Shown here: positions 1 to 64,000 of the stretch, piece after piece
Layout of the letters: the number at the start of each line of letters is the position of its first letter
How positions within the stretch are numbered: the first letter of the stretch is position 1
Source of the DNA: Candidatus Peregrinibacteria bacterium
GTDB lineage: Bacteria; Patescibacteriota; Gracilibacteria; UBA1369
Assembly (NCBI GenBank): GCA_003153355.1
Contig: PLYH01000001.1
Span: 76,294 to 140,293 of the forward strand
Direction: 5' to 3'
Length of the DNA stretch: 64,000 bases
Notes under the pieces: model-generated
Told to the model about the DNA's origin: nothing
Databases searched by the model: none
What the model saw: only the letters and a program-made list of their open reading frames with translations
Translations under genes and position numbers: made by a program

Positions 1-9500: not shown

Positions 9501-10929
9501 GATCGACGGCAAAGTCGTCAAATACACCCTCACCTTTACTCCGACGAACGACAAAACCGATGCAACTATCACCGACCCGATGAACAGCGGAAAAATCCAA
9601 GGCTACATCAATGGATCATCAACAACCGGAGGCGACATTAAATATGACGACACATTCTTGATCAACGGCGTGGTTCAATGTCCTGCCAGTGGACCGGCCA
9701 CCGACTGTTACACTCTTACAGGAGATCAAAATACCGTATTGCCGATCATCCAATTATCAAGCCTCAATGCCGGACAAGTCGTCACGGTAACTTACCAGGG
9801 CATTGTTGAAAACAGTTCAATCAGCGACAATAGTTGTTTGACCGGCAGTATTTGTGAAGAAAAATATACGAACATTGCTACTGCAAACTACGCCGTACCT
9901 TCAATGACTCCGGGAACATTAAGCGCATCGGCAGCCGTCCAAAGTTTCTGCCAGTATATCTTGACCCGCGCTTCCGGCGACATTTATCTTGAAACCAGCC
10001 TGCAGTACGGACAAGACATTTCGGTCTGCTCACAATACAAAAACAGCACCGGTCTGATCATCACTCCGGGCGCGCCTCCTGAACAAACCGCGCCAAGTAC
10101 AGGTGCAGCAGCTTCCCTGAACGTCGGTCACGAAATCTGCAACCTCGACAAATTCGCCGTGAACTTAACAACCCAAACGGGTAAGACGGAAACCCTCTAT
10201 GGCTCACAGGTTGCTTCAAACCTTTCCAGTGAAATCTGTGAAGTCAGACTCCGCCCAGGCCAGGATTGGGGCAAGAGCCAGATCGCTTCCAGCATTGAAG
10301 AAAACAAAACCCGCGTCGCCCGCTGGACTCCGAATTTGACTGCAGGAATGACCATCCAAAGTTTGAACGATCTTCCGCAAACATCAACCGGCGTCTACCA
10401 CATAAAAGGAAATCTTACGATTGATCCTTCACAGGCTGTTCCAGATTCAATCACCAATGCTTTCATTTCCGACGGTGACGGCGCAAAAACCTTCATCGTA
10501 GAAAACGGCGACCTGAATATTAACAGCAACATCAACTACGGCCCTTGCAAAAATCCGAGCGGCGTTTGCACCGTACGCGATACGGCTTCACTGGCTTTCA
10601 TCGTCTTAAACGGAAACATTAATATAAGTCCTAAAGTCACGCAGATGTCCGGCGTCTACTTTGTCCAGCAGGGTAAAGATACCAATGGAAATCTTGTCGA
10701 CAACGGCAAACTCGTTTCAACCGGTGAAGCAAACACTTATGTTCCTTTGACGGTTTTCGGATCGATCTACGGCGACATTCAGGATCTGTTGAGTCACCGC
10801 AAATTCTCCGGCGATCCGGCGTCCAACGGCGGTTCAATCGTCATCCGCTTTGATGAACGCATCATCCTCAACACACCTCCTGGATTACAGGACATTCTCC
10901 AGTTGAGCGAAAACCAGGTGGCCCAATAA
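6568..10929 (+). CDS. 1453-aa secreted Cys/Thr/Pro-rich surface protein with repeated Ig-like modules and C-terminal beta-rich domain
   Basis: Signal peptide MKNKNLTIWLVALTALVELLVAPLPVSA; repeated Cys-bounded modules separated by PPP linkers; C-terminal GDLNINSNI...RFDERIILNTPPGL. Confidence 0.9.
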   Translation: MKNKNLTIWLVALTALVELLVAPLPVSADYHPVSRQACDLGIFPFDPAGTKFYGSAADNYINGRPSEFPGGTITDAICNIAIGGHLTIPTVTPYTTQSYNPQPVTDTGDIPLKSGSQNTYVPIGLHQHNYYNDSAEETSGQQYFYKSLISKFEIDFAPDVASNIDLSKITCITDVPAGFSADDLSADGVANCNGYAPHLWGGTEVRNSASGVVWTFGENDPSSKPRIFGYNPDLDSLIGFNSKPDANRNFFAYVQLPTREDVPADLWSSSTSSKVLLRDYAIKRTTNMSYLNDDNYCSVPKDYDTHWCSMDWKRPAQFQTGTPYGSSTANYYWSPIGSTGVVWRKSAPTPEKCTSFTLTPLTLTNPGQTTLTGHITTDKGLSHNATITWTQSGGTLDTYPTQSAVTNADIINKFTIPNPGNDANVTAEVTAINDGVDLGTCAGSKQTAKTPPPTCTGLTISPTGPFVESDLPQTINVSSATTGGLNLDYKWTSTAPSKFTYDGNSGTYYDTDTSTTLNYTLPTISAPQTITVTAVDKSNHATEFAGTCQANIKITVPPPFCYDVVPNSTTLSNTGSDIFSAKVNYSDGIDRNTTVTWTPTNLNLTPPTSPETKTSATNFVKVTNPVVSGNPVSLQMQVTGVPAGVILPPGGDCATGKTASSGGGNMCQNLNSGYLGTTISGGSSQLLNPNPTNVSSPNPSQVSWTVSGSATLSPNPANNVACYDYLGPDLSNTSFTTIVGCSYFYKTSSVQGTSGSVSMSAVPNLGSVAACNQTITFNNPITPPGGGSCTGLSWSQVGGQICVSPIPSGSFSGSYQWTIGSTTFNDGTCQTVPPNTSVNVQAIGAPACQVNIPPQPPQNNQCTMGPPSYNNGELCLTNVQNYVGPFTWQIGSGAPFSNGLCQPVPLNTPVTVTGPTPACSINNYTPPVPPSPPTFTKTVEIVNLPGAKPISGETGVKSGFNNPLTLVPSNINGGKTGTIDGKVVKYTLTFTPTNDKTDATITDPMNSGKIQGYINGSSTTGGDIKYDDTFLINGVVQCPASGPATDCYTLTGDQNTVLPIIQLSSLNAGQVVTVTYQGIVENSSISDNSCLTGSICEEKYTNIATANYAVPSMTPGTLSASAAVQSFCQYILTRASGDIYLETSLQYGQDISVCSQYKNSTGLIITPGAPPEQTAPSTGAAASLNVGHEICNLDKFAVNLTTQTGKTETLYGSQVASNLSSEICEVRLRPGQDWGKSQIASSIEENKTRVARWTPNLTAGMTIQSLNDLPQTSTGVYHIKGNLTIDPSQAVPDSITNAFISDGDGAKTFIVENGDLNINSNINYGPCKNPSGVCTVRDTASLAFIVLNGNINISPKVTQMSGVYFVQQGKDTNGNLVDNGKLVSTGEANTYVPLTVFGSIYGDIQDLLSHRKFSGDPASNGGSIVIRFDERIILNTPPGLQDILQLSENQVAQ

Positions 10930-10955
10930 AACCTTCCACAAAAACATGATATAAG

Positions 10956-10984
10956 AAAACCCCTCCTTACAAAGAGGGGTTTTT
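10956..10984 (+). terminator. Intrinsic terminator after surface-protein operon
   Basis: AAAACCCCTC-8nt-GAGGGGTTTT followed by T-rich sequence. Confidence 0.8.
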
Positions 10985-11094
10985 GTTTATGTTCTGTCAT
11001 ATCTAGCCATGTCCGTCAAATATGGACGCGCACACAAACTTCCTGCTAGAGTAAGATCTCAAAAGTGCTATTTCCGCAATATATCACCGACAGC

Positions 11095-12078
11095 ATGCCC
11101 CAAGCCAATCTTCATCTTTTTTACGGCGAAGACACCTACTCCTCCTGGCACAAAAGCCAGTACTGGAAAAAAGAGTTCGAAAAAAAATTCGGCGACATTA
11201 ACGTGCTGATGTTTGATGGTGAAAAATTGACGTACGGCGATTTTATTGAAGCGGTTGATTCAGTCCCCTTCCTGGGCGAAAAAAAACTTGTGATCATCCG
11301 CGATTTTTTGCGCGACGGCAAAGACGACGACCAAAAATCCATAGCGGAAAAACTTCCGGACATCGCGGATTTCAGTCTGGTTGTTTTTCTGGAGCAGGAA
11401 AAACCCGATGCCAGAACAACGCTGTTTAAAACCCTCAAAAAAATAGCGACGCTGCAGGAGTTCGATCCTTTGATCGGACCAAAACTCACGGCATGGATTC
11501 AAACCAGAGTGCAGGAACGCGGCGGCAGGATAGGGATGCGTGAAGCCAACCAGCTGGCAGAAACCGTCGGACCAAACTTGTGGCAGATGACCCAGGAAAT
11601 TGAAAAACTCACACTGTATGCCGAAGGCCAGCCTATCCCAAGCGAAGCGATTGAAAGCATGACGAGCCCGAATCTTTCCACGTCAATTTTCAAACTCACG
11701 GACTATCTTGGACAAAAAAACGCCAAAGCTGCTCTTAAAACCTTGGATGTTCTTTTGGAAAGCGGCGAAGAGATCGTCAAAAGCATGTTCATGATCGTGA
11801 GGCATTTCAGAATTTTGATTCAGGTGCGGGCATGTATGGAACAAAAAATGGAAAAAACCGCCATCAACCAAAAACTGAAAGAACACCCTTTTGTGATTAT
11901 GACGGCCATGGGCCAGAGTAAAAATTTCAAAAGCGCGATGCTGGCGAAAACCTACGGCAAACTCCTGGCGATCGATACGAACATGAAAAGCGGCAAAATC
12001 CACATGACCGCAGGCGACAACACTGAACTGCGCCTGGCCCTGGAAAAACTGATCGTTGAACTGTGCCGGGTTGAATAA
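11095..12078 (+). CDS. holA: DNA polymerase III subunit delta
   Basis: LFYGED start, PFLGEKKLVII, EIEKL, IFKLTD, HPF motifs; start moved to ATG 11095. Confidence 0.92.
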   Translation: MPQANLHLFYGEDTYSSWHKSQYWKKEFEKKFGDINVLMFDGEKLTYGDFIEAVDSVPFLGEKKLVIIRDFLRDGKDDDQKSIAEKLPDIADFSLVVFLEQEKPDARTTLFKTLKKIATLQEFDPLIGPKLTAWIQTRVQERGGRIGMREANQLAETVGPNLWQMTQEIEKLTLYAEGQPIPSEAIESMTSPNLSTSIFKLTDYLGQKNAKAALKTLDVLLESGEEIVKSMFMIVRHFRILIQVRACMEQKMEKTAINQKLKEHPFVIMTAMGQSKNFKSAMLAKTYGKLLAIDTNMKSGKIHMTAGDNTELRLALEKLIVELCRVE

Positions 12079-12083
12079 AACAA

Positions 12084-12113
12084 AAGGAGCCCCGTTTTTC
12101 AACAAGGCTCCTT
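12084..12113. terminator. Probable bidirectional terminator between convergent genes
   Basis: AAGGAGCC...GGCTCCTT inverted repeat with 14-nt loop. Confidence 0.5.
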
Positions 12114-12143
12114 CATTTTATCGTACCTAAACTTCACTAACCT

Positions 12144-14282
12144 TTAAAACTTCCCGAGGGTGTGAAGTTTGTAAATAATTTCTGCAACTTCACGGCGCAA
12201 CGTGTATTGCGTTGGAAACAGATCTGCACCGACGAAGAGGCTGTTATCCATTGAATACTTTGCATACCCGCTGAACCACTGTCCTGCTGCAACGTCAGCA
12301 TAAGACAGACTGCTGTTGCTTGGCATCGGATCGCTCAGGTTGCGGAGCAGCAACGCGAGGAATTCAACGCGGTCTACTGCACGGCCCGGTCTGTAGAAAC
12401 CTGCATCAGCGCCGGACTGGTAACCGGTGATCATGCCGATGCCTTTTCCATCACAGACATATTGGAATGCCCATGATACCGGAGTCACATCCGGGAACGG
12501 ATTAACACTGTGGCAATAATCAGTGGATGCATTAAATTTATTGAAGGTCGTAAGCACAATCTTTGCAACCTGGTCGCGCTGGAGATCGGCATTTGGAGCA
12601 AACGTACCATCCGGATTGCCGGTCATCGCACCCGATCCTTTGACATATGTGAACGCTGCGCAATCAGGATCGGTTGACGGTACATCGGTAAAGCCGTCAC
12701 ATTGGCTGCCTGATGGCGGAGGCGGTGGAGTAACACTGCCCACACTCACAGTTACATTCGTAGATTTTGAATCGGTTCCTCCCGCGTTGGTTGCCGTAAC
12801 TTTAGCGGTATAAACACCGTCGGCAACAACATTGCCGGTGGTGTCTTTTCCATCCCAGGTTGTAAGAATCGAACCAGTGGATTTGCTTTGATTATCAATC
12901 AATCTTTTCATTTCAACGCTGCTTCCGTTCAAAATGGAAACAGTGACATTCGCATTGGCACTGAGGTTGAAAGAAATTGTCGTGGTGTCAGCATTGCCGT
13001 CGCCGTTCGGACTGATCGTTGCCGGAGCAGCGCTCAAACCCGTAATCGATGGAGCAGAAACACTCGCAGCCGCTGCTTCAAATGCACCCGGATCATATTG
13101 GGCGGTGCCGTTACCGTCGCCGTCGAGCGGACGGGCAGTGCCGAAATAATCGTTGGCCACACCACTTTCGGTTGTACCTTTATCGATACAAGTTGAACCG
13201 CTTGCCAGTTTATAACTGTTTGGATCCGTGCCTGATCCGGAAAATTGAGGATCGCAACTTAGGTTATTCCCGCTCATCGCAGGATCGCTGGAGTTGCTGA
13301 AAAGTGCATTGTAATCAAAAACGGACGTATCGCCTCCGTTATGAACAAGTGTGGAATTGCCTACTGTGTAAGCAATAAGATTGTTATCGATCGTGTTGCC
13401 ATTGCCGAGAGCAACGATCGCCGCATTACTTGCGCCCGAATTAATCTGGTTGTGCGCCAGAGTGTTATTCACGAACTGGCAGCTGCCTCCCGGAATAACA
13501 AGAGCGTCAGCGGTATCGCCTAAAATAAAATTATTATAGACGAGCGCACCGTTGCTGCATTTTAAAGAACCGCCTCCACCATTGGAACTGTTGGCATAGT
13601 AAAGATTATTATATGCCGTAACTTTACCGTTATAATTTGAAACAAGGCCGCCGTTCGCGGTATTGCTGTAAAATTTATTTGCGCTTACTTCCGCCGTATT
13701 GGAACCGGTGATGATAATGGCCAATGCAACGGCGCTCGTGGTGATATTATTGTGAATAACATTGTTCGTAACGGAAAAATCAAGAGTGGTAGCACCGTTA
13801 TTCTGAATAAAAATCCCGCCCCCGTTCAGACCTGAGATATCAAACCCGTCCATTTTTCCAGCAACCGAAGTAACATCCAAGAGACCCGCTGCTCCGCCTG
13901 TCTGAATATTTGAAGGTGTTGATGAAGGAGCCTGGGTGGAAAACGCGCTGTTCCATCCGCCGGAAAGATTAAAACTCTTTGAATAAGTAGAGCCATCAAC
14001 ATTCCACGGAAGAGTTTCAGCGGAATAGTTCCCGCCCGCGACCCAAATGTTGTCGTAATCGGAATTCGCCGGAGTTTCCAGATAATTCACGGCGTCGGTA
14101 ATCTTCTGAAATGGATGAGCAAAGCTTCCATCTCCAGCCGGAGCTGCACTGGCGTCAACGTAGACACCGCAGCTGTGGAGCGTATGACAGTTAAGAATAG
14201 GAGGAATAATTGCCGATGCGCTGCTCGCTCCAATTGAAAAGAGCATGAGCGCACTCCCCATGGAGGCGATCAATTTTTTCAT
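12144..14282 (-). CDS. Secreted S-layer-homology protein with parallel beta-helix, choice-of-anchor-Q-like and FlgD Ig-like domains
   Basis: Signal peptide; GDGSFAHPFQKI; Asn-ladder repeats; RPLDGDGNGTAQYDPGAFE; PNGDGNAD...WDGKD...ADGVY; SLH motifs FTDV...GNPDGTFAPN. Confidence 0.85.
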   Translation of the reverse strand: MKKLIASMGSALMLFSIGASSASAIIPPILNCHTLHSCGVYVDASAAPAGDGSFAHPFQKITDAVNYLETPANSDYDNIWVAGGNYSAETLPWNVDGSTYSKSFNLSGGWNSAFSTQAPSSTPSNIQTGGAAGLLDVTSVAGKMDGFDISGLNGGGIFIQNNGATTLDFSVTNNVIHNNITTSAVALAIIITGSNTAEVSANKFYSNTANGGLVSNYNGKVTAYNNLYYANSSNGGGGSLKCSNGALVYNNFILGDTADALVIPGGSCQFVNNTLAHNQINSGASNAAIVALGNGNTIDNNLIAYTVGNSTLVHNGGDTSVFDYNALFSNSSDPAMSGNNLSCDPQFSGSGTDPNSYKLASGSTCIDKGTTESGVANDYFGTARPLDGDGNGTAQYDPGAFEAAAASVSAPSITGLSAAPATISPNGDGNADTTTISFNLSANANVTVSILNGSSVEMKRLIDNQSKSTGSILTTWDGKDTTGNVVADGVYTAKVTATNAGGTDSKSTNVTVSVGSVTPPPPPSGSQCDGFTDVPSTDPDCAAFTYVKGSGAMTGNPDGTFAPNADLQRDQVAKIVLTTFNKFNASTDYCHSVNPFPDVTPVSWAFQYVCDGKGIGMITGYQSGADAGFYRPGRAVDRVEFLALLLRNLSDPMPSNSSLSYADVAAGQWFSGYAKYSMDNSLFVGADLFPTQYTLRREVAEIIYKLHTLGKF

Positions 14283-14371
14283 AACGAAAAAATTTAAGAA
14301 ATAAAAATACTCCTGACATTATAACACTGTACTTTCTAAAACTGAAAAAAACCGGAAATGTTACAGCTTTT

Positions 14372-15841
14372 TTAAAGTGCCGGCTTCATCGTATGCCAAT
14401 CCGTTGCCTGTTCATAGGCGGCAGCGACTTTCAAAATTTTATCTTCACTGAACTGCGGACCGATGATCTGCAAACCGACCGGTAATTTTTTATCGGCCTT
14501 GTTGATAAAACCGCACGGCAGACTGATCGCCGGAACTCCGGCACAATTCACCGGAATCGTAAATACGTCGGCCAGATACATTGCCAAAGGATCGTCTTTC
14601 TTTTCACCGATCGTAAAAGCCGGGAAAGGTGAAACCGGCGTCATGATGACGTCGACGTTTTTGAATGCATCATCAAAATCTTTACGGATGAGCGTACGCA
14701 CTTTTTGCGCGCGCACATAGTACGCATCGTAGTAACCGGCGGAAAGCACATACGTGCCGATCATGATGCGGCGTTTGATTTCATCACCGAAACCTTCATT
14801 GCGCGCCTGATAATAATAATCGATCATATCTTTAACAGGGGCTTTTGGTTTTGCACCAAAACGGATGCCGTCAAAACGGGCCAGGTTCGCCGAAAGTTCG
14901 GCTGGCATAGCAATATAATAAACTGCAACGGCATAAGAAGTATAAGGAAGGCTGATTTCACTGACCGTCGCTCCCATTTTTTCGTACTCTTTCAACGCAG
15001 TCCGGATAATATTTTCAACTTCCGGATCAAGACCTGCTCCGAAATACTCCTTGGGAACTCCTATTTTAAGGCCTTTCACGGACTGTCCCAGCGCTTTTGA
15101 ATAATCGGGAACCTCAACCGCAGGAGTGGTGGCGTCACGGACATCTTTGCCCGCGATATATTGCAGAACCGTAGCAACATCCTGAACGGTTTTCCCAAAC
15201 GGACCGATCGAATCCCAGGAAGAAGCCATGGCCGTAACACCGCTGCGGGAAACTCTTCCATACGTAACTTTCAATCCTACGACTCCGCACAATGACGCGG
15301 GCTGACGGATGGACCCGCCCGTATCCGTCCCCAAAGCATAAAAACTCATATCAGCCGCTACTGCAGCAGCGGACCCGCCCGATGAACCTCCCGCGACGCG
15401 CGTAGGATCCCATGGATTTTTTGTAGGACCGAAACAGGAATGCTCCGTAGAACCTCCTGAAGCAAACTCATCCATATTCTGTTTCCCCGCAAGAACAAAA
15501 CCCGCTTCTTTCAGCTTCGTGACGACGGTAGCGTCATAAGGCGGCACAAAATTTTTCAAAAAAGGCGAAGCGCACGTCGTGCGTACACCTTGAGTATTAA
15601 AAATATCCTTAATTCCGACGGGCACGCCGGTCAAAGGCGTAACGTTCTTTCCCGAAGCTAATCGTTCATCAGCTTCGGCAGCCATTTTTAAGGCTCCTTC
15701 ATCGTCAACGGTCACATAAACGTTCAAACCATCGTTCACTTTTTTAATACGTTCGAGAAGATCTTTCGTCAGTTCAACCGAAGAAAATTTCTTATTCTTA
15801 AGACCTTCAGTGGCTTCGGCGAGTGTTAAAGTATGCAGCAT
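14372..15841 (-). CDS. gatA: Asp/Glu-tRNA amidotransferase subunit A
   Basis: Amidase signature GGSSGGSAAAVAA, GTDTGGSIRQPA, EIKRRIMIG; start moved to MLHTLTL. Confidence 0.97.
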   Translation of the reverse strand: MLHTLTLAEATEGLKNKKFSSVELTKDLLERIKKVNDGLNVYVTVDDEGALKMAAEADERLASGKNVTPLTGVPVGIKDIFNTQGVRTTCASPFLKNFVPPYDATVVTKLKEAGFVLAGKQNMDEFASGGSTEHSCFGPTKNPWDPTRVAGGSSGGSAAAVAADMSFYALGTDTGGSIRQPASLCGVVGLKVTYGRVSRSGVTAMASSWDSIGPFGKTVQDVATVLQYIAGKDVRDATTPAVEVPDYSKALGQSVKGLKIGVPKEYFGAGLDPEVENIIRTALKEYEKMGATVSEISLPYTSYAVAVYYIAMPAELSANLARFDGIRFGAKPKAPVKDMIDYYYQARNEGFGDEIKRRIMIGTYVLSAGYYDAYYVRAQKVRTLIRKDFDDAFKNVDVIMTPVSPFPAFTIGEKKDDPLAMYLADVFTIPVNCAGVPAISLPCGFINKADKKLPVGLQIIGPQFSEDKILKVAAAYEQATDWHTMKPAL

Positions 15842-15846
15842 AAAAA

Positions 15847-16137
15847 TTACATCGAAATAACGGATTTCACCTGGATCTGATCGTTCTGGACGGGAAGCTC
15901 GGTGCACTTTAAAAGATCTTCGCGGTTTGAAAAACGCGATACAACATCTTCACGCATCACATTTTCAAGGCCGGTGACCTGCGAAGTCGGTTCAACATTC
16001 TTCACATCAACTTCATTCAGTTTTTCAACGTACTCCATAATGCTGCTGAGCTGTTTGGCGAACTTGTCGACATCGTTGTCCTGAAGCCCCAAACGCGCCA
16101 GTTTGGCAATATGTTTAACCTGTTCCGGAGTAATCAT
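15847..16137 (-). CDS. gatC: Asp/Glu-tRNA amidotransferase subunit C
   Basis: MITPEQVKHIAKLARL...VEPT...NVMRED; directly upstream of gatA. Confidence 0.95.
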   Translation of the reverse strand: MITPEQVKHIAKLARLGLQDNDVDKFAKQLSSIMEYVEKLNEVDVKNVEPTSQVTGLENVMREDVVSRFSNREDLLKCTELPVQNDQIQVKSVISM

Positions 16138-16199
16138 AAAAATAGTGAAGAACAGCCAGAGTATAAACGTGCTCGGCGAGTTGTGCAAACCCGGCACGG

Positions 16200-16208
16200 T
16201 GCTATAAT
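16200..16208 (+). promoter_or_regulatory. Extended -10 promoter element
   Basis: TGcTATAAT 25 nt upstream of ATG 16234. Confidence 0.6.
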
Positions 16209-16233
16209 ACAACAAGCACTTTCTAAAAAACCC

Positions 16234-16554
16234 ATGGCAGGAAAAACCTCGGAAAACATTAAAAAAGTATCGCTGGTGCTCTTCATTATTCTGGGCCTGG
16301 TTCATATTTTGACGGGCTTCATGATGACGAGCGGCATCGGACTTCCATACACGTTCATCGTGAACCATATTATGGATATCCCTTTTGCGATGATCGCCCT
16401 TATTTACGGCCTTTCAAGCATCAAAGCCGGTTTTTCCGGCACGAAAACCGCGGGCAATAAAATCATCAACATTCTTTTCATTGTACTTGCCCTTCTCATT
16501 TTCGCGGGACTCGTCTATATTAATGTCTTCGTTCCCGACAAAATAACCATGTAA
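16234..16554 (+). CDS. Small 3-TM hypothetical membrane protein
   Basis: Three hydrophobic segments; first gene of a run leading to ftsX; start moved to MAGKTS. Confidence 0.75.
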   Translation: MAGKTSENIKKVSLVLFIILGLVHILTGFMMTSGIGLPYTFIVNHIMDIPFAMIALIYGLSSIKAGFSGTKTAGNKIINILFIVLALLIFAGLVYINVFVPDKITM

Positions 16555-16558
16555 TCTT

Positions 16559-17089
16559 ATGCAGAAACCTGAAAACCTTAAAGTTGTAATGGCATTTGGA
16601 ACTTTTGACCTCTTCCATGCCGGCCACGAGAACTACCTGAAACAAGCCAAAGAGCTTGGCGACTATCTGATCGTAGTCATCGCGCGCGATGAGACCGTCA
16701 GAAAAATCAAAGGAGAAGCCTCTGTCCACAATGAAAACGAACGCTTCAAAAACGTCAAAGCATCGGGCATCGCTGAAAAAGTGATCCTTGGTTACAAAGG
16801 AGACAAATATAAAGTTCTCAAAAAATTCCGTCCGAATGTGATTGCCCTGGGTTATGACCAGTTTGTTTTTACCCAGCGGCTGGATAAAACGCTCATCGAT
16901 ATGAAACTGAATGCCGACGTCGTGCGCCTTCAGCCTTATTTCCCTCAAATCTACAAATCCTCGCTTCTTAAAAAAAATCTGCCAGAAGAAAACGGTTCGG
17001 AACTAAACCGAGATGCCGTTTTAAGCGAAAACGACCAGGAGCTTAACAGCATCAAAAATTTTGAACCGAAAAGCAAAGCGCTTCTCTAA
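16559..17089 (+). CDS. HxGH nucleotidyltransferase, RibL-like FAD synthase / cytidylyltransferase family
   Basis: FGTFDLFHAGH, VVIARD, PNVIALGYDQ, YKSS motifs. Confidence 0.8.
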   Translation: MQKPENLKVVMAFGTFDLFHAGHENYLKQAKELGDYLIVVIARDETVRKIKGEASVHNENERFKNVKASGIAEKVILGYKGDKYKVLKKFRPNVIALGYDQFVFTQRLDKTLIDMKLNADVVRLQPYFPQIYKSSLLKKNLPEENGSELNRDAVLSENDQELNSIKNFEPKSKALL

Positions 17090-17094
17090 AAATC

Positions 17095-18060
17095 ATGGCT
17101 CAAACAAAACTCACACCTTCGGATTTTAACAGCAATATTTTCGTTGCCTTTTCGCGGAGCCTGCAGCTGGGCCTGACGAACTTCTGGCGCAACAAATTTC
17201 TTTCCATGGCCACCATCGGGGTGATCGCCGTGATTCTTTTTATTTTCAATGCGATTCTGGCAGTCCATTTTATCGGAAATCAGGCACTCCAGGCTTTAAG
17301 TGAAAGAGTGGACATCATTATTTACCTGCGTGATGACATTCAGCCTACCGAAGCTCAAAATCTCGCCCAGCAGCTGCAGAATATTCCAGGGGTAAAAACC
17401 GTCCAATACACTTCCAAAGAACAGGCGCTGGATATCGTGGCCCAGACCCATCCTCAGACCGCGGATTTTTTAAGAAAATTCAACCTGACCAATCCCCTGC
17501 CGCCAAGCATCAGTATCATCACCCAGCGGCCGGAAGATTATCAGACCGTGGAAAATTTCCTGGAACAGCCGCAGTATAAATCGCTCATGCAAAATTACGT
17601 GGCCGCCGGCGGAACGAACGAAAATATTATTCTTTCCAATGTCGCCAAAAACCTTTTGAACCTGAGCCAGTTCGTCCGCCAGGTTATTTTCTGGCTGGTC
17701 CTGGTTTTTGTTCTGGGAGGAACGCTGGTCATCGTGAACGCGATCCAGCTGACGATTTATACCCGCCGTCAGGAAATCACCATCATGCGCCTGGTGGGCG
17801 CGACTCCGACGTTTATCCGCATGCCTTTTATTTTTGAAGGCGTCCTTTACGGCGTGAGCGCCGTTCTTATAAGTTTTCTCTTCTTGTTTTTCCTGGGCAA
17901 AACCATTCAAATCGACGCATCAACGATGTGGAGCTACTACAACAGCCTGCAGCTCGGCCAGGTTTTCTTGGCGGAACTGACGATGACTGTTATCCTGGGA
18001 ATTATAAGCAGTTTTGCCGCAGTGGAACAGCATATCCACGGCAAGATCACAACGTCCTAA
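17095..18060 (+). CDS. ftsX: Cell division permease-like protein FtsX
   Basis: YTSKEQAL, NPLP, RRQEITIMRLVGAT..FIRMPF..EG motifs; 4 TM. Confidence 0.93.
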   Translation: MAQTKLTPSDFNSNIFVAFSRSLQLGLTNFWRNKFLSMATIGVIAVILFIFNAILAVHFIGNQALQALSERVDIIIYLRDDIQPTEAQNLAQQLQNIPGVKTVQYTSKEQALDIVAQTHPQTADFLRKFNLTNPLPPSISIITQRPEDYQTVENFLEQPQYKSLMQNYVAAGGTNENIILSNVAKNLLNLSQFVRQVIFWLVLVFVLGGTLVIVNAIQLTIYTRRQEITIMRLVGATPTFIRMPFIFEGVLYGVSAVLISFLFLFFLGKTIQIDASTMWSYYNSLQLGQVFLAELTMTVILGIISSFAAVEQHIHGKITTS

Positions 18061-18078
18061 TCTTTCTGAAAGCTTTCA

Positions 18079-18870
18079 ATGGGTGAGCAAAGAAACATCC
18101 ACACGCAAGGCATCATTCTGAAAAAACATCCTTTCGGTGAAAACGATTTTTCTGTGACGATCTATTCTCCGGATCTTGGAAAAATCCAGGCGACCGCCAA
18201 AGGTGCGCGCAAAATGACCAGTTCAGCGGCAGGATATCTAGAAACATTGAACATCTGCAATTTCCAACTCTACAAAAGTTCGGTGCGCTATACCATTGTC
18301 CAATGCCAGATTCAGGAAAAATTTAAAACGATCGGAGAAGATCTGGACCGCGCCATGATGGCCGGCATGATCGTGGAAATTTTCAATAAAAGCACCATCA
18401 GCAGCGAACATTGCTCGGAGCTTTTTCATCTTTTAAGACAAAGTCTCCGCAAAATCGGCAAGACCAGCCAGCACTTTCTTACGGTTGAAAGTTTCAAACT
18501 GAATCTTTTACGCCAGATCGGCGTTCTTCCCGATCTGGAAAACTGCGCCTCATGCCATGAACGATGGAACACCGGACATATTATCTGGCTGGAAAAAAGC
18601 GGTTACCTGCGCTGTGAGAACTGCCTTTATGAACACGCCGTCTCGGAACAAAACGGCCACTCGCGGAATACCAAAAACGCCAAACACATCGAATTCAACA
18701 TCATCAAACTCATCAACTATCTCATCCGTCCGCTCAGCGAACAAACCAAGACCATCGCTTTTAATCCCGAACAAAAAGAGCAGCTTCAATACCTGACGCG
18801 CTTTTTCCTGGAACACTTTTTGGACCGTGAAATTGTGAGCGAAAAAATGATGATGGACATCTCAGGATAA
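18079..18870 (+). CDS. recO: DNA repair protein RecO
   Basis: GIILK..FGEND, GKI.ATAKGARK, CxxC...CxxC zinc finger. Confidence 0.92.
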   Translation: MGEQRNIHTQGIILKKHPFGENDFSVTIYSPDLGKIQATAKGARKMTSSAAGYLETLNICNFQLYKSSVRYTIVQCQIQEKFKTIGEDLDRAMMAGMIVEIFNKSTISSEHCSELFHLLRQSLRKIGKTSQHFLTVESFKLNLLRQIGVLPDLENCASCHERWNTGHIIWLEKSGYLRCENCLYEHAVSEQNGHSRNTKNAKHIEFNIIKLINYLIRPLSEQTKTIAFNPEQKEQLQYLTRFFLEHFLDREIVSEKMMMDISG

Positions 18871-21141
18871 TCCCGAAAGACCAGAGTCATTTTTTTCGTC
18901 TTCGATTTTATTCACTTCAAGCACATTGCGGACCTGACGCAAACGTTTAAGGATTTTCTGATATTGCTCTTCATTCAAGACCTCAAGCACCATGTGACGG
19001 TGGATCAGGTTGTCGCGGCGTTCTTTCAGCGAAAAATCGATGATATTCACGTTAAAGCTTGCGATGCTCGAAGCAATATCGCGGATCAAACCCACGCGGT
19101 CAATGGCCTTTAAATCAACGGTAACTGGCATAAGTCTTTGGCGGTGAATCTGGTAACCCCAGCTCGCTTCAAGAGTTCGGGCAGGATCACCTTTGCTTAA
19201 AAATTTACAACTCTGAAGATGTATACGAATGGCATTGCCGCGCGTTACATATGCGACAATCGGTTCGCCAGATTTTGGCTTGCAGCAGGACGAAAGTTTA
19301 TAAGGAACTTTGGCGTCGCCTGCAATAAAAATTTCATCGGTTTTTTGTTCAGAAACAAAACTGCTCTTTTTAACAACATCTGATTCATCGGATCCGGATT
19401 TCTTTTTTGAAGAGCGTTCAGTGGTGGCAAAAATCTTTTTAAAAACCATCGGAACGTTCACGGCACCGTTGCCGATATCTTCAACCAAAGACCGGCGCTC
19501 TTTCAAAGAAAGTTTTTGATTGCCGTAGGCGCGGAAAAGCGAAAGGTTATCATCAAGCTGCGGCCGGCCCATACTCGTCAGATATTTATTCACAAGATCT
19601 CTTCCTTCCTGGTAACTTTGTTGCGGATCAAGACCTTTAAAATAACTTTTGATCTTGGCCCGGGCTTGAGATGATTTCACGAAAGAAAGCCAATGAGGTT
19701 TGGGATCAGGCTCGTTCCTGGTCAAAATTTCCACATGATCGCCGTTCTTAAGCTGGTAATCCAAAGGAACGATCGAACCGTTCACTTTCGCGCCCTGGCA
19801 GCGGTGGCCCATATCCGTGTGAACCGCATAAGCAAAATCCACGGGCGTTGAACCTTTGGGAAGATCTTTGACGTCTCCGTCCGGCGTAAACACAAACAGA
19901 TGATCCTGGAACATATCCAATTTCATTTTGCTGGCGACATCCTTGCCATGCGAAAGTTCACGTTGCAGGCTCACCAGTCCGTCCAGCCATTCCTGGTAGC
20001 GTTTATTTTTCATTTCCAGGAGTTCGGCCGTACTGGCATGCTTGGCGTCAATACGGGAAGAATTTCCACGGGTGTCTTCATACAGCCAGTGCGATGCGAA
20101 TCCGAACTCCGCCTGCTGGTGCATGGCGTCGGAACGGATCTGAATCTCAAAAGGCTGGCTGAAATTATGTTCGGCGTCGCCGATGAGCGTGGTGTGAATG
20201 CTGCGGTAGCCGTTCGGTTTAGGAACCGCAATATAATCTTTAAAACGGTCGGAAAGCGGAGTCCAGTGGCTGTGAATCAAACCAAGAAGCGTATAAAGCC
20301 GCTCGGTATTTTCAAGGCCGCTTTTATGATAACGGGTCGGAAGAATAATGCGGAAAGCGAAAATGTCGTAAATCTCATTCAAAGAAGCCTTACTCTTCTT
20401 TTTCATTTTACGGTAAATGCTATAAAGATTTTTTAAGCGTCCTTCCACCCGTCCGCGAATTTTTTGTTCTTCCAGGAAAGAGCTCAGTTCTTTTTTCACT
20501 TTATCTAAAAATTTCTCCTGCTTGCGGATGTATTCATCAAGCTGCGCCTGAAGATCTTCGTATTTATCGGGATATAAATATTTGAACGCCAGATCTTCCA
20601 GCCGGCACTTGGCGCTGTAAATACCCAGACGGGAAGCAATCGGAGCATAAACGTCGAGCATTTCGCGGGCCACCTCTTTACGGCGGGCTTGTGGGACAAA
20701 ATTCAACGATTCAAGGTCATGAAGCAAATCCGCCAACCGGATGAGCACAAGCCGCAAATCTTTGGCTAAAGACAAAAGCATTCTCCGGAAAGCTTCAAGA
20801 TCACTTTTGCCTCCCTTTAAGTGAATACTCTGAAGTTTTTCCATACCCGCGATCAGTGAAGCGACATCATCGCCGAATTGTAAACTGATCTCTTTGGGAT
20901 TGTAGGTATCGGTTTTGCAGACATCGTGCATCAAAGCCGCCAGAACGCTGTTTTCGTCAGGTTTGAAGGCTAAAAGATTATCCGTCACGATGAGCGCGTG
21001 AATAAGGGCCGGATCGCCCGAAAGACGGTAGACTCCGCGTAAATGCTGCTTCGCATATTCAAAACCGCGCTGGAGGCGCGCAACATCGGCATCAGGCTTA
21101 TAAGCCTGCATTTTCTCGATGAGCTGATCAATCGTGATCAT
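18862..21141 (-). CDS. relA: Long RelA/SpoT homolog (HD-SYNTH-TGS-ZFD-ACT)
   Basis: APIASRLG, GRLKNLYSIYRKM, KDYIAVPKPNGYRSIHT, EIQIR, TGS PVDFAYAVHT, CCKP, ACT DRVGLIRDI. Confidence 0.95.
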   Translation of the reverse strand: MITIDQLIEKMQAYKPDADVARLQRGFEYAKQHLRGVYRLSGDPALIHALIVTDNLLAFKPDENSVLAALMHDVCKTDTYNPKEISLQFGDDVASLIAGMEKLQSIHLKGGKSDLEAFRRMLLSLAKDLRLVLIRLADLLHDLESLNFVPQARRKEVAREMLDVYAPIASRLGIYSAKCRLEDLAFKYLYPDKYEDLQAQLDEYIRKQEKFLDKVKKELSSFLEEQKIRGRVEGRLKNLYSIYRKMKKKSKASLNEIYDIFAFRIILPTRYHKSGLENTERLYTLLGLIHSHWTPLSDRFKDYIAVPKPNGYRSIHTTLIGDAEHNFSQPFEIQIRSDAMHQQAEFGFASHWLYEDTRGNSSRIDAKHASTAELLEMKNKRYQEWLDGLVSLQRELSHGKDVASKMKLDMFQDHLFVFTPDGDVKDLPKGSTPVDFAYAVHTDMGHRCQGAKVNGSIVPLDYQLKNGDHVEILTRNEPDPKPHWLSFVKSSQARAKIKSYFKGLDPQQSYQEGRDLVNKYLTSMGRPQLDDNLSLFRAYGNQKLSLKERRSLVEDIGNGAVNVPMVFKKIFATTERSSKKKSGSDESDVVKKSSFVSEQKTDEIFIAGDAKVPYKLSSCCKPKSGEPIVAYVTRGNAIRIHLQSCKFLSKGDPARTLEASWGYQIHRQRLMPVTVDLKAIDRVGLIRDIASSIASFNVNIIDFSLKERRDNLIHRHMVLEVLNEEQYQKILKRLRQVRNVLEVNKIEDEKNDSGLSGLS

Positions 21142-21163
21142 AAAAATTCCTCAGGGATGAGTG

Positions 21164-21192
21164 ATTCTATCATTCCCTGCCGAATTTGGCAA
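21164..21192 (-). promoter_or_regulatory. Sigma70-type promoter of relA
   Basis: TTGCCA-17nt-TAGAAT with TG extension on minus strand. Confidence 0.7.
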
Positions 21193-21236
21193 CTTTTTCT
21201 TAAGCTGATCAGCTTTTAACCGTTTTACCCCAAATT

Positions 21237-23183
21237 TTACTGTGGCTGGAGAATAATATTCAAATTGGCGCCTGGAATGTTGACCACATGAATTCCCTGA
21301 ACCAGAGCCGCATGGTTTTGCTGAACGGACGTAAGACGGATCGCAACGTTCTGCATCGCCGAGGTAAAATACGTTAGCAAATTCTGGAGAGCATCAATGC
21401 GGGCTTTAATGGCAACCTGTTTCTGAGCAGAATCAACATAACTCTTCAGCAGAAAATCGGCTTTCTGCCCCGCCAGCCCTTTGAGTGCAGTGAAAAAGTC
21501 ACTTTGAAACTGTGTGGTATCCGGACTTAAACTGTCGTAAGAAACTTTCGCGTCATCAATTTCAGTATTGATCTTGGCAACATCGGCAGTACTTTTATCA
21601 GTAATAGTTTTCAGCTCGGTAACATAGTTATCCAAAGCTTGTTCGCGCTGAGTGGTTTGATTAAGCATCGCATAAACGTCAACGTCGTAAGAACTCACCA
21701 GCTGGCGTAAATCATTCACAAAACCGATGAATTCATCGGTTTGAGCCACCAGATCGGCTCCGGTTCCGTAATAATATGAAGCAGTGATGCCAGTTTCACC
21801 CTGAACCTGCGGTTCACCGAGGGTGCCGAAATAATAAGAATTCGTAATCTGGTCACCCAAAAGATCGTGAGAACTTCCTCGGTTATCTCCAAAAATATAC
21901 GCCGTGGTAATCCCCCATTCATTTAAAAGTTCATTATCAAGCTGGGCCTGAACAGGCGCCGGCGTCTTGAAAAATCCAGCGACATAATCGTAAATTTTTC
22001 CGTGAATATTAAAAAGATAACCCGTATAAAGAAGGCCGCCGATAACGACAAAAACGATAAAAATTCCCAGTTTTTTAACATTAAATTTTAAACGGAAATT
22101 GTGGAAAGCCGCGCCGATGGATTTAAGTACTCCTGCAGAAAAAGCGCCTGCGCTTTGCAGAAAAGATTTCCGAGTATTGAGCCCTTCCGATTCTGAAAGA
22201 TTTTCTTTGGAAGCTTCATGCTGCTCTTGAGTCTTTTGAACATCTTCTTCAAGAGGTTTGCGGGGCTGGCGGATAGGTTCGATCTCTTCTGGTTCTTCAT
22301 GAACCATTTGGCCTTCTTCGAATTTTTCAGGTGGAAAAATTGAAGGAACTTCTCCTGGAATCACTTCATCGTGCAGTGGATTCACCTCATGAACTTCGCG
22401 CATGTCCACATGCGGACGCGCCTCTTCGTGCTGATCGCGAATAATAATATCTTCATCCTGCTGATTTTGACGAAACTCCTGTGCTTGCTCATGCTGTTCT
22501 TCAGGCTGATTCTCTTGTTGTGAGGGCTGCTCCGGTTCCGGTTCAGGGGAAGGCGGACTTGGCTGAGGTTCAACTGGTTCAGGTACAGCCGGCTCAATGA
22601 GCGGACCTGTAAAGCTATGCGTTTGATGAGTCATCGGGTGATCTTCTTGCTGCTCAGGTTCAAGAACCGATTCTTCCGGCGGCTGCTGATTTTCCTCATG
22701 AACGATTTCAGATTCGGGAAGCTCACGTTCAGGTTCAGCCTGAGGAACAATGTCTTTGGATCTTGAAGTATGTTCTTCAGAACGCTGGGCACCCAAATGT
22801 TCTTCCGAAACATTCTCTTTCGGAGCTGGACGCGGTTTTCGCTTTCTTGGAGCTTTTTTGGGTCCGGCAGGCAACTCTGTTTTTTTCTGCTCGGGACGAA
22901 CCTCCAATTTTTGCTGAGGCTGAACTTCCGGCTGCTTTTGCGGTTCCGGTTTAGGTTCAGAAGGAGCCGCTGCATCGGATTTAGGAAGATCGCCCTGCTG
23001 TTGCAAAGTTTCACGTTCCAAGCGTTTCAGTTCCGCCTTCTTGCGGCGGCGGCGGCGGCGGCGCTCCCGCTCTTTGGCTGCCCGGTCGAGCTTTTTCTGG
23101 TCAACAACATCCGATTTGACCTCATTTGACGGGTCAATCGGTTGCTGATTTCCCTGATTTTGAGATGCATCTCCGTCAGCCAT
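21237..23183 (-). CDS. 648-aa membrane protein: disordered Glu/Pro/Gln-rich N-terminus with poly-Arg, single TM, C-terminal helical/coiled-coil region
   Basis: Long ORF; RERRRRRRRKK; TM LGIFIVFVVIGGLLYTGYLF; heptad-like C-terminus. Confidence 0.85.
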   Translation of the reverse strand: MADGDASQNQGNQQPIDPSNEVKSDVVDQKKLDRAAKERERRRRRRRKKAELKRLERETLQQQGDLPKSDAAAPSEPKPEPQKQPEVQPQQKLEVRPEQKKTELPAGPKKAPRKRKPRPAPKENVSEEHLGAQRSEEHTSRSKDIVPQAEPERELPESEIVHEENQQPPEESVLEPEQQEDHPMTHQTHSFTGPLIEPAVPEPVEPQPSPPSPEPEPEQPSQQENQPEEQHEQAQEFRQNQQDEDIIIRDQHEEARPHVDMREVHEVNPLHDEVIPGEVPSIFPPEKFEEGQMVHEEPEEIEPIRQPRKPLEEDVQKTQEQHEASKENLSESEGLNTRKSFLQSAGAFSAGVLKSIGAAFHNFRLKFNVKKLGIFIVFVVIGGLLYTGYLFNIHGKIYDYVAGFFKTPAPVQAQLDNELLNEWGITTAYIFGDNRGSSHDLLGDQITNSYYFGTLGEPQVQGETGITASYYYGTGADLVAQTDEFIGFVNDLRQLVSSYDVDVYAMLNQTTQREQALDNYVTELKTITDKSTADVAKINTEIDDAKVSYDSLSPDTTQFQSDFFTALKGLAGQKADFLLKSYVDSAQKQVAIKARIDALQNLLTYFTSAMQNVAIRLTSVQQNHAALVQGIHVVNIPGANLNIILQPQ

Positions 23184-23219
23184 AGCAAAAATCCATAGAA
23201 TCCTTATATTTTAGCACAA

Positions 23220-23245
23220 AAAGCCCCGTTTGAAAACGGGGCTTT
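23220..23245 (-). terminator. Intrinsic terminator
   Basis: AAAGCCCCGTTT-GA-AAACGGGGCTTT with upstream A-run (U-tract on minus strand). Confidence 0.8.
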
Positions 23246-23309
23246 GACCCTATTTAACTATAATTTTTAATTATTTTTTAAATATTTTAGATATCTAAAA
23301 AGACTTTAC

Positions 23310-24784
23310 TTATTGAGTAACCTCAAAAGAATTAATAAATTTTGAATAATTAGCACTATTTTCATTTCCAAAGCCTTCCATCAAAACATAAATCGTTTGG
23401 CCAACAAGTATAGCTCGTCCATAAAAAGATATGTTATCTATTGGATCATTCGTTTTAAAATCCAGCGCATTGTTTGAACCGTAATAAGTTGGAGTGGAAG
23501 ATGTTAACTTCAAATTTTTCATCCCATCCACAAATGCTCCAACAAACCCATCGAGTAATTTATTTGGATCTGTAATGACACCAACCGTTGAAATTGGATA
23601 TGTCGCTGTAGTTACTCCATATTCTGATCCATTAGGTTCTTTACTCGCATATGTTTCGTAATTTACACTTAACGACGTATTTGGGACTGGTGATGAACCA
23701 GAACTATATTGCGGTTGGCTTGGAAATTGAACTGTAAAATGAGATGTTGCGGATGTAAAGGTTATCCAAGTGGATGCTTGAATAAATGCAATAATTAATA
23801 TTGCACTAATAATAACTCCTATAATTATAGCGATGACTTTAGTAACATTATTTTTTATTTCTTCTTTTGGAATAATATGCTGGTCTTGAGCTTTTAACTC
23901 TTGGTATTTTGATATTTTATAAATAACGACTGATGTAATAATTAAGTTAATCAATAAAAAAATAAAGTTACTGGGTTAGTTGATGTACTACCATATTGAT
24001 TATTTTGGCCATAACTATAAGAAGAGATCACCGCAATTATCCATACAGCCCACCATAATTTTACAATCCCGACGGAGCTAGTTTTAGTACCTATTTTCTG
24101 GCTCCCAAGCCAAATTTCTTTCATATTTTTATATGGTGCAAAAAGAGAAATGATCGGAATAAAATTGTCAGCAATTACCCATCCTGGTGTCGTTTTAGTT
24201 TTTAAATTAAATGCATAAAGATTACGATAACTCGTTGTTAACCAGATAAGATACGCAATTAAAATTACAAAAAAACCCAATAAACCTAAAAAATTAACAA
24301 TGGTTATAAATAAATAAAATGATGTTATTGAATTCGATAATATTAAGGGTGTAAATATCGATGTAACAGCAAAAAGTCCAACTAAAATTACTGAGAATAT
24401 ATAAATTGTGGCTAGATTCTTAGTTGATTTAAATTTAACATTTGCAATGAATTTCGAAGGTTCATTTGTTTTAACTTCTATATAGTTATTTGATTCTTTT
24501 TGGCTTGTTTGAGAAGAAATATTTCCTATAGATTGAGATTTCTTTTTCGGACTGAATTTACCTAAAACTATGTAATAAAATGATCCTCTTGTTATCCACG
24601 CAAGTAATCCCACAATTATTACTCCCCACAAAAAAGCACCTGTTTTACTTTCGCCATATGAAGCGTAAGTTATGAGAAGTACCAATCCTATAGCTAAAAC
24701 TAGAGCTCCAATATAAACAACTTTTAAAAAACGAAACCATGGTTTTTGTTCAAGCTCACTAATTGTTTTGATTTTCTTAGACAT
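23310..24784 (-). pseudogene. AT-rich DUF4328-like membrane protein gene split by a frameshift (ORFs 23951-24784 and 23310-23954)
   Basis: WL..SYRNL, PGW...FIPIISLFAPY..MKEIW and WW.VW motifs; one extra T in the T7 tract at 23956-23962 fuses both ORFs into ~491 aa. Confidence 0.6.
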
Positions 24785-24885
24785 ATATATGGAAGATTTA
24801 TATATTTACCATTATTTTTATATTATAATATAATATAAAATCTTATTTTAGACAACTATTCTCCGCCTATATCAAATTAATTTAT

Positions 24886-24912
24886 AAAAAGCCCCATTAT
24901 ATGGGGCTTTTT
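24886..24912. terminator. Bidirectional intrinsic terminator
   Basis: AAAAAGCCCCAT-TAT-ATGGGGCTTTTT perfect inverted repeat. Confidence 0.85.
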
Positions 24913-24943
24913 ATTCTTTATTACAAATCTCTAAGTCTCAATC

Positions 24944-25609
24944 TTAACTCAGTGAAAAGGAACTTATACCTGGAGCACCAAGACCTAACATGGTCAAAAT
25001 ATAACCAATTACAATTGCCAAGACTGCTGCAACCAATAAAGTTAAAACTGCATTAGTTGAGCTCAATTTATGAATTTCAGTCAAAGTATTATAAAGTATC
25101 ACAAGTAACCAAACACCAACAATCAAACTTAAAAAAGGAATTATTGTAAAAAATTCAACAACTCGAAGCAAAGACGCATAACCAAGCACACGGAAAAATT
25201 GTGGAAATTTACCAGATCCTTTAAACATTGATTCAGCTACCCAGTTTGTAAGAAAAAGCCCAATTACTCCCAAAACAGCTGCAACAACTCCACCTATAAG
25301 AGAACTAACAAAACCAATACGTATAAGACCTACGATCGGAAGTGGAATGCCAAAAACTGCCGGTCCTAAACTCGCCACAATCGTACCAACAGCAAAATAT
25401 ACTAAAGCTAAGCTGATACCTTCTGAATCGCGACCGGCCACTTTGGCCATAACCGCCTTGTTGAGTTTAAGAATTTCAATAATGTCTCCGAATCCACCCT
25501 TCAAGTTGCCTACATTAACGTTTTTCATATCAACCTTTGGGATTTCAGGCATACTGTTATGAGCAGGTTTGTGATCAGTCTGATGATCGGAATGATGTTC
25601 ATCCATCAT
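24944..25609 (-). CDS. Yip1-family-like membrane protein
   Basis: About 5 TM with FKGSGKF..FFRVLGYA and H.LS pattern; start moved to MMDEHH. Confidence 0.7.
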   Translation of the reverse strand: MMDEHHSDHQTDHKPAHNSMPEIPKVDMKNVNVGNLKGGFGDIIEILKLNKAVMAKVAGRDSEGISLALVYFAVGTIVASLGPAVFGIPLPIVGLIRIGFVSSLIGGVVAAVLGVIGLFLTNWVAESMFKGSGKFPQFFRVLGYASLLRVVEFFTIIPFLSLIVGVWLLVILYNTLTEIHKLSSTNAVLTLLVAAVLAIVIGYILTMLGLGAPGISSFSLS

Positions 25610-25828
25610 ATGGAGGGAGAAAATTAAGGAGTAGAACAAGCCGTATTGTAAAGAAAAAACTTTCAAAATGCAACGTGGCTACAAATAAAAAGGAGCATGA
25701 CCGTAAATCAAAACATAAAAACAACATTCTATCAAATCAAAGTGGCCGTAAAAAGTTCCGCAAGGCTCAGAACTTCGCTACAATTCCACTCTGGATTTTT
25801 ACTTATTTATTCTTATCTCTTTTCCTTT

Positions 25829-27898
25829 ATGCAGGTACCTCTTCTGGCGATTGGCATAAGCATTTTTGCCTTACTGTATGCCGTTATACTCATTGTGAGC
25901 ATTCTTAAACGATCAAGCGGTGATGAAAAAATGCAGGGAATCGCCAAATCAATCCAGGAAGGAGCCATGGCATATTTGAATCGCCAATCGTTGACCATCA
26001 TCGTTATCGCGACGATTATTTTTGTGGCGATGGCGTTCATTCTTCCGCAAGGCCAGCATAATGACAATATACTTACTGCTGTCGGTTTTGCTGTCGGCGC
26101 ATTCTTTTCCGCTCTGGCAGGATATATTGGTATGAACGTATCCGTACGCGCAAACGTCCGCACGGCTGAAGCCGCTAAAAACTCTTTGCAGGATGCATTG
26201 TCCGTTGCTTTTAAGGGAGGCACTGTGACGGGTCTTGCCGTCGTAGGTTTAGCTTTGTTGGGCGTAAGCGGATTCTATTATATTTTCACAAACACTTTAG
26301 GTATTCCCGTGAATGAAGTCCCGAAACTTTTGATCGGCTTCGGTTTTGGAGCATCGCTCGTTTCTTTGTTTGCACGTATCGGCGGAGGAATTTTCACAAA
26401 GGCAGCCGACGTAGGCGCTGACATCGTAGGAAAAGTTGAAAAAAATATTCCGGAAGACGATCCAAGAAATCCTGCGGTTATTGCCGATAACGTGGGTGAT
26501 AACGTCGGCGACTGCGCAGGTATGGGCGCTGATCTTTTTGAAACCTACGCGGTCACGCTGATTGCGGCGATGATTCTTGCTGCTTCAACCTTAATGGAAA
26601 AAATCGGCGCAAAAGGGGTCGAATATCCGCTGGCGCTCGGCTCTGCAGCGGTGATCACTTCTGTCATCGGTACCTTCTTTGTTAAACTCGGAAAAAAGAA
26701 AAATATTATGGGCGCAATGTACAAAGGCATGTTGGTAACAGGTTTGCTTGCCGCAGTTGTATTTTACTTTATCAATCAATCTTTCATCGGCGACATCAAC
26801 ATTTATTTCGCCGCACTGGTTGGTTTAGGCGTTACATTTTTCATCACTCTTATTACTGAATACTACACTTCCACCGCTTACAGTCCGGTGAAAAAAATTG
26901 CCGAATCTTCACAAACAGGCGCGGGCACGAATGTGATCACCGGCCTTGCAGTCGGATTACAAAGTACAGCAGCTCCTGTCGTATTGGTTGTCGTGGCGAT
27001 TGGACTTGCGTATTACTTCGGTCAAAATTCAGTCTTACAAAACGGTGTATACGGGATAGCGATTGCAGCTGTTGCCATGCTTTCAACGACAGGAATGGTC
27101 ATTGCAACTGACTCGTATGGTCCTATCACCGATAACGCCGGAGGAATTGCTGAAATGGCGGGACTCCCTGAGAAAGTCCGCAAAAATACCGATGCATTGG
27201 ACGCTGTCGGCAACACCACCAAAGCGGTAACAAAAGGTTATGCGATTGCTTCAGCCGCTCTTGCCGCCCTTGTACTGTTCCAGGCTTACACTGAAGAACT
27301 TTCAGCACATGCACCAACCGTGAAATTTGATTTCACGATCACCGATCCGAAAGTATTGGTCGGTTTATTCATCGGAGGACTCTTACCATTCCTGTTCGCG
27401 GCTTCATTAATGGAAGCTGTAGGAAAAACTGCTTATAAAGTTGTTGAAGAAGTACGCCGCCAGTTCAAAGAGATCAAAGGCATCATGAGCGGCAAAGAAA
27501 AACCAGACTACGCCCGCTGCGTGGACATTGTGACCAAAGCCGCCCTTGCCCAGATGGTTTTCCCGGCGGTCATGGCAGTCGTTGTAACGATCCTCACCGG
27601 ATATATTCTCGGGCCTTTGGCTCTTGGAGGTCTTCTTGGTGGAATTATCGTCTCCGGCTTCTTACTCGCACTGATGATGTGCACGGGAGGCGGCGCATGG
27701 GATAACGGCAAAAAATATATCGAGTCCGGACATTTCGGAGGCAAAGGTTCGGATGCCCACAAAGCAGCCGTGGTGGGAGATACTGTCGGTGATCCGTTCA
27801 AGGACACAGCAGGTCCTGCTATTAACTCACTCATTAAAGTCGTCAACACCATAGCGCTTATCATGGCTCCGCTCCTGGCAGCCATGCTCATGAAATAA
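25829..27898 (+). CDS. hppA: Membrane-bound ion-translocating pyrophosphatase (predicted K+-independent H+-PPase)
   Basis: [50 protein letters not shown]; start moved to MQVPLL. Confidence 0.97.
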
Positions 27899-27905
27899 TA
27901 AAAAT

Positions 27906-27940
27906 AAAAGGGCGGCTCTTTCTTACCAGGCCGCCCTTTT
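27906..27940 (+). terminator. Intrinsic terminator after hppA
   Basis: AAAAGGGCGGC...GCCGCCCTTTT. Confidence 0.8.
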
Positions 27941-27979
27941 AAAACTCCTCATCGCATATCCTTCCCTCAAAAACTTCCA

Positions 27980-28261
27980 GTGGAAAACTTTACCAACAAC
28001 CAGCCCCTCTCACGCGTGGAAGCCGTCGTCGCATCCATGAATGACAGCGTTGTTGAACTCCAGATCGCAGGCAGTTACGAAACTTTCCAGTGGCCGCGCA
28101 ATCTGCTCAGCAATGCCATCGCGGTCGGCGAAAAAATCCTGCTTGAACTCAAAAACCATCCACTGACATCCATTCAAAAAACCGTGGAAAAAGCAAAAAA
28201 CTCCCAGGAAAATAAAAATACGGATCAACAGCGCAAACTGCTGGAAAGTCTGATTAATTAA
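27980..28261 (+). CDS. Small hypothetical protein (possible DUF3006-like)
   Basis: 93-aa ORF with GTG start, WPRNLL...GE motif, 12 nt from next gene. Confidence 0.6.
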   Translation: MENFTNNQPLSRVEAVVASMNDSVVELQIAGSYETFQWPRNLLSNAIAVGEKILLELKNHPLTSIQKTVEKAKNSQENKNTDQQRKLLESLIN

Positions 28262-28273
28262 CCCGAAAGGAAA

Positions 28274-28822
28274 ATGATTCAATACGCGGCTTTTTTGCGC
28301 GGGATTAATGTTGGAGGAAATGTGCTCATCAAAATGGAAGATCTCCGGAAAACTTTGGAATCCATCAAACTCAAAAACGTCAAAACCATTCTTGCAAGCG
28401 GGAATGTGGTCTTTGAAGCGACGGAAACAAATCCGGAAACTCTCACAAAAACCATCGAACAAAAACTGGCGAAAACTTTCGGGCGTCACATCGGGGTCAT
28501 TCTCAGGACGATGGATGAAATCATCGCACTCATCGACGCAAACCCGTTCAAAAGCATTAACGTCACGAAGGATACCAGACTCTACATAACTTTCTTGAAA
28601 GAAAAACCCTCAAAAAATGCCGGCCTGAAAATTCCTTACGAATCTCCCCAAAAAAATTTCCGGATTCTCGAGATGACGAATAACTCCCTGGTAAGCGTTC
28701 TGACACTTTTACCGAATATCGGTACGGTAGATGCCATGAACATCATCGAAAAAACCTACGGCAAAAAAGTCACCACCAGAAACTGGAACACCATTCAAAA
28801 AATTGCGACCAAAAAGAATTAG
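28274..28822 (+). CDS. DUF1697 family protein
   Basis: YAAFLRGINVGG, SGNVVF, TTRNWNT signatures. Confidence 0.9.
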   Translation: MIQYAAFLRGINVGGNVLIKMEDLRKTLESIKLKNVKTILASGNVVFEATETNPETLTKTIEQKLAKTFGRHIGVILRTMDEIIALIDANPFKSINVTKDTRLYITFLKEKPSKNAGLKIPYESPQKNFRILEMTNNSLVSVLTLLPNIGTVDAMNIIEKTYGKKVTTRNWNTIQKIATKKN

Positions 28823-29463
28823 CCGAGATTCATCTTTTTTCTGGTATCAGAAACAATTGCTTCGGAGTCTTGTTCTGGCTCAAAAACCCTTTTGCCTTTC
28901 TGGATTTTAAAATAACCTCCTTCTCCATAGAGAGATTGCCAGCGGGCTTGTTCCGCTCTTTTTTGTTCCAATTGATCAGCGGTTGCTTTCGGATTATGCT
29001 CGAGTTCTTCAAGTTCTTCGAGATTTTCATTGTGAACGACCCACGTTATTTTTTGTTTGAGTCTGTTCGCAAACCACTGAAGGGTACCGACAAAAGCTTC
29101 GTCGGTAGGTTTTGCATAACCTTTCCCTTTTTCCTTCACGATAATTTTTGAACGCGCTTCAAGCCCGGTCATCATTTTTGTTAACGGAACGGTTCTTAAC
29201 GCCACCGTGTCACCCTTTTCATTGTTTACAAAAACGTAACAGTAAACGCCGTTTACAAACTCTTCTGTCGGCGAATACAGAAACCCCTCACTTCCAAATA
29301 AATTCTTAAAATAAAAAAACTTAGTTTCACAAATTATTTTCTCGCCCTGGTTTGTTAAAAACTCAAAACGGGGGCCGTCATGTAATAAATCGACGGGGAT
29401 CTTTTCCAGTCTTTTTTCACTTTTTGTAAGGGCATCCTGCCATTCTTTGTCCTCACTGAGCAT
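28819..29463 (-). CDS. Hypothetical protein
   Basis: 214-aa ORF with upstream TGtTATAAT on minus strand. Confidence 0.7.
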   Translation of the reverse strand: MLSEDKEWQDALTKSEKRLEKIPVDLLHDGPRFEFLTNQGEKIICETKFFYFKNLFGSEGFLYSPTEEFVNGVYCYVFVNNEKGDTVALRTVPLTKMMTGLEARSKIIVKEKGKGYAKPTDEAFVGTLQWFANRLKQKITWVVHNENLEELEELEHNPKATADQLEQKRAEQARWQSLYGEGGYFKIQKGKRVFEPEQDSEAIVSDTRKKMNLG

Positions 29464-29497
29464 AAATTTGCCATCAAATGTTTCTCAACATTATAAC

Positions 29498-29530
29498 AAA
29501 AAAAGCCCTGACTTGGAAGCCAGGGCTTTT
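29498..29530 (-). terminator. Intrinsic terminator after rplY
   Basis: AAAAGCCCTG-10nt-CAGGGCTTTT with 7-A run. Confidence 0.8.
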
Positions 29531-29552
29531 GATTTACGTTTAAAACATGAGC

Positions 29553-30221
29553 TTATTTCTTCTCTTCGGCTGCAGGAGCAGCGGCGCCTTCCGCAGGAGC
29601 GGCAGGAGTTCCGGAAGCAGCGGCACTTTCAGCAACAGCAGCTTCAACGGTCGTCGTAGATTCAACTTCTTCTTTCACAACTGAAATCGATACCACCGTA
29701 TCATCAGGATTTCCGACAAATTTAACGCCCTTTGGAGGAACGATATCACTCAGATGAACAGAACTGTGGAGTTGTTCAAGACCGCTGACATCTACAGTAA
29801 TTTCATGAGGCAAATCGGCCGGGAGACATTTCACTTCAAGTTCGTGACGGAGTGTGGTCAAAATACCGCCAAGGTTCTTCACAGCTGGAGCGATTCCGAC
29901 GATGACCACCGGAATGTTGGCTTTCACTTCCTGTTTCATATCGACATGAACAAAATCAATATGGTCAAAATGATCGGTCAAAGGGTTGTACTGAACATCT
30001 TGAACGAGCACCGGTTTCTTTGTACCATCAATACTTAATTCAATGACCTGGTTACTGCCGGCTTTATCAAAAACTTTGCGGAAAGCCTGGTAATCAACCT
30101 GAAGCGCCATACTTTTTTCTTTGTGGCCGTAGAAAACTGCAGGAATTTTGCGTTGTTTGCGGAGGTAACTTGGAGAAACCTTCACGTCGCGGACTTGCAC
30201 GTCCAACATAATCTGGTCCAT
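29553..30221 (-). CDS. rplY: 50S ribosomal protein L25/Ctc
   Basis: LR...KIPAVFYG, DVQYNP...HIDF, C.PADLP, Ala/Glu-rich tail; start moved to MDQIML. Confidence 0.95.
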   Translation of the reverse strand: MDQIMLDVQVRDVKVSPSYLRKQRKIPAVFYGHKEKSMALQVDYQAFRKVFDKAGSNQVIELSIDGTKKPVLVQDVQYNPLTDHFDHIDFVHVDMKQEVKANIPVVIVGIAPAVKNLGGILTTLRHELEVKCLPADLPHEITVDVSGLEQLHSSVHLSDIVPPKGVKFVGNPDDTVVSISVVKEEVESTTTVEAAVAESAAASGTPAAPAEGAAAPAAEEKK

Positions 30222-30322
30222 AATATTAAAATTAAGCCTAAAGCAGGAGCAGTCTAGCCGAAAAGAATCGCAAACGCAACATTTTTTTGCCGGGAATAGG
30301 CCGAGTAGCAAAACCACCAAGA

Positions 30323-30351
30323 TTGACGTTTGGAACGAGCTTCCGTAGAAT
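30323..30351 (+). promoter_or_regulatory. Sigma70-type promoter for ybaB-mltG
   Basis: TTGACG-17nt-TAGAAT. Confidence 0.75.
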
Positions 30352-30381
30352 CAAAAAGCATATTCATTTAAGAAAAACACC

Positions 30382-30681
30382 ATGGGAATGTTCGATCAGG
30401 CAAAAAACCTTTACCAGCTTCAAAGACAGGCCAAAGAGATCAAAAAAGAGCTCAGCAATATTCATATTGAAGCCGAAGTGGACGGCGTAATTGTGATCAT
30501 TAACGGCGAGCAGGAGGTCATCTCCGTGACGATTTCTGAAGAAGCAAACGGCAATCCAAACAAACTGGGAGAAAATCTCGTGAAGGCTTTCAATAAAGCC
30601 ATCAAAAAATCACAACAGATCGCCGCGGAAAAAATGAAAGGGGTCATGGGCGACCTGGGCCTTCCGGGAGCAAGTGCATAA
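30382..30681 (+). CDS. ybaB: YbaB/EbfC nucleoid-associated protein
   Basis: 99 aa; helical N-terminus, V.VIINGEQEV.SV.I, AFNKAI, MKGVMG.LGLPG. Confidence 0.85.
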   Translation: MGMFDQAKNLYQLQRQAKEIKKELSNIHIEAEVDGVIVIINGEQEVISVTISEEANGNPNKLGENLVKAFNKAIKKSQQIAAEKMKGVMGDLGLPGASA

Positions 30682-30726
30682 AAACCCGCGACCTCAACAA
30701 ATAAATCTTAATTTGTCTTTTCTGTT

Positions 30727-31776
30727 ATGCATAAACGCGGGAACTCTCGACGAACCTTATTCATGATTGGCGGAGCCGTATTGATTGCTCTGATTGTGGG
30801 CTATTTTTGGTATGCCAACAGCCGCTACCAGTACTTTATAACCACGCCGGTCAATCCCAACAATCCAATCGATGCTTCTTTTGTTATTGCTAAAGGCGAC
30901 AGTGTCACCGACATCGCCCAAAACCTCAAAGACAAAGATTTCATTGTGGATGCCGGAGCCTTTAAAACCTACGCAAAAGACAACGGCCTGGACCGCAAAG
31001 TGATCGTCGGAAGATTCATGATCAACCAGGCCATGACCATCCCGCAGATCGCCGAAAAAATCACGAACCCCAACGAAGGACAGCTGACATTAACCATTCC
31101 GGAAGGAACGACCATCCAGGGCATTGATGATAAATTGGTGACTTTGGGCGTGATCCAGGCCGGTGAATTTGTGCAGGCCACCAAAGATTTTAACGATTAC
31201 GCTAAGTACTCTTTTCTGGATGAACAGAAAATAAAACAACTCCCCCATCCGCTTGAAGGCTACCTTTTCCCCGACACATACTACATTAATACAAACCACT
31301 ACAGCAGCCAGGACATGATCGAACTCATGCTCAAAGATTTCCAGAAACGCCTGCCCGATAATGCAGCCGCAACAGCACAGCAGAACAGCCGGAGTTTATA
31401 TGACGTCATCACCATGGCTTCGATCGTGGAAAAAGAAGTCAGAACGGATGCAGACCGCCCCATTGTTGCGGGAATTTTATGGAAACGTTTAGACAGCCAT
31501 TGGCAGCTTGGAGCAGACGCCACGCTCCTCTACCTCAAAAACGACAACACGCTGAACTACAACGACCTTCAGGCAAACTCTCCTTATAATACGCGCAAAA
31601 AACAGGGACTTCCGCCCGGCCCGATCTGCAATCCCGGCTTAAAAGCCATCGAAGCCGCCTTGAATCCACAAGCTTCATCCGACTTTTACTATTTGACCGA
31701 TCCTGCGACCGGCGCGGTCATTTACGCAGCCACCAACGACGAACAGAACGCGAATAAAGCCAAGTATCTTCAATAA
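30727..31776 (+). CDS. mltG: Endolytic transglycosylase MltG
   Basis: N-terminal TM; TIPEG, LEGYLFPDTY, ASIVEKE, SPYNT...GLPPGPICNPG. Confidence 0.95.
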   Translation: MHKRGNSRRTLFMIGGAVLIALIVGYFWYANSRYQYFITTPVNPNNPIDASFVIAKGDSVTDIAQNLKDKDFIVDAGAFKTYAKDNGLDRKVIVGRFMINQAMTIPQIAEKITNPNEGQLTLTIPEGTTIQGIDDKLVTLGVIQAGEFVQATKDFNDYAKYSFLDEQKIKQLPHPLEGYLFPDTYYINTNHYSSQDMIELMLKDFQKRLPDNAAATAQQNSRSLYDVITMASIVEKEVRTDADRPIVAGILWKRLDSHWQLGADATLLYLKNDNTLNYNDLQANSPYNTRKKQGLPPGPICNPGLKAIEAALNPQASSDFYYLTDPATGAVIYAATNDEQNANKAKYLQ

Positions 31777-31788
31777 TATCTTCCAGTT

Positions 31789-33348
31789 TTGAAGAAAAAA
31801 TCTCAATCCAATATTCCGTTATGGCTTTGCGCAATCGTTTTGGGTATTGCCGCAATTTTTATCATCAAAACAATGGTCTGGGACGATCCGGACAAACGTT
31901 GGATCATTCAGGATCTTTATTTTAAAGAAGATCCGAACACCAAACTGACCCTGGCTAGTCCGATCAGAACTTTTTCCCAGATTGTCGGTATTCCTCAACA
32001 GCCGCAATCCACGACGATTGACGATGCCAGCAAAATGAACCAGACCGCGGTTGCGGGTGTTTATCAGCCACAAAGCACTGCGGAAATCCAACAGCTCATC
32101 CAACTGGCGAAAACAACGGACCATAAAATTTCGGTTTCCGGCGTGCGACACAGCATGGGCGGACAGGCATTCGCGGCAAATGCCATCCAGTTGGACATGA
32201 CGAAATTCGACGGCGTCACCTATAATTCGGACGGAAGTGTAACTGCTCAAAGCGGAGCGACCTGGAAGCAGATCCAGAACGTGCTTGATCCCAAAGGCCG
32301 CGCCGTTGTCGTGATGCAGGACTCAAACATCTTTACAGTCGGAGGATCGTTAAGCGTGAACGTGCACGGCAAAGATCCACGATTTTCTACGCTGATCTCC
32401 ACGGTGAACTGGTTTAAAATCATGACTCCGGACGGCCATGAAATTCTTTGCAGCCGGCAAAGTAATCCCGAACTGTTTTCAGCTGCAGTCGGAGGCTACG
32501 GTCTTTTTGGCGTGATTACCGAAGTAAACCTGCAGACCGTTCCGAACGACATTTATCTTTTCCAACTGCAGCCTGTAAGCACCGACAAATTGCTAAACAC
32601 ATTCGAACAATCAATGAAAGATCCGGACATCAACCTGATTGAAGCGCATTTATCCATCAGCAAAAACAATCTCCTTTCCCAGGCTCTGCTCTACACCTAC
32701 AAAAAAGCCGGTAGCAATCCGCAATCACCGAGCGACACCAGCGGCGAAAATTCCATCTGGCTCCGTAAAGCCGTATTCCAGATCACGAAATCGAGCGACT
32801 TCGGCCAGCTCATTCGTTGGGAAATCGAAAAAGACATTGAACCTTTGATTGAAACGCCGGTCATCCTCAGAAACACGGCCATGGCCGCGCCCGTCCGCTT
32901 TCTGGAAAATCCCGATCCAACGACGAGCGACATTCTGCAGGAATATTTTATTCCCAAAAACCGGTTCGATGATTTCGTCGGACAATATAAAAATCTTCTT
33001 CAAAAATATAACGTCCATCTTTTAAACGTCACCGTCCGTTACGTTCCAAAAAATACTGAAAATGTCCTTTCTTATGCCCAGGATGATATGTACGGATTCG
33101 TAGCCTATTACAAAGTCGACCATCAGGAGCAGGACCTCAGCGGCATCAAAAATTTCACTTCTGCCATGATGGATGACTTAAACCAAATCAAAGGGACGTA
33201 TTATCTTTGCTACGGAAATTACTACACATTGCAGCAACTGACGACAATGTATCCGAACATCACAAAACTTTTCGCGCTCAAAACCAAATACGACCCGGCG
33301 GAACTTTTTTCCAACAGCTGGTATCAGACATTAAAGACTCAAAATTAA
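31789..33348 (+). CDS. Membrane-anchored FAD-binding oxidoreductase (VAO/PCMH-type, DprE1/ALO-like)
   Basis: G.RHSMGGQ, TVGGSLSVNVHG, GGYGLFGVIT, KYDP..LFSN; TTG start. Confidence 0.85.
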   Translation: MKKKSQSNIPLWLCAIVLGIAAIFIIKTMVWDDPDKRWIIQDLYFKEDPNTKLTLASPIRTFSQIVGIPQQPQSTTIDDASKMNQTAVAGVYQPQSTAEIQQLIQLAKTTDHKISVSGVRHSMGGQAFAANAIQLDMTKFDGVTYNSDGSVTAQSGATWKQIQNVLDPKGRAVVVMQDSNIFTVGGSLSVNVHGKDPRFSTLISTVNWFKIMTPDGHEILCSRQSNPELFSAAVGGYGLFGVITEVNLQTVPNDIYLFQLQPVSTDKLLNTFEQSMKDPDINLIEAHLSISKNNLLSQALLYTYKKAGSNPQSPSDTSGENSIWLRKAVFQITKSSDFGQLIRWEIEKDIEPLIETPVILRNTAMAAPVRFLENPDPTTSDILQEYFIPKNRFDDFVGQYKNLLQKYNVHLLNVTVRYVPKNTENVLSYAQDDMYGFVAYYKVDHQEQDLSGIKNFTSAMMDDLNQIKGTYYLCYGNYYTLQQLTTMYPNITKLFALKTKYDPAELFSNSWYQTLKTQN

Positions 33349-34955
33349 AACCCGCTCGGAGGAACGGCCTGGGTTGTTCCGGTTGATGGCTTTGAAGTTG
33401 TCGTGGTTTTTTGCTGAGTCGATCCGGTCGAAGAAGAACCAGTTGTACTGGTTTGCGTCGAACCGCCCGCCGGTTTGTTGTAGGTGATTGTAAACGTCGT
33501 GATCGCACTCTTATTGCCCTGAGGATCAACGGCATAAACTTGATAAGTATTTAAACCCGGATTTAAATTGCCGCCGCCTACGTTGGCATAATAGGTCCAA
33601 GTTTTATCGCCAGGTTGGAATTTACTCAAAGTATATCCGTTCACGACCACGCTCTGCGCGCCCGCGACCGAACCTTGCACCAACACCACGCCCGTTGTTA
33701 CGGTGGAAGCCGAAGCTGACGTTGAACCGTTATAAGAAACAACCTGCGGCGCTGTTAACGCATCCGTGATCTGAACCGCGGCTTTGTTATAAGTAATCTG
33801 AACATCAGCTGAATCGCTCTGATTGCCGGAAGCATCGAGGGCGTAAAAACTATAATCGTTCAATCCAGCTTTATAGTTTCCAAGAGCTTCGGAAACGTTA
33901 TAGCTGAAACTGGTGGCCCCTGTTTTAAATCTGCTCAAAGTATATTGATCGGTTGTTCCGCCAACGGTTTCGTGAACGACAACTTTAGCCGTTCCAGGAC
34001 CAACAGTTCCGCTGATCGCCACTTTATTCTGGTCAGTGCTCATCACGGACGGATTCGGCTGCGTGATGACCGGTGCGGAAAGCTGGGTCGACGTTGTTGA
34101 AGTCGGTGAAGCTGTTTGCTGCGTTCCAGAAGGTGTTAATGTTGATTGTTGAGTATTGGAAGGTTCAATCGAAAGCTGCTGGGAAGTTGCATCTGTTGGC
34201 GGCACGAGAATCTTACTAAAATCCGTAGGATTCTGATCTTCACGGCTGTTCCACAAATACCAATCCGAAAGTTTAAATTGATCGCTTAACGCCATTAAAA
34301 CCGAAGGAGTATCGTGATTCTGGAAAGCTTGTAAAATAGCCTGATCCAGAGTCATTTCCTGCCCTACTCCAACTTGAACGGTATCCAAAACTGCATTCTT
34401 ATCAGTAGCATTTCCCAAAATCTGAGCATTCACCTGTCCGGCAATAACACGGACGGTTTCAGTATCGTTGCTCTCAACTTCAAAAACCGTTCCAACATCG
34501 CTTACCATCATATGCGTCGTACGGACATTCATATCGGACTGATCAACGCCTTCGCTGTTCATTTTATTCACCCACATGTTGCCGTGCGTAAGCGTCAGGC
34601 CGATTTTTTCAACATCGCTGCGTTTGGTGATGTCAGTAATCGTGACCTCGGTATCGCCGTCCAGGCGGACGATCGTTCCGTTAAAAAACTGCAGAACGCC
34701 GCGGCTGTCCGGTTCAGTCTTGATGGAATCGCCAAGCAGCATTTTCGTTCCGCTGAAAGCGTTGGCCCATTCGTTCAAACCGTACTGAAGCATCTTGGCT
34801 TTTCCGCTCGCAATGTAAAAATATACGTCGCCTTTGGCTCCCTGAAGATTATTCCATAATTGAAAACCGAGCACGCCGATAACGCCTACTCCCACAAAAA
34901 TCAGGAAAGGAAGCAAATACTCAAACGGACGTTTGCGGCGATAGACTCTACGCAT
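33345..34955 (-). CDS. FecR-domain membrane protein with two Ig-like domains and Ser/Thr-rich linkers
   Basis: TM then GDSIKT...NGTIVRLDGDT...GTVFEV FecR-like pattern; two GLN.Y..YA.D..GN.S modules; start moved to MRRVYR. Confidence 0.75.
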   Translation of the reverse strand: MRRVYRRKRPFEYLLPFLIFVGVGVIGVLGFQLWNNLQGAKGDVYFYIASGKAKMLQYGLNEWANAFSGTKMLLGDSIKTEPDSRGVLQFFNGTIVRLDGDTEVTITDITKRSDVEKIGLTLTHGNMWVNKMNSEGVDQSDMNVRTTHMMVSDVGTVFEVESNDTETVRVIAGQVNAQILGNATDKNAVLDTVQVGVGQEMTLDQAILQAFQNHDTPSVLMALSDQFKLSDWYLWNSREDQNPTDFSKILVPPTDATSQQLSIEPSNTQQSTLTPSGTQQTASPTSTTSTQLSAPVITQPNPSVMSTDQNKVAISGTVGPGTAKVVVHETVGGTTDQYTLSRFKTGATSFSYNVSEALGNYKAGLNDYSFYALDASGNQSDSADVQITYNKAAVQITDALTAPQVVSYNGSTSASASTVTTGVVLVQGSVAGAQSVVVNGYTLSKFQPGDKTWTYYANVGGGNLNPGLNTYQVYAVDPQGNKSAITTFTITYNKPAGGSTQTSTTGSSSTGSTQQKTTTTSKPSTGTTQAVPPSGF

Positions 34956-35025
34956 AGCAAAAAGAGCTAAAACAAAACCGTACAAAGTATAACAAGATCC
35001 GCATTGCTGTAAAGGAAATTACGCT

Positions 35026-36450
35026 TTAAAAACCCATTTCACGCTTCAAGGCGTTAATATCTCTCATCAAACGCTGGTCTTCTTTGATTTGAGCCAAAAT
35101 TTTATTGCAGGAATGAAGCACGGTCGTGTGGTTCTTTCCGCCGAAATTTTCGCCGATGGTTTCGTAAGACTGGTTAAGAAGCTCGCGGATCAAATACATG
35201 CAGATCTGGCGCGGGATAATAATTTCGCGGCGGCGTTCCATCCCGGTAAGAATGGTGCGGTCAATTTTATAATATGTTGATACCGCGTTAATGACATCAT
35301 CCAAAGTTCTTGCGGCTTGCTGCTGCTGGACCTGCTGTGGAGACTGCATCGTCGCATTGCCGATGATCTGCTGGGCTTTGTTGAGCTTTTGCAAAACACG
35401 GGTCACGGAATTCATAGTCGGCGTGGCATTTTCCAGTTTGGCCTGAGCCAGTACGCTGACCAAAACACCGATCATTTCACGGGTGCTGGTCGTTACGTTA
35501 TTGGCGATGAGATGCAAAATATCCGGATCAAGAATCTCGCCCTGCTCCTGACATTTATACTGAAGGATGGCCACGCGGGTTTCAAATTCCGGAACGCACA
35601 CTTCAATGACCATGCCCATGCCGAAACGGCTGCGCAGACGGTCATCAAGGCCGTTCAATTCACGTGGAGCCCGGTCGGCACTCATGATGATCTGTTTGCC
35701 TGCGTCGTAAAGTTCATTGAAGGTATGAAAAAATTCCTGTTCCGACGTGGCTTTGTTGGCAAAAAACTGAATGTCATCAACGATCAGACAGTCAACGTTG
35801 CGGTACTTATCTTTAAAAGGTTTGGTGTGGCGTTTGCCGATGGCTTCAATGATCTCGTTGGCGAAAGTCTCCGAGGTCATATACACCACGCGCAGGTTCG
35901 GGTGATTTTTTTGGATCTGATTGCCGGTCGCCTGTAAAAGATGCGTTTTTCCAAGACCGACGCCGCCGTAAATATACAGCGGATTGTAAATACTTCCAGG
36001 TTTGGCCGCAACGGCCAGACAAGCAGCATGCACCAGACGGTTTTCCATACCCGGAATATAACTGTCGAGGTTATATTTCATCATCTTGCTGCGCATCCCG
36101 TCCACAAGCACCTCCTGTTTGTTCGGCACTTTACGGATCTTTGGCGTTTCGTCGATCAAAATATTGTTGAGGTCGACTTTGTCTGGATGCTCTCCGCTCA
36201 GGAGCGTGGAAATAACTTCGTATTCGATGTGGTTAATGTTGGAATCCAAATCCTTGACGATCTCCAAAAGCTTTATGTGGTAGCGGTGGCGGATGTTATC
36301 GCGTGAGACCATTCCTGAAACTCCGATCGTCAAAACTCCGTCAACGTAATTGTCGATGATGGTGTCTTTGAAGAATGTGAGGAGGTGTGCCTTGCTAGCT
36401 GTGGGCGCCAGAGTCAGGAGCACTTTTTCCCAGAAAATTTTCTTATCCAT
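35026..36450 (-). CDS. dnaA: Chromosomal replication initiator DnaA
   Basis: YNPLYIYGGVGLGKTHL, DDIQF, EFFHTFN, RLRSRF, domain IV FGGKNHTTVLH. Confidence 0.97.
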   Translation of the reverse strand: MDKKIFWEKVLLTLAPTASKAHLLTFFKDTIIDNYVDGVLTIGVSGMVSRDNIRHRYHIKLLEIVKDLDSNINHIEYEVISTLLSGEHPDKVDLNNILIDETPKIRKVPNKQEVLVDGMRSKMMKYNLDSYIPGMENRLVHAACLAVAAKPGSIYNPLYIYGGVGLGKTHLLQATGNQIQKNHPNLRVVYMTSETFANEIIEAIGKRHTKPFKDKYRNVDCLIVDDIQFFANKATSEQEFFHTFNELYDAGKQIIMSADRAPRELNGLDDRLRSRFGMGMVIEVCVPEFETRVAILQYKCQEQGEILDPDILHLIANNVTTSTREMIGVLVSVLAQAKLENATPTMNSVTRVLQKLNKAQQIIGNATMQSPQQVQQQQAARTLDDVINAVSTYYKIDRTILTGMERRREIIIPRQICMYLIRELLNQSYETIGENFGGKNHTTVLHSCNKILAQIKEDQRLMRDINALKREMGF

Positions 36451-36688
36451 AGGAGAAAGTTTTTTAATAAATTCGGAAAATCATTTCGGAAAACAGGGTG
36501 AATACTAATGACTTTTTTTGGCTTCTACAAGTCTAAAAATTCAAACCTCCAACCCACAATCCCTAGCGATCTTGACACTGCTTCATACTAGGTATGGATA
36601 AAAAACTCTACTAAAAAATATTATAAATTTCGATCAATAATCACCCCGAACTAAAAGAGTTTCGCGCGCAAGAAATTTTATATTTTTT

Positions 36689-38311
36689 TTAAAATAATTT
36701 CACAATGTCGCTATAGGTGATGGCGACAATGAGAATCATCAAGAGTACAAAACCGATCGTGTGAATGAGTGCTTCCCATTTGGCGTTGATTCTTCTTCCA
36801 ATCAGAAGTTCCACCAGGATAAAGAACAGTCTGCCTCCGTCCAGTGCGGGAATCGGCAGTACGTTAATGATCGCGAGACTCAGCGAAAGCAAAGCCATAA
36901 AACGAAGCAACGAAAGCACGCCCTGCTGCACGAACGTATACGTAAGCTGGGCAATACCGACCGGGCCGGCAACTCCTTCCGGAATCGTAAATTGCGTAAA
37001 GAACGTATGCAAAACATTCACGAACATCTGAACGGTCAATCCGGCCAGGCGGTATGACTCTTCCACAGCTTTGACCGGAGCAACCCACAGCGGATAATGC
37101 ACGTCATTGATTTTTAAAACCGTGGTCGGTTCGTCTTTATCATAAAATGTCAGAAATTGATTTTCATGCGGATAAAGAATTGAAAGACCCACACCGATCA
37201 GACCATTTTTATCAGGCTGAACCTGAATGGTTTTCGGCTGGCCGTCGCGGACAATATTGTAGGTCAGAAGTTGGCCCGGGCTTTTTTTAGTGATGGCAAT
37301 AACATCATCAGGCAAGGAAATGCTCTGGCCGTTGACCTGCATCACGACATCGCCGTTCTGGAAAGCGGCTTTTTCCGCCGGACTGTCCGGAAACACATCT
37401 GAAATAATGACGCGCTGCTGGACTGGAAGATCCACGACCGTATTCACGGCCTGATCGCCTCGCCAAAGCATAAGCGTGGCCTGTTTGGATTGAGTGATCC
37501 CGGTTACATAATCGTCGTAACTGTAGATATCTTTGCCGTCGAGCTGCAGCAGAACATCCCCGGCTTGAATAGTGCCGTTTTCAAACTTCAGACTCTGGTC
37601 GGCTTCCTGAACCACCAGCCGCGGCAAAAATATCAATTGGTATGGAGTGAACCCCAGCCCCCCGCTGTCCCCTGCCGCAAGATTTAAAAACACGTGGCTA
37701 TTGTTGCCGCGGTCAACTTCAACTACAACCGTTGAATTCTTCGCAGTATTAATAGTAGCCTGAAGATCATCTCCTGAAAAAACTGTTTTGCCGTTCACCT
37801 GCAAAATCTGGTCACCTGGTTTCATGCCTGCTTTATCGGCCGGGCCTCCGGCCCGGACATCCTGCACCGCAATCCCCGGCTGAATCTGAATCGTTCCGTC
37901 CTGAATCGCGCCCAGTACGTCATCACCGCTCAAAATAAGGGGCTGAATGCCAAAAATAAACCCGATCGTCAGCAAAACCCAGGCCAGTAAAAAATTCATG
38001 ATCACTCCCGCAATGATGACCATAATACGCACACGGGCAGGCTTGCTCGCAAAACTTCTCGGATTCTTCATCACCTTTTCATCACGGTTGTCTTCGCCCA
38101 AAAGCCGGACAAATCCTCCGAAAGGAATGGCATTAATGGAATAAATCGTTTCACCTTTTTTCACGCCCCAAATGCGTGGGGGCAATCCGAACCCGAACTC
38201 CTCGACTTTAATACCGCTTTTCCTGGCAACGATAAAATGTCCCCACTCGTGCACGAGAACGAGTACGGAAAAAATCAGGACAAAAACGATCGCGGTGATG
38301 ACAAAGCTCAT
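36689..38311 (-). CDS. rseP: Site-2 (RIP) zinc metalloprotease RseP with three PDZ-like domains
   Basis: HEWGH, PFGGFV, AGVIMN, NVLPIPALDGG; adjacent to frr-pyrH; start moved to MSFVIT. Confidence 0.95.
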   Translation of the reverse strand: MSFVITAIVFVLIFSVLVLVHEWGHFIVARKSGIKVEEFGFGLPPRIWGVKKGETIYSINAIPFGGFVRLLGEDNRDEKVMKNPRSFASKPARVRIMVIIAGVIMNFLLAWVLLTIGFIFGIQPLILSGDDVLGAIQDGTIQIQPGIAVQDVRAGGPADKAGMKPGDQILQVNGKTVFSGDDLQATINTAKNSTVVVEVDRGNNSHVFLNLAAGDSGGLGFTPYQLIFLPRLVVQEADQSLKFENGTIQAGDVLLQLDGKDIYSYDDYVTGITQSKQATLMLWRGDQAVNTVVDLPVQQRVIISDVFPDSPAEKAAFQNGDVVMQVNGQSISLPDDVIAITKKSPGQLLTYNIVRDGQPKTIQVQPDKNGLIGVGLSILYPHENQFLTFYDKDEPTTVLKINDVHYPLWVAPVKAVEESYRLAGLTVQMFVNVLHTFFTQFTIPEGVAGPVGIAQLTYTFVQQGVLSLLRFMALLSLSLAIINVLPIPALDGGRLFFILVELLIGRRINAKWEALIHTIGFVLLMILIVAITYSDIVKLF

Positions 38312-38346
38312 GGAAAAATCAAATATCGTAAACTTCGGCAATCGCC

Positions 38347-38901
38347 CTACACTTTCATTACGTCGGCTTCTTTGGTTTTGGAAAGCATTTCAATATCCTG
38401 ATTCATGGCGTCAACTTTGTCCTGGAGTTTTTTTTCAAGACCTTTCCCGATGTCTTCGCTGATCTCTTTAGCCTTTTCCTGAGCCCTGATTTTATCCATG
38501 ACAGTCTGCCGCGCATGACGGATGCTGATGCGCGCATCTTCTGCCAGTTTGTTGACGACTTTGGTCAGATCGCGGCGGCGTTCTTCAGTGAGCGGCGGAA
38601 TATTAATGCGGATGACGATGCCGTCATTGTTTGGAGTAAGACCCATGTTCGAAATCATGATACCTTTTTCAATGGCCTGAAGCGTACCTTTATCCCAAGG
38701 CTGGATCTGGATCGTTTTGGCGTCGGGAACGGAAATATGCGCCAAAGCCTTTAAAGGCTGATTTGAGCCGTAAGCTTCAACCATCACCCCTTCAACCAAA
38801 GAAGCGGACGCCCGTCCGATCTGCAGATGAGAATATTCAGTCTTCAAATGATCAATGACCTTTTTCATTTCAGCTTCGCCGAGGACAATAAAATCGGACA
38901 T
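38347..38901 (-). CDS. frr: Ribosome recycling factor
   Basis: GRAS, IQPWDK, PNNDG..IRI.IPPLTEERR. Confidence 0.97.
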   Translation of the reverse strand: MSDFIVLGEAEMKKVIDHLKTEYSHLQIGRASASLVEGVMVEAYGSNQPLKALAHISVPDAKTIQIQPWDKGTLQAIEKGIMISNMGLTPNNDGIVIRINIPPLTEERRRDLTKVVNKLAEDARISIRHARQTVMDKIRAQEKAKEISEDIGKGLEKKLQDKVDAMNQDIEMLSKTKEADVMKV

Positions 38902-38913
38902 AATTTAAAAAAA

Positions 38914-39627
38914 TTAACTGATAAGCGTACCGACCTGTTCCCCTTTCACCACGCGGGCGATATTCCCCTTTTTGTGGAGATTAAAGACCATGATCGGCAA
39001 CTTTTTTTCCAGACATAAAGAAACGGCTGTCAGATCCATCACGCCAAGTTCCTTTTCCAAAATCTCTTTATAACTTATATGAGTGTATTTCTTGGCATTC
39101 TTGAATTTCATCGGATCTTTGTCGTAAATATAGTCCACCTTCGTAGCTTTGAGCATGATGTCGCAATTCAGTTCCATCGCGCGCAGCGCTCCCGCAGTGT
39201 CGGTGGTGAAGTACGGATTTCCCGTGCCGCCCGCGCAGATAAGAATTTTCCCTTTCTTTAAATAGTCCAAAGCTTTCGGACGCAAGTACGTTCCGACAAC
39301 AATCGGCATGCTGATGGCCGAACCGATCGGCGCTCCGATGCCCATCTTTTCAAACTGGTCCTGCAAAGCCATCGAGTTCATGACCGTAGCCAGCATTCCC
39401 ATATAATCCGACGTCACGCGGTCCACGCCGGAATCTTTCGAATCACGGTAGCGCCAGATGTTGCCCCCGCCGATCACAATCGCGATCTCCACTCCCATTT
39501 TTTTCACTTCAATGATCTCCTTACAGAGTTCACGGACGATCTTAAAATCAATACCGCCGTCTCTGCTGCCTTGAAGAACTTCTCCGGACAGCTTGAGCAG
39601 AATGCGTTTATACTTAAGTTTAGGCAT
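38914..39627 (-). CDS. pyrH: UMP kinase
   Basis: RILLKLSGE, GGGNIWR, DYMGMLAT, GTGNPYFTTDT. Confidence 0.97.
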   Translation of the reverse strand: MPKLKYKRILLKLSGEVLQGSRDGGIDFKIVRELCKEIIEVKKMGVEIAIVIGGGNIWRYRDSKDSGVDRVTSDYMGMLATVMNSMALQDQFEKMGIGAPIGSAISMPIVVGTYLRPKALDYLKKGKILICAGGTGNPYFTTDTAGALRAMELNCDIMLKATKVDYIYDKDPMKFKNAKKYTHISYKEILEKELGVMDLTAVSLCLEKKLPIMVFNLHKKGNIARVVKGEQVGTLIS

Positions 39628-40110
39628 TTATTTCGTTAACAAAATATATGTAAGAACCACGCCGATGGCGAGGCCGACCAAAAAAACCAGAGGAATCTTT
39701 TTCTCTTCGCGCTCGTCGTGCGCACCCGCAAGTTCTGTCAGCAGATTTGAACTGATGACCACGTCTTCATCCGGATTGTCATTAACCACATCGGCGCAAT
39801 CACGGCTCGTGACGAGCTGCACAAATTTGCCGAACTTCACTTTCACCACATCTCCGGGTTCAGACTCAAACTGTTCTTTTTCCTGATTCTTCGCCACGCT
39901 GGCCAACACGGACTCAACTTCATCTTCAATCATGTTCGCGTCATCATTCATGGAGTGATTTTCAATCAATGGTTCAACCGAAGCCGAATCTTCCTGTTCA
40001 TCGTCGATGCGGTGAACATGGAACGCTTCATCCTGCTTTACCCTTTTAATGGTGATGTCTCGGACAGCGCCGGACCTTTTCGACGAAGCTTTCTTTTGGG
40101 AAATTGGCAT
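39628..40110 (-). CDS. Acidic hypothetical protein with C-terminal membrane anchor
   Basis: 160-aa ORF abutting pyrH; C-terminal IPLVFLVGLAIGVVLTYILL. Confidence 0.8.
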   Translation of the reverse strand: MPISQKKASSKRSGAVRDITIKRVKQDEAFHVHRIDDEQEDSASVEPLIENHSMNDDANMIEDEVESVLASVAKNQEKEQFESEPGDVVKVKFGKFVQLVTSRDCADVVNDNPDEDVVISSNLLTELAGAHDEREEKKIPLVFLVGLAIGVVLTYILLTK

Positions 40111-40176
40111 AGAAAATGTTCAAGGGCTAGCTGCCCTAAAATATATCACAAAAAGTTCGTGAACAAAATGGAAACA

Positions 40177-40203
40177 AAAAGGAGGCCATGAAGACCTCCT
40201 TTT
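40177..40203 (-). terminator. Terminator after groL
   Basis: AAAAGGAGG...CCTCCTTTT inverted repeat. Confidence 0.75.
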
Positions 40204-40229
40204 GAAATTTCTAAATTTTCGCGAGCTGA

Positions 40230-41921
<1,692 letters not shown>

Positions 41922-41965
41922 TTATACAACACTGTCGCATTTCCTTTTTAATAAGGCTGGCGCGG

Positions 41966-42271
41966 TTACTCTAAAATTGCCAAAATACGACCGGCATCGA
42001 TCACATAAAGTTCCTTGCCGTCGATCTTCACTTCCGTTGCTCCCCAGTCTTCAAGAAGGACAACATCCCCTACTTTTATATCCATCGGAATGCGTTTGCC
42101 GTTGGTGTCATACTTCCCTTCTCCGACAGCAACAACTTTACCTTTTTTAGGTTTCCCCTTAGAAACCGAGTCAGGAATAATAATCCCGGAAACAGAGGTC
42201 TCCATTTCACTCATGGGTTCAACCACGATACGATCCTCAAGCGGACGAAGTTTAGACTTTTTGTCTGACAT
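41966..42271 (-). CDS. groS: Co-chaperonin GroES
   Basis: LRPLEDRIVV, SGIIIPD, G.VVAVGEG, KVGD.V; start moved to MSDKKS. Confidence 0.96.
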   Translation of the reverse strand: MSDKKSKLRPLEDRIVVEPMSEMETSVSGIIIPDSVSKGKPKKGKVVAVGEGKYDTNGKRIPMDIKVGDVVLLEDWGATEVKIDGKELYVIDAGRILAILE

Positions 42272-42299
42272 ACTTTGATATTGGTTAAAGATATAAAAA

Positions 42300-42527
42300 T
42301 TATTTAATTTTAGATTCATACAACTTCCTTACATGCGTATTTATATATGTATTTAAACCATAACCACGAAGAGCTAAATTCTTCATATTCTCAATATGCA
42401 AAACACCTGCAGAATTATATGTATAAAGGTATTCTGCATGATCATGAAAAGCGACTTTCAGATGCTGCGGACCAATTTCAAAGGCCGAAACACCGGAATC
42501 TCCATTTAAATTAAGGTAACGTTGCAT
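42300..42527 (-). CDS. 75-aa KTSC-like small protein
   Basis: Y.NL.GDSGV.AFEIG...V.F...Y.YTY.SAG...IE.MK.LA..G.GLN.YIN pattern recalled from KTSC-related small proteins. Confidence 0.7.
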   Translation of the reverse strand: MQRYLNLNGDSGVSAFEIGPQHLKVAFHDHAEYLYTYNSAGVLHIENMKNLALRGYGLNTYINTHVRKLYESKIK

Positions 42528-42548
42528 AGTTAATAAAATATATTCTAA

Positions 42549-42575
42549 TTAGCACTCAATAAAAATGACTGCTAA
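42549..42575. promoter_or_regulatory. CIRCE element (HrcA operator) 1
   Basis: TTAGCACTC-N9-GAcTGCTAA, one mismatch to TTAGCACTC-N9-GAGTGCTAA, upstream of groESL. Confidence 0.92.
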
Positions 42576-42589
42576 TTACATGATACCGT

Positions 42590-42616
42590 TTAGCAGCCTC
42601 AAGGGTCAAGTGCTAA
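42590..42616. promoter_or_regulatory. CIRCE element 2 overlapping a putative minus-strand promoter
   Basis: TTAGCAgcC-N9-aAGTGCTAA (3 mismatches); overlaps TTGACC(42609-42604)-18nt-TATCAT(42585-42580). Confidence 0.75.
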
Positions 42617-42708
42617 TAAGGCTTCGTTTGTGATTTATCAATTAACAAAAAGGATTTGTTGTTAGATAATAAGCAAAAATATTGAATTACTAGCTCAGAA
42701 TAATCATC

Positions 42709-43092
42709 ATGCCATTAGAAATTGATAAAAATCGGAAACAAAAATGGTGGCTAAGCATGGGTTTATTAATTTTTGGTTTCATAGCCATATATGGAACGAT
42801 GTTTTGGACGATCCAAAACTCACAAAATACCTATTTAATTTTTAGTGGTGTTCTATCAGGAATACTATGTTGGATACTAGCGATAATAATATATTTAATT
42901 CCAACAAAAAAAGAAAAAGAAACAAAAAAATTATATGAAAAATTAATGCCAAAAAATATTGCAGGTTCTGGAATTCTCGCAATACTGGCTTCAATATGCT
43001 TATTTTGCTTATTCATTTTGACAGCAATAGGGCTATGGAGCGTTCACCCAATTCTAAGTATAGTATTTATTATTTTTTGTTTTCTTTCATAA
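42709..43092 (+). CDS. AT-rich hypothetical membrane protein
   Basis: 127 aa, about 4 TM; stop overlaps next ATG (TAATG). Confidence 0.65.
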   Translation: MPLEIDKNRKQKWWLSMGLLIFGFIAIYGTMFWTIQNSQNTYLIFSGVLSGILCWILAIIIYLIPTKKEKETKKLYEKLMPKNIAGSGILAILASICLFCLFILTAIGLWSVHPILSIVFIIFCFLS

Positions 43093-43454
43093 TGAAAAAA
43101 ACAGCAAACGTTGATGAATACATCTCAGGCTTTCCAAAGGAAACGCAAAAACTCTTAAAGCAAATGCGGGCAACTATCAAAAAAGCCGCTCCAAAAGCGG
43201 AAGAAAAAATAAGTTACGGGATGCCCGGATATGATTTGAACGGCATGCTCGTATGGTTTGGAGGTTACGGCAAGCATATCGGCTTTTATCCCAAACCTTC
43301 AGGAATCAAAAATTTTCAAAAGGAACTTTCTGTCTATAAACAGTCCAAAGGCGCTGTTCAGTTTCCATTAGACAAACCGCTGCCAACTGGACTGATAACC
43401 AAAATCGTAAAATTCAGAATGAAAGAAAATTCGCAAAAGACCAAAAAAAACTAA
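43092..43454 (+). CDS. DUF1801 / YdhG-like protein
   Basis: VDEYI, AAPKAEEKISYGMP, HIGFYP, SKGAVQFPLDKPLP; start moved to MKKTAN. Confidence 0.88.
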   Translation: MKKTANVDEYISGFPKETQKLLKQMRATIKKAAPKAEEKISYGMPGYDLNGMLVWFGGYGKHIGFYPKPSGIKNFQKELSVYKQSKGAVQFPLDKPLPTGLITKIVKFRMKENSQKTKKN

Positions 43455-44323
43455 TCCTTCTTCGTCGCCATCTGGATCGCCTTTTTGCCGGCCATCATCG
43501 CCAGCGCACCACCCGGTACAAAATTCGCGACCTCTTTGGCGAAATCGAACAGCTCGTCGTTCGTGAACGCGTGGCGCAGCTGATCACTGATTTTGCGGCC
43601 TTTGCGGATTTCACCGGTCACGCCGTCAAACTCCACGATGGATTTTTTGTTCTTGGCTTCCCAGAAAAATTCAAAGGTATAAATCGGATAAAAATAGAGA
43701 CTCAGCTCTTCGATCCCGATTTTTTCATCCAAAATTTCATCGGCCTTAATGGGTTTCACTAAACTGTTCAAAATCTTCCGCACCAAAAACGAAGCTTTAG
43801 TTTCCAGATTGACCACAGGGGTGCCGTCGGAAGTCAGTTCGTCCGTACTCTGCAAAATTTTCGTCGGAAACTGAAAATACTTTTTGAAGTCAGCTGGCTG
43901 ATCCGTCTGGGCATCAACCATGATCTCTTCTTTATAACTTTCACGGCAGTGTTCAACGCCTTCAATTTCGAAGGTATGGGATTTTGGATCGACCTTATAT
44001 TCTTTCTCCTGATACTCGACATCTTCAACCACGGTTTCCACCGGAACTTTATAACGGGCTCGGCGTTTATATTCAAACGCTGAAGTTCCCACAATGTGCC
44101 AGAACGCCTGATAACGCTTTTCTTCGTAACTGATGGCAATATCCTTTGACTGTGGCTGGAACAAAAAAGACTGGAGCATACCCATGGCCTTCACTTTATA
44201 CTCCTCGGCCTGGGCACGGACTTTTTCCCAACCGAGCGAATCCTGAATGAGCAGAAGTTTTTCGCCCTGGATTTGAATATTGCCGATACCGCCGCCGGAT
44301 TTTTTTGAATCTTTGTCAGCCAT
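43451..44323 (-). CDS. Hypothetical protein downstream of rny
   Basis: 290-aa ORF 11 nt after rny; LYFYPIY.FEF...EFDGVTG motif. Confidence 0.8.
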   Translation of the reverse strand: MADKDSKKSGGGIGNIQIQGEKLLLIQDSLGWEKVRAQAEEYKVKAMGMLQSFLFQPQSKDIAISYEEKRYQAFWHIVGTSAFEYKRRARYKVPVETVVEDVEYQEKEYKVDPKSHTFEIEGVEHCRESYKEEIMVDAQTDQPADFKKYFQFPTKILQSTDELTSDGTPVVNLETKASFLVRKILNSLVKPIKADEILDEKIGIEELSLYFYPIYTFEFFWEAKNKKSIVEFDGVTGEIRKGRKISDQLRHAFTNDELFDFAKEVANFVPGGALAMMAGKKAIQMATKKD

Positions 44324-44334
44324 AATGTTGAAAA

Positions 44335-45858
44335 TTAAACTGCAAAGGCTTCCTGGCGGGTCTCACGGATCACAGTAACTTTAATCTGGCCGGGATACTG
44401 AAGATCACGCTCAATCTTGCGGGAAATGTCGTGGCTCAATTTGATCGCGCCAAGATCATCAACTTCGGAAGAGACAAAAATTCTTACTTCAGCACCGGCC
44501 TGGATTGCATACGCTTTCACCACTCCATCAAACGAGGTTGCGGTATTTTCAAGTTCATCCAAACGCTTGATGAATGAATCCAGATTTTCGCGGTTCGCGC
44601 CCGGACGTGATTCGGAAATCGCGTTCGCGGCCTGAACGACCATTGATTCAAGCGTAGCGGTATTCGGATCGCCCATCTCGCCTTCAATCGCGCGGGTCAC
44701 GGAATCCGGAAGACCGAATTTCTTGGCGATGTCGCGGCCGATCACTGCAGGATTTCCCTGGATTTCATGATCAACGGCTTTACCGATATCATGAAGCAGA
44801 CCTGCTTTGCGGCAAATATTAATGTCAGCGCCAAGTTCAGACGCCAGATTTGCAGCCAGGAAAGAAACTTCCATGGAATGCTTCAAAACGTTCTGGCCGT
44901 AGCTGGTACGGAACTTAAGGCGGCCCAATAATTTAATAAGGTTCGGGTGAAGACCGGCGACACCTGTTTCATACGCTGCCTTTTCACCGAGTTCTTTAAT
45001 CATATTGTTCACTTCTTCTTTCGTCTTTTCTACGGCTTCCTCAATGCGGGCCGGATGAATGCGTCCGTCGGCGATCAATTTCTCAAGCGCCATCTTGGCA
45101 ATATAACGGCGGACGAGATCAAAACCGGAAATCACGATTGAACCCGGGGTATCGTCAACGATGACATCAATGCCCGTCGCTTCTTCAAAGGAGTTAATGT
45201 TTCTTCCTTCACGACCGATAATGCGGCCTTTGAGGTCATCACTTGGAAGGTTGATGACGGTAACCGTGGATTCCGTCGCGGTTTCAGCGGCGTACTTCTG
45301 GATCGCGTCAGCCAAAATAAATTTAGCTTTTTCTTTGGCGCGGTCCATGAGTTCCTTTTCCGAACGTTTAATATGTTCAACGATTTCGGCTTTGGAATCT
45401 TCCTCAACCTGTTTCAGCAAAATCGCTTTTGCTTCCTCGCGTGAAAGTTTCGCGACTTTTTCAAGTTCTATGGACTGCAGATCGTGAATCTTCTGAACCT
45501 CTTCACGCAGCTGTTTGACCGAAAGAACTTTGGCATCAAGATCTGTCTTCAGCTGATCTGAAGCCTGGATCTTTTTGTCGAGCGTTTCCTCTTTCTCCAC
45601 TAAACGTTCTTCCACTTTATCCAGTTGTCCGCGCTTTTTTTCTTCTTCCGATTTTACCTTTTCAAGTTCTTTGAGCGCGTCGTTTTTGGCCTCGTAAAGA
45701 ATTTCTTTGGCTTTGGCCTGAGCCTGCTGAAGCAGCTTATCTCCCTGGTCGACGGTATCTTTATTTTTGGCTTCAATCTGTTTTTTCTGATAAAAATATC
45801 CGCCAACCGCACCAAGGATGAGAGCTACCAGCGCAATAAGTAATGCACCGGCTGACAT
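44335..45858 (-). CDS. rny: Ribonuclease Y (TM, coiled coil, KH, HD)
   Basis: KGRIIGREGRNI, DGRIHPARIEE, RTSYGQNVLKHS, GLLHDIGKA, YPGQIKVTVIRE; start moved to MSAGAL. Confidence 0.95.
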   Translation of the reverse strand: MSAGALLIALVALILGAVGGYFYQKKQIEAKNKDTVDQGDKLLQQAQAKAKEILYEAKNDALKELEKVKSEEEKKRGQLDKVEERLVEKEETLDKKIQASDQLKTDLDAKVLSVKQLREEVQKIHDLQSIELEKVAKLSREEAKAILLKQVEEDSKAEIVEHIKRSEKELMDRAKEKAKFILADAIQKYAAETATESTVTVINLPSDDLKGRIIGREGRNINSFEEATGIDVIVDDTPGSIVISGFDLVRRYIAKMALEKLIADGRIHPARIEEAVEKTKEEVNNMIKELGEKAAYETGVAGLHPNLIKLLGRLKFRTSYGQNVLKHSMEVSFLAANLASELGADINICRKAGLLHDIGKAVDHEIQGNPAVIGRDIAKKFGLPDSVTRAIEGEMGDPNTATLESMVVQAANAISESRPGANRENLDSFIKRLDELENTATSFDGVVKAYAIQAGAEVRIFVSSEVDDLGAIKLSHDISRKIERDLQYPGQIKVTVIRETRQEAFAV

Positions 45859-45861
45859 ATC

Positions 45862-46062
45862 GTAAAAGTAAGGGAATAGGATCATCCCAAGAAGTTCATT
45901 CAAATTCCATGTTCAAAGAGTCCTGCTATTCTAGCAGTTTTAAACGCTCAAAACCTTGTTGGTATGCGCTTGGAGAAATCATTGGGAAACTATTCTGATC
46001 GGATTTCTGGTGACTCTGTGAAGGGGAAATTTTGTAAGAAATGACCTCTTGTGATTTTTACT
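45862..46062 (-). ncRNA. Candidate structured RNA (possibly 6S-like) in rny leader
   Basis: By-eye long-range pairings AGAGUC/GACUCU, UUCA/UGAA, GGUCAUUUC/GGGAUGAUC, GUAAAA/UUUUAC plus internal hairpins; upstream TTGACT-18-TATGCT. Confidence 0.4.
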
Positions 46063-46068
46063 ATCAAC

Positions 46069-46098
46069 AGCATAAAACACCGCACCCTGGCAAGTCAA
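46069..46098 (-). promoter_or_regulatory. Putative promoter for leader RNA and rny
   Basis: TTGACT(46098-46093)-18nt-TATGCT(46074-46069). Confidence 0.5.
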
Positions 46099-46273
46099 AC
46101 AGGGCATAAATGGTGTTGGCTTCTTTAGAGCCAAATCAGGATTTTGAAGTTCAAAAAGGCATTGACGTAAAAAGATAAATGTTTCAAAAACACCAGCTCT
46201 TCAATTTAAGAAAAATTTAAGAGCCGTTCATGTGCGGAGAGTAGGTTGAAGAAAAATCCTAACTCCAAAAATT

Positions 46274-48055
46274 ATGAAAAACAAAATTGTCATTCTCCAA
46301 ATTACCTTGCTGGCTTCTTTGTTTCTGAACGGCGTCGCACACGCCCAGCCTTCAACCGAAAACTCCGCGACTCCCGAAGTGTTGAGCGAACCCGGAGCAA
46401 AATTGCTCATCACCGAGGTAAATTTCAAAAACAAACAGAACGACTGGGTGGAACTGTATTATGAATCCCCTGCCCGCCAATCATTCAATATCAAAGGGTT
46501 TCAGTTCCAGGACGACAATGTTTTCAAAAAAATCGACGGAGATTATGTACTCAATTCCGGACAATATTATACGCTGACGTTCAAAAGCGCAGACGCCGAT
46601 AACGCGCAAACCCGCACCCTCGCAACGACCCGCAGCGGACTCACAGGCACCACGGAACAAATGATCATAAAAGATCCAGGTGGAAAAATTATCGACGCGG
46701 TCTGTTGGGCCAGCGCCACACCGACGAACGACGAAGTCAAAGACATGCAAAAACTTTTCCAGGCAGGCGGCTGGACATCCCCGGACCCGGCGAGCTGTTT
46801 TCCCAGTGCCAACGTAGGCACGAACCAAAGTATTGCCCGCAATAACTTCAACGACACGAATTCCGTGGACGACTGGAGTCTGGCTCAAAACACCACGGCG
46901 GGTGCTGCCAATAATACGGACACAGGAAGTTCAAACGATTCAAACAGTTCAACAGCAAACGCAAATGATAATTCAAGCAGCCAAAGCAGCGACTCCGGTG
47001 ACACAACCAACGACAATTCCATGACGCCGATTTTTCAGACCGGCCCAGCAGATAACACCACTTCAAACGACGCAAGTGACACCACAACCTCAACATCATC
47101 TTCTCCAAAATCCTCTTCAGCAAAAAAAGCTTCAAAATCTAAAAAGTCCTCGAGTGCCGCTCCAAAAACCGTCAAAAAATCTTCAACGAAAAACAAAAAA
47201 TACAAAACCGGCGATGTAAGTTCAGATATTATTATTTCAGAAATTCTTCCTCATCCATCAAAAGACCAGCGCAACAACGAATGGATCGAACTCACCAACA
47301 CCGGCGACACAACGGTAAATCTGGGCAACTGGCAGCTTGACGACAGCGATGGGGGCAGTAAACCCTACACCCTCCCCGACACGCTAAAAATTCAGCCGGG
47401 AAATGCCGTCATTATAGGTTCACACGATTCCAAACTTTCGCTTGGAGACAGCAAAGACCAGGTTAGACTCTTTGATCCCACGGGAAAACTGCTGCAAACC
47501 GTAGATTATGACGAAGCTCCCAAAGACCAATCCTATGCCTGGATTACGGTTGATAAAGAAGACGGTTCAATGGAACAGCAATGGCTCTGGGAAAATACCC
47601 CGACTCCCGGCGTACCGAACCCGCCCTATAAAGAAATGACCGGAACGATTGTCCAGGATCCCGAATTTGCCGACACCTACCATTTTATTTTGCAAACATC
47701 GGGCGGTGCACAGCATACTGTTCTCTTCAGCGAATCGCTCATTGCCGGACCTTTGGCCAAAGCAACATTCACCAAGGGCACGCAGATAAAAATCCTCGGC
47801 ATCTCACTGCCCTCAACCAACGCAACGGAAAATGAAACACAGCAAATCAGCACGGAACAGTTTGCCTCAAACTCTGAACAAGATCTGCCAAACGCTTTCC
47901 AACTCAAAAAATTTGAAGTCATTCAAGCCGCTTCGCCACCAAATCCGAATGCAGATCCGTCTTCACCCTGGATGTTCTTCGGCCTTCTGCCACCCGGAGG
48001 CGCAGGATTTTGGTACGGGGTAAAGAAAATAAGAAAAATTTATGGTAAAATATAA
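46274..48055 (+). CDS. Secreted protein with two lamin-tail (LTD) domains, Ser/Thr/Asn/Lys linker and C-terminal hydrophobic/basic anchor
   Basis: Signal peptide; LLITEV...DWVELY and IIISEI.P...EWIEL.N...VNLGNWQL...PTPG..N motifs. Confidence 0.85.
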   Translation: MKNKIVILQITLLASLFLNGVAHAQPSTENSATPEVLSEPGAKLLITEVNFKNKQNDWVELYYESPARQSFNIKGFQFQDDNVFKKIDGDYVLNSGQYYTLTFKSADADNAQTRTLATTRSGLTGTTEQMIIKDPGGKIIDAVCWASATPTNDEVKDMQKLFQAGGWTSPDPASCFPSANVGTNQSIARNNFNDTNSVDDWSLAQNTTAGAANNTDTGSSNDSNSSTANANDNSSSQSSDSGDTTNDNSMTPIFQTGPADNTTSNDASDTTTSTSSSPKSSSAKKASKSKKSSSAAPKTVKKSSTKNKKYKTGDVSSDIIISEILPHPSKDQRNNEWIELTNTGDTTVNLGNWQLDDSDGGSKPYTLPDTLKIQPGNAVIIGSHDSKLSLGDSKDQVRLFDPTGKLLQTVDYDEAPKDQSYAWITVDKEDGSMEQQWLWENTPTPGVPNPPYKEMTGTIVQDPEFADTYHFILQTSGGAQHTVLFSESLIAGPLAKATFTKGTQIKILGISLPSTNATENETQQISTEQFASNSEQDLPNAFQLKKFEVIQAASPPNPNADPSSPWMFFGLLPPGGAGFWYGVKKIRKIYGKI

Positions 48056-48073
48056 AGAGCTCAACAATGAAGT

Positions 48074-48817
48074 ATGCAATCACCTGGAATTATCATCGCA
48101 TTTTTGGCCGGAGTTCTTTCCGTGGCGTCACCGTGCATTCTTGCCGTCATGCCCTCTTTTGTCGGTTATATAACAGGCGTATCGCTTTCCAAAGGCTACA
48201 GAAATCTTGAAAAAAAAGAGGCGAAAAGAAAACTGTTCCTGAACACGCTCTTATTCGGCATTGGATTTTCTCTGGTCTTTCTTATACTCGGAGCAGTCAT
48301 TGGGGCACTCGGTGAAGCTTTGATTCTCAACCGTCCGATCTTCCAGGTTATCGGGGGCGCGCTCATGGTCATCTTTGGATTACAGCTTACCGGGTTGATC
48401 CAGCTGAACATGTTCATGAAAGAAAAAAAGTTCGAACTTAGTCCTAAACTCAAAAAAATCGAATACCTCCGTTCATTCATGGCCGGAATGGTTTTTGCTT
48501 TCGGCTGGGCGCCATGCTACGGACCGATTCTTGGAGCGATTTTTACATTGGCCGCAACGCAGGCCAATTTTGGACAAGCAATTCTCCTCTTCGCTTTTTA
48601 TTCTCTGGGATTTTTGCTTCCGCTCTTCATTTTTACTTTTTTCATCGCCTACGCATCGGAAAAATTGAAAAAATTCCAGAAAGCCGCTCGCTACTCTTCA
48701 GTGATCGCCGGATCGTTTGTCATGATCCTCGGATTCCTGTTAATGACGAATAATTTAAGCTCTCTGGTGAACTGGATAAATATGTCGTATAATGTGAATA
48801 ACATTTCACTCCTTTAA
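48074..48817 (+). CDS. ccdA: CcdA / DsbD transmembrane-domain protein
   Basis: AFLAG.LS..SPC and FAFGWAPC.GP.LG motifs, about 6 TM. Confidence 0.9.
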   Translation: MQSPGIIIAFLAGVLSVASPCILAVMPSFVGYITGVSLSKGYRNLEKKEAKRKLFLNTLLFGIGFSLVFLILGAVIGALGEALILNRPIFQVIGGALMVIFGLQLTGLIQLNMFMKEKKFELSPKLKKIEYLRSFMAGMVFAFGWAPCYGPILGAIFTLAATQANFGQAILLFAFYSLGFLLPLFIFTFFIAYASEKLKKFQKAARYSSVIAGSFVMILGFLLMTNNLSSLVNWINMSYNVNNISLL

Positions 48818-48825
48818 TCGCAGTT

Positions 48826-49626
48826 ATGAAAAACACAAACCCATGGATGCTCGCGACGATTTTCTTACTCGGTCTGATTATCGGCTTTCTTATTGGAAGA
48901 TTAACGCTCGGTTCAACGATCCTTCCTGCCAATCCGGCGATGGGAACAAACAACGTCATGAATCAGGGATCAACCGGCTCCACCGCGGGAACAATCGCTG
49001 ACAACTCCGGAACCGCAATAAACCCAACCGCGGCTCAGCAGCCAACGATGCAAACAAATCCGGTCAACGACTACACCAACATCGACAAATCAGTAGACAG
49101 CGACGGCCATTTTTCACTCGGCAACAAAAACGCCAAAGTAAAAATCGTTGAATTCGGAGATTTCCAGTGTCCGTTCTGCTACCGCTATTTCATGACAGCT
49201 TTCCCTCAAATCCTGACGGACTATGTTGCCACAGGAAAAGTTTATTACACTTTCCATAACTATCCGCTCAACATTCACCCTCAGGCTCCAAAAGCCGCTG
49301 AAGCGTCTCTTTGCGCAGCGGACCAAAATAAATACTGGGAATATCACGACCTGCTTTTTGCCAACCAGAACTTATGGTCAGGCAATGACAACGACGTTCA
49401 GGTCTTTGAAAATCTTGCCCAAAGTGCGGGAATGGACAGCGGCAAATTCAGCCAGTGTTTAAGCAGCGGCAAGTATACAGCAACCGTAAACGCGGACATT
49501 GCCAGCGGCGACAAAAAAGGCATTTCCGGAACACCGACCATTTTCATCGATGACCAAAAAGTCGTCGGCGCACAGGACTATTCCGTCTTCAAACAAACCA
49601 TCGATCAGGAACTGAACAAAAAATAA
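48826..49626 (+). CDS. Membrane-anchored DsbA-family thioredoxin-fold protein
   Basis: LGNKNAKVKIVEFGDFQCPFC, AAEA..CA..Q.KYWEYHD, GISGTPT. Confidence 0.92.
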   Translation: MKNTNPWMLATIFLLGLIIGFLIGRLTLGSTILPANPAMGTNNVMNQGSTGSTAGTIADNSGTAINPTAAQQPTMQTNPVNDYTNIDKSVDSDGHFSLGNKNAKVKIVEFGDFQCPFCYRYFMTAFPQILTDYVATGKVYYTFHNYPLNIHPQAPKAAEASLCAADQNKYWEYHDLLFANQNLWSGNDNDVQVFENLAQSAGMDSGKFSQCLSSGKYTATVNADIASGDKKGISGTPTIFIDDQKVVGAQDYSVFKQTIDQELNKK

Positions 49627-49645
49627 TATCGTCAGACTGAACAAC

Positions 49646-49676
49646 AAAACCCCGATCGAAATGGTCGGGGTTTTTT
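49646..49676. terminator. Bidirectional terminator
   Basis: AAAACCCCGATC-gaaat-GGTCGGGGTTTTTT. Confidence 0.8.
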
Positions 49677-49705
49677 AATTTCTGAAAAAACTCTGATGAG
49701 CTGAT

Positions 49706-50476
49706 CTACTTCATCAAACGGTAAAGAATTTCCGCAAACTGCGAGCGCTTTAAAAAGGCGTTGGCCGCCGCAGAGTCTGTAAGGTTCGGAACCTGAACCG
49801 GAGTCACCTCGGTATTCCAGGTGATCAAATTTTTACTGAGCGCCGTCCATATATAAGGAGTAAACCAGGCTTTTGGATCAAGATTCATACCCGGAACAGA
49901 AGAGCTTTGAAGAAGTTTTACGCGATATTCCGTCAAAAGAATTTTCAATGCCTCCGCAACGGTCACGCTGTCGCCCGGGTGGAACGTTTTATCCTTATAA
50001 CCCTGAACCAGCCCTTCGGCTTCGGCGTAACAAACATAGGTCGCAAACCATTCATCTTTTACATCCCTGAAACAGGTATGGTAAATAACCGCTGTCGGAG
50101 AAATTTTCTGCGCATCGAACAAAAGTTTTAAAAGTTCCCCGCGGCTGACAAAACTATCGGGTTTAAAAGTTCCGTCAGGATATCCGTTCAAAATATGATG
50201 GTCTTTTAAATATTTAATGGCCGCGGCGTTGGGATGATTGGAAGAAACGTCTTTAAAAATCATGGTAGCCGGTAAAGGTTCTGCTGTTATGGCCTTTCCG
50301 GGAAAAAGCCCCGTGGCCAAAGCGGAGTCATTCAAAATGGTACGCACCGATGGAAAAAATAAAAGGCCGATGATCAGGCCTACTGATGTTCCGACAAAGA
50401 CCGTACCGAAAGCCGCCACTCTATGTTGGAAGAATTTTGTGAAAAAAGATGCGGATTGTTTTTTATCTTGTGCCAT
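49706..50476 (-). CDS. S-layer homology domain protein with N-terminal TM
   Basis: FKDV...GYPDGTFKPD..VSRGE and FRDV..EWF...GY.DKTFHP SLH repeats. Confidence 0.9.
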   Translation of the reverse strand: MAQDKKQSASFFTKFFQHRVAAFGTVFVGTSVGLIIGLLFFPSVRTILNDSALATGLFPGKAITAEPLPATMIFKDVSSNHPNAAAIKYLKDHHILNGYPDGTFKPDSFVSRGELLKLLFDAQKISPTAVIYHTCFRDVKDEWFATYVCYAEAEGLVQGYKDKTFHPGDSVTVAEALKILLTEYRVKLLQSSSVPGMNLDPKAWFTPYIWTALSKNLITWNTEVTPVQVPNLTDSAAANAFLKRSQFAEILYRLMK

Positions 50477-50576
50477 AATTTCCTGAAACTCTAAGTATCA
50501 AGAAATTATAACATAAATAAAACATTTAGCAAAGAAGCTGGAAGAAAATTTCCAAGTAAAAAGCTTCAATCAAAAA

Positions 50577-51323
50577 TTAATGTGCCTGGGGTGTAAACAA
50601 AAGACCTACTCCGTAACCCGCAAGGGCTGAAACCATACCGATGATTGCCATCTGAAGACCGGTCTTTCCCCAGCTGCCCACAGTAAGTTTGGCTTTCACC
50701 ATTCCAACCAGAAAAAGCGCAATCGCCGAAACCACCATCGACGTATAAATGCCTGCCTGAACCGGCAGAAAAAAGAAAGGCCATAACGGAATAAGTGAGC
50801 CCAATAAAGCCGAAAAACCGACGATGCCAGCAGCTGATAATGGACGCTTTTCTTCAACCTTGGTAAGATCCAGCTCTTCGCGCATCATTGTTTCCAGCCA
50901 GATCTTTTCATCGGAAACAATAACTTTTACGATATCTTCCAGAAGTTTTCCTTTAAAACCCTTTTGGCGGTAAATTTGGCGGATCTCTTCGGTTTCAAGT
51001 TCCGGGACCTCTTTAATTTCGCGTTTTTCACGCGCCAGTTCACTGAAATAAAAATCACGTTCGGCCAGTTTGGAAGTGTAAGCCACCGCGGCCATGGAAA
51101 TGGATTCGGCAAATGTGGCCGCAAGACCTCCGGCAAGGACAATGCGCGTGTCCTGCGAAGCCGCTGCTACGCCCAAAATAACTCCCAATACATTCACCAG
51201 GCCGTCCTGACCGCCCAAAATAACCTCGCTTAAACGGTTGGTGCGGTGCTGTTCACCGACAAACGGAAGAGCCGGATCAATTTTTATAATTTTCCTGGAA
51301 AGACTTGAGCGCTTTTTTTTCAT
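50577..51323 (-). CDS. VIT1/CCC1 family Fe/Mn transporter
   Basis: ILGGQDGLV, SMAA..Y.S, E.EEI..IY..KG, MMREEL, GSLIPL.PF. Confidence 0.9.
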   Translation of the reverse strand: MKKKRSSLSRKIIKIDPALPFVGEQHRTNRLSEVILGGQDGLVNVLGVILGVAAASQDTRIVLAGGLAATFAESISMAAVAYTSKLAERDFYFSELAREKREIKEVPELETEEIRQIYRQKGFKGKLLEDIVKVIVSDEKIWLETMMREELDLTKVEEKRPLSAAGIVGFSALLGSLIPLWPFFFLPVQAGIYTSMVVSAIALFLVGMVKAKLTVGSWGKTGLQMAIIGMVSALAGYGVGLLFTPQAH

Positions 51324-51356
51324 AATCTTTCAAATGAAAAACTCATGGGCATTATA

Positions 51357-51827
51357 TCACACCAGCTTGAGAATATAAAAAATTCCCGCGCGCCTGTAAT
51401 GCCACAATGGTTTGAGTGAACGCTGAAACCCCGCATGTTCGTAAAAACGGATTGCGTCTTCAAATTGCCGGGCCGTAGAAAGCCAAATTTCGTTATAGCC
51501 CGCAGCTCGGATAAATCCGACGGCTTTTTCATAAAGCTGCTTGCCGAATCCCCGCTTCCGGTACTCGTTCAAAATATAAAAATGACGGAGCTTGCAAACC
51601 TTATTGCTGATTTTACTCACGGCAATTGAACCAACGATCAGTTCGCCTCCCTGCGAATCATCAACCAAAACAAAATACTGGCCGTTTCTTTTGGTGTAAT
51701 ATTGAGGAATGTCCAAAATATCGCGATCCAGGATCTTATCAAACGCCATGCCGAACTCCTTGAGCACCGTATCGTTCAAAGCAATAATGTTTGCTTCATC
51801 GCCCGGTTGATAAGGTCTGATCGCCAT
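51357..51827 (-). CDS. GNAT family N-acetyltransferase
   Basis: YRKRGFGKQL acetyl-CoA motif; AIRFYEHAGF. Confidence 0.9.
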   Translation of the reverse strand: MAIRPYQPGDEANIIALNDTVLKEFGMAFDKILDRDILDIPQYYTKRNGQYFVLVDDSQGGELIVGSIAVSKISNKVCKLRHFYILNEYRKRGFGKQLYEKAVGFIRAAGYNEIWLSTARQFEDAIRFYEHAGFQRSLKPLWHYRRAGIFYILKLV

Positions 51828-51829
51828 AT

Positions 51830-52159
51830 TTATTTTTCAAGCAAAGCATCAATCTTGGCCGCCAGAATAAAATCGTTCTCGGTAAGTCCGCCTACTTTAT
51901 GCGTACTCATCTGCAAACGGACCCGGTTATAAAAAACAAACATGTCGGGATGATGGCCTTCCTGCTCGGCAAGATCGCCCACTTTGCGGATAAAACCCAT
52001 GGACTCCTTGAAATTCTTAAAACGGAACTCCCGTTCAATGGATTTTTGATGAAGCGTCCATTGGGAAATCTCCTTGTGATAAGCCTGAGCCTCAATTTTA
52101 GGAAGCACCTGCATATCGCCCGTTTCGGGGGGAACGCAATGTTTTTTGAGTAAATTCAT
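51830..52159 (-). CDS. phhB: Pterin-4-alpha-carbinolamine dehydratase
   Basis: F.FKNF, AEQEGHHPD, THKVGGLTENDFILAAKID. Confidence 0.92.
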   Translation of the reverse strand: MNLLKKHCVPPETGDMQVLPKIEAQAYHKEISQWTLHQKSIEREFRFKNFKESMGFIRKVGDLAEQEGHHPDMFVFYNRVRLQMSTHKVGGLTENDFILAAKIDALLEK

Positions 52160-52191
52160 GGCAAAAAAAATAAAACGCCTATACCTTACTC

Positions 52192-52869
52192 TTATTTAAT
52201 GAAAGATGGAATCTTCGGCAGTTTAATCTTTTTAAGAGGAGGATCGGGAGGCGGCCTCAAACTAAAATGCAAATAAATAATAACGCTTAATAATGCAGAG
52301 AAAAAGCACCAGACCGAAAAACAGCTCACCGTATAAAATTGAAAGGCAATGAAGAAAGAAATAAAAAGCGCCAATCCGAAAATTTTCACGTAGCGATGAC
52401 TCGAAAAAGCACAACAGAGACATACTGTCATCAAATACAGAATCATCAAAATATTCGCGAAAGATTCAGGAACAATGTAAACGATACTGTTGCCGGCGAT
52501 AAGAGAATAAACCGGCACGGTACAAATAATATAAAGCTGCGAAAATCCGACCGCCACGCCGATGCCAAAAAAGAACACCAGAATCTTTCTCCGGATCTGG
52601 TCATGCTCCAAAGTCATAATTGCAAAAGGGAGCCAGATCGGCCAAAAAACGTGAGGAAAAAGCACAAACGCATAACTCATGGCCGTGTTGAACCATACCG
52701 AACCGAAAGAGACCCAGACAAATCCTTCAATAATCTGCTGGATACCGAAGATTAAGGGAAAGAGCGCAAAAGGAAGCTCGGTCTTATCACGAACTTTTTT
52801 GAGCGTCATCACGCCACCGGCAGTTAACACACCACCGGCGACAAAACTCACCGGCGCGGAAAAACACAT
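52192..52869 (-). CDS. Multi-TM membrane protein (MCFSA-start family, DUF6629-like)
   Basis: MCFSAPVSF, P.IFGIQQIIEGFVW, FSVWCFFSA. Confidence 0.75.
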   Translation of the reverse strand: MCFSAPVSFVAGGVLTAGGVMTLKKVRDKTELPFALFPLIFGIQQIIEGFVWVSFGSVWFNTAMSYAFVLFPHVFWPIWLPFAIMTLEHDQIRRKILVFFFGIGVAVGFSQLYIICTVPVYSLIAGNSIVYIVPESFANILMILYLMTVCLCCAFSSHRYVKIFGLALFISFFIAFQFYTVSCFSVWCFFSALLSVIIYLHFSLRPPPDPPLKKIKLPKIPSFIK

Positions 52870-52878
52870 AAAGAAAAA

Positions 52879-53424
52879 TTATTTTTGTAAACGGTCATGC
52901 CAAACAACAAGGGCTTCAAGCATCTCTTTAATTTTATCGCGGGTTTTCTGATCCGTTAATTTTCCGTTCTGGTCAAACTTATCGGCCGCCGTTGGAACCA
53001 TAACTTCCGGCCTGTTGAGAGCGTGAACGTTCAAAAACACAAAAGTCTGGCGGAGGTGATACTGCGCACGCGCGGTCGCGGTCATGCCGCCCGATGCACC
53101 CATGATGGCCGCCGGCTTATCTTCAAAACTGTTGGTGCCGTAGGGACGTGATCCCCAGTCAAGAGCGTTCTTTAAAACACCCGGAATGGAATAATTGAAT
53201 TCAGGCGTAGCGATCAGAATGGCATCAGCTGCTTTAACTTTCGCCTTAAAATCCACGACTGCAGCAGGAAGATTCATCTCCAGGTCCTGATTAAAAAGCG
53301 GCAGCTGGCCGATATCAAGAATCTCAATTTCCATGCCTTGTGGCGCAAGCTCCTGGGCGGCGATTAAAAGCCCGTGGTTGAAAGAACCTTTGCGAAGACT
53401 CCCGGTAAATGCAGCAATTTTCAT
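52879..53424 (-). CDS. NADPH-dependent FMN reductase (ChrR-like)
   Basis: GSLRKGSFN, TPEFNYSIPGVLKNALDW.SRP. Confidence 0.93.
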   Translation of the reverse strand: MKIAAFTGSLRKGSFNHGLLIAAQELAPQGMEIEILDIGQLPLFNQDLEMNLPAAVVDFKAKVKAADAILIATPEFNYSIPGVLKNALDWGSRPYGTNSFEDKPAAIMGASGGMTATARAQYHLRQTFVFLNVHALNRPEVMVPTAADKFDQNGKLTDQKTRDKIKEMLEALVVWHDRLQK

Positions 53425-53610
53425 GAAAAACAAAATAAAAAATAAAAATCCGGGAATACTTTCTTTACAAAATCAAGTATAAGCGAAATCTAATTTTATT
53501 GCAAATGTCAGCCATTTAAGGAGCATTCAACCTTTCTGGATGCACCCAAAAAAAATCCCCTGACGTATTAAAAACTGCAATTGCAAATTTTATTCATTCA
53601 CCACGGCAAT

Positions 53611-54321
53611 ATGAAAAAACTATCGAACGCGCAAAAAATAGCGATTGGAGCGGCTGCAATCAGCACGCTGGCGGGAGCTTCGCTCATACCGACCACGCTG
53701 GCGGCAGCGAACACTCAGCAGCCCCACGGTCACCATATGCAGGGCGGAAAAATGGGAATGAGGCATGCAGGCATGAATTTCGGACAGATCACAACAATCA
53801 GCGGGAATACACTGACCGTTCAATCCAAAAACGGAACGACTTTCACCGTTGATGCCACCAGCGCAAAGGTTATGGTCAACGGACAGGCTTCATCGGTAAG
53901 CGGACTCGCAGTCAATGATCAAATTTTAGTTCAAGGACAACCGGCTTCAGCAGGTTCAACCCAAATTACCGCGCAGGCCATCTTTAAAGGAATCATGAAT
54001 TTCGGACCGAAAGACATCACGTTCGGAGAGATCACCCTGGTAAACGGCAACACAATCACCGTTCAATCCAAAAACGGAACGGCCTTCACCGTTGATGCCA
54101 CCAGCGCCAAAATCATGGTCAACGGACAAGTTTCTTCGTTAAGCGCACTCGCGGTAAACGATCAGATTGTAGTAAAAGGCCAGCCGGTTGCACAGGGTTC
54201 GACACAAATCACTGCCCAGGCCATTTTCAAAGGACCCATGAAAAAAGGTCCACAAATGGGGATGAGAGGACATCACGGAAAAATGAAACCTGTAACCCAG
54301 CCTCCACTACAAAACCAGTAA
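53611..54321 (+). CDS. Secreted protein with two DUF5666-like OB-fold repeats (C-terminus probably frameshifted)
   Basis: Signal peptide; two near-identical units FG.IT...GNT.TVQSKNGT.FTVDATSAK...QITAQAIFKG. Confidence 0.8.
   Translation: MKKLSNAQKIAIGAAAISTLAGASLIPTTLAAANTQQPHGHHMQGGKMGMRHAGMNFGQITTISGNTLTVQSKNGTTFTVDATSAKVMVNGQASSVSGLAVNDQILVQGQPASAGSTQITAQAIFKGIMNFGPKDITFGEITLVNGNTITVQSKNGTAFTVDATSAKIMVNGQVSSLSALAVNDQIVVKGQPVAQGSTQITAQAIFKGPMKKGPQMGMRGHHGKMKPVTQPPLQNQ
53779..54234 (+). repeat. Intragenic tandem duplication, period 243 nt
   Basis: Units start at 53779 and 54022 and share long identical DNA stretches such as ACCGTTCAATCCAAAAACGGAACG. Confidence 0.9.
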
Positions 54322-54399
54322 CCCATTCTTCTCAGGACAACACGACACCGACGAGCGCCAATCAGACGCCGCCGAGCAGTTCAAGTTCATAAATATGTG

Positions 54400-54429
54400 A
54401 AAGGCCCTCAAAATAACGAGGGCCTTTTT
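54400..54429 (+). terminator. Intrinsic terminator
   Basis: AAAGGCCCTC-8nt-GAGGGCCTTTTT. Confidence 0.85.
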
Positions 54430-54468
54430 CTTGTTGAAAAAAATCTCCGGAAACGTAAGAATAAACCT

Positions 54469-55119
54469 ATGAAAAACAAACAAACTCAACATCATGAAAA
54501 GGGCTGGGAACGTGGGCGCATTACCTCATTGAGTGACGGCGTTTTCTCATTTTCCATCACACTGCTGGTCATCAATCTTTTAAGCATTTCATTTCCGTCG
54601 GGAAATCAGCCGCTCTTTCCTACTCTTGCGGCGAACTGGCCGATTTTCTTAAGTTATTTCATCAGTTTTATCGTTGTGGGAAGATACTGGATGGCACACG
54701 CCCGGCTTTTTCAGAACATCCAGGATTTTGACGGAACATTATTCAACCTCAATTTACTGCTACTGTTTTTCATCGCCGTACTCCCCTTTCCCACGGAAAT
54801 TTTGGGCACGCACATCAACGACCGCGATGCCATTATCTTCTACGCTTTTATGCTCGCCTGCACGGGTTTTGCGGAATATGCGATCGGTTTCCATGCCTAT
54901 CATCATCACAAACTGATGCGCCAAAACCAGTCGGAAAAATTCCTGAAAGTGTTTAATTTTATCTATCTGGGCACACCGATTATTTTTCTGGTTTCAATAG
55001 CGGTGGCTTTATGGTCGCCCTCAGCAGCGGAAATTTTATGGATTCTGATTGTTTTCATCAAAATCATGAGCCGCGGCGCCATCGGCAAAAAAAACTCCGC
55101 CGAAATGGCAAAACTTTAA
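54469..55119 (+). CDS. TMEM175 (DUF1211) family K+ channel
   Basis: R..SLSDGVFSFSITLL signature, SYFISF..VG.YW..H, LPFPT; start moved to MKNKQT. Confidence 0.88.
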   Translation: MKNKQTQHHEKGWERGRITSLSDGVFSFSITLLVINLLSISFPSGNQPLFPTLAANWPIFLSYFISFIVVGRYWMAHARLFQNIQDFDGTLFNLNLLLLFFIAVLPFPTEILGTHINDRDAIIFYAFMLACTGFAEYAIGFHAYHHHKLMRQNQSEKFLKVFNFIYLGTPIIFLVSIAVALWSPSAAEILWILIVFIKIMSRGAIGKKNSAEMAKL

Positions 55120-55688
55120 GCCCGCTTTTTACGGACGATAAAAAAGGTCAAAAGCCCGTTCATCAAAAAAATGTAGAGAGGAAAAGCGAAATACTGGAAC
55201 GCCCATTGCTGAATGGTCAGGAGAGTTATGACAGCGCTCAAGGAACCGCACAAATAAATGATATAATTCTCAGTTTGAGGATACCGGTAAGATTTCACCA
55301 CGGTCGGCACGGCAGCAAGCCCGTCGGCAAGAACACTGAACAGAATGGCCACATTGGCGTCATTGGTCAGTTGCCAGCAGACTAAAGCCAAAAGCGCCAC
55401 CGCTCCGCAAACGTAATCCAGAGTCCCAAGTTTCCACACGGCTTTTTTACTGAAAAAAGAAGCGATCAGAATGAGCGCGGGATTAAAACCCACCATGAAC
55501 GTCAAAAGTGATTGGATACCGACGCCCTTCTGAATTTCCGCCAAAAAACCGATTGTCGGAAAAAGCATCCACAGAAACCAGGTCACGCGGTTTGGCTGAG
55601 CTTTTCCCTGAAGCGTGTCCTTTAAATACGTCGTACCTCCCAAAAAACTGAGGATAACCGCAAGATAGACAAAATTCTGATTGATCAT
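55116..55688 (-). CDS. Hypothetical multi-TM membrane protein
   Basis: Y.KDT..GK.QPNRVTW.LW and D..A.VPT..KSY..P.TE motifs; start moved to MINQNF. Confidence 0.8.
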   Translation of the reverse strand: MINQNFVYLAVILSFLGGTTYLKDTLQGKAQPNRVTWFLWMLFPTIGFLAEIQKGVGIQSLLTFMVGFNPALILIASFFSKKAVWKLGTLDYVCGAVALLALVCWQLTNDANVAILFSVLADGLAAVPTVVKSYRYPQTENYIIYLCGSLSAVITLLTIQQWAFQYFAFPLYIFLMNGLLTFFIVRKKRA

Positions 55689-55728
55689 GGACTGATGTAT
55701 GATATTAACCGTAGAGTATACTGTGATC

Positions 55729-56247
55729 ATGAAACTCGCCACCAAAAAACGATGCGCCTGGGCCGAAAAGGGCAGTGAACTCGACATGCTTTACCATGAC
55801 AAGGAGTGGGGTGTTCCTTTGCACGACGACCGCCTGCTTTTTGAATTTTTGATTCTGGAAGGAGCGCAGGCCGGGTTAAGCTGGTCAACGATTCTTAAAA
55901 AAAGAAACAACTACCGCAAAGCTTTTGATAATTTTAATGCCGAAAAAGTTGCCCGCTATGACGCAAAAAAGATCGCCCAGCTTTTAAAGAATGAAGGCCT
56001 GATCCGCAACCGTCTCAAAATTGCGGGCACGGTTCAAAACGCCAAAGCTTTCCTCAAAATCCAGAAAGAGTTCGGCAGTTTTGACCAATACATCTGGCAA
56101 TTCGCAAAAAAGAAAGCCTTCGAAACGATGAGCAAAGAGCTCAAAAAACGCGGATTTACCTTTGTGGGTCCGACGATCTGCTATGCTTTTATGCAGGCAA
56201 CGGGTATGGTGAACGACCATGCCGCTGATTGTTTCCGGCATAAATAA
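55729..56247 (+). CDS. tag: DNA-3-methyladenine glycosylase I
   Basis: RCAW, YHD.EWG.P, LEGAQAGLSW, IRNRLKI, GF.FVGPT, NDH...C; start moved to MKLATK. Confidence 0.96.
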   Translation: MKLATKKRCAWAEKGSELDMLYHDKEWGVPLHDDRLLFEFLILEGAQAGLSWSTILKKRNNYRKAFDNFNAEKVARYDAKKIAQLLKNEGLIRNRLKIAGTVQNAKAFLKIQKEFGSFDQYIWQFAKKKAFETMSKELKKRGFTFVGPTICYAFMQATGMVNDHAADCFRHK

Positions 56248-56270
56248 CGCTTAACTGCTATGATGCACGT

Positions 56271-56837
56271 ATGAATATAAAAACTGCAAAGTTTATCAAG
56301 GGCGCGGTGGGACCCGATGAAATTTTTGAAAACGGCAAACCTCAGGTTGCTTTTATCGGCCGGTCCAACGTGGGAAAATCCAGCGTCATCAACTCTTTGA
56401 CCGGACAGAAAGGTTTGGCAAAGACCAGTTCTTTTCCGGGGCGTACCCAGGAAATAAATATCTTCCTGATCAATAAATCTTTTTATCTCATCGATTTGCC
56501 GGGATACGGATTCGCCAGGATGTCGGGAAGAGGACGGAAGCAGCTCGGTGAATTGATCAACTGGTACCTGTTTGAATCAGGCTATGAACAGAAAGCAATC
56601 GTGTTTATTATCGATGCGGAGGTCGGCCCGACCGATAAAGATTTAGGCATGCTTGAGTGTCTTGAAGAAGCGCAAAAAAATATTGTCATTATCGCCAATA
56701 AAATCGACAAAATAAAAAAATCGGAATACAAAAAACGGCTTCAAAAAATTCAGACGCTGGTCGGCGCCCATAAAGTTATCCCCTATTCCTCGGAAAAGAA
56801 AATCGGCATCAACGTCTTACTTCAAGAAATTTTCTGA
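56271..56837 (+). CDS. engB: Ribosome biogenesis GTPase YihA/EngB
   Basis: GRSNVGKSS, PGRT, DLPGYG, NKIDK. Confidence 0.95.
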   Translation: MNIKTAKFIKGAVGPDEIFENGKPQVAFIGRSNVGKSSVINSLTGQKGLAKTSSFPGRTQEINIFLINKSFYLIDLPGYGFARMSGRGRKQLGELINWYLFESGYEQKAIVFIIDAEVGPTDKDLGMLECLEEAQKNIVIIANKIDKIKKSEYKKRLQKIQTLVGAHKVIPYSSEKKIGINVLLQEIF

Positions 56838-56840
56838 TTC

Positions 56841-57308
56841 CTAGAATTTTCCAGCCGGATTCCGATAGTTGATCAACCATTCCGCCGGAGTGATATAGGT
56901 ATGAGTTTTAGTGTCCAAAACATCAAGCTGGGTTTCCTGCCTGTCCACTCTGAACTTAACGATCTGGTTGCCGCCGTCGCAGCCGACGCTGAACCAGACC
57001 ACTCCATGATAATAGGTATCAACCGGGGCAGCATCGTCTGACATATAATAAAACCCGCTTCCGCAGCGGCTGAACATATCCTTTTGGATTTTGTTGTATG
57101 TACTCAAAGGATCAAGCAGTTCGGTTTGAACGAGTGCGGATCCTTTATCGGTGAGGTCCCACTGAGCAGTAACGACAGGAGGAGCGGGCGGTACGTCCTG
57201 AACAACCGGAGCAGGCATCGGCGCAACCGGGGTAGTATTCATCATCGATCCACTCTGCGGCATAGCAACAAGCAAGAGCGAAAGAAAACCTAAAAAGAAA
57301 CTGTTCAT
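56841..57308 (-). CDS. Small secreted hypothetical protein
   Basis: Signal-like N-terminus, Pro-rich linker, one Cys pair. Confidence 0.7.
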   Translation of the reverse strand: MNSFFLGFLSLLLVAMPQSGSMMNTTPVAPMPAPVVQDVPPAPPVVTAQWDLTDKGSALVQTELLDPLSTYNKIQKDMFSRCGSGFYYMSDDAAPVDTYYHGVVWFSVGCDGGNQIVKFRVDRQETQLDVLDTKTHTYITPAEWLINYRNPAGKF

Positions 57309-57320
57309 GGGAGAAAAAAA

Positions 57321-57983
57321 TTAGTGATTGAGAAGATTGAGCAATGTATCCTTAAGCGTTTTTTTCTTGGGATATTTCCAGACAATGATGAGCTGTGCGA
57401 CGGCAAGATTGATCATCCAGCTTAACCAGGCCACCAGAATCAGGATCAATGCCAATTTTATATGAAAAACCAGCGAAAGCATAGGTGTGAGTATCCGCAA
57501 GGTAACGGCCGCAAAACAAAGAGCATAACTGCGGATCATCCAGCGGATGTGCGACTTTAAATCTTTCTTCATGATGGCGCGGAGTGCAAGCCAGGTCGTG
57601 CCGACCCATAAAAAAGCCATAATCATAAAACCAAGGTCCGCCCACGGGCCGCCGTTTGCAAAAAACGCCATGAAAAAACCGGCCGGGCCTCCCAAAAATA
57701 AAATAGCCGCAACGTATATTTTTCCGAGCTGACGGTGCAGTTTTAAATGTTTCGCCCTAAACTTTTCCAGAAACTGGAACGGACCGACCGCCAAAGCGAT
57801 CAAGCCGCCGGTGATATGAGTATAGAACGCCAGGCGCCAAGGTATAAAGTTCACAACCTCCTTCTTGGCCAGAAGAAAATAAATATCGGGCCTGAACGAA
57901 AAATAAACAAGCGTGGCCGCGCTCAGATAAAGCGCCATCAACATCATCAGAATCCAGCCGAACCATACAAGAAATTTTTGCAT
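57321..57983 (-). CDS. DUF2306-like membrane protein
   Basis: FY.HI..G...L..GP.QF, HR.LGKIY, H..WMIRSYAL..AAVTLR. Confidence 0.85.
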   Translation of the reverse strand: MQKFLVWFGWILMMLMALYLSAATLVYFSFRPDIYFLLAKKEVVNFIPWRLAFYTHITGGLIALAVGPFQFLEKFRAKHLKLHRQLGKIYVAAILFLGGPAGFFMAFFANGGPWADLGFMIMAFLWVGTTWLALRAIMKKDLKSHIRWMIRSYALCFAAVTLRILTPMLSLVFHIKLALILILVAWLSWMINLAVAQLIIVWKYPKKKTLKDTLLNLLNH

Positions 57984-58000
57984 ACAAGCGGGATCAACAT

Positions 58001-59464
58001 TTATTTATCCAGATCGAGAATTTCATCGATGCGGATCTGGGAAACAAATTCCGGAACGTGCGAAACAAGGATCATCGCGCCTTCGTATTCGTTGAGCGCG
58101 GCGGCGATAACGGGCAGATGACGGAAATTAATGTGGTTGGTCGGCTCATCCAGAATGAGCAGGCCGGGTTTCTGCAAAACCAGGCGGGCAAAGGCAACCA
58201 GGCCTTTCTGCCCTTCCGAAAGATTTCCGATTTTGCTGTGAATCACCTCTTTGTTCAAAAGAAACCCGGCCGCGACCGAACGGAGATTTTCTTCAAGCAC
58301 TTCGTCGCCGGATGATTTCAGCGCGGCATGAAGAGACTGATGAACGGTATCTTCAAAATTCAGCGTGGAAAAATCCTGACGGTAGTACCCTACGCGGATA
58401 TCGCTGCCAATCGTGGCGTTTTTTGACTTTTCCGTAGCTAACGATTCAAGCAGGGTGCTCTTGCCGATGCCGTTCGGCCCGGTAAGGAGCAGATGCTGAT
58501 TTTTTCTCAAAACAATATTCCCCTTTTTCAAAGTCGGCTTGTGGTTTTTAATGACGTTATAGGCCGTAATTTTAATGATCTCGCCCACGATGTCTTCCTG
58601 CGCGGGAATGGTAAACTGCCTGATCGTCTTGTCTTCGCGGCGCACGTCCACTTTATTTTCTTCAAACTCCTCGGCCTTTTCGCGCATGCGCTTGGCCACG
58701 AGCCTGAGCTTGCCTCCTTTATTGGCGAAAAAATTCGCTTTCTCTTTATTCTCCTGGATTCCTTTGGCGAGCTGGGCATTCTTTCGATTTTCCTTCTCAA
58801 TACGGGCGGCAATTTCAGCCACCGCATCAAAATAATTTCCCACATACTGCTCAACAGTTCGCGTAAAAACATCCAGATACAAAACTCCTTCCGTAAAAGC
58901 GTTCAAAAAGTCCTCATCATGCGAAATAACGATGCAGGTTTTCGGATAGTTGATAATAAAATCGGTCAGATGTTCAATGCCGGCCCTGTCCAGATTGTTG
59001 GTGGGCTCGTCGAGCAGCAGCAGATCCGGATCCTGAATCAGCGCCGAAGCAAGCAAAAGTCTGGCCTGCTGTCCGCCGGAAAAAGAACTGATGATCCGGT
59101 CATGCGGAGCGTGAAGATTCACGATTTCAAGGACGTCATCAATCAAACGGTCGATATCGTATTTTTTCTCTTTAAAATTTTTCTGGAAAAATTCCTGAAC
59201 GGACAGCCCTCTGTCTTGCTGGCGGATGACCTGGTGCGCGGTGGCAATCGTAAGGCGCGGGACCACGTTGACTGAACCGGATTCCGGCCTCAGCGCACCG
59301 CTGATGAGTTTAAAAATGGTACTTTTTCCCGCGCCGTTCTGGCCCATGAAGGTAATCTTCGTTCCGCGGCGGACGGAAAAACTGGCTTCTTTCAAAAGAG
59401 GCTTGTCGTGTTCGAACTCAAACGACACGGCATCAAAACTGACAATGGTTTCATTATTAGACAT
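58001..59464 (-). CDS. ABC-F family ATP-binding protein
   Basis: Two ABC domains (GQNGAGKST/FSGGQ/LDEPTN and GPNGIGKST/LSEGQ/LDEPTN), no TM; start moved to MSNNET. Confidence 0.93.
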   Translation of the reverse strand: MSNNETIVSFDAVSFEFEHDKPLLKEASFSVRRGTKITFMGQNGAGKSTIFKLISGALRPESGSVNVVPRLTIATAHQVIRQQDRGLSVQEFFQKNFKEKKYDIDRLIDDVLEIVNLHAPHDRIISSFSGGQQARLLLASALIQDPDLLLLDEPTNNLDRAGIEHLTDFIINYPKTCIVISHDEDFLNAFTEGVLYLDVFTRTVEQYVGNYFDAVAEIAARIEKENRKNAQLAKGIQENKEKANFFANKGGKLRLVAKRMREKAEEFEENKVDVRREDKTIRQFTIPAQEDIVGEIIKITAYNVIKNHKPTLKKGNIVLRKNQHLLLTGPNGIGKSTLLESLATEKSKNATIGSDIRVGYYRQDFSTLNFEDTVHQSLHAALKSSGDEVLEENLRSVAAGFLLNKEVIHSKIGNLSEGQKGLVAFARLVLQKPGLLILDEPTNHINFRHLPVIAAALNEYEGAMILVSHVPEFVSQIRIDEILDLDK

Positions 59465-59547
59465 AGTGTTGGTATGCGGCAAAAATAAGATCAGGCCAGA
59501 GAGTAGCGCATTTGGCTGAAATTAGAAAGTCGTAGTATATTGCCCCC

Positions 59548-60387
59548 ATGAATCCGATCTACAAATGCCCGGTTTGCGCGAACCCTCTCAATAAAACTGA
59601 AAACGTTTTTAGCTGTGTCCTAAAACACAGTTTTGATATTTCAAAAGAAGGTTACGTGAACCTCCTGCTTGCGAACCAAAAAAGAACAAAAGAGCCCGGA
59701 GACAATAAAGAAATGATCAAAAACCGGGAATATTTTCTGGAACAGGGCTATTACGATAAATTATCCGACAAACTCAATGAAATAATTTCAGGATGTATTG
59801 ATAAATCCCGCACACTCAATAAAAACACTGCGGATATTTTAGATTTAGGCTGCGGCGAAGGATTTTACAGCGCCAAACTGCAGACAAAACTCAAGGATCG
59901 CATCAATTTATACGGAATCGACATTTCCAAAGCCGCAATTCAAAAGGCAGCAAAGAAAAATCCCGACATTCAGTTTTGCATCGGGAGCAATTTCAAACTC
60001 CCTTACCTCAATGAATCTTTAGATCTCATTTTTTCCATTTTCGCGCCGTTCGACGTTCAGGAACTCCTGCGGGTTTTGAAACCAGGAGGAAAAATCATCG
60101 TTGTCCGCCCCGGCGCAAACCATTTAAAAGAACTGGCATCCCTGCTCTATGAAAAATTCGAACTGCAGGGAAACACTTCAAATTTAGCTGAAAATCTCAA
60201 AATGGAGCCTCAGCAAACATTTGAAGTAAAATATGAAATTCACCTCAAAAACACCCGCGACATTGAAAGCCTGATCGGAATGACTCCCTATTTCTGGTCT
60301 TTAAATGAAGAAAAAAAACTGCTCCTGGCTCAGCAAAAAGAATTTATAACAACTTTAGATTTCCGGCTGTTATTATTCCAAAAATAA
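59548..60387 (+). CDS. rlmA: 23S rRNA m1G745/G748 methyltransferase RlmA-like
   Basis: CPVC...C..KHSFD..KEGYVNLL, PGDNKEM, LDLGCGEGFY, MTPYFW. Confidence 0.9.
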   Translation: MNPIYKCPVCANPLNKTENVFSCVLKHSFDISKEGYVNLLLANQKRTKEPGDNKEMIKNREYFLEQGYYDKLSDKLNEIISGCIDKSRTLNKNTADILDLGCGEGFYSAKLQTKLKDRINLYGIDISKAAIQKAAKKNPDIQFCIGSNFKLPYLNESLDLIFSIFAPFDVQELLRVLKPGGKIIVVRPGANHLKELASLLYEKFELQGNTSNLAENLKMEPQQTFEVKYEIHLKNTRDIESLIGMTPYFWSLNEEKKLLLAQQKEFITTLDFRLLLFQK

Positions 60388-60403
60388 GAGGTACAATCCA
60401 CCT

Positions 60404-62257
60404 ATGCAAAAGTTACTGAAAACTTATTTTGGATATGATTCTTTTCGGCCGCTCCAGGAAGAGATTATTTCGCATATTCTTGACAAAAAAGAAGCGCTCG
60501 TGATTATGGCGACCGGGGGCGGAAAATCACTCTGTTATCAATTGCCCGCGCTCAAATTCAAGGGCCTGACCTTAGTCATTTCCCCTCTGATCGCATTGAT
60601 GAAAGACCAGGTCGACGGTTTAAATGCCAACGGCATAGCGGCTGAATTCATTAACAGCACCCTGTCGTATGATCAAATCCGCGAAATACAAACCCGTTTA
60701 AAAAGAGAACAGATTAAAATTCTGTACGTGGCTCCGGAAAGACTGGCCATCGGCGATTTTCTGGATTTCCTGGGCACGCTGAACGTTGATCTGATCGCGA
60801 TTGATGAAGCTCACTGTATTTCGGAATGGGGCCACGATTTCCGGCCTGAGTACCGCAATCTCAAATCTTTACGGAAAAATTTTCCGGGTGTCCCGTTGAT
60901 TGCCCTGACCGCTACAGCTACAAACCAGGTGCGTTCGGACATTATCGAACAGCTCAACTTGCAGGAAGCCCGCGTATTTCTCTCAAGTTTTAACCGGAGT
61001 AACCTCAGTTATCAGGTCAGACCGAAAAAAAACGCTCTGAATGAATTGAAAACTTTATTAAAAAAATATGCGGGAGAATCAGCCATCATTTACTGTTTTT
61101 CCCGCAAAAGCACTGAGGAACTGGCAGCGGCTTTACAGGATGAAAACTTAAGAGCACTGCCCTATCACGCGGGACTGGATGTTGAAAAAAGAAGAAAAAC
61201 GCAGGAACAATTTATCCGTGATGAAGTTTCAATCATCGTAGCGACCGTTGCTTTTGGAATGGGCATAGACAAACCGAATGTCCGTCTGGTGGTCCACTAT
61301 GATTTACCAAAAAGTGTGGAAGGTTATTATCAAGAAACCGGCCGCGCCGGGCGTGACGGCCTGCCAAGTGATTGCGTTTTGTTTTATTCCTACGGTGACA
61401 AAATCAAACATAATTTCTTCATCAACCAGATTGACGATTCTGACCAGCGCGAAGCAGTTGCGGAAAAACTGGCGCGGATTATTGAGTATGCCGAAATGCA
61501 GTCCTGCCGCCGGGCCTATCTCCTGGAATATTTCGGAGAAAACCCGGACATAATACTAGGCGGACAGAGCTGTCAAAGCTGCGATTTTTGCCTGACTCCC
61601 AAAGAAAACTTTGATGCCACGGAAATAACCTGGAAAATTCTCTCAACCGTCATCCGGATTGAGGAACGTTTCGGACTCAACTACGTTATTGATATCTTGC
61701 GCGGGCATGAAACACCCAAAGTCAGGGAACGGCAGCATGCCGGGCTCCCGGTTTTCGGCATTGCAAAGGAACAAAAACAAACGGACCTCCTCGAGATCAT
61801 TGAGCTACTGATCGCTCAAAAAATTCTTATAAAAACTTCAGGAGAATATCCGCTTCTCAAAGTAACGGACGAAGGAAAAACACTGCTGAAGACGCGTCAA
61901 AAAATCACCCTGACAAAATCTACTATTCCGAAAGACGATTTACAAGCCGCCACAACCACCAGAGCCAAAATCAAAAAAGAGGCCGGCCATGTCGTTTCCG
62001 ACTACCATCAGGACCTCTTCGAAGAATTACGTGTACTGCGAAAATCCATCGCGGATAAAAAACGCGTCCCGCCTTTCATCATTTTTGGAGATGTTTCGCT
62101 CCGCGAAATGGCTTTTTATTTACCGCAAAGCAATGAAAGCTTTTCATTCATCACGGGAGTAGGACGCGTTAAGCTCGCTGAATACGGCGAAGATTTCCTA
62201 AGCGTCATCCGCAATTACGCCCAAAGTGAAAACCTGGCAGACCGTCTGGCAAAATAA
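60404..62257 (+). CDS. recQ: ATP-dependent DNA helicase RecQ
   Basis: TGGGKSLCYQLP, DEAHCISEWGHDFRP, YYQETGRAGRDG, Zn-binding RQC, HRDC. Confidence 0.97.
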   Translation: MQKLLKTYFGYDSFRPLQEEIISHILDKKEALVIMATGGGKSLCYQLPALKFKGLTLVISPLIALMKDQVDGLNANGIAAEFINSTLSYDQIREIQTRLKREQIKILYVAPERLAIGDFLDFLGTLNVDLIAIDEAHCISEWGHDFRPEYRNLKSLRKNFPGVPLIALTATATNQVRSDIIEQLNLQEARVFLSSFNRSNLSYQVRPKKNALNELKTLLKKYAGESAIIYCFSRKSTEELAAALQDENLRALPYHAGLDVEKRRKTQEQFIRDEVSIIVATVAFGMGIDKPNVRLVVHYDLPKSVEGYYQETGRAGRDGLPSDCVLFYSYGDKIKHNFFINQIDDSDQREAVAEKLARIIEYAEMQSCRRAYLLEYFGENPDIILGGQSCQSCDFCLTPKENFDATEITWKILSTVIRIEERFGLNYVIDILRGHETPKVRERQHAGLPVFGIAKEQKQTDLLEIIELLIAQKILIKTSGEYPLLKVTDEGKTLLKTRQKITLTKSTIPKDDLQAATTTRAKIKKEAGHVVSDYHQDLFEELRVLRKSIADKKRVPPFIIFGDVSLREMAFYLPQSNESFSFITGVGRVKLAEYGEDFLSVIRNYAQSENLADRLAK

Positions 62258-62321
62258 TTGGTTGACCACACGGGTCTAGTACCCTTTGCTGGACTTCCTG
62301 GACTATTGTAGCAGTTTCAAA

Positions 62322-62367
62322 AAATGAGACAAATGAGACACTATAAAAAGGGTTTTAGGTCTTATTT
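62322..62367. repeat. Short direct and inverted repeats in intergenic region
   Basis: AAATGAGAC twice in tandem (62322-62339) plus inverted GTCTTATTT (62359-62367, 1 mismatch). Confidence 0.6.
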
Positions 62368-62438
62368 GAGATAACTTGATATTTTTGCAATTATATTGCA
62401 AAATACGCTTATTTTAAGCACGGAGGATGAAATTAAAA

Positions 62439-63788
62439 TTATTTTTTGCTGATCAAGTCAGCGCAGGCTTTACGAACCTCAGGTTCAGAGTAAAAATTTG
62501 AAGGCCGTCCATTAGATGATCTCCCTCTTTTAGCTACGGCTCCTATTTTTTTTAGTCGCAAATTAACCGTGATCTTAACCAGATTAAAAAATTTTGCCCA
62601 TGCTCTATGAGTTCCGTAACGGATATTATCTTCCATAAAAAACCCATCTTGATCGGCTTGAGGTAAATCCTTGAGAAGTTCTCCACAAGCTTTACGTACA
62701 TCTGCTTCAGTGTAAAAAGCAACTACCTGACCATCTTGCAGTCTCCCATTGATGGAATTAGCTCCCATCTTTTCAACGCGATTGATAAGCGTAGCCAACT
62801 GAAGATTGAGTGATCTGGCCCAAGCACTGCAATTACCATAGTTGATACTGTTTTTTATAAAAAATCCATCCTCATCAGCTTGAGGTAAATCTTTGAGAAG
62901 TTCAGCGCAGGCTTCGCGGACATCCGCTTCGGAGTAAAAATTGAATTTATGGCCACTGGATAATATTCCTTCGACGGGTTTACATCCGATTCTTTCAACA
63001 TATTTTTGAATCGTTGTTCCTGCAATCCCTAATAATCTTGCCAAAGCGCTCACACAACCAAAACGAACACCCTTTTTTATAAAAAATCCATCCTCATCAG
63101 CTTGAGGTAAACCTTCCAGAAGATTAGCACAGGCTTCTCGGACATCGGCTTCGGAGTAAAAAAATTTACTTACGCGACCAACGGATAATCGCCCATCCAC
63201 TGGTTGTGCGCGAATTTTATCAAGCCGCGTTTGAACAGTCTGACCATCTAAATTCAATAATCTCCCCCATGCATCAGGAACACCAAACCGTTCACCTTTT
63301 TTGACAAAAAAACCATCTTCGTCTGCTTGAGGTAAATTAATGAGATCATCACAGGTTCTACGGACTTCTGTTTCAGAATAAAAATCGTGAAGCTTCCCAT
63401 TATGAAATATTTTTCCTTTCTTTGGCTGAATTTTATTTTTTTCCAAGCGATCACCAATTGCTTTATTATCTAAGTTAAAAATTTTTGCCCAAGCATAACA
63501 GGTTCCAAACCGTATACCGCCTTCAATGAAAAAACCATTTTCATCAGCTTGAGGTAAATGCTTGATGAGAAGATCAGCACATACCCTGCGAACACCAGCT
63601 TCAGCAAAAACAATATCAACTTTATTGCGGACAGTATCATGGATCTTTTTAAACTTTACATTACCATCACTATTTATTCTTTCACGTATGGTGGTCTCTG
63701 AAATCGAAATACCTTCTTTATCACGGAAGTATTTTTCCCATCTCGATGGATTACCATAACGGAATTCTCCTTCCATAAAATAAATCAA
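62439..63788 (-). CDS. Tandem-repeat protein of about six 74-aa MerR-like winged-HTH units
   Basis: LPQAD.DGFF units begin at 63557, 63335, 63110, 62888, 62666 (spacing 222/225/222/222 nt) plus a diverged N-terminal unit; start uncertain (TTG 63788 or ATG 63776). Confidence 0.85.
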   Translation of the reverse strand: MIYFMEGEFRYGNPSRWEKYFRDKEGISISETTIRERINSDGNVKFKKIHDTVRNKVDIVFAEAGVRRVCADLLIKHLPQADENGFFIEGGIRFGTCYAWAKIFNLDNKAIGDRLEKNKIQPKKGKIFHNGKLHDFYSETEVRRTCDDLINLPQADEDGFFVKKGERFGVPDAWGRLLNLDGQTVQTRLDKIRAQPVDGRLSVGRVSKFFYSEADVREACANLLEGLPQADEDGFFIKKGVRFGCVSALARLLGIAGTTIQKYVERIGCKPVEGILSSGHKFNFYSEADVREACAELLKDLPQADEDGFFIKNSINYGNCSAWARSLNLQLATLINRVEKMGANSINGRLQDGQVVAFYTEADVRKACGELLKDLPQADQDGFFMEDNIRYGTHRAWAKFFNLVKITVNLRLKKIGAVAKRGRSSNGRPSNFYSEPEVRKACADLISKK

Positions 63789-64000
63789 TCATCAAAATAT
63801 GCAAAACCATCATCAGCCAATTTAGGAAGATCATCTAGGGTCAGAATATCGCTAAGATCAGACGTTTCCATAAGTTCTACCGAGGATGTTAATGCTTTGG
63901 ATTTAAACCTTTTTAAAATTCGTTTTACCTCATCAAGATCACCGTGACCTCCTTCTCCTGAGCCATCCGCTCTACCGAGAAGCTTGCCAGGCTCATAATC
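63785..64000 (-). CDS. 3' end of a gene extending beyond the window, ending in a partial copy of the downstream repeat
   Basis: Open frame from window edge DYEPGKLLGR...LDDLPKLADDGFAYFDD-stop; TGA overlaps TTG of next ORF. Confidence 0.6.
   Translation of the reverse strand, partial: DYEPGKLLGRADGSGEGGHGDLDEVKRILKRFKSKALTSSVELMETSDLSDILTLDDLPKLADDGFAYFDD

Follow-up and report, generated by a model that had tools for sequence, protein, structure and literature searches.

Several described systems share something with the protein studied here. The best structural matches of its repeating unit are the DNA-binding domains of pSK1 Par and RacA. The two proteins form dimers, contain coiled coils and serve at centromeres or in chromosome anchoring, and to our knowledge neither has tandem arrays or a motor partner. 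The excisionases/RDFs (Pukovnik Xis, TorI, RdfS, Tn916 Xis) have the same small winged-helix fold (Z 3.8-5.2), and PMC11963761 describes excisionases as oligomerising along DNA. They are, however, separate small proteins that go with tyrosine recombinases, whereas the conserved partner of our array is an SF2 helicase. BldC of Streptomyces is a minimal MerR-type winged helix with neither a coiled coil nor an effector domain. Its protomers sit head-to-tail on 9-bp direct repeats, with up to 11 of them in a crystal filament (PMC5859096). This geometry on direct repeats is what a covalent array would fix in place. But each BldC molecule is one domain of 68 residues; its assemblies have no covalent links, and its function is that of a transcription factor. 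The arrays have 3-13 units per chain, each with an extra N-terminal strand and an LPQADxDGFF linker, and are tied to a helicase.

On the motor side, the ResIII helicases with C-terminal HA (PF03457) repeats are alike in motor family and in combining a motor with tandem small domains. One such protein, P0223, is 36% identical to the helicase in our window and has 5 HA stretches (E 5.9e-37). The HA domain is all-helical. The possibility that our unit is an HA domain was rejected, as the array has no Pfam HA match and hhalign against 8 HA repeats gives a probability of 0.1%. HsdR, which has a separate specificity subunit, and XPB belong to the same ResIII/XPB-like motor class, and type I restriction also delegates DNA recognition to a separate, exchangeable polypeptide. 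Our helicase differs from HsdR and XPB in that its scores are far below the cut-offs, and here there is no nuclease domain, methyltransferase or HsdS-like fold. TALE repeats and C2H2 zinc-finger arrays resemble the array in logic only, a constant tandem scaffold with a few variable positions. There is no homology, and the array unit is far larger (74 aa).

Far from standing alone as a reader, the array forms the second half of a helicase+array module, a point that the original prediction missed. The window is the whole stretch of DNA analysed, 64,000 nucleotides of a Candidatus Peregrinibacteria genome. These are the features that matter for the argument:

62439..63788, minus strand: array gene, with 449 aa if translation opens at a TTG and 445 aa if it opens at the ATG at 63774-63776.
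63558..63788, minus strand: unit 0 (aa 1-77), the diverged first unit, without the LPxAD..GFF linker and strand 1.
63336..63557, minus strand: unit 1 (aa 78-151).
63111..63335, minus strand: unit 2 (aa 152-226).
62889..63110, minus strand: unit 3 (aa 227-300), chosen for single-unit folding.
62667..62888, minus strand: unit 4 (aa 301-374), with a 38-nt exact start in common with unit 3.
62442..62666, minus strand: unit 5 (aa 375-449), net +6 and the most basic unit; the protein stops directly after helix 3.
63785..64000, minus strand: 3' end of the SF2 helicase gene (last 71 codons and stop), upstream of the array.
63788..63829, minus strand: C-terminal tail of the helicase (aa 478-491), LPKLADDGFAYFDD, a copy of the unit linker and strand 1.
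63785..63788, minus strand: TTGA overlap, four bases in which the TTG at the head of the array frame runs into TGA, the helicase stop.

The ATG lies 12 nt inside the TTG, and the 445-aa version is the database protein P0001. The protein consists of six tandem winged-helix units and no other sequence. Five repeats of 74-75 aa and one diverged unit had been predicted, and both the anchors and a unit HMM bear this out. The LPQAD anchors at aa 78, 152, 227, 301 and 375 delimit units of 74, 75, 74, 74 and 75 aa, and each of the six units scores 82-121 bits. All of the motifs quoted in the prediction are in the array sequence. The linker is the conserved, acidic LPQADxDGFF.

The unit had also been described as a winged helix-turn-helix of the MerR/excisionase type. 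This is correct at the level of fold. Foldseek on the whole 445-residue model returned meaningless multi-domain matches only, so one unit was folded alone. The model of unit 3 (pLDDT 96.2, pTM 0.83) is a compact winged helix-turn-helix with the topology strand-strand-helix-helix-hairpin-helix. The whole array protein was modelled with pLDDT 94.2 and pTM 0.62, and at that pTM the relative placement of the units is uncertain. In VIA-align the unit model matches the pSK1 Par DNA-binding domain (8csh) with Z 6.8 and rmsd 1.9 over 52 aligned residues (17-73), RacA (5i41) with Z 5.8, Pukovnik Xis with Z 5.2 and BldC with Z 4.8; every Z is below 8, which according to VIA-align may be a mere common arrangement. 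CvkR, SoxR, GlnR, TnrA, TipAL and BmrR are among the matches at Z 4-6, and many MerR-family regulators are at Z 4-5. Foldseek of one unit, a check that the original prediction had proposed, recovers BldC, RacA and Xis at prob 0.94-0.99. The best match is BldC-DNA (6amk; E 0.025, prob 0.99), and every E is above 0.001.

Membership in the MerR or excisionase families is not found at the sequence level by the curated Pfam cut-offs. Sequence identity to the pSK1 Par and RacA domains is 12-17%. MerR_1 (PF13411) scores 16.8 bits (E 0.0075), short of its threshold of 21.6, HTH_17 (PF12728) is absent from the Pfam matches of the array protein, and a profile of 43 units against PDB sequences gives a best E of 0.16. 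The classical MerR features, a C-terminal coiled-coil dimerisation helix and an effector-binding domain, are absent, and the units end after the short helix 3. Nor is this the BldC family, which is defined by a free single domain of about 68 aa; here the units are covalently linked, with 3-13 per chain. The closest ESM Atlas clusters consist of multi-HTH_17/MerR_1 proteins from Bacteroidota; with no score above 0.85, they are a lead only. The prediction had recognised no described family, and indeed no Pfam or NCBIfam model reaches threshold for the array. Full-text searches of PMC Creative-Commons papers and bioRxiv turned up neither such arrays nor this helicase-array pair.

The helicase is easier to place. 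The whole gene extends beyond the window and encodes 491 aa (G000:C2:140078-141553 = L027:2079-3554, minus strand). Pfam places it beyond the cut-offs of ResIII (E 5e-18) and Helicase_C (E 4.8e-12). The ATPase motifs (I, II, III and VI) are intact, and G64, G66, K67, T68, D164, E165, T190, T192, Q369, R370, R373 and R376 are invariant in 43 homologs, which makes it a member of the SF2 ResIII/XPB-like helicases, with their two RecA-like domains. The best matches are 3h1t (HsdR, E 1.8e-7), XPBII (E 3.6e-6) and NCBIfam XPB (E 9e-14). It does not belong to the NCBIfam equivalogs, with 50.9 bits against a cut-off of 610 for XPB and 36.6 against 550 for EcoAI HsdR. From XPB, HsdR and ResIII as best matches we infer that its substrate is DNA and not RNA.

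One can imagine that the units bind protein or RNA, so that the array is a scaffold for other factors or the RNA-binding tail of an RNA helicase. CbpM with CbpA (3ucs), a MerR-like domain that binds protein, is among the fold matches (Z 4.4), and the C-domain of the helicase also weakly matches DEAD-box RNA helicases (E about 2e-4). Against this, the top solved matches (pSK1 Par, RacA, BldC, Xis) are DNA-bound, the motor best matches the double-strand translocases XPB and HsdR, and the unit cores are basic. Across 143 array-only proteins the median pI is 9.17 (above 8 in 116), and by part the mean charge is -1.7 for the linker and +3.7 for the remainder of the unit. In the array protein itself four of the six units have a net charge of -1 to +1. 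We consider protein or RNA binding improbable.

Evidence for the module comes from where the two genes join. The pair is a single fused gene at 3 loci (G713, G633 C20, G441) and adjacent but split in 5 (G000, G633 C3, G664, G734, G575). A repeat HMM with surveys of copy number and fused effectors had been suggested, and the survey gives 3-13 units among 169 family proteins and helicase fusions in 17 of them (15 by phmmer and 2 more, P0123 and P0140, by Pfam). The fused relatives combine a helicase with 3-9 units. Besides the helicase no effector domain was identified in the 169 proteins, and extra regions of P0101 and P0038 were given no assignment. Judging from the alignments, the split point is conserved: it is the turn between strand 1, in the helicase tail, and strand 2, at the array start. 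The split helicases end just after the unit linker and first strand, with the motif LPxADxxGF, and no fewer than 90% of 43 such helicases retain each of P479, D482, G485 and F486. On the other side of the break, 111 of 150 array-only proteins have their start within profile positions 12-15. The 4-nt overlap of the helicase stop with the putative array start is an arrangement typical of translational coupling.

Could the split be decay, a recent frameshift or an assembly error that left the array ORF as a pseudogene fragment? Fused forms do exist, and the helicase and array frames are one base apart in this genome. However, the 43 split helicases, at 33-61% identity, all end at a common motif, and the nearest homologs (56-62% identity) are split alike. 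The LPxADxxGF motif is missing from 141 of the 150 array-only proteins, which have a common structural start at the second strand, and all six units are intact and modelled with high confidence. Decay is hardly credible. A programmed frameshift or read-through joining the genes was also rejected, since the array frame is -1 with two stop codons before it and no common recoding signal was found. By their coordinates the relative frames of helicase and array differ between loci.

The same evidence bears on the idea that the array works by itself as a transcription regulator of the island around it, with its proximity to the helicase a coincidence. The HTH fold is typical of regulators, and the array gene does share its island with defence genes. 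A coincidence of this kind is hard to reconcile with the conserved split point, the stop/start overlap, helicase fusions in many lineages, and a unit-bearing protein fused or directly downstream in 11 of 12 helicase genomes of the class sample. This makes a lone regulator very unlikely.

What would the helicase tail do? We argue that it completes the array. Complex prediction for the tail with the array gives ipSAE 0.70 in each of 3 runs and 0.00 for the best of 3 controls; the ipSAE mark is reached by 58/80 solved complexes and 2/110 mismatched pairs, a calibration that holds only roughly because custom alignments were used. The runs have at least 78% of contacts in common, with a partner pLDDT of at least 57. 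The predicted contacts join helicase 478-481 and 485-491 to array 4-8 (strand 2) and 43-58 (wing). In the models the tail is predicted to sit on the first unit in the position of the missing strand 1, which makes unit 0 the predicted docking site. Such a score is expected when one domain is divided between two chains, as the internal units give the model a geometry to copy. If the TTG is the true start, the array has strand-1-like residues of its own, IYFM, and the helicase tail would have to compete with them.

We lean towards the ORF being the nucleic-acid-binding arm of a two-part SF2 translocase, docked by the helicase tail and lining up on DNA. The tail would complete the first unit by strand complementation, so that motor and array would form one complex. 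The basic winged-helix cores would line up head-to-tail on double-stranded DNA in the manner of free BldC or Xis protomers, each unit taking up about 9-10 bp and all six roughly 55-60 bp. The array would anchor or aim the motor, and the motor would pull DNA relative to this anchor. Through the wing and the variable face of helix 2, each unit would make contacts of its own.

Whether these contacts read sequence is a separate matter. The original prediction set a constant scaffold against a variable helix 2 and wing, and this contrast is sound. Across the five full units a scaffold column shows 1-2 different residues, and a column in helix 2, in the loop that follows or in the wing shows 3-5. 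One can instead argue that the array is a sequence-independent clamp or spacer that grips the backbone or DNA structure for processivity, and that its variable positions are unconstrained surface. Variability is also seen at surface positions in helices 1 and 3 (entropy digits 6-9). Many MerR-like domains make contacts mostly with phosphates, which also suits a clamp, as do a copy number free to range from 3 to 13 and the lack of a repeated DNA motif upstream of the operon, where nothing obvious was seen on reading L027:3540-3780. But the columns of highest entropy are clustered on one face of helix 2 (positions 31, 32, 35, 36), the following loop and the wing tip. The units are also old and individual, and a clamp hardly explains why several genomes have 2-5 different array genes behind one helicase. 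We find the clamp doubtful.

The age of the units was judged from their DNA. Compared in pairs, the five full units are 40-59% identical as protein and 57-66% identical as DNA. Tandem Repeats Finder reported no DNA-level array at this gene, which implies the repeats are old. Identical residues use the same codon between units 185 times against 162 expected, and synonymous sites are near saturation. The excess is limited to unit pairs 3/4 (27 against 18.8) and 2/3 (25 against 20). Recent unit shuffling or gene conversion as a general feature was rejected on this count. Identical DNA at the unit borders had been proposed to allow module shuffling. The identity is real for 11 nt at the start of all five units and 17 nt in three, but the 38-nt stretch is found in units 3 and 4 only. 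Shuffling itself is not borne out, with synonymous sites near saturation and a long exact stretch in one unit pair only. In a family-wide comparison 903 of 1095 units had their best match in a different protein. By their sequences, the units within one protein are old and individual.

A more specific scenario treats the arrays as specificity subunits that can be exchanged on a DNA motor without a nuclease, with each unit reading its own subsite. The face of helix 2 and the wing would read a subsite of about 9-10 bp. Partners that begin at strand 2 would snap onto the LPxADxxGF tail by strand complementation, and since any such partner would fit, one motor could be aimed at different long DNA targets. 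Retargeting would come from the 2-5 alternative array genes behind one helicase in some genomes, and the motor could also carry payloads of another kind, for instance HA repeats. The G639 protein that follows the helicase begins with one winged-helix unit and then has an HA domain. A shufflon-like inversion in G734, where one array gene is on the opposite strand, was considered and rejected as no recombinase adjoins it. We rate interchangeable subunits as unlikely.

The array family has 923 representatives at 50% identity, all hypothetical where labelled, and the closest relative that turned up is only 42% identical. Its occurrence is sporadic. The array is found in 11 of 401 class-sample genomes and 2 of 401 phylum-sample genomes, and it is absent from a same-genus genome. 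The class sample has 12 genomes with the helicase, and 11 of these helicases are fused to, or directly before, a protein that has one unit or more. In the twelfth (G244 C8), HA repeats take the place of array units. Helicase+array is probably an accessory, horizontally moving gene set of CPR bacteria. Here the pair is within an island of low GC, 13.7 kb long, that also contains SIR2, AbiU, a type IIG restriction enzyme and a serine recombinase. For an accessory, horizontally moving module in a defence-type island, our leading guess, and a tentative one, is that it serves in genetic conflict or in the biology of mobile elements.

The defence reading comes from one island and the sporadic distribution, since the flanks in relatives are housekeeping genes and PADLOC matches are weak. 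An all-against-all comparison of flanking ORFs at 13 loci found no neighbour common to the module save a serine recombinase in G000 and G633 C20. In PADLOC-DB 2.0 neither helicase nor array has a full-length match to a component of known anti-phage defence systems. The helicase has weak partial matches only (PbeA 2.2e-9, type IV REase 2.3e-8) and the array matches only mad1 (E 9e-4). A search for phage origin by tblastn against 50,697 phage records found no match, and a pattern scan of IMG/VR gave 7 pattern matches, none confirmed. In PHROGs the array weakly matches an uncharacterised family (2.2e-7) and the helicase matches generic 'DNA helicase' families.

This is a large unnamed protein family in which a familiar DNA-binding fold is built into covalent chains of up to 13 modules. 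The chain is probably a detachable arm of a helicase, and the gene break at one conserved point inside a beta-hairpin suggests plug-and-socket assembly. If the units read one subsite each, they would be a prokaryotic modular DNA-recognition scaffold beside zinc fingers and TALEs, and the purpose of the 'helicase-associated' repeat tails on related motors would be explained. If the arrays really are interchangeable subunits, this plug-and-socket assembly would come with a naturally modular, possibly re-programmable DNA-targeting scaffold. Even if no such DNA reading takes place, the array is a well-defined new domain family that is useful for annotating CPR genomes.

The array is a protein of tandem winged-helix (wHTH) units. 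Its gene lies in the window at:

62439-63788, - strand, array ORF, 449 aa counted from TTG

A start at the ATG 12 nt inside this TTG gives the 445-aa form found in the protein database (P0001). LPQAD anchors at residues 78, 152, 227, 301 and 375 define five units of 74-75 aa each. Residues 1-77 are a sixth, diverged unit (unit 0) that has no LPQAD..GFF beginning. A unit HMM gives each of the six units 82-121 bits. Since the ORF, the anchors and the HMM scores agree, the original prediction of five full units plus one diverged unit is right in every detail checked. The five full units are 40-59% identical in protein and 57-66% in DNA, and Tandem Repeats Finder reports no DNA-level array at the gene. 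A 9-bp unit, AAATGAGAC, occurs in 2.1 copies at 62322-62340, between the convergent recQ and array genes. Its period equals the length of a BldC site, which is probably chance because there are only two copies.

It had been proposed that identical DNA at unit borders could allow module shuffling. The unit start has 11 nt common to all five full units, 17 nt common to units 1, 3 and 4, and 38 nt common to units 3 and 4 only, which are each other's closest relatives (61% protein identity). Where aligned residues are identical, their codons are identical too in 185 cases, vs 162 expected if codons followed the overall usage of the gene. Identical borders are thus borne out only in part. Given these short shared starts and codon counts, shuffling by border homology could apply to a single pair at best and is no general feature of the array gene.

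The original prediction missed the partner of the array, which is an SF2 helicase. The ORF directly upstream is on the same strand and extends beyond the window, and its stop codon overlaps the array TTG (TTGA). In the genome it is a 491-aa protein with ResIII and Helicase_C. Among named proteins it comes closest to XPB (NCBIfam E 9e-14, far under the cut-off), a type I HsdR (3h1t, E 1.8e-7) and archaeal XPBII. No ATPase motif residue varies in an alignment of 43 homologs. Helicase and array, which together we call the module, are found fused or adjacent in the source genome (G000) and its relatives:

G713, helicase and 8 units in one polypeptide, 1087 aa
G633 contig C20, helicase and 5 units in one polypeptide, 856 aa
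G441, helicase and 3 units in one polypeptide, 713 aa, with a further array gene after it
G000, helicase and array as adjacent genes
G664, helicase and array as adjacent genes
G633 contig C3, helicase adjoined by two array genes
G575, helicase adjoined by at least two array genes
G734, stretch L035 (G734:C33:11000-30000) at about 6951-14069, helicase, then arrays of 363, 374, 334 and 493 aa and an 88-aa fragment

With one more array gene of 335 aa on the other strand, the G734 locus reaches about 24 units. A second, independent way of joining an array to an SF2 motor is seen in G244 (L026:7849-11580), where a 1243-aa protein has four wHTH units (residues 118-396) N-terminal to an SNF2-related ATPase.

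Co-occurrence was examined in one sample of 401 genomes of the class. The array query matches 11 genomes and the helicase query (E<=1e-40) matches 12, with both in eight. The unit HMM, applied to the remaining four helicase genomes, finds unit-bearing proteins immediately downstream of the helicase in G639, G698 and G482. Read with table 11, the helicase homolog of G417 (L052:1824-3905) contains 12 in-frame TGA codons. With table 25 it becomes an open 694-aa helicase with a unit-like stretch after it, which places the module also in a genome that appears to recode TGA; only the first unit of this fused form scores convincingly (26.7 bits). At least one unit is tied to 11 of the 12 helicases. 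The genomes are related, so the count does not amount to a statistical test, but they span five family labels (f1, f147, f162, f6 and f160).

The point at which the two genes are split is conserved. The last 5-25 residues of split helicases copy the unit linker and first strand ([LIV]PxADxxGF[IF]Y...), and the tail in the source genome is LPKLADDGFAYFDD. At least 90% of 43 aligned sequences retain each of the helicase residues P479, D482, G485 and F486. The first unit has no LPxADxxGF-type motif in 141 of 150 array-only proteins, and in 111 of the 150 it starts at profile positions 12-15, typically with M..RYAT, which is strand 2. Helicases end with strand 1 and arrays start at strand 2, thus the gene boundary falls recurrently in the turn of the first hairpin. 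One can imagine arrays chaining onto each other in the same way. However, 168 of 169 family proteins do not carry the linker/strand-1 motif after their last unit, so arrays do not look built for this.

Complexes of helicase residues 425-491 with the first two array units were predicted in three runs with three controls. Docking gave ipSAE 0.70 in all three runs, a mark that 58 of 80 solved complexes and 2 of 110 mismatched pairs also reach; the best control scored 0.00. Contact agreement was at least 78% and partner pLDDT at least 57. The confident contacts join helicase 485-491 with array 4-8 (strand 2) and helicase 478-481 with array 43-48 (wing strand). The predicted tail sits in the place of strand 1 and the linker in an internal unit. 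The score is what one expects for two halves of a split domain and may only mirror the geometry of an internal unit. The prediction shows that the helicase tail fits onto the first unit, which is a matter of fit, not binding. The first unit may serve generally as the adapter by which partners dock onto the helicase tail. This is further supported because partners in two other genomes start with a single unit. In G639 (L048:2874-4046) the protein after the helicase is one wHTH unit followed by an HA domain (Pfam E 8e-10, above cut-off). G482 (L051:1322-3818) has two successive partners, each of one unit plus 300-390 residues without an assigned domain.

A model of the whole array protein, from an alignment of 46 family members, has mean pLDDT 94.2 and pTM 0.62, so the modelled units are confident and their relative placement less so. 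A single unit (window 62892-63110, 43 aligned units) was modelled at pLDDT 96.2 and pTM 0.83, in the order strand, strand, helix, helix, strand, strand, helix plus short helix. VIA-align against 48,161 PDB representatives places the pSK1 Par DNA-binding domain first (Z 6.8, rmsd 1.9 over 52 residues, model residues 17-73). RacA (Z 5.8), Pukovnik Xis (Z 5.2) and BldC (Z 4.8) are also matched, as are CvkR, SoxR, GlnR, TnrA, TipAL, BmrR, TorI, RdfS and Tn916 Xis at Z 3.8-4.7. Winged helices of the MerR superfamily and of excisionases thus lead the list. Interspersed are the Dachshund/Ski winged helix (Z 6.2, 5.3) and XPA (Z 5.1-5.5). The best Foldseek match is BldC-DNA (E 0.025, prob 0.99), then RacA, Xis and MtaN. 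These scores are modest, with all Z below 8 and Foldseek E never below 0.001. We accept a MerR/excisionase-type winged-helix fold for modelled residues 17-73, as had been read from the sequence, because VIA-align and Foldseek are consistent and two weaker lines agree: a sub-threshold Pfam MerR_1 match (E 0.0075), and ESM-Atlas neighbours in HTH_17/MerR_1 clusters (scores at most 0.85, leads only). The first 16 residues, an acidic linker and an extra strand, are an addition to this fold. The array reaches no Pfam or NCBIfam cut-off, in line with the original prediction, which recognised no described family.

By a word-indexed search the array has 48 relatives; those with a name are all 'hypothetical', and some are labelled Candidatus Peregrinibacteria or Patescibacteria by their sources. 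All 48 consist of units, 3-10 per protein. A profile of 43 units against 1.84 billion representatives finds 923 proteins at E<=1e-3, 471 at <=1e-10 and 293 at <=1e-30. Across 169 family proteins the copy number is 3-13 (mode 5-7). A survey for fused effectors, suggested earlier, found helicase fusions (15 by phmmer, plus P0123 and P0140 with ResIII/Helicase_C by Pfam), but phmmer and Pfam identified a nuclease or other effector in none of the 169. P0101 and P0038 have extra regions without an assignable domain. The consensus of 294 units is LPQADE.GFFekdG.RYGTi.aWsr.LgIS..tI..RLk.....gIkGKd..Gri.dFYsEsdVReaCADLL. Helix 2 and the wing had been said to differ in every unit, and the least conserved columns do include 31, 32, 35 and 36 (on one face of helix 2) and 51, 52, 56 and 57 (wing), along with 21 and 26 of helix 1 and 40-44 in the loop after helix 2. 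The best match of 903 of 1095 units is in another protein, not their own; the units are old and individual. Array-only proteins are basic (median pI 9.17, above 8 in 116 of 143), with a mean charge of +3.7 in the wHTH core and -1.7 in the linker.

In the source genome the module is part of an island, of which the window holds the first ~1560 bases (62439-64000):

G000:C2:138732-152313 (L027:733-14314), 13.7-kb island between recQ and tRNA-Gln(CTG)

Its genes are the array, the helicase, a 308-aa orphan, SIR2, AbiU/AIPR, a type IIG restriction-modification enzyme, a large serine recombinase and a 274-aa orphan. Its GC is 30-43% and that of the flanks 46-48%. The same-genus genome G584 has no match to the array and helicase queries. 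There the island is missing and tRNA-Gln follows recQ by ~600 bp. A different ~12-kb insert, with four large same-strand ORFs (1259, 938, 640 and 868 aa), runs from tRNA-Gln to gmk (L047, G584:C1:884500-899000). The tRNA-Gln spot seems to be a hot spot that takes up variable cargo, possibly of defence type. A serine recombinase 51% identical to that of the island lies near the module on G633 C20. In other relatives the neighbours are housekeeping genes, e.g. ruvA, tgt, folD and uvrB, and the defence link comes from the one source-genome island. The module is in 2 of 401 phylum-sample genomes and 11 of 401 class-sample genomes; the 11 further genomes of its family all lack it. It belongs to the accessory, mobile genes.

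Among known architectures, the module comes closest to a ResIII helicase with C-terminal HA repeats (Pfam PF03457). Such repeats are found on helicases of the same clade, in P0223 (5 stretches), in P0221 and on G244 C8, where they take the place of units. The unit itself is ruled out as an HA domain at profile level (probability 0.1%). It folds like the MerR/excisionase/BldC-type winged helix, and its function may be analogous. However, by sequence it does not qualify as MerR_1 or HTH_17, it has no coiled coil as classical MerR proteins do, nor does it stand free as a single domain, as BldC and Xis do. Full-text literature searches (PMC Creative-Commons papers and bioRxiv) turned up neither the arrays nor the split helicase-array pair. 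We rate the fold and the motor as known, and the covalent-array architecture with its conserved split-hairpin junction as undescribed.

What was computed is a tandem wHTH array, an intact SF2 motor to which it is coupled, a fixed structural point where the two are fused or split, and the predicted fit of the helicase tail on unit 0. Each unit may read bases through contacts of its own: the variable columns cluster on one face of helix 2 and at the wing tip, the units are individual, and several different array genes can stand behind one helicase. Caution is needed since other surface positions vary too and four units of the source-genome array have a net charge between -1 and +1. Helicase and array would form one complex, with the basic wHTH cores lying head-to-tail along duplex DNA, for which BldC is the closest precedent. 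Six units would span ~55-60 bp. The array would serve the motor as an anchor or aiming device, and the motor would pull DNA relative to it, in the way that XPB and HsdR pull DNA when held by their partners.
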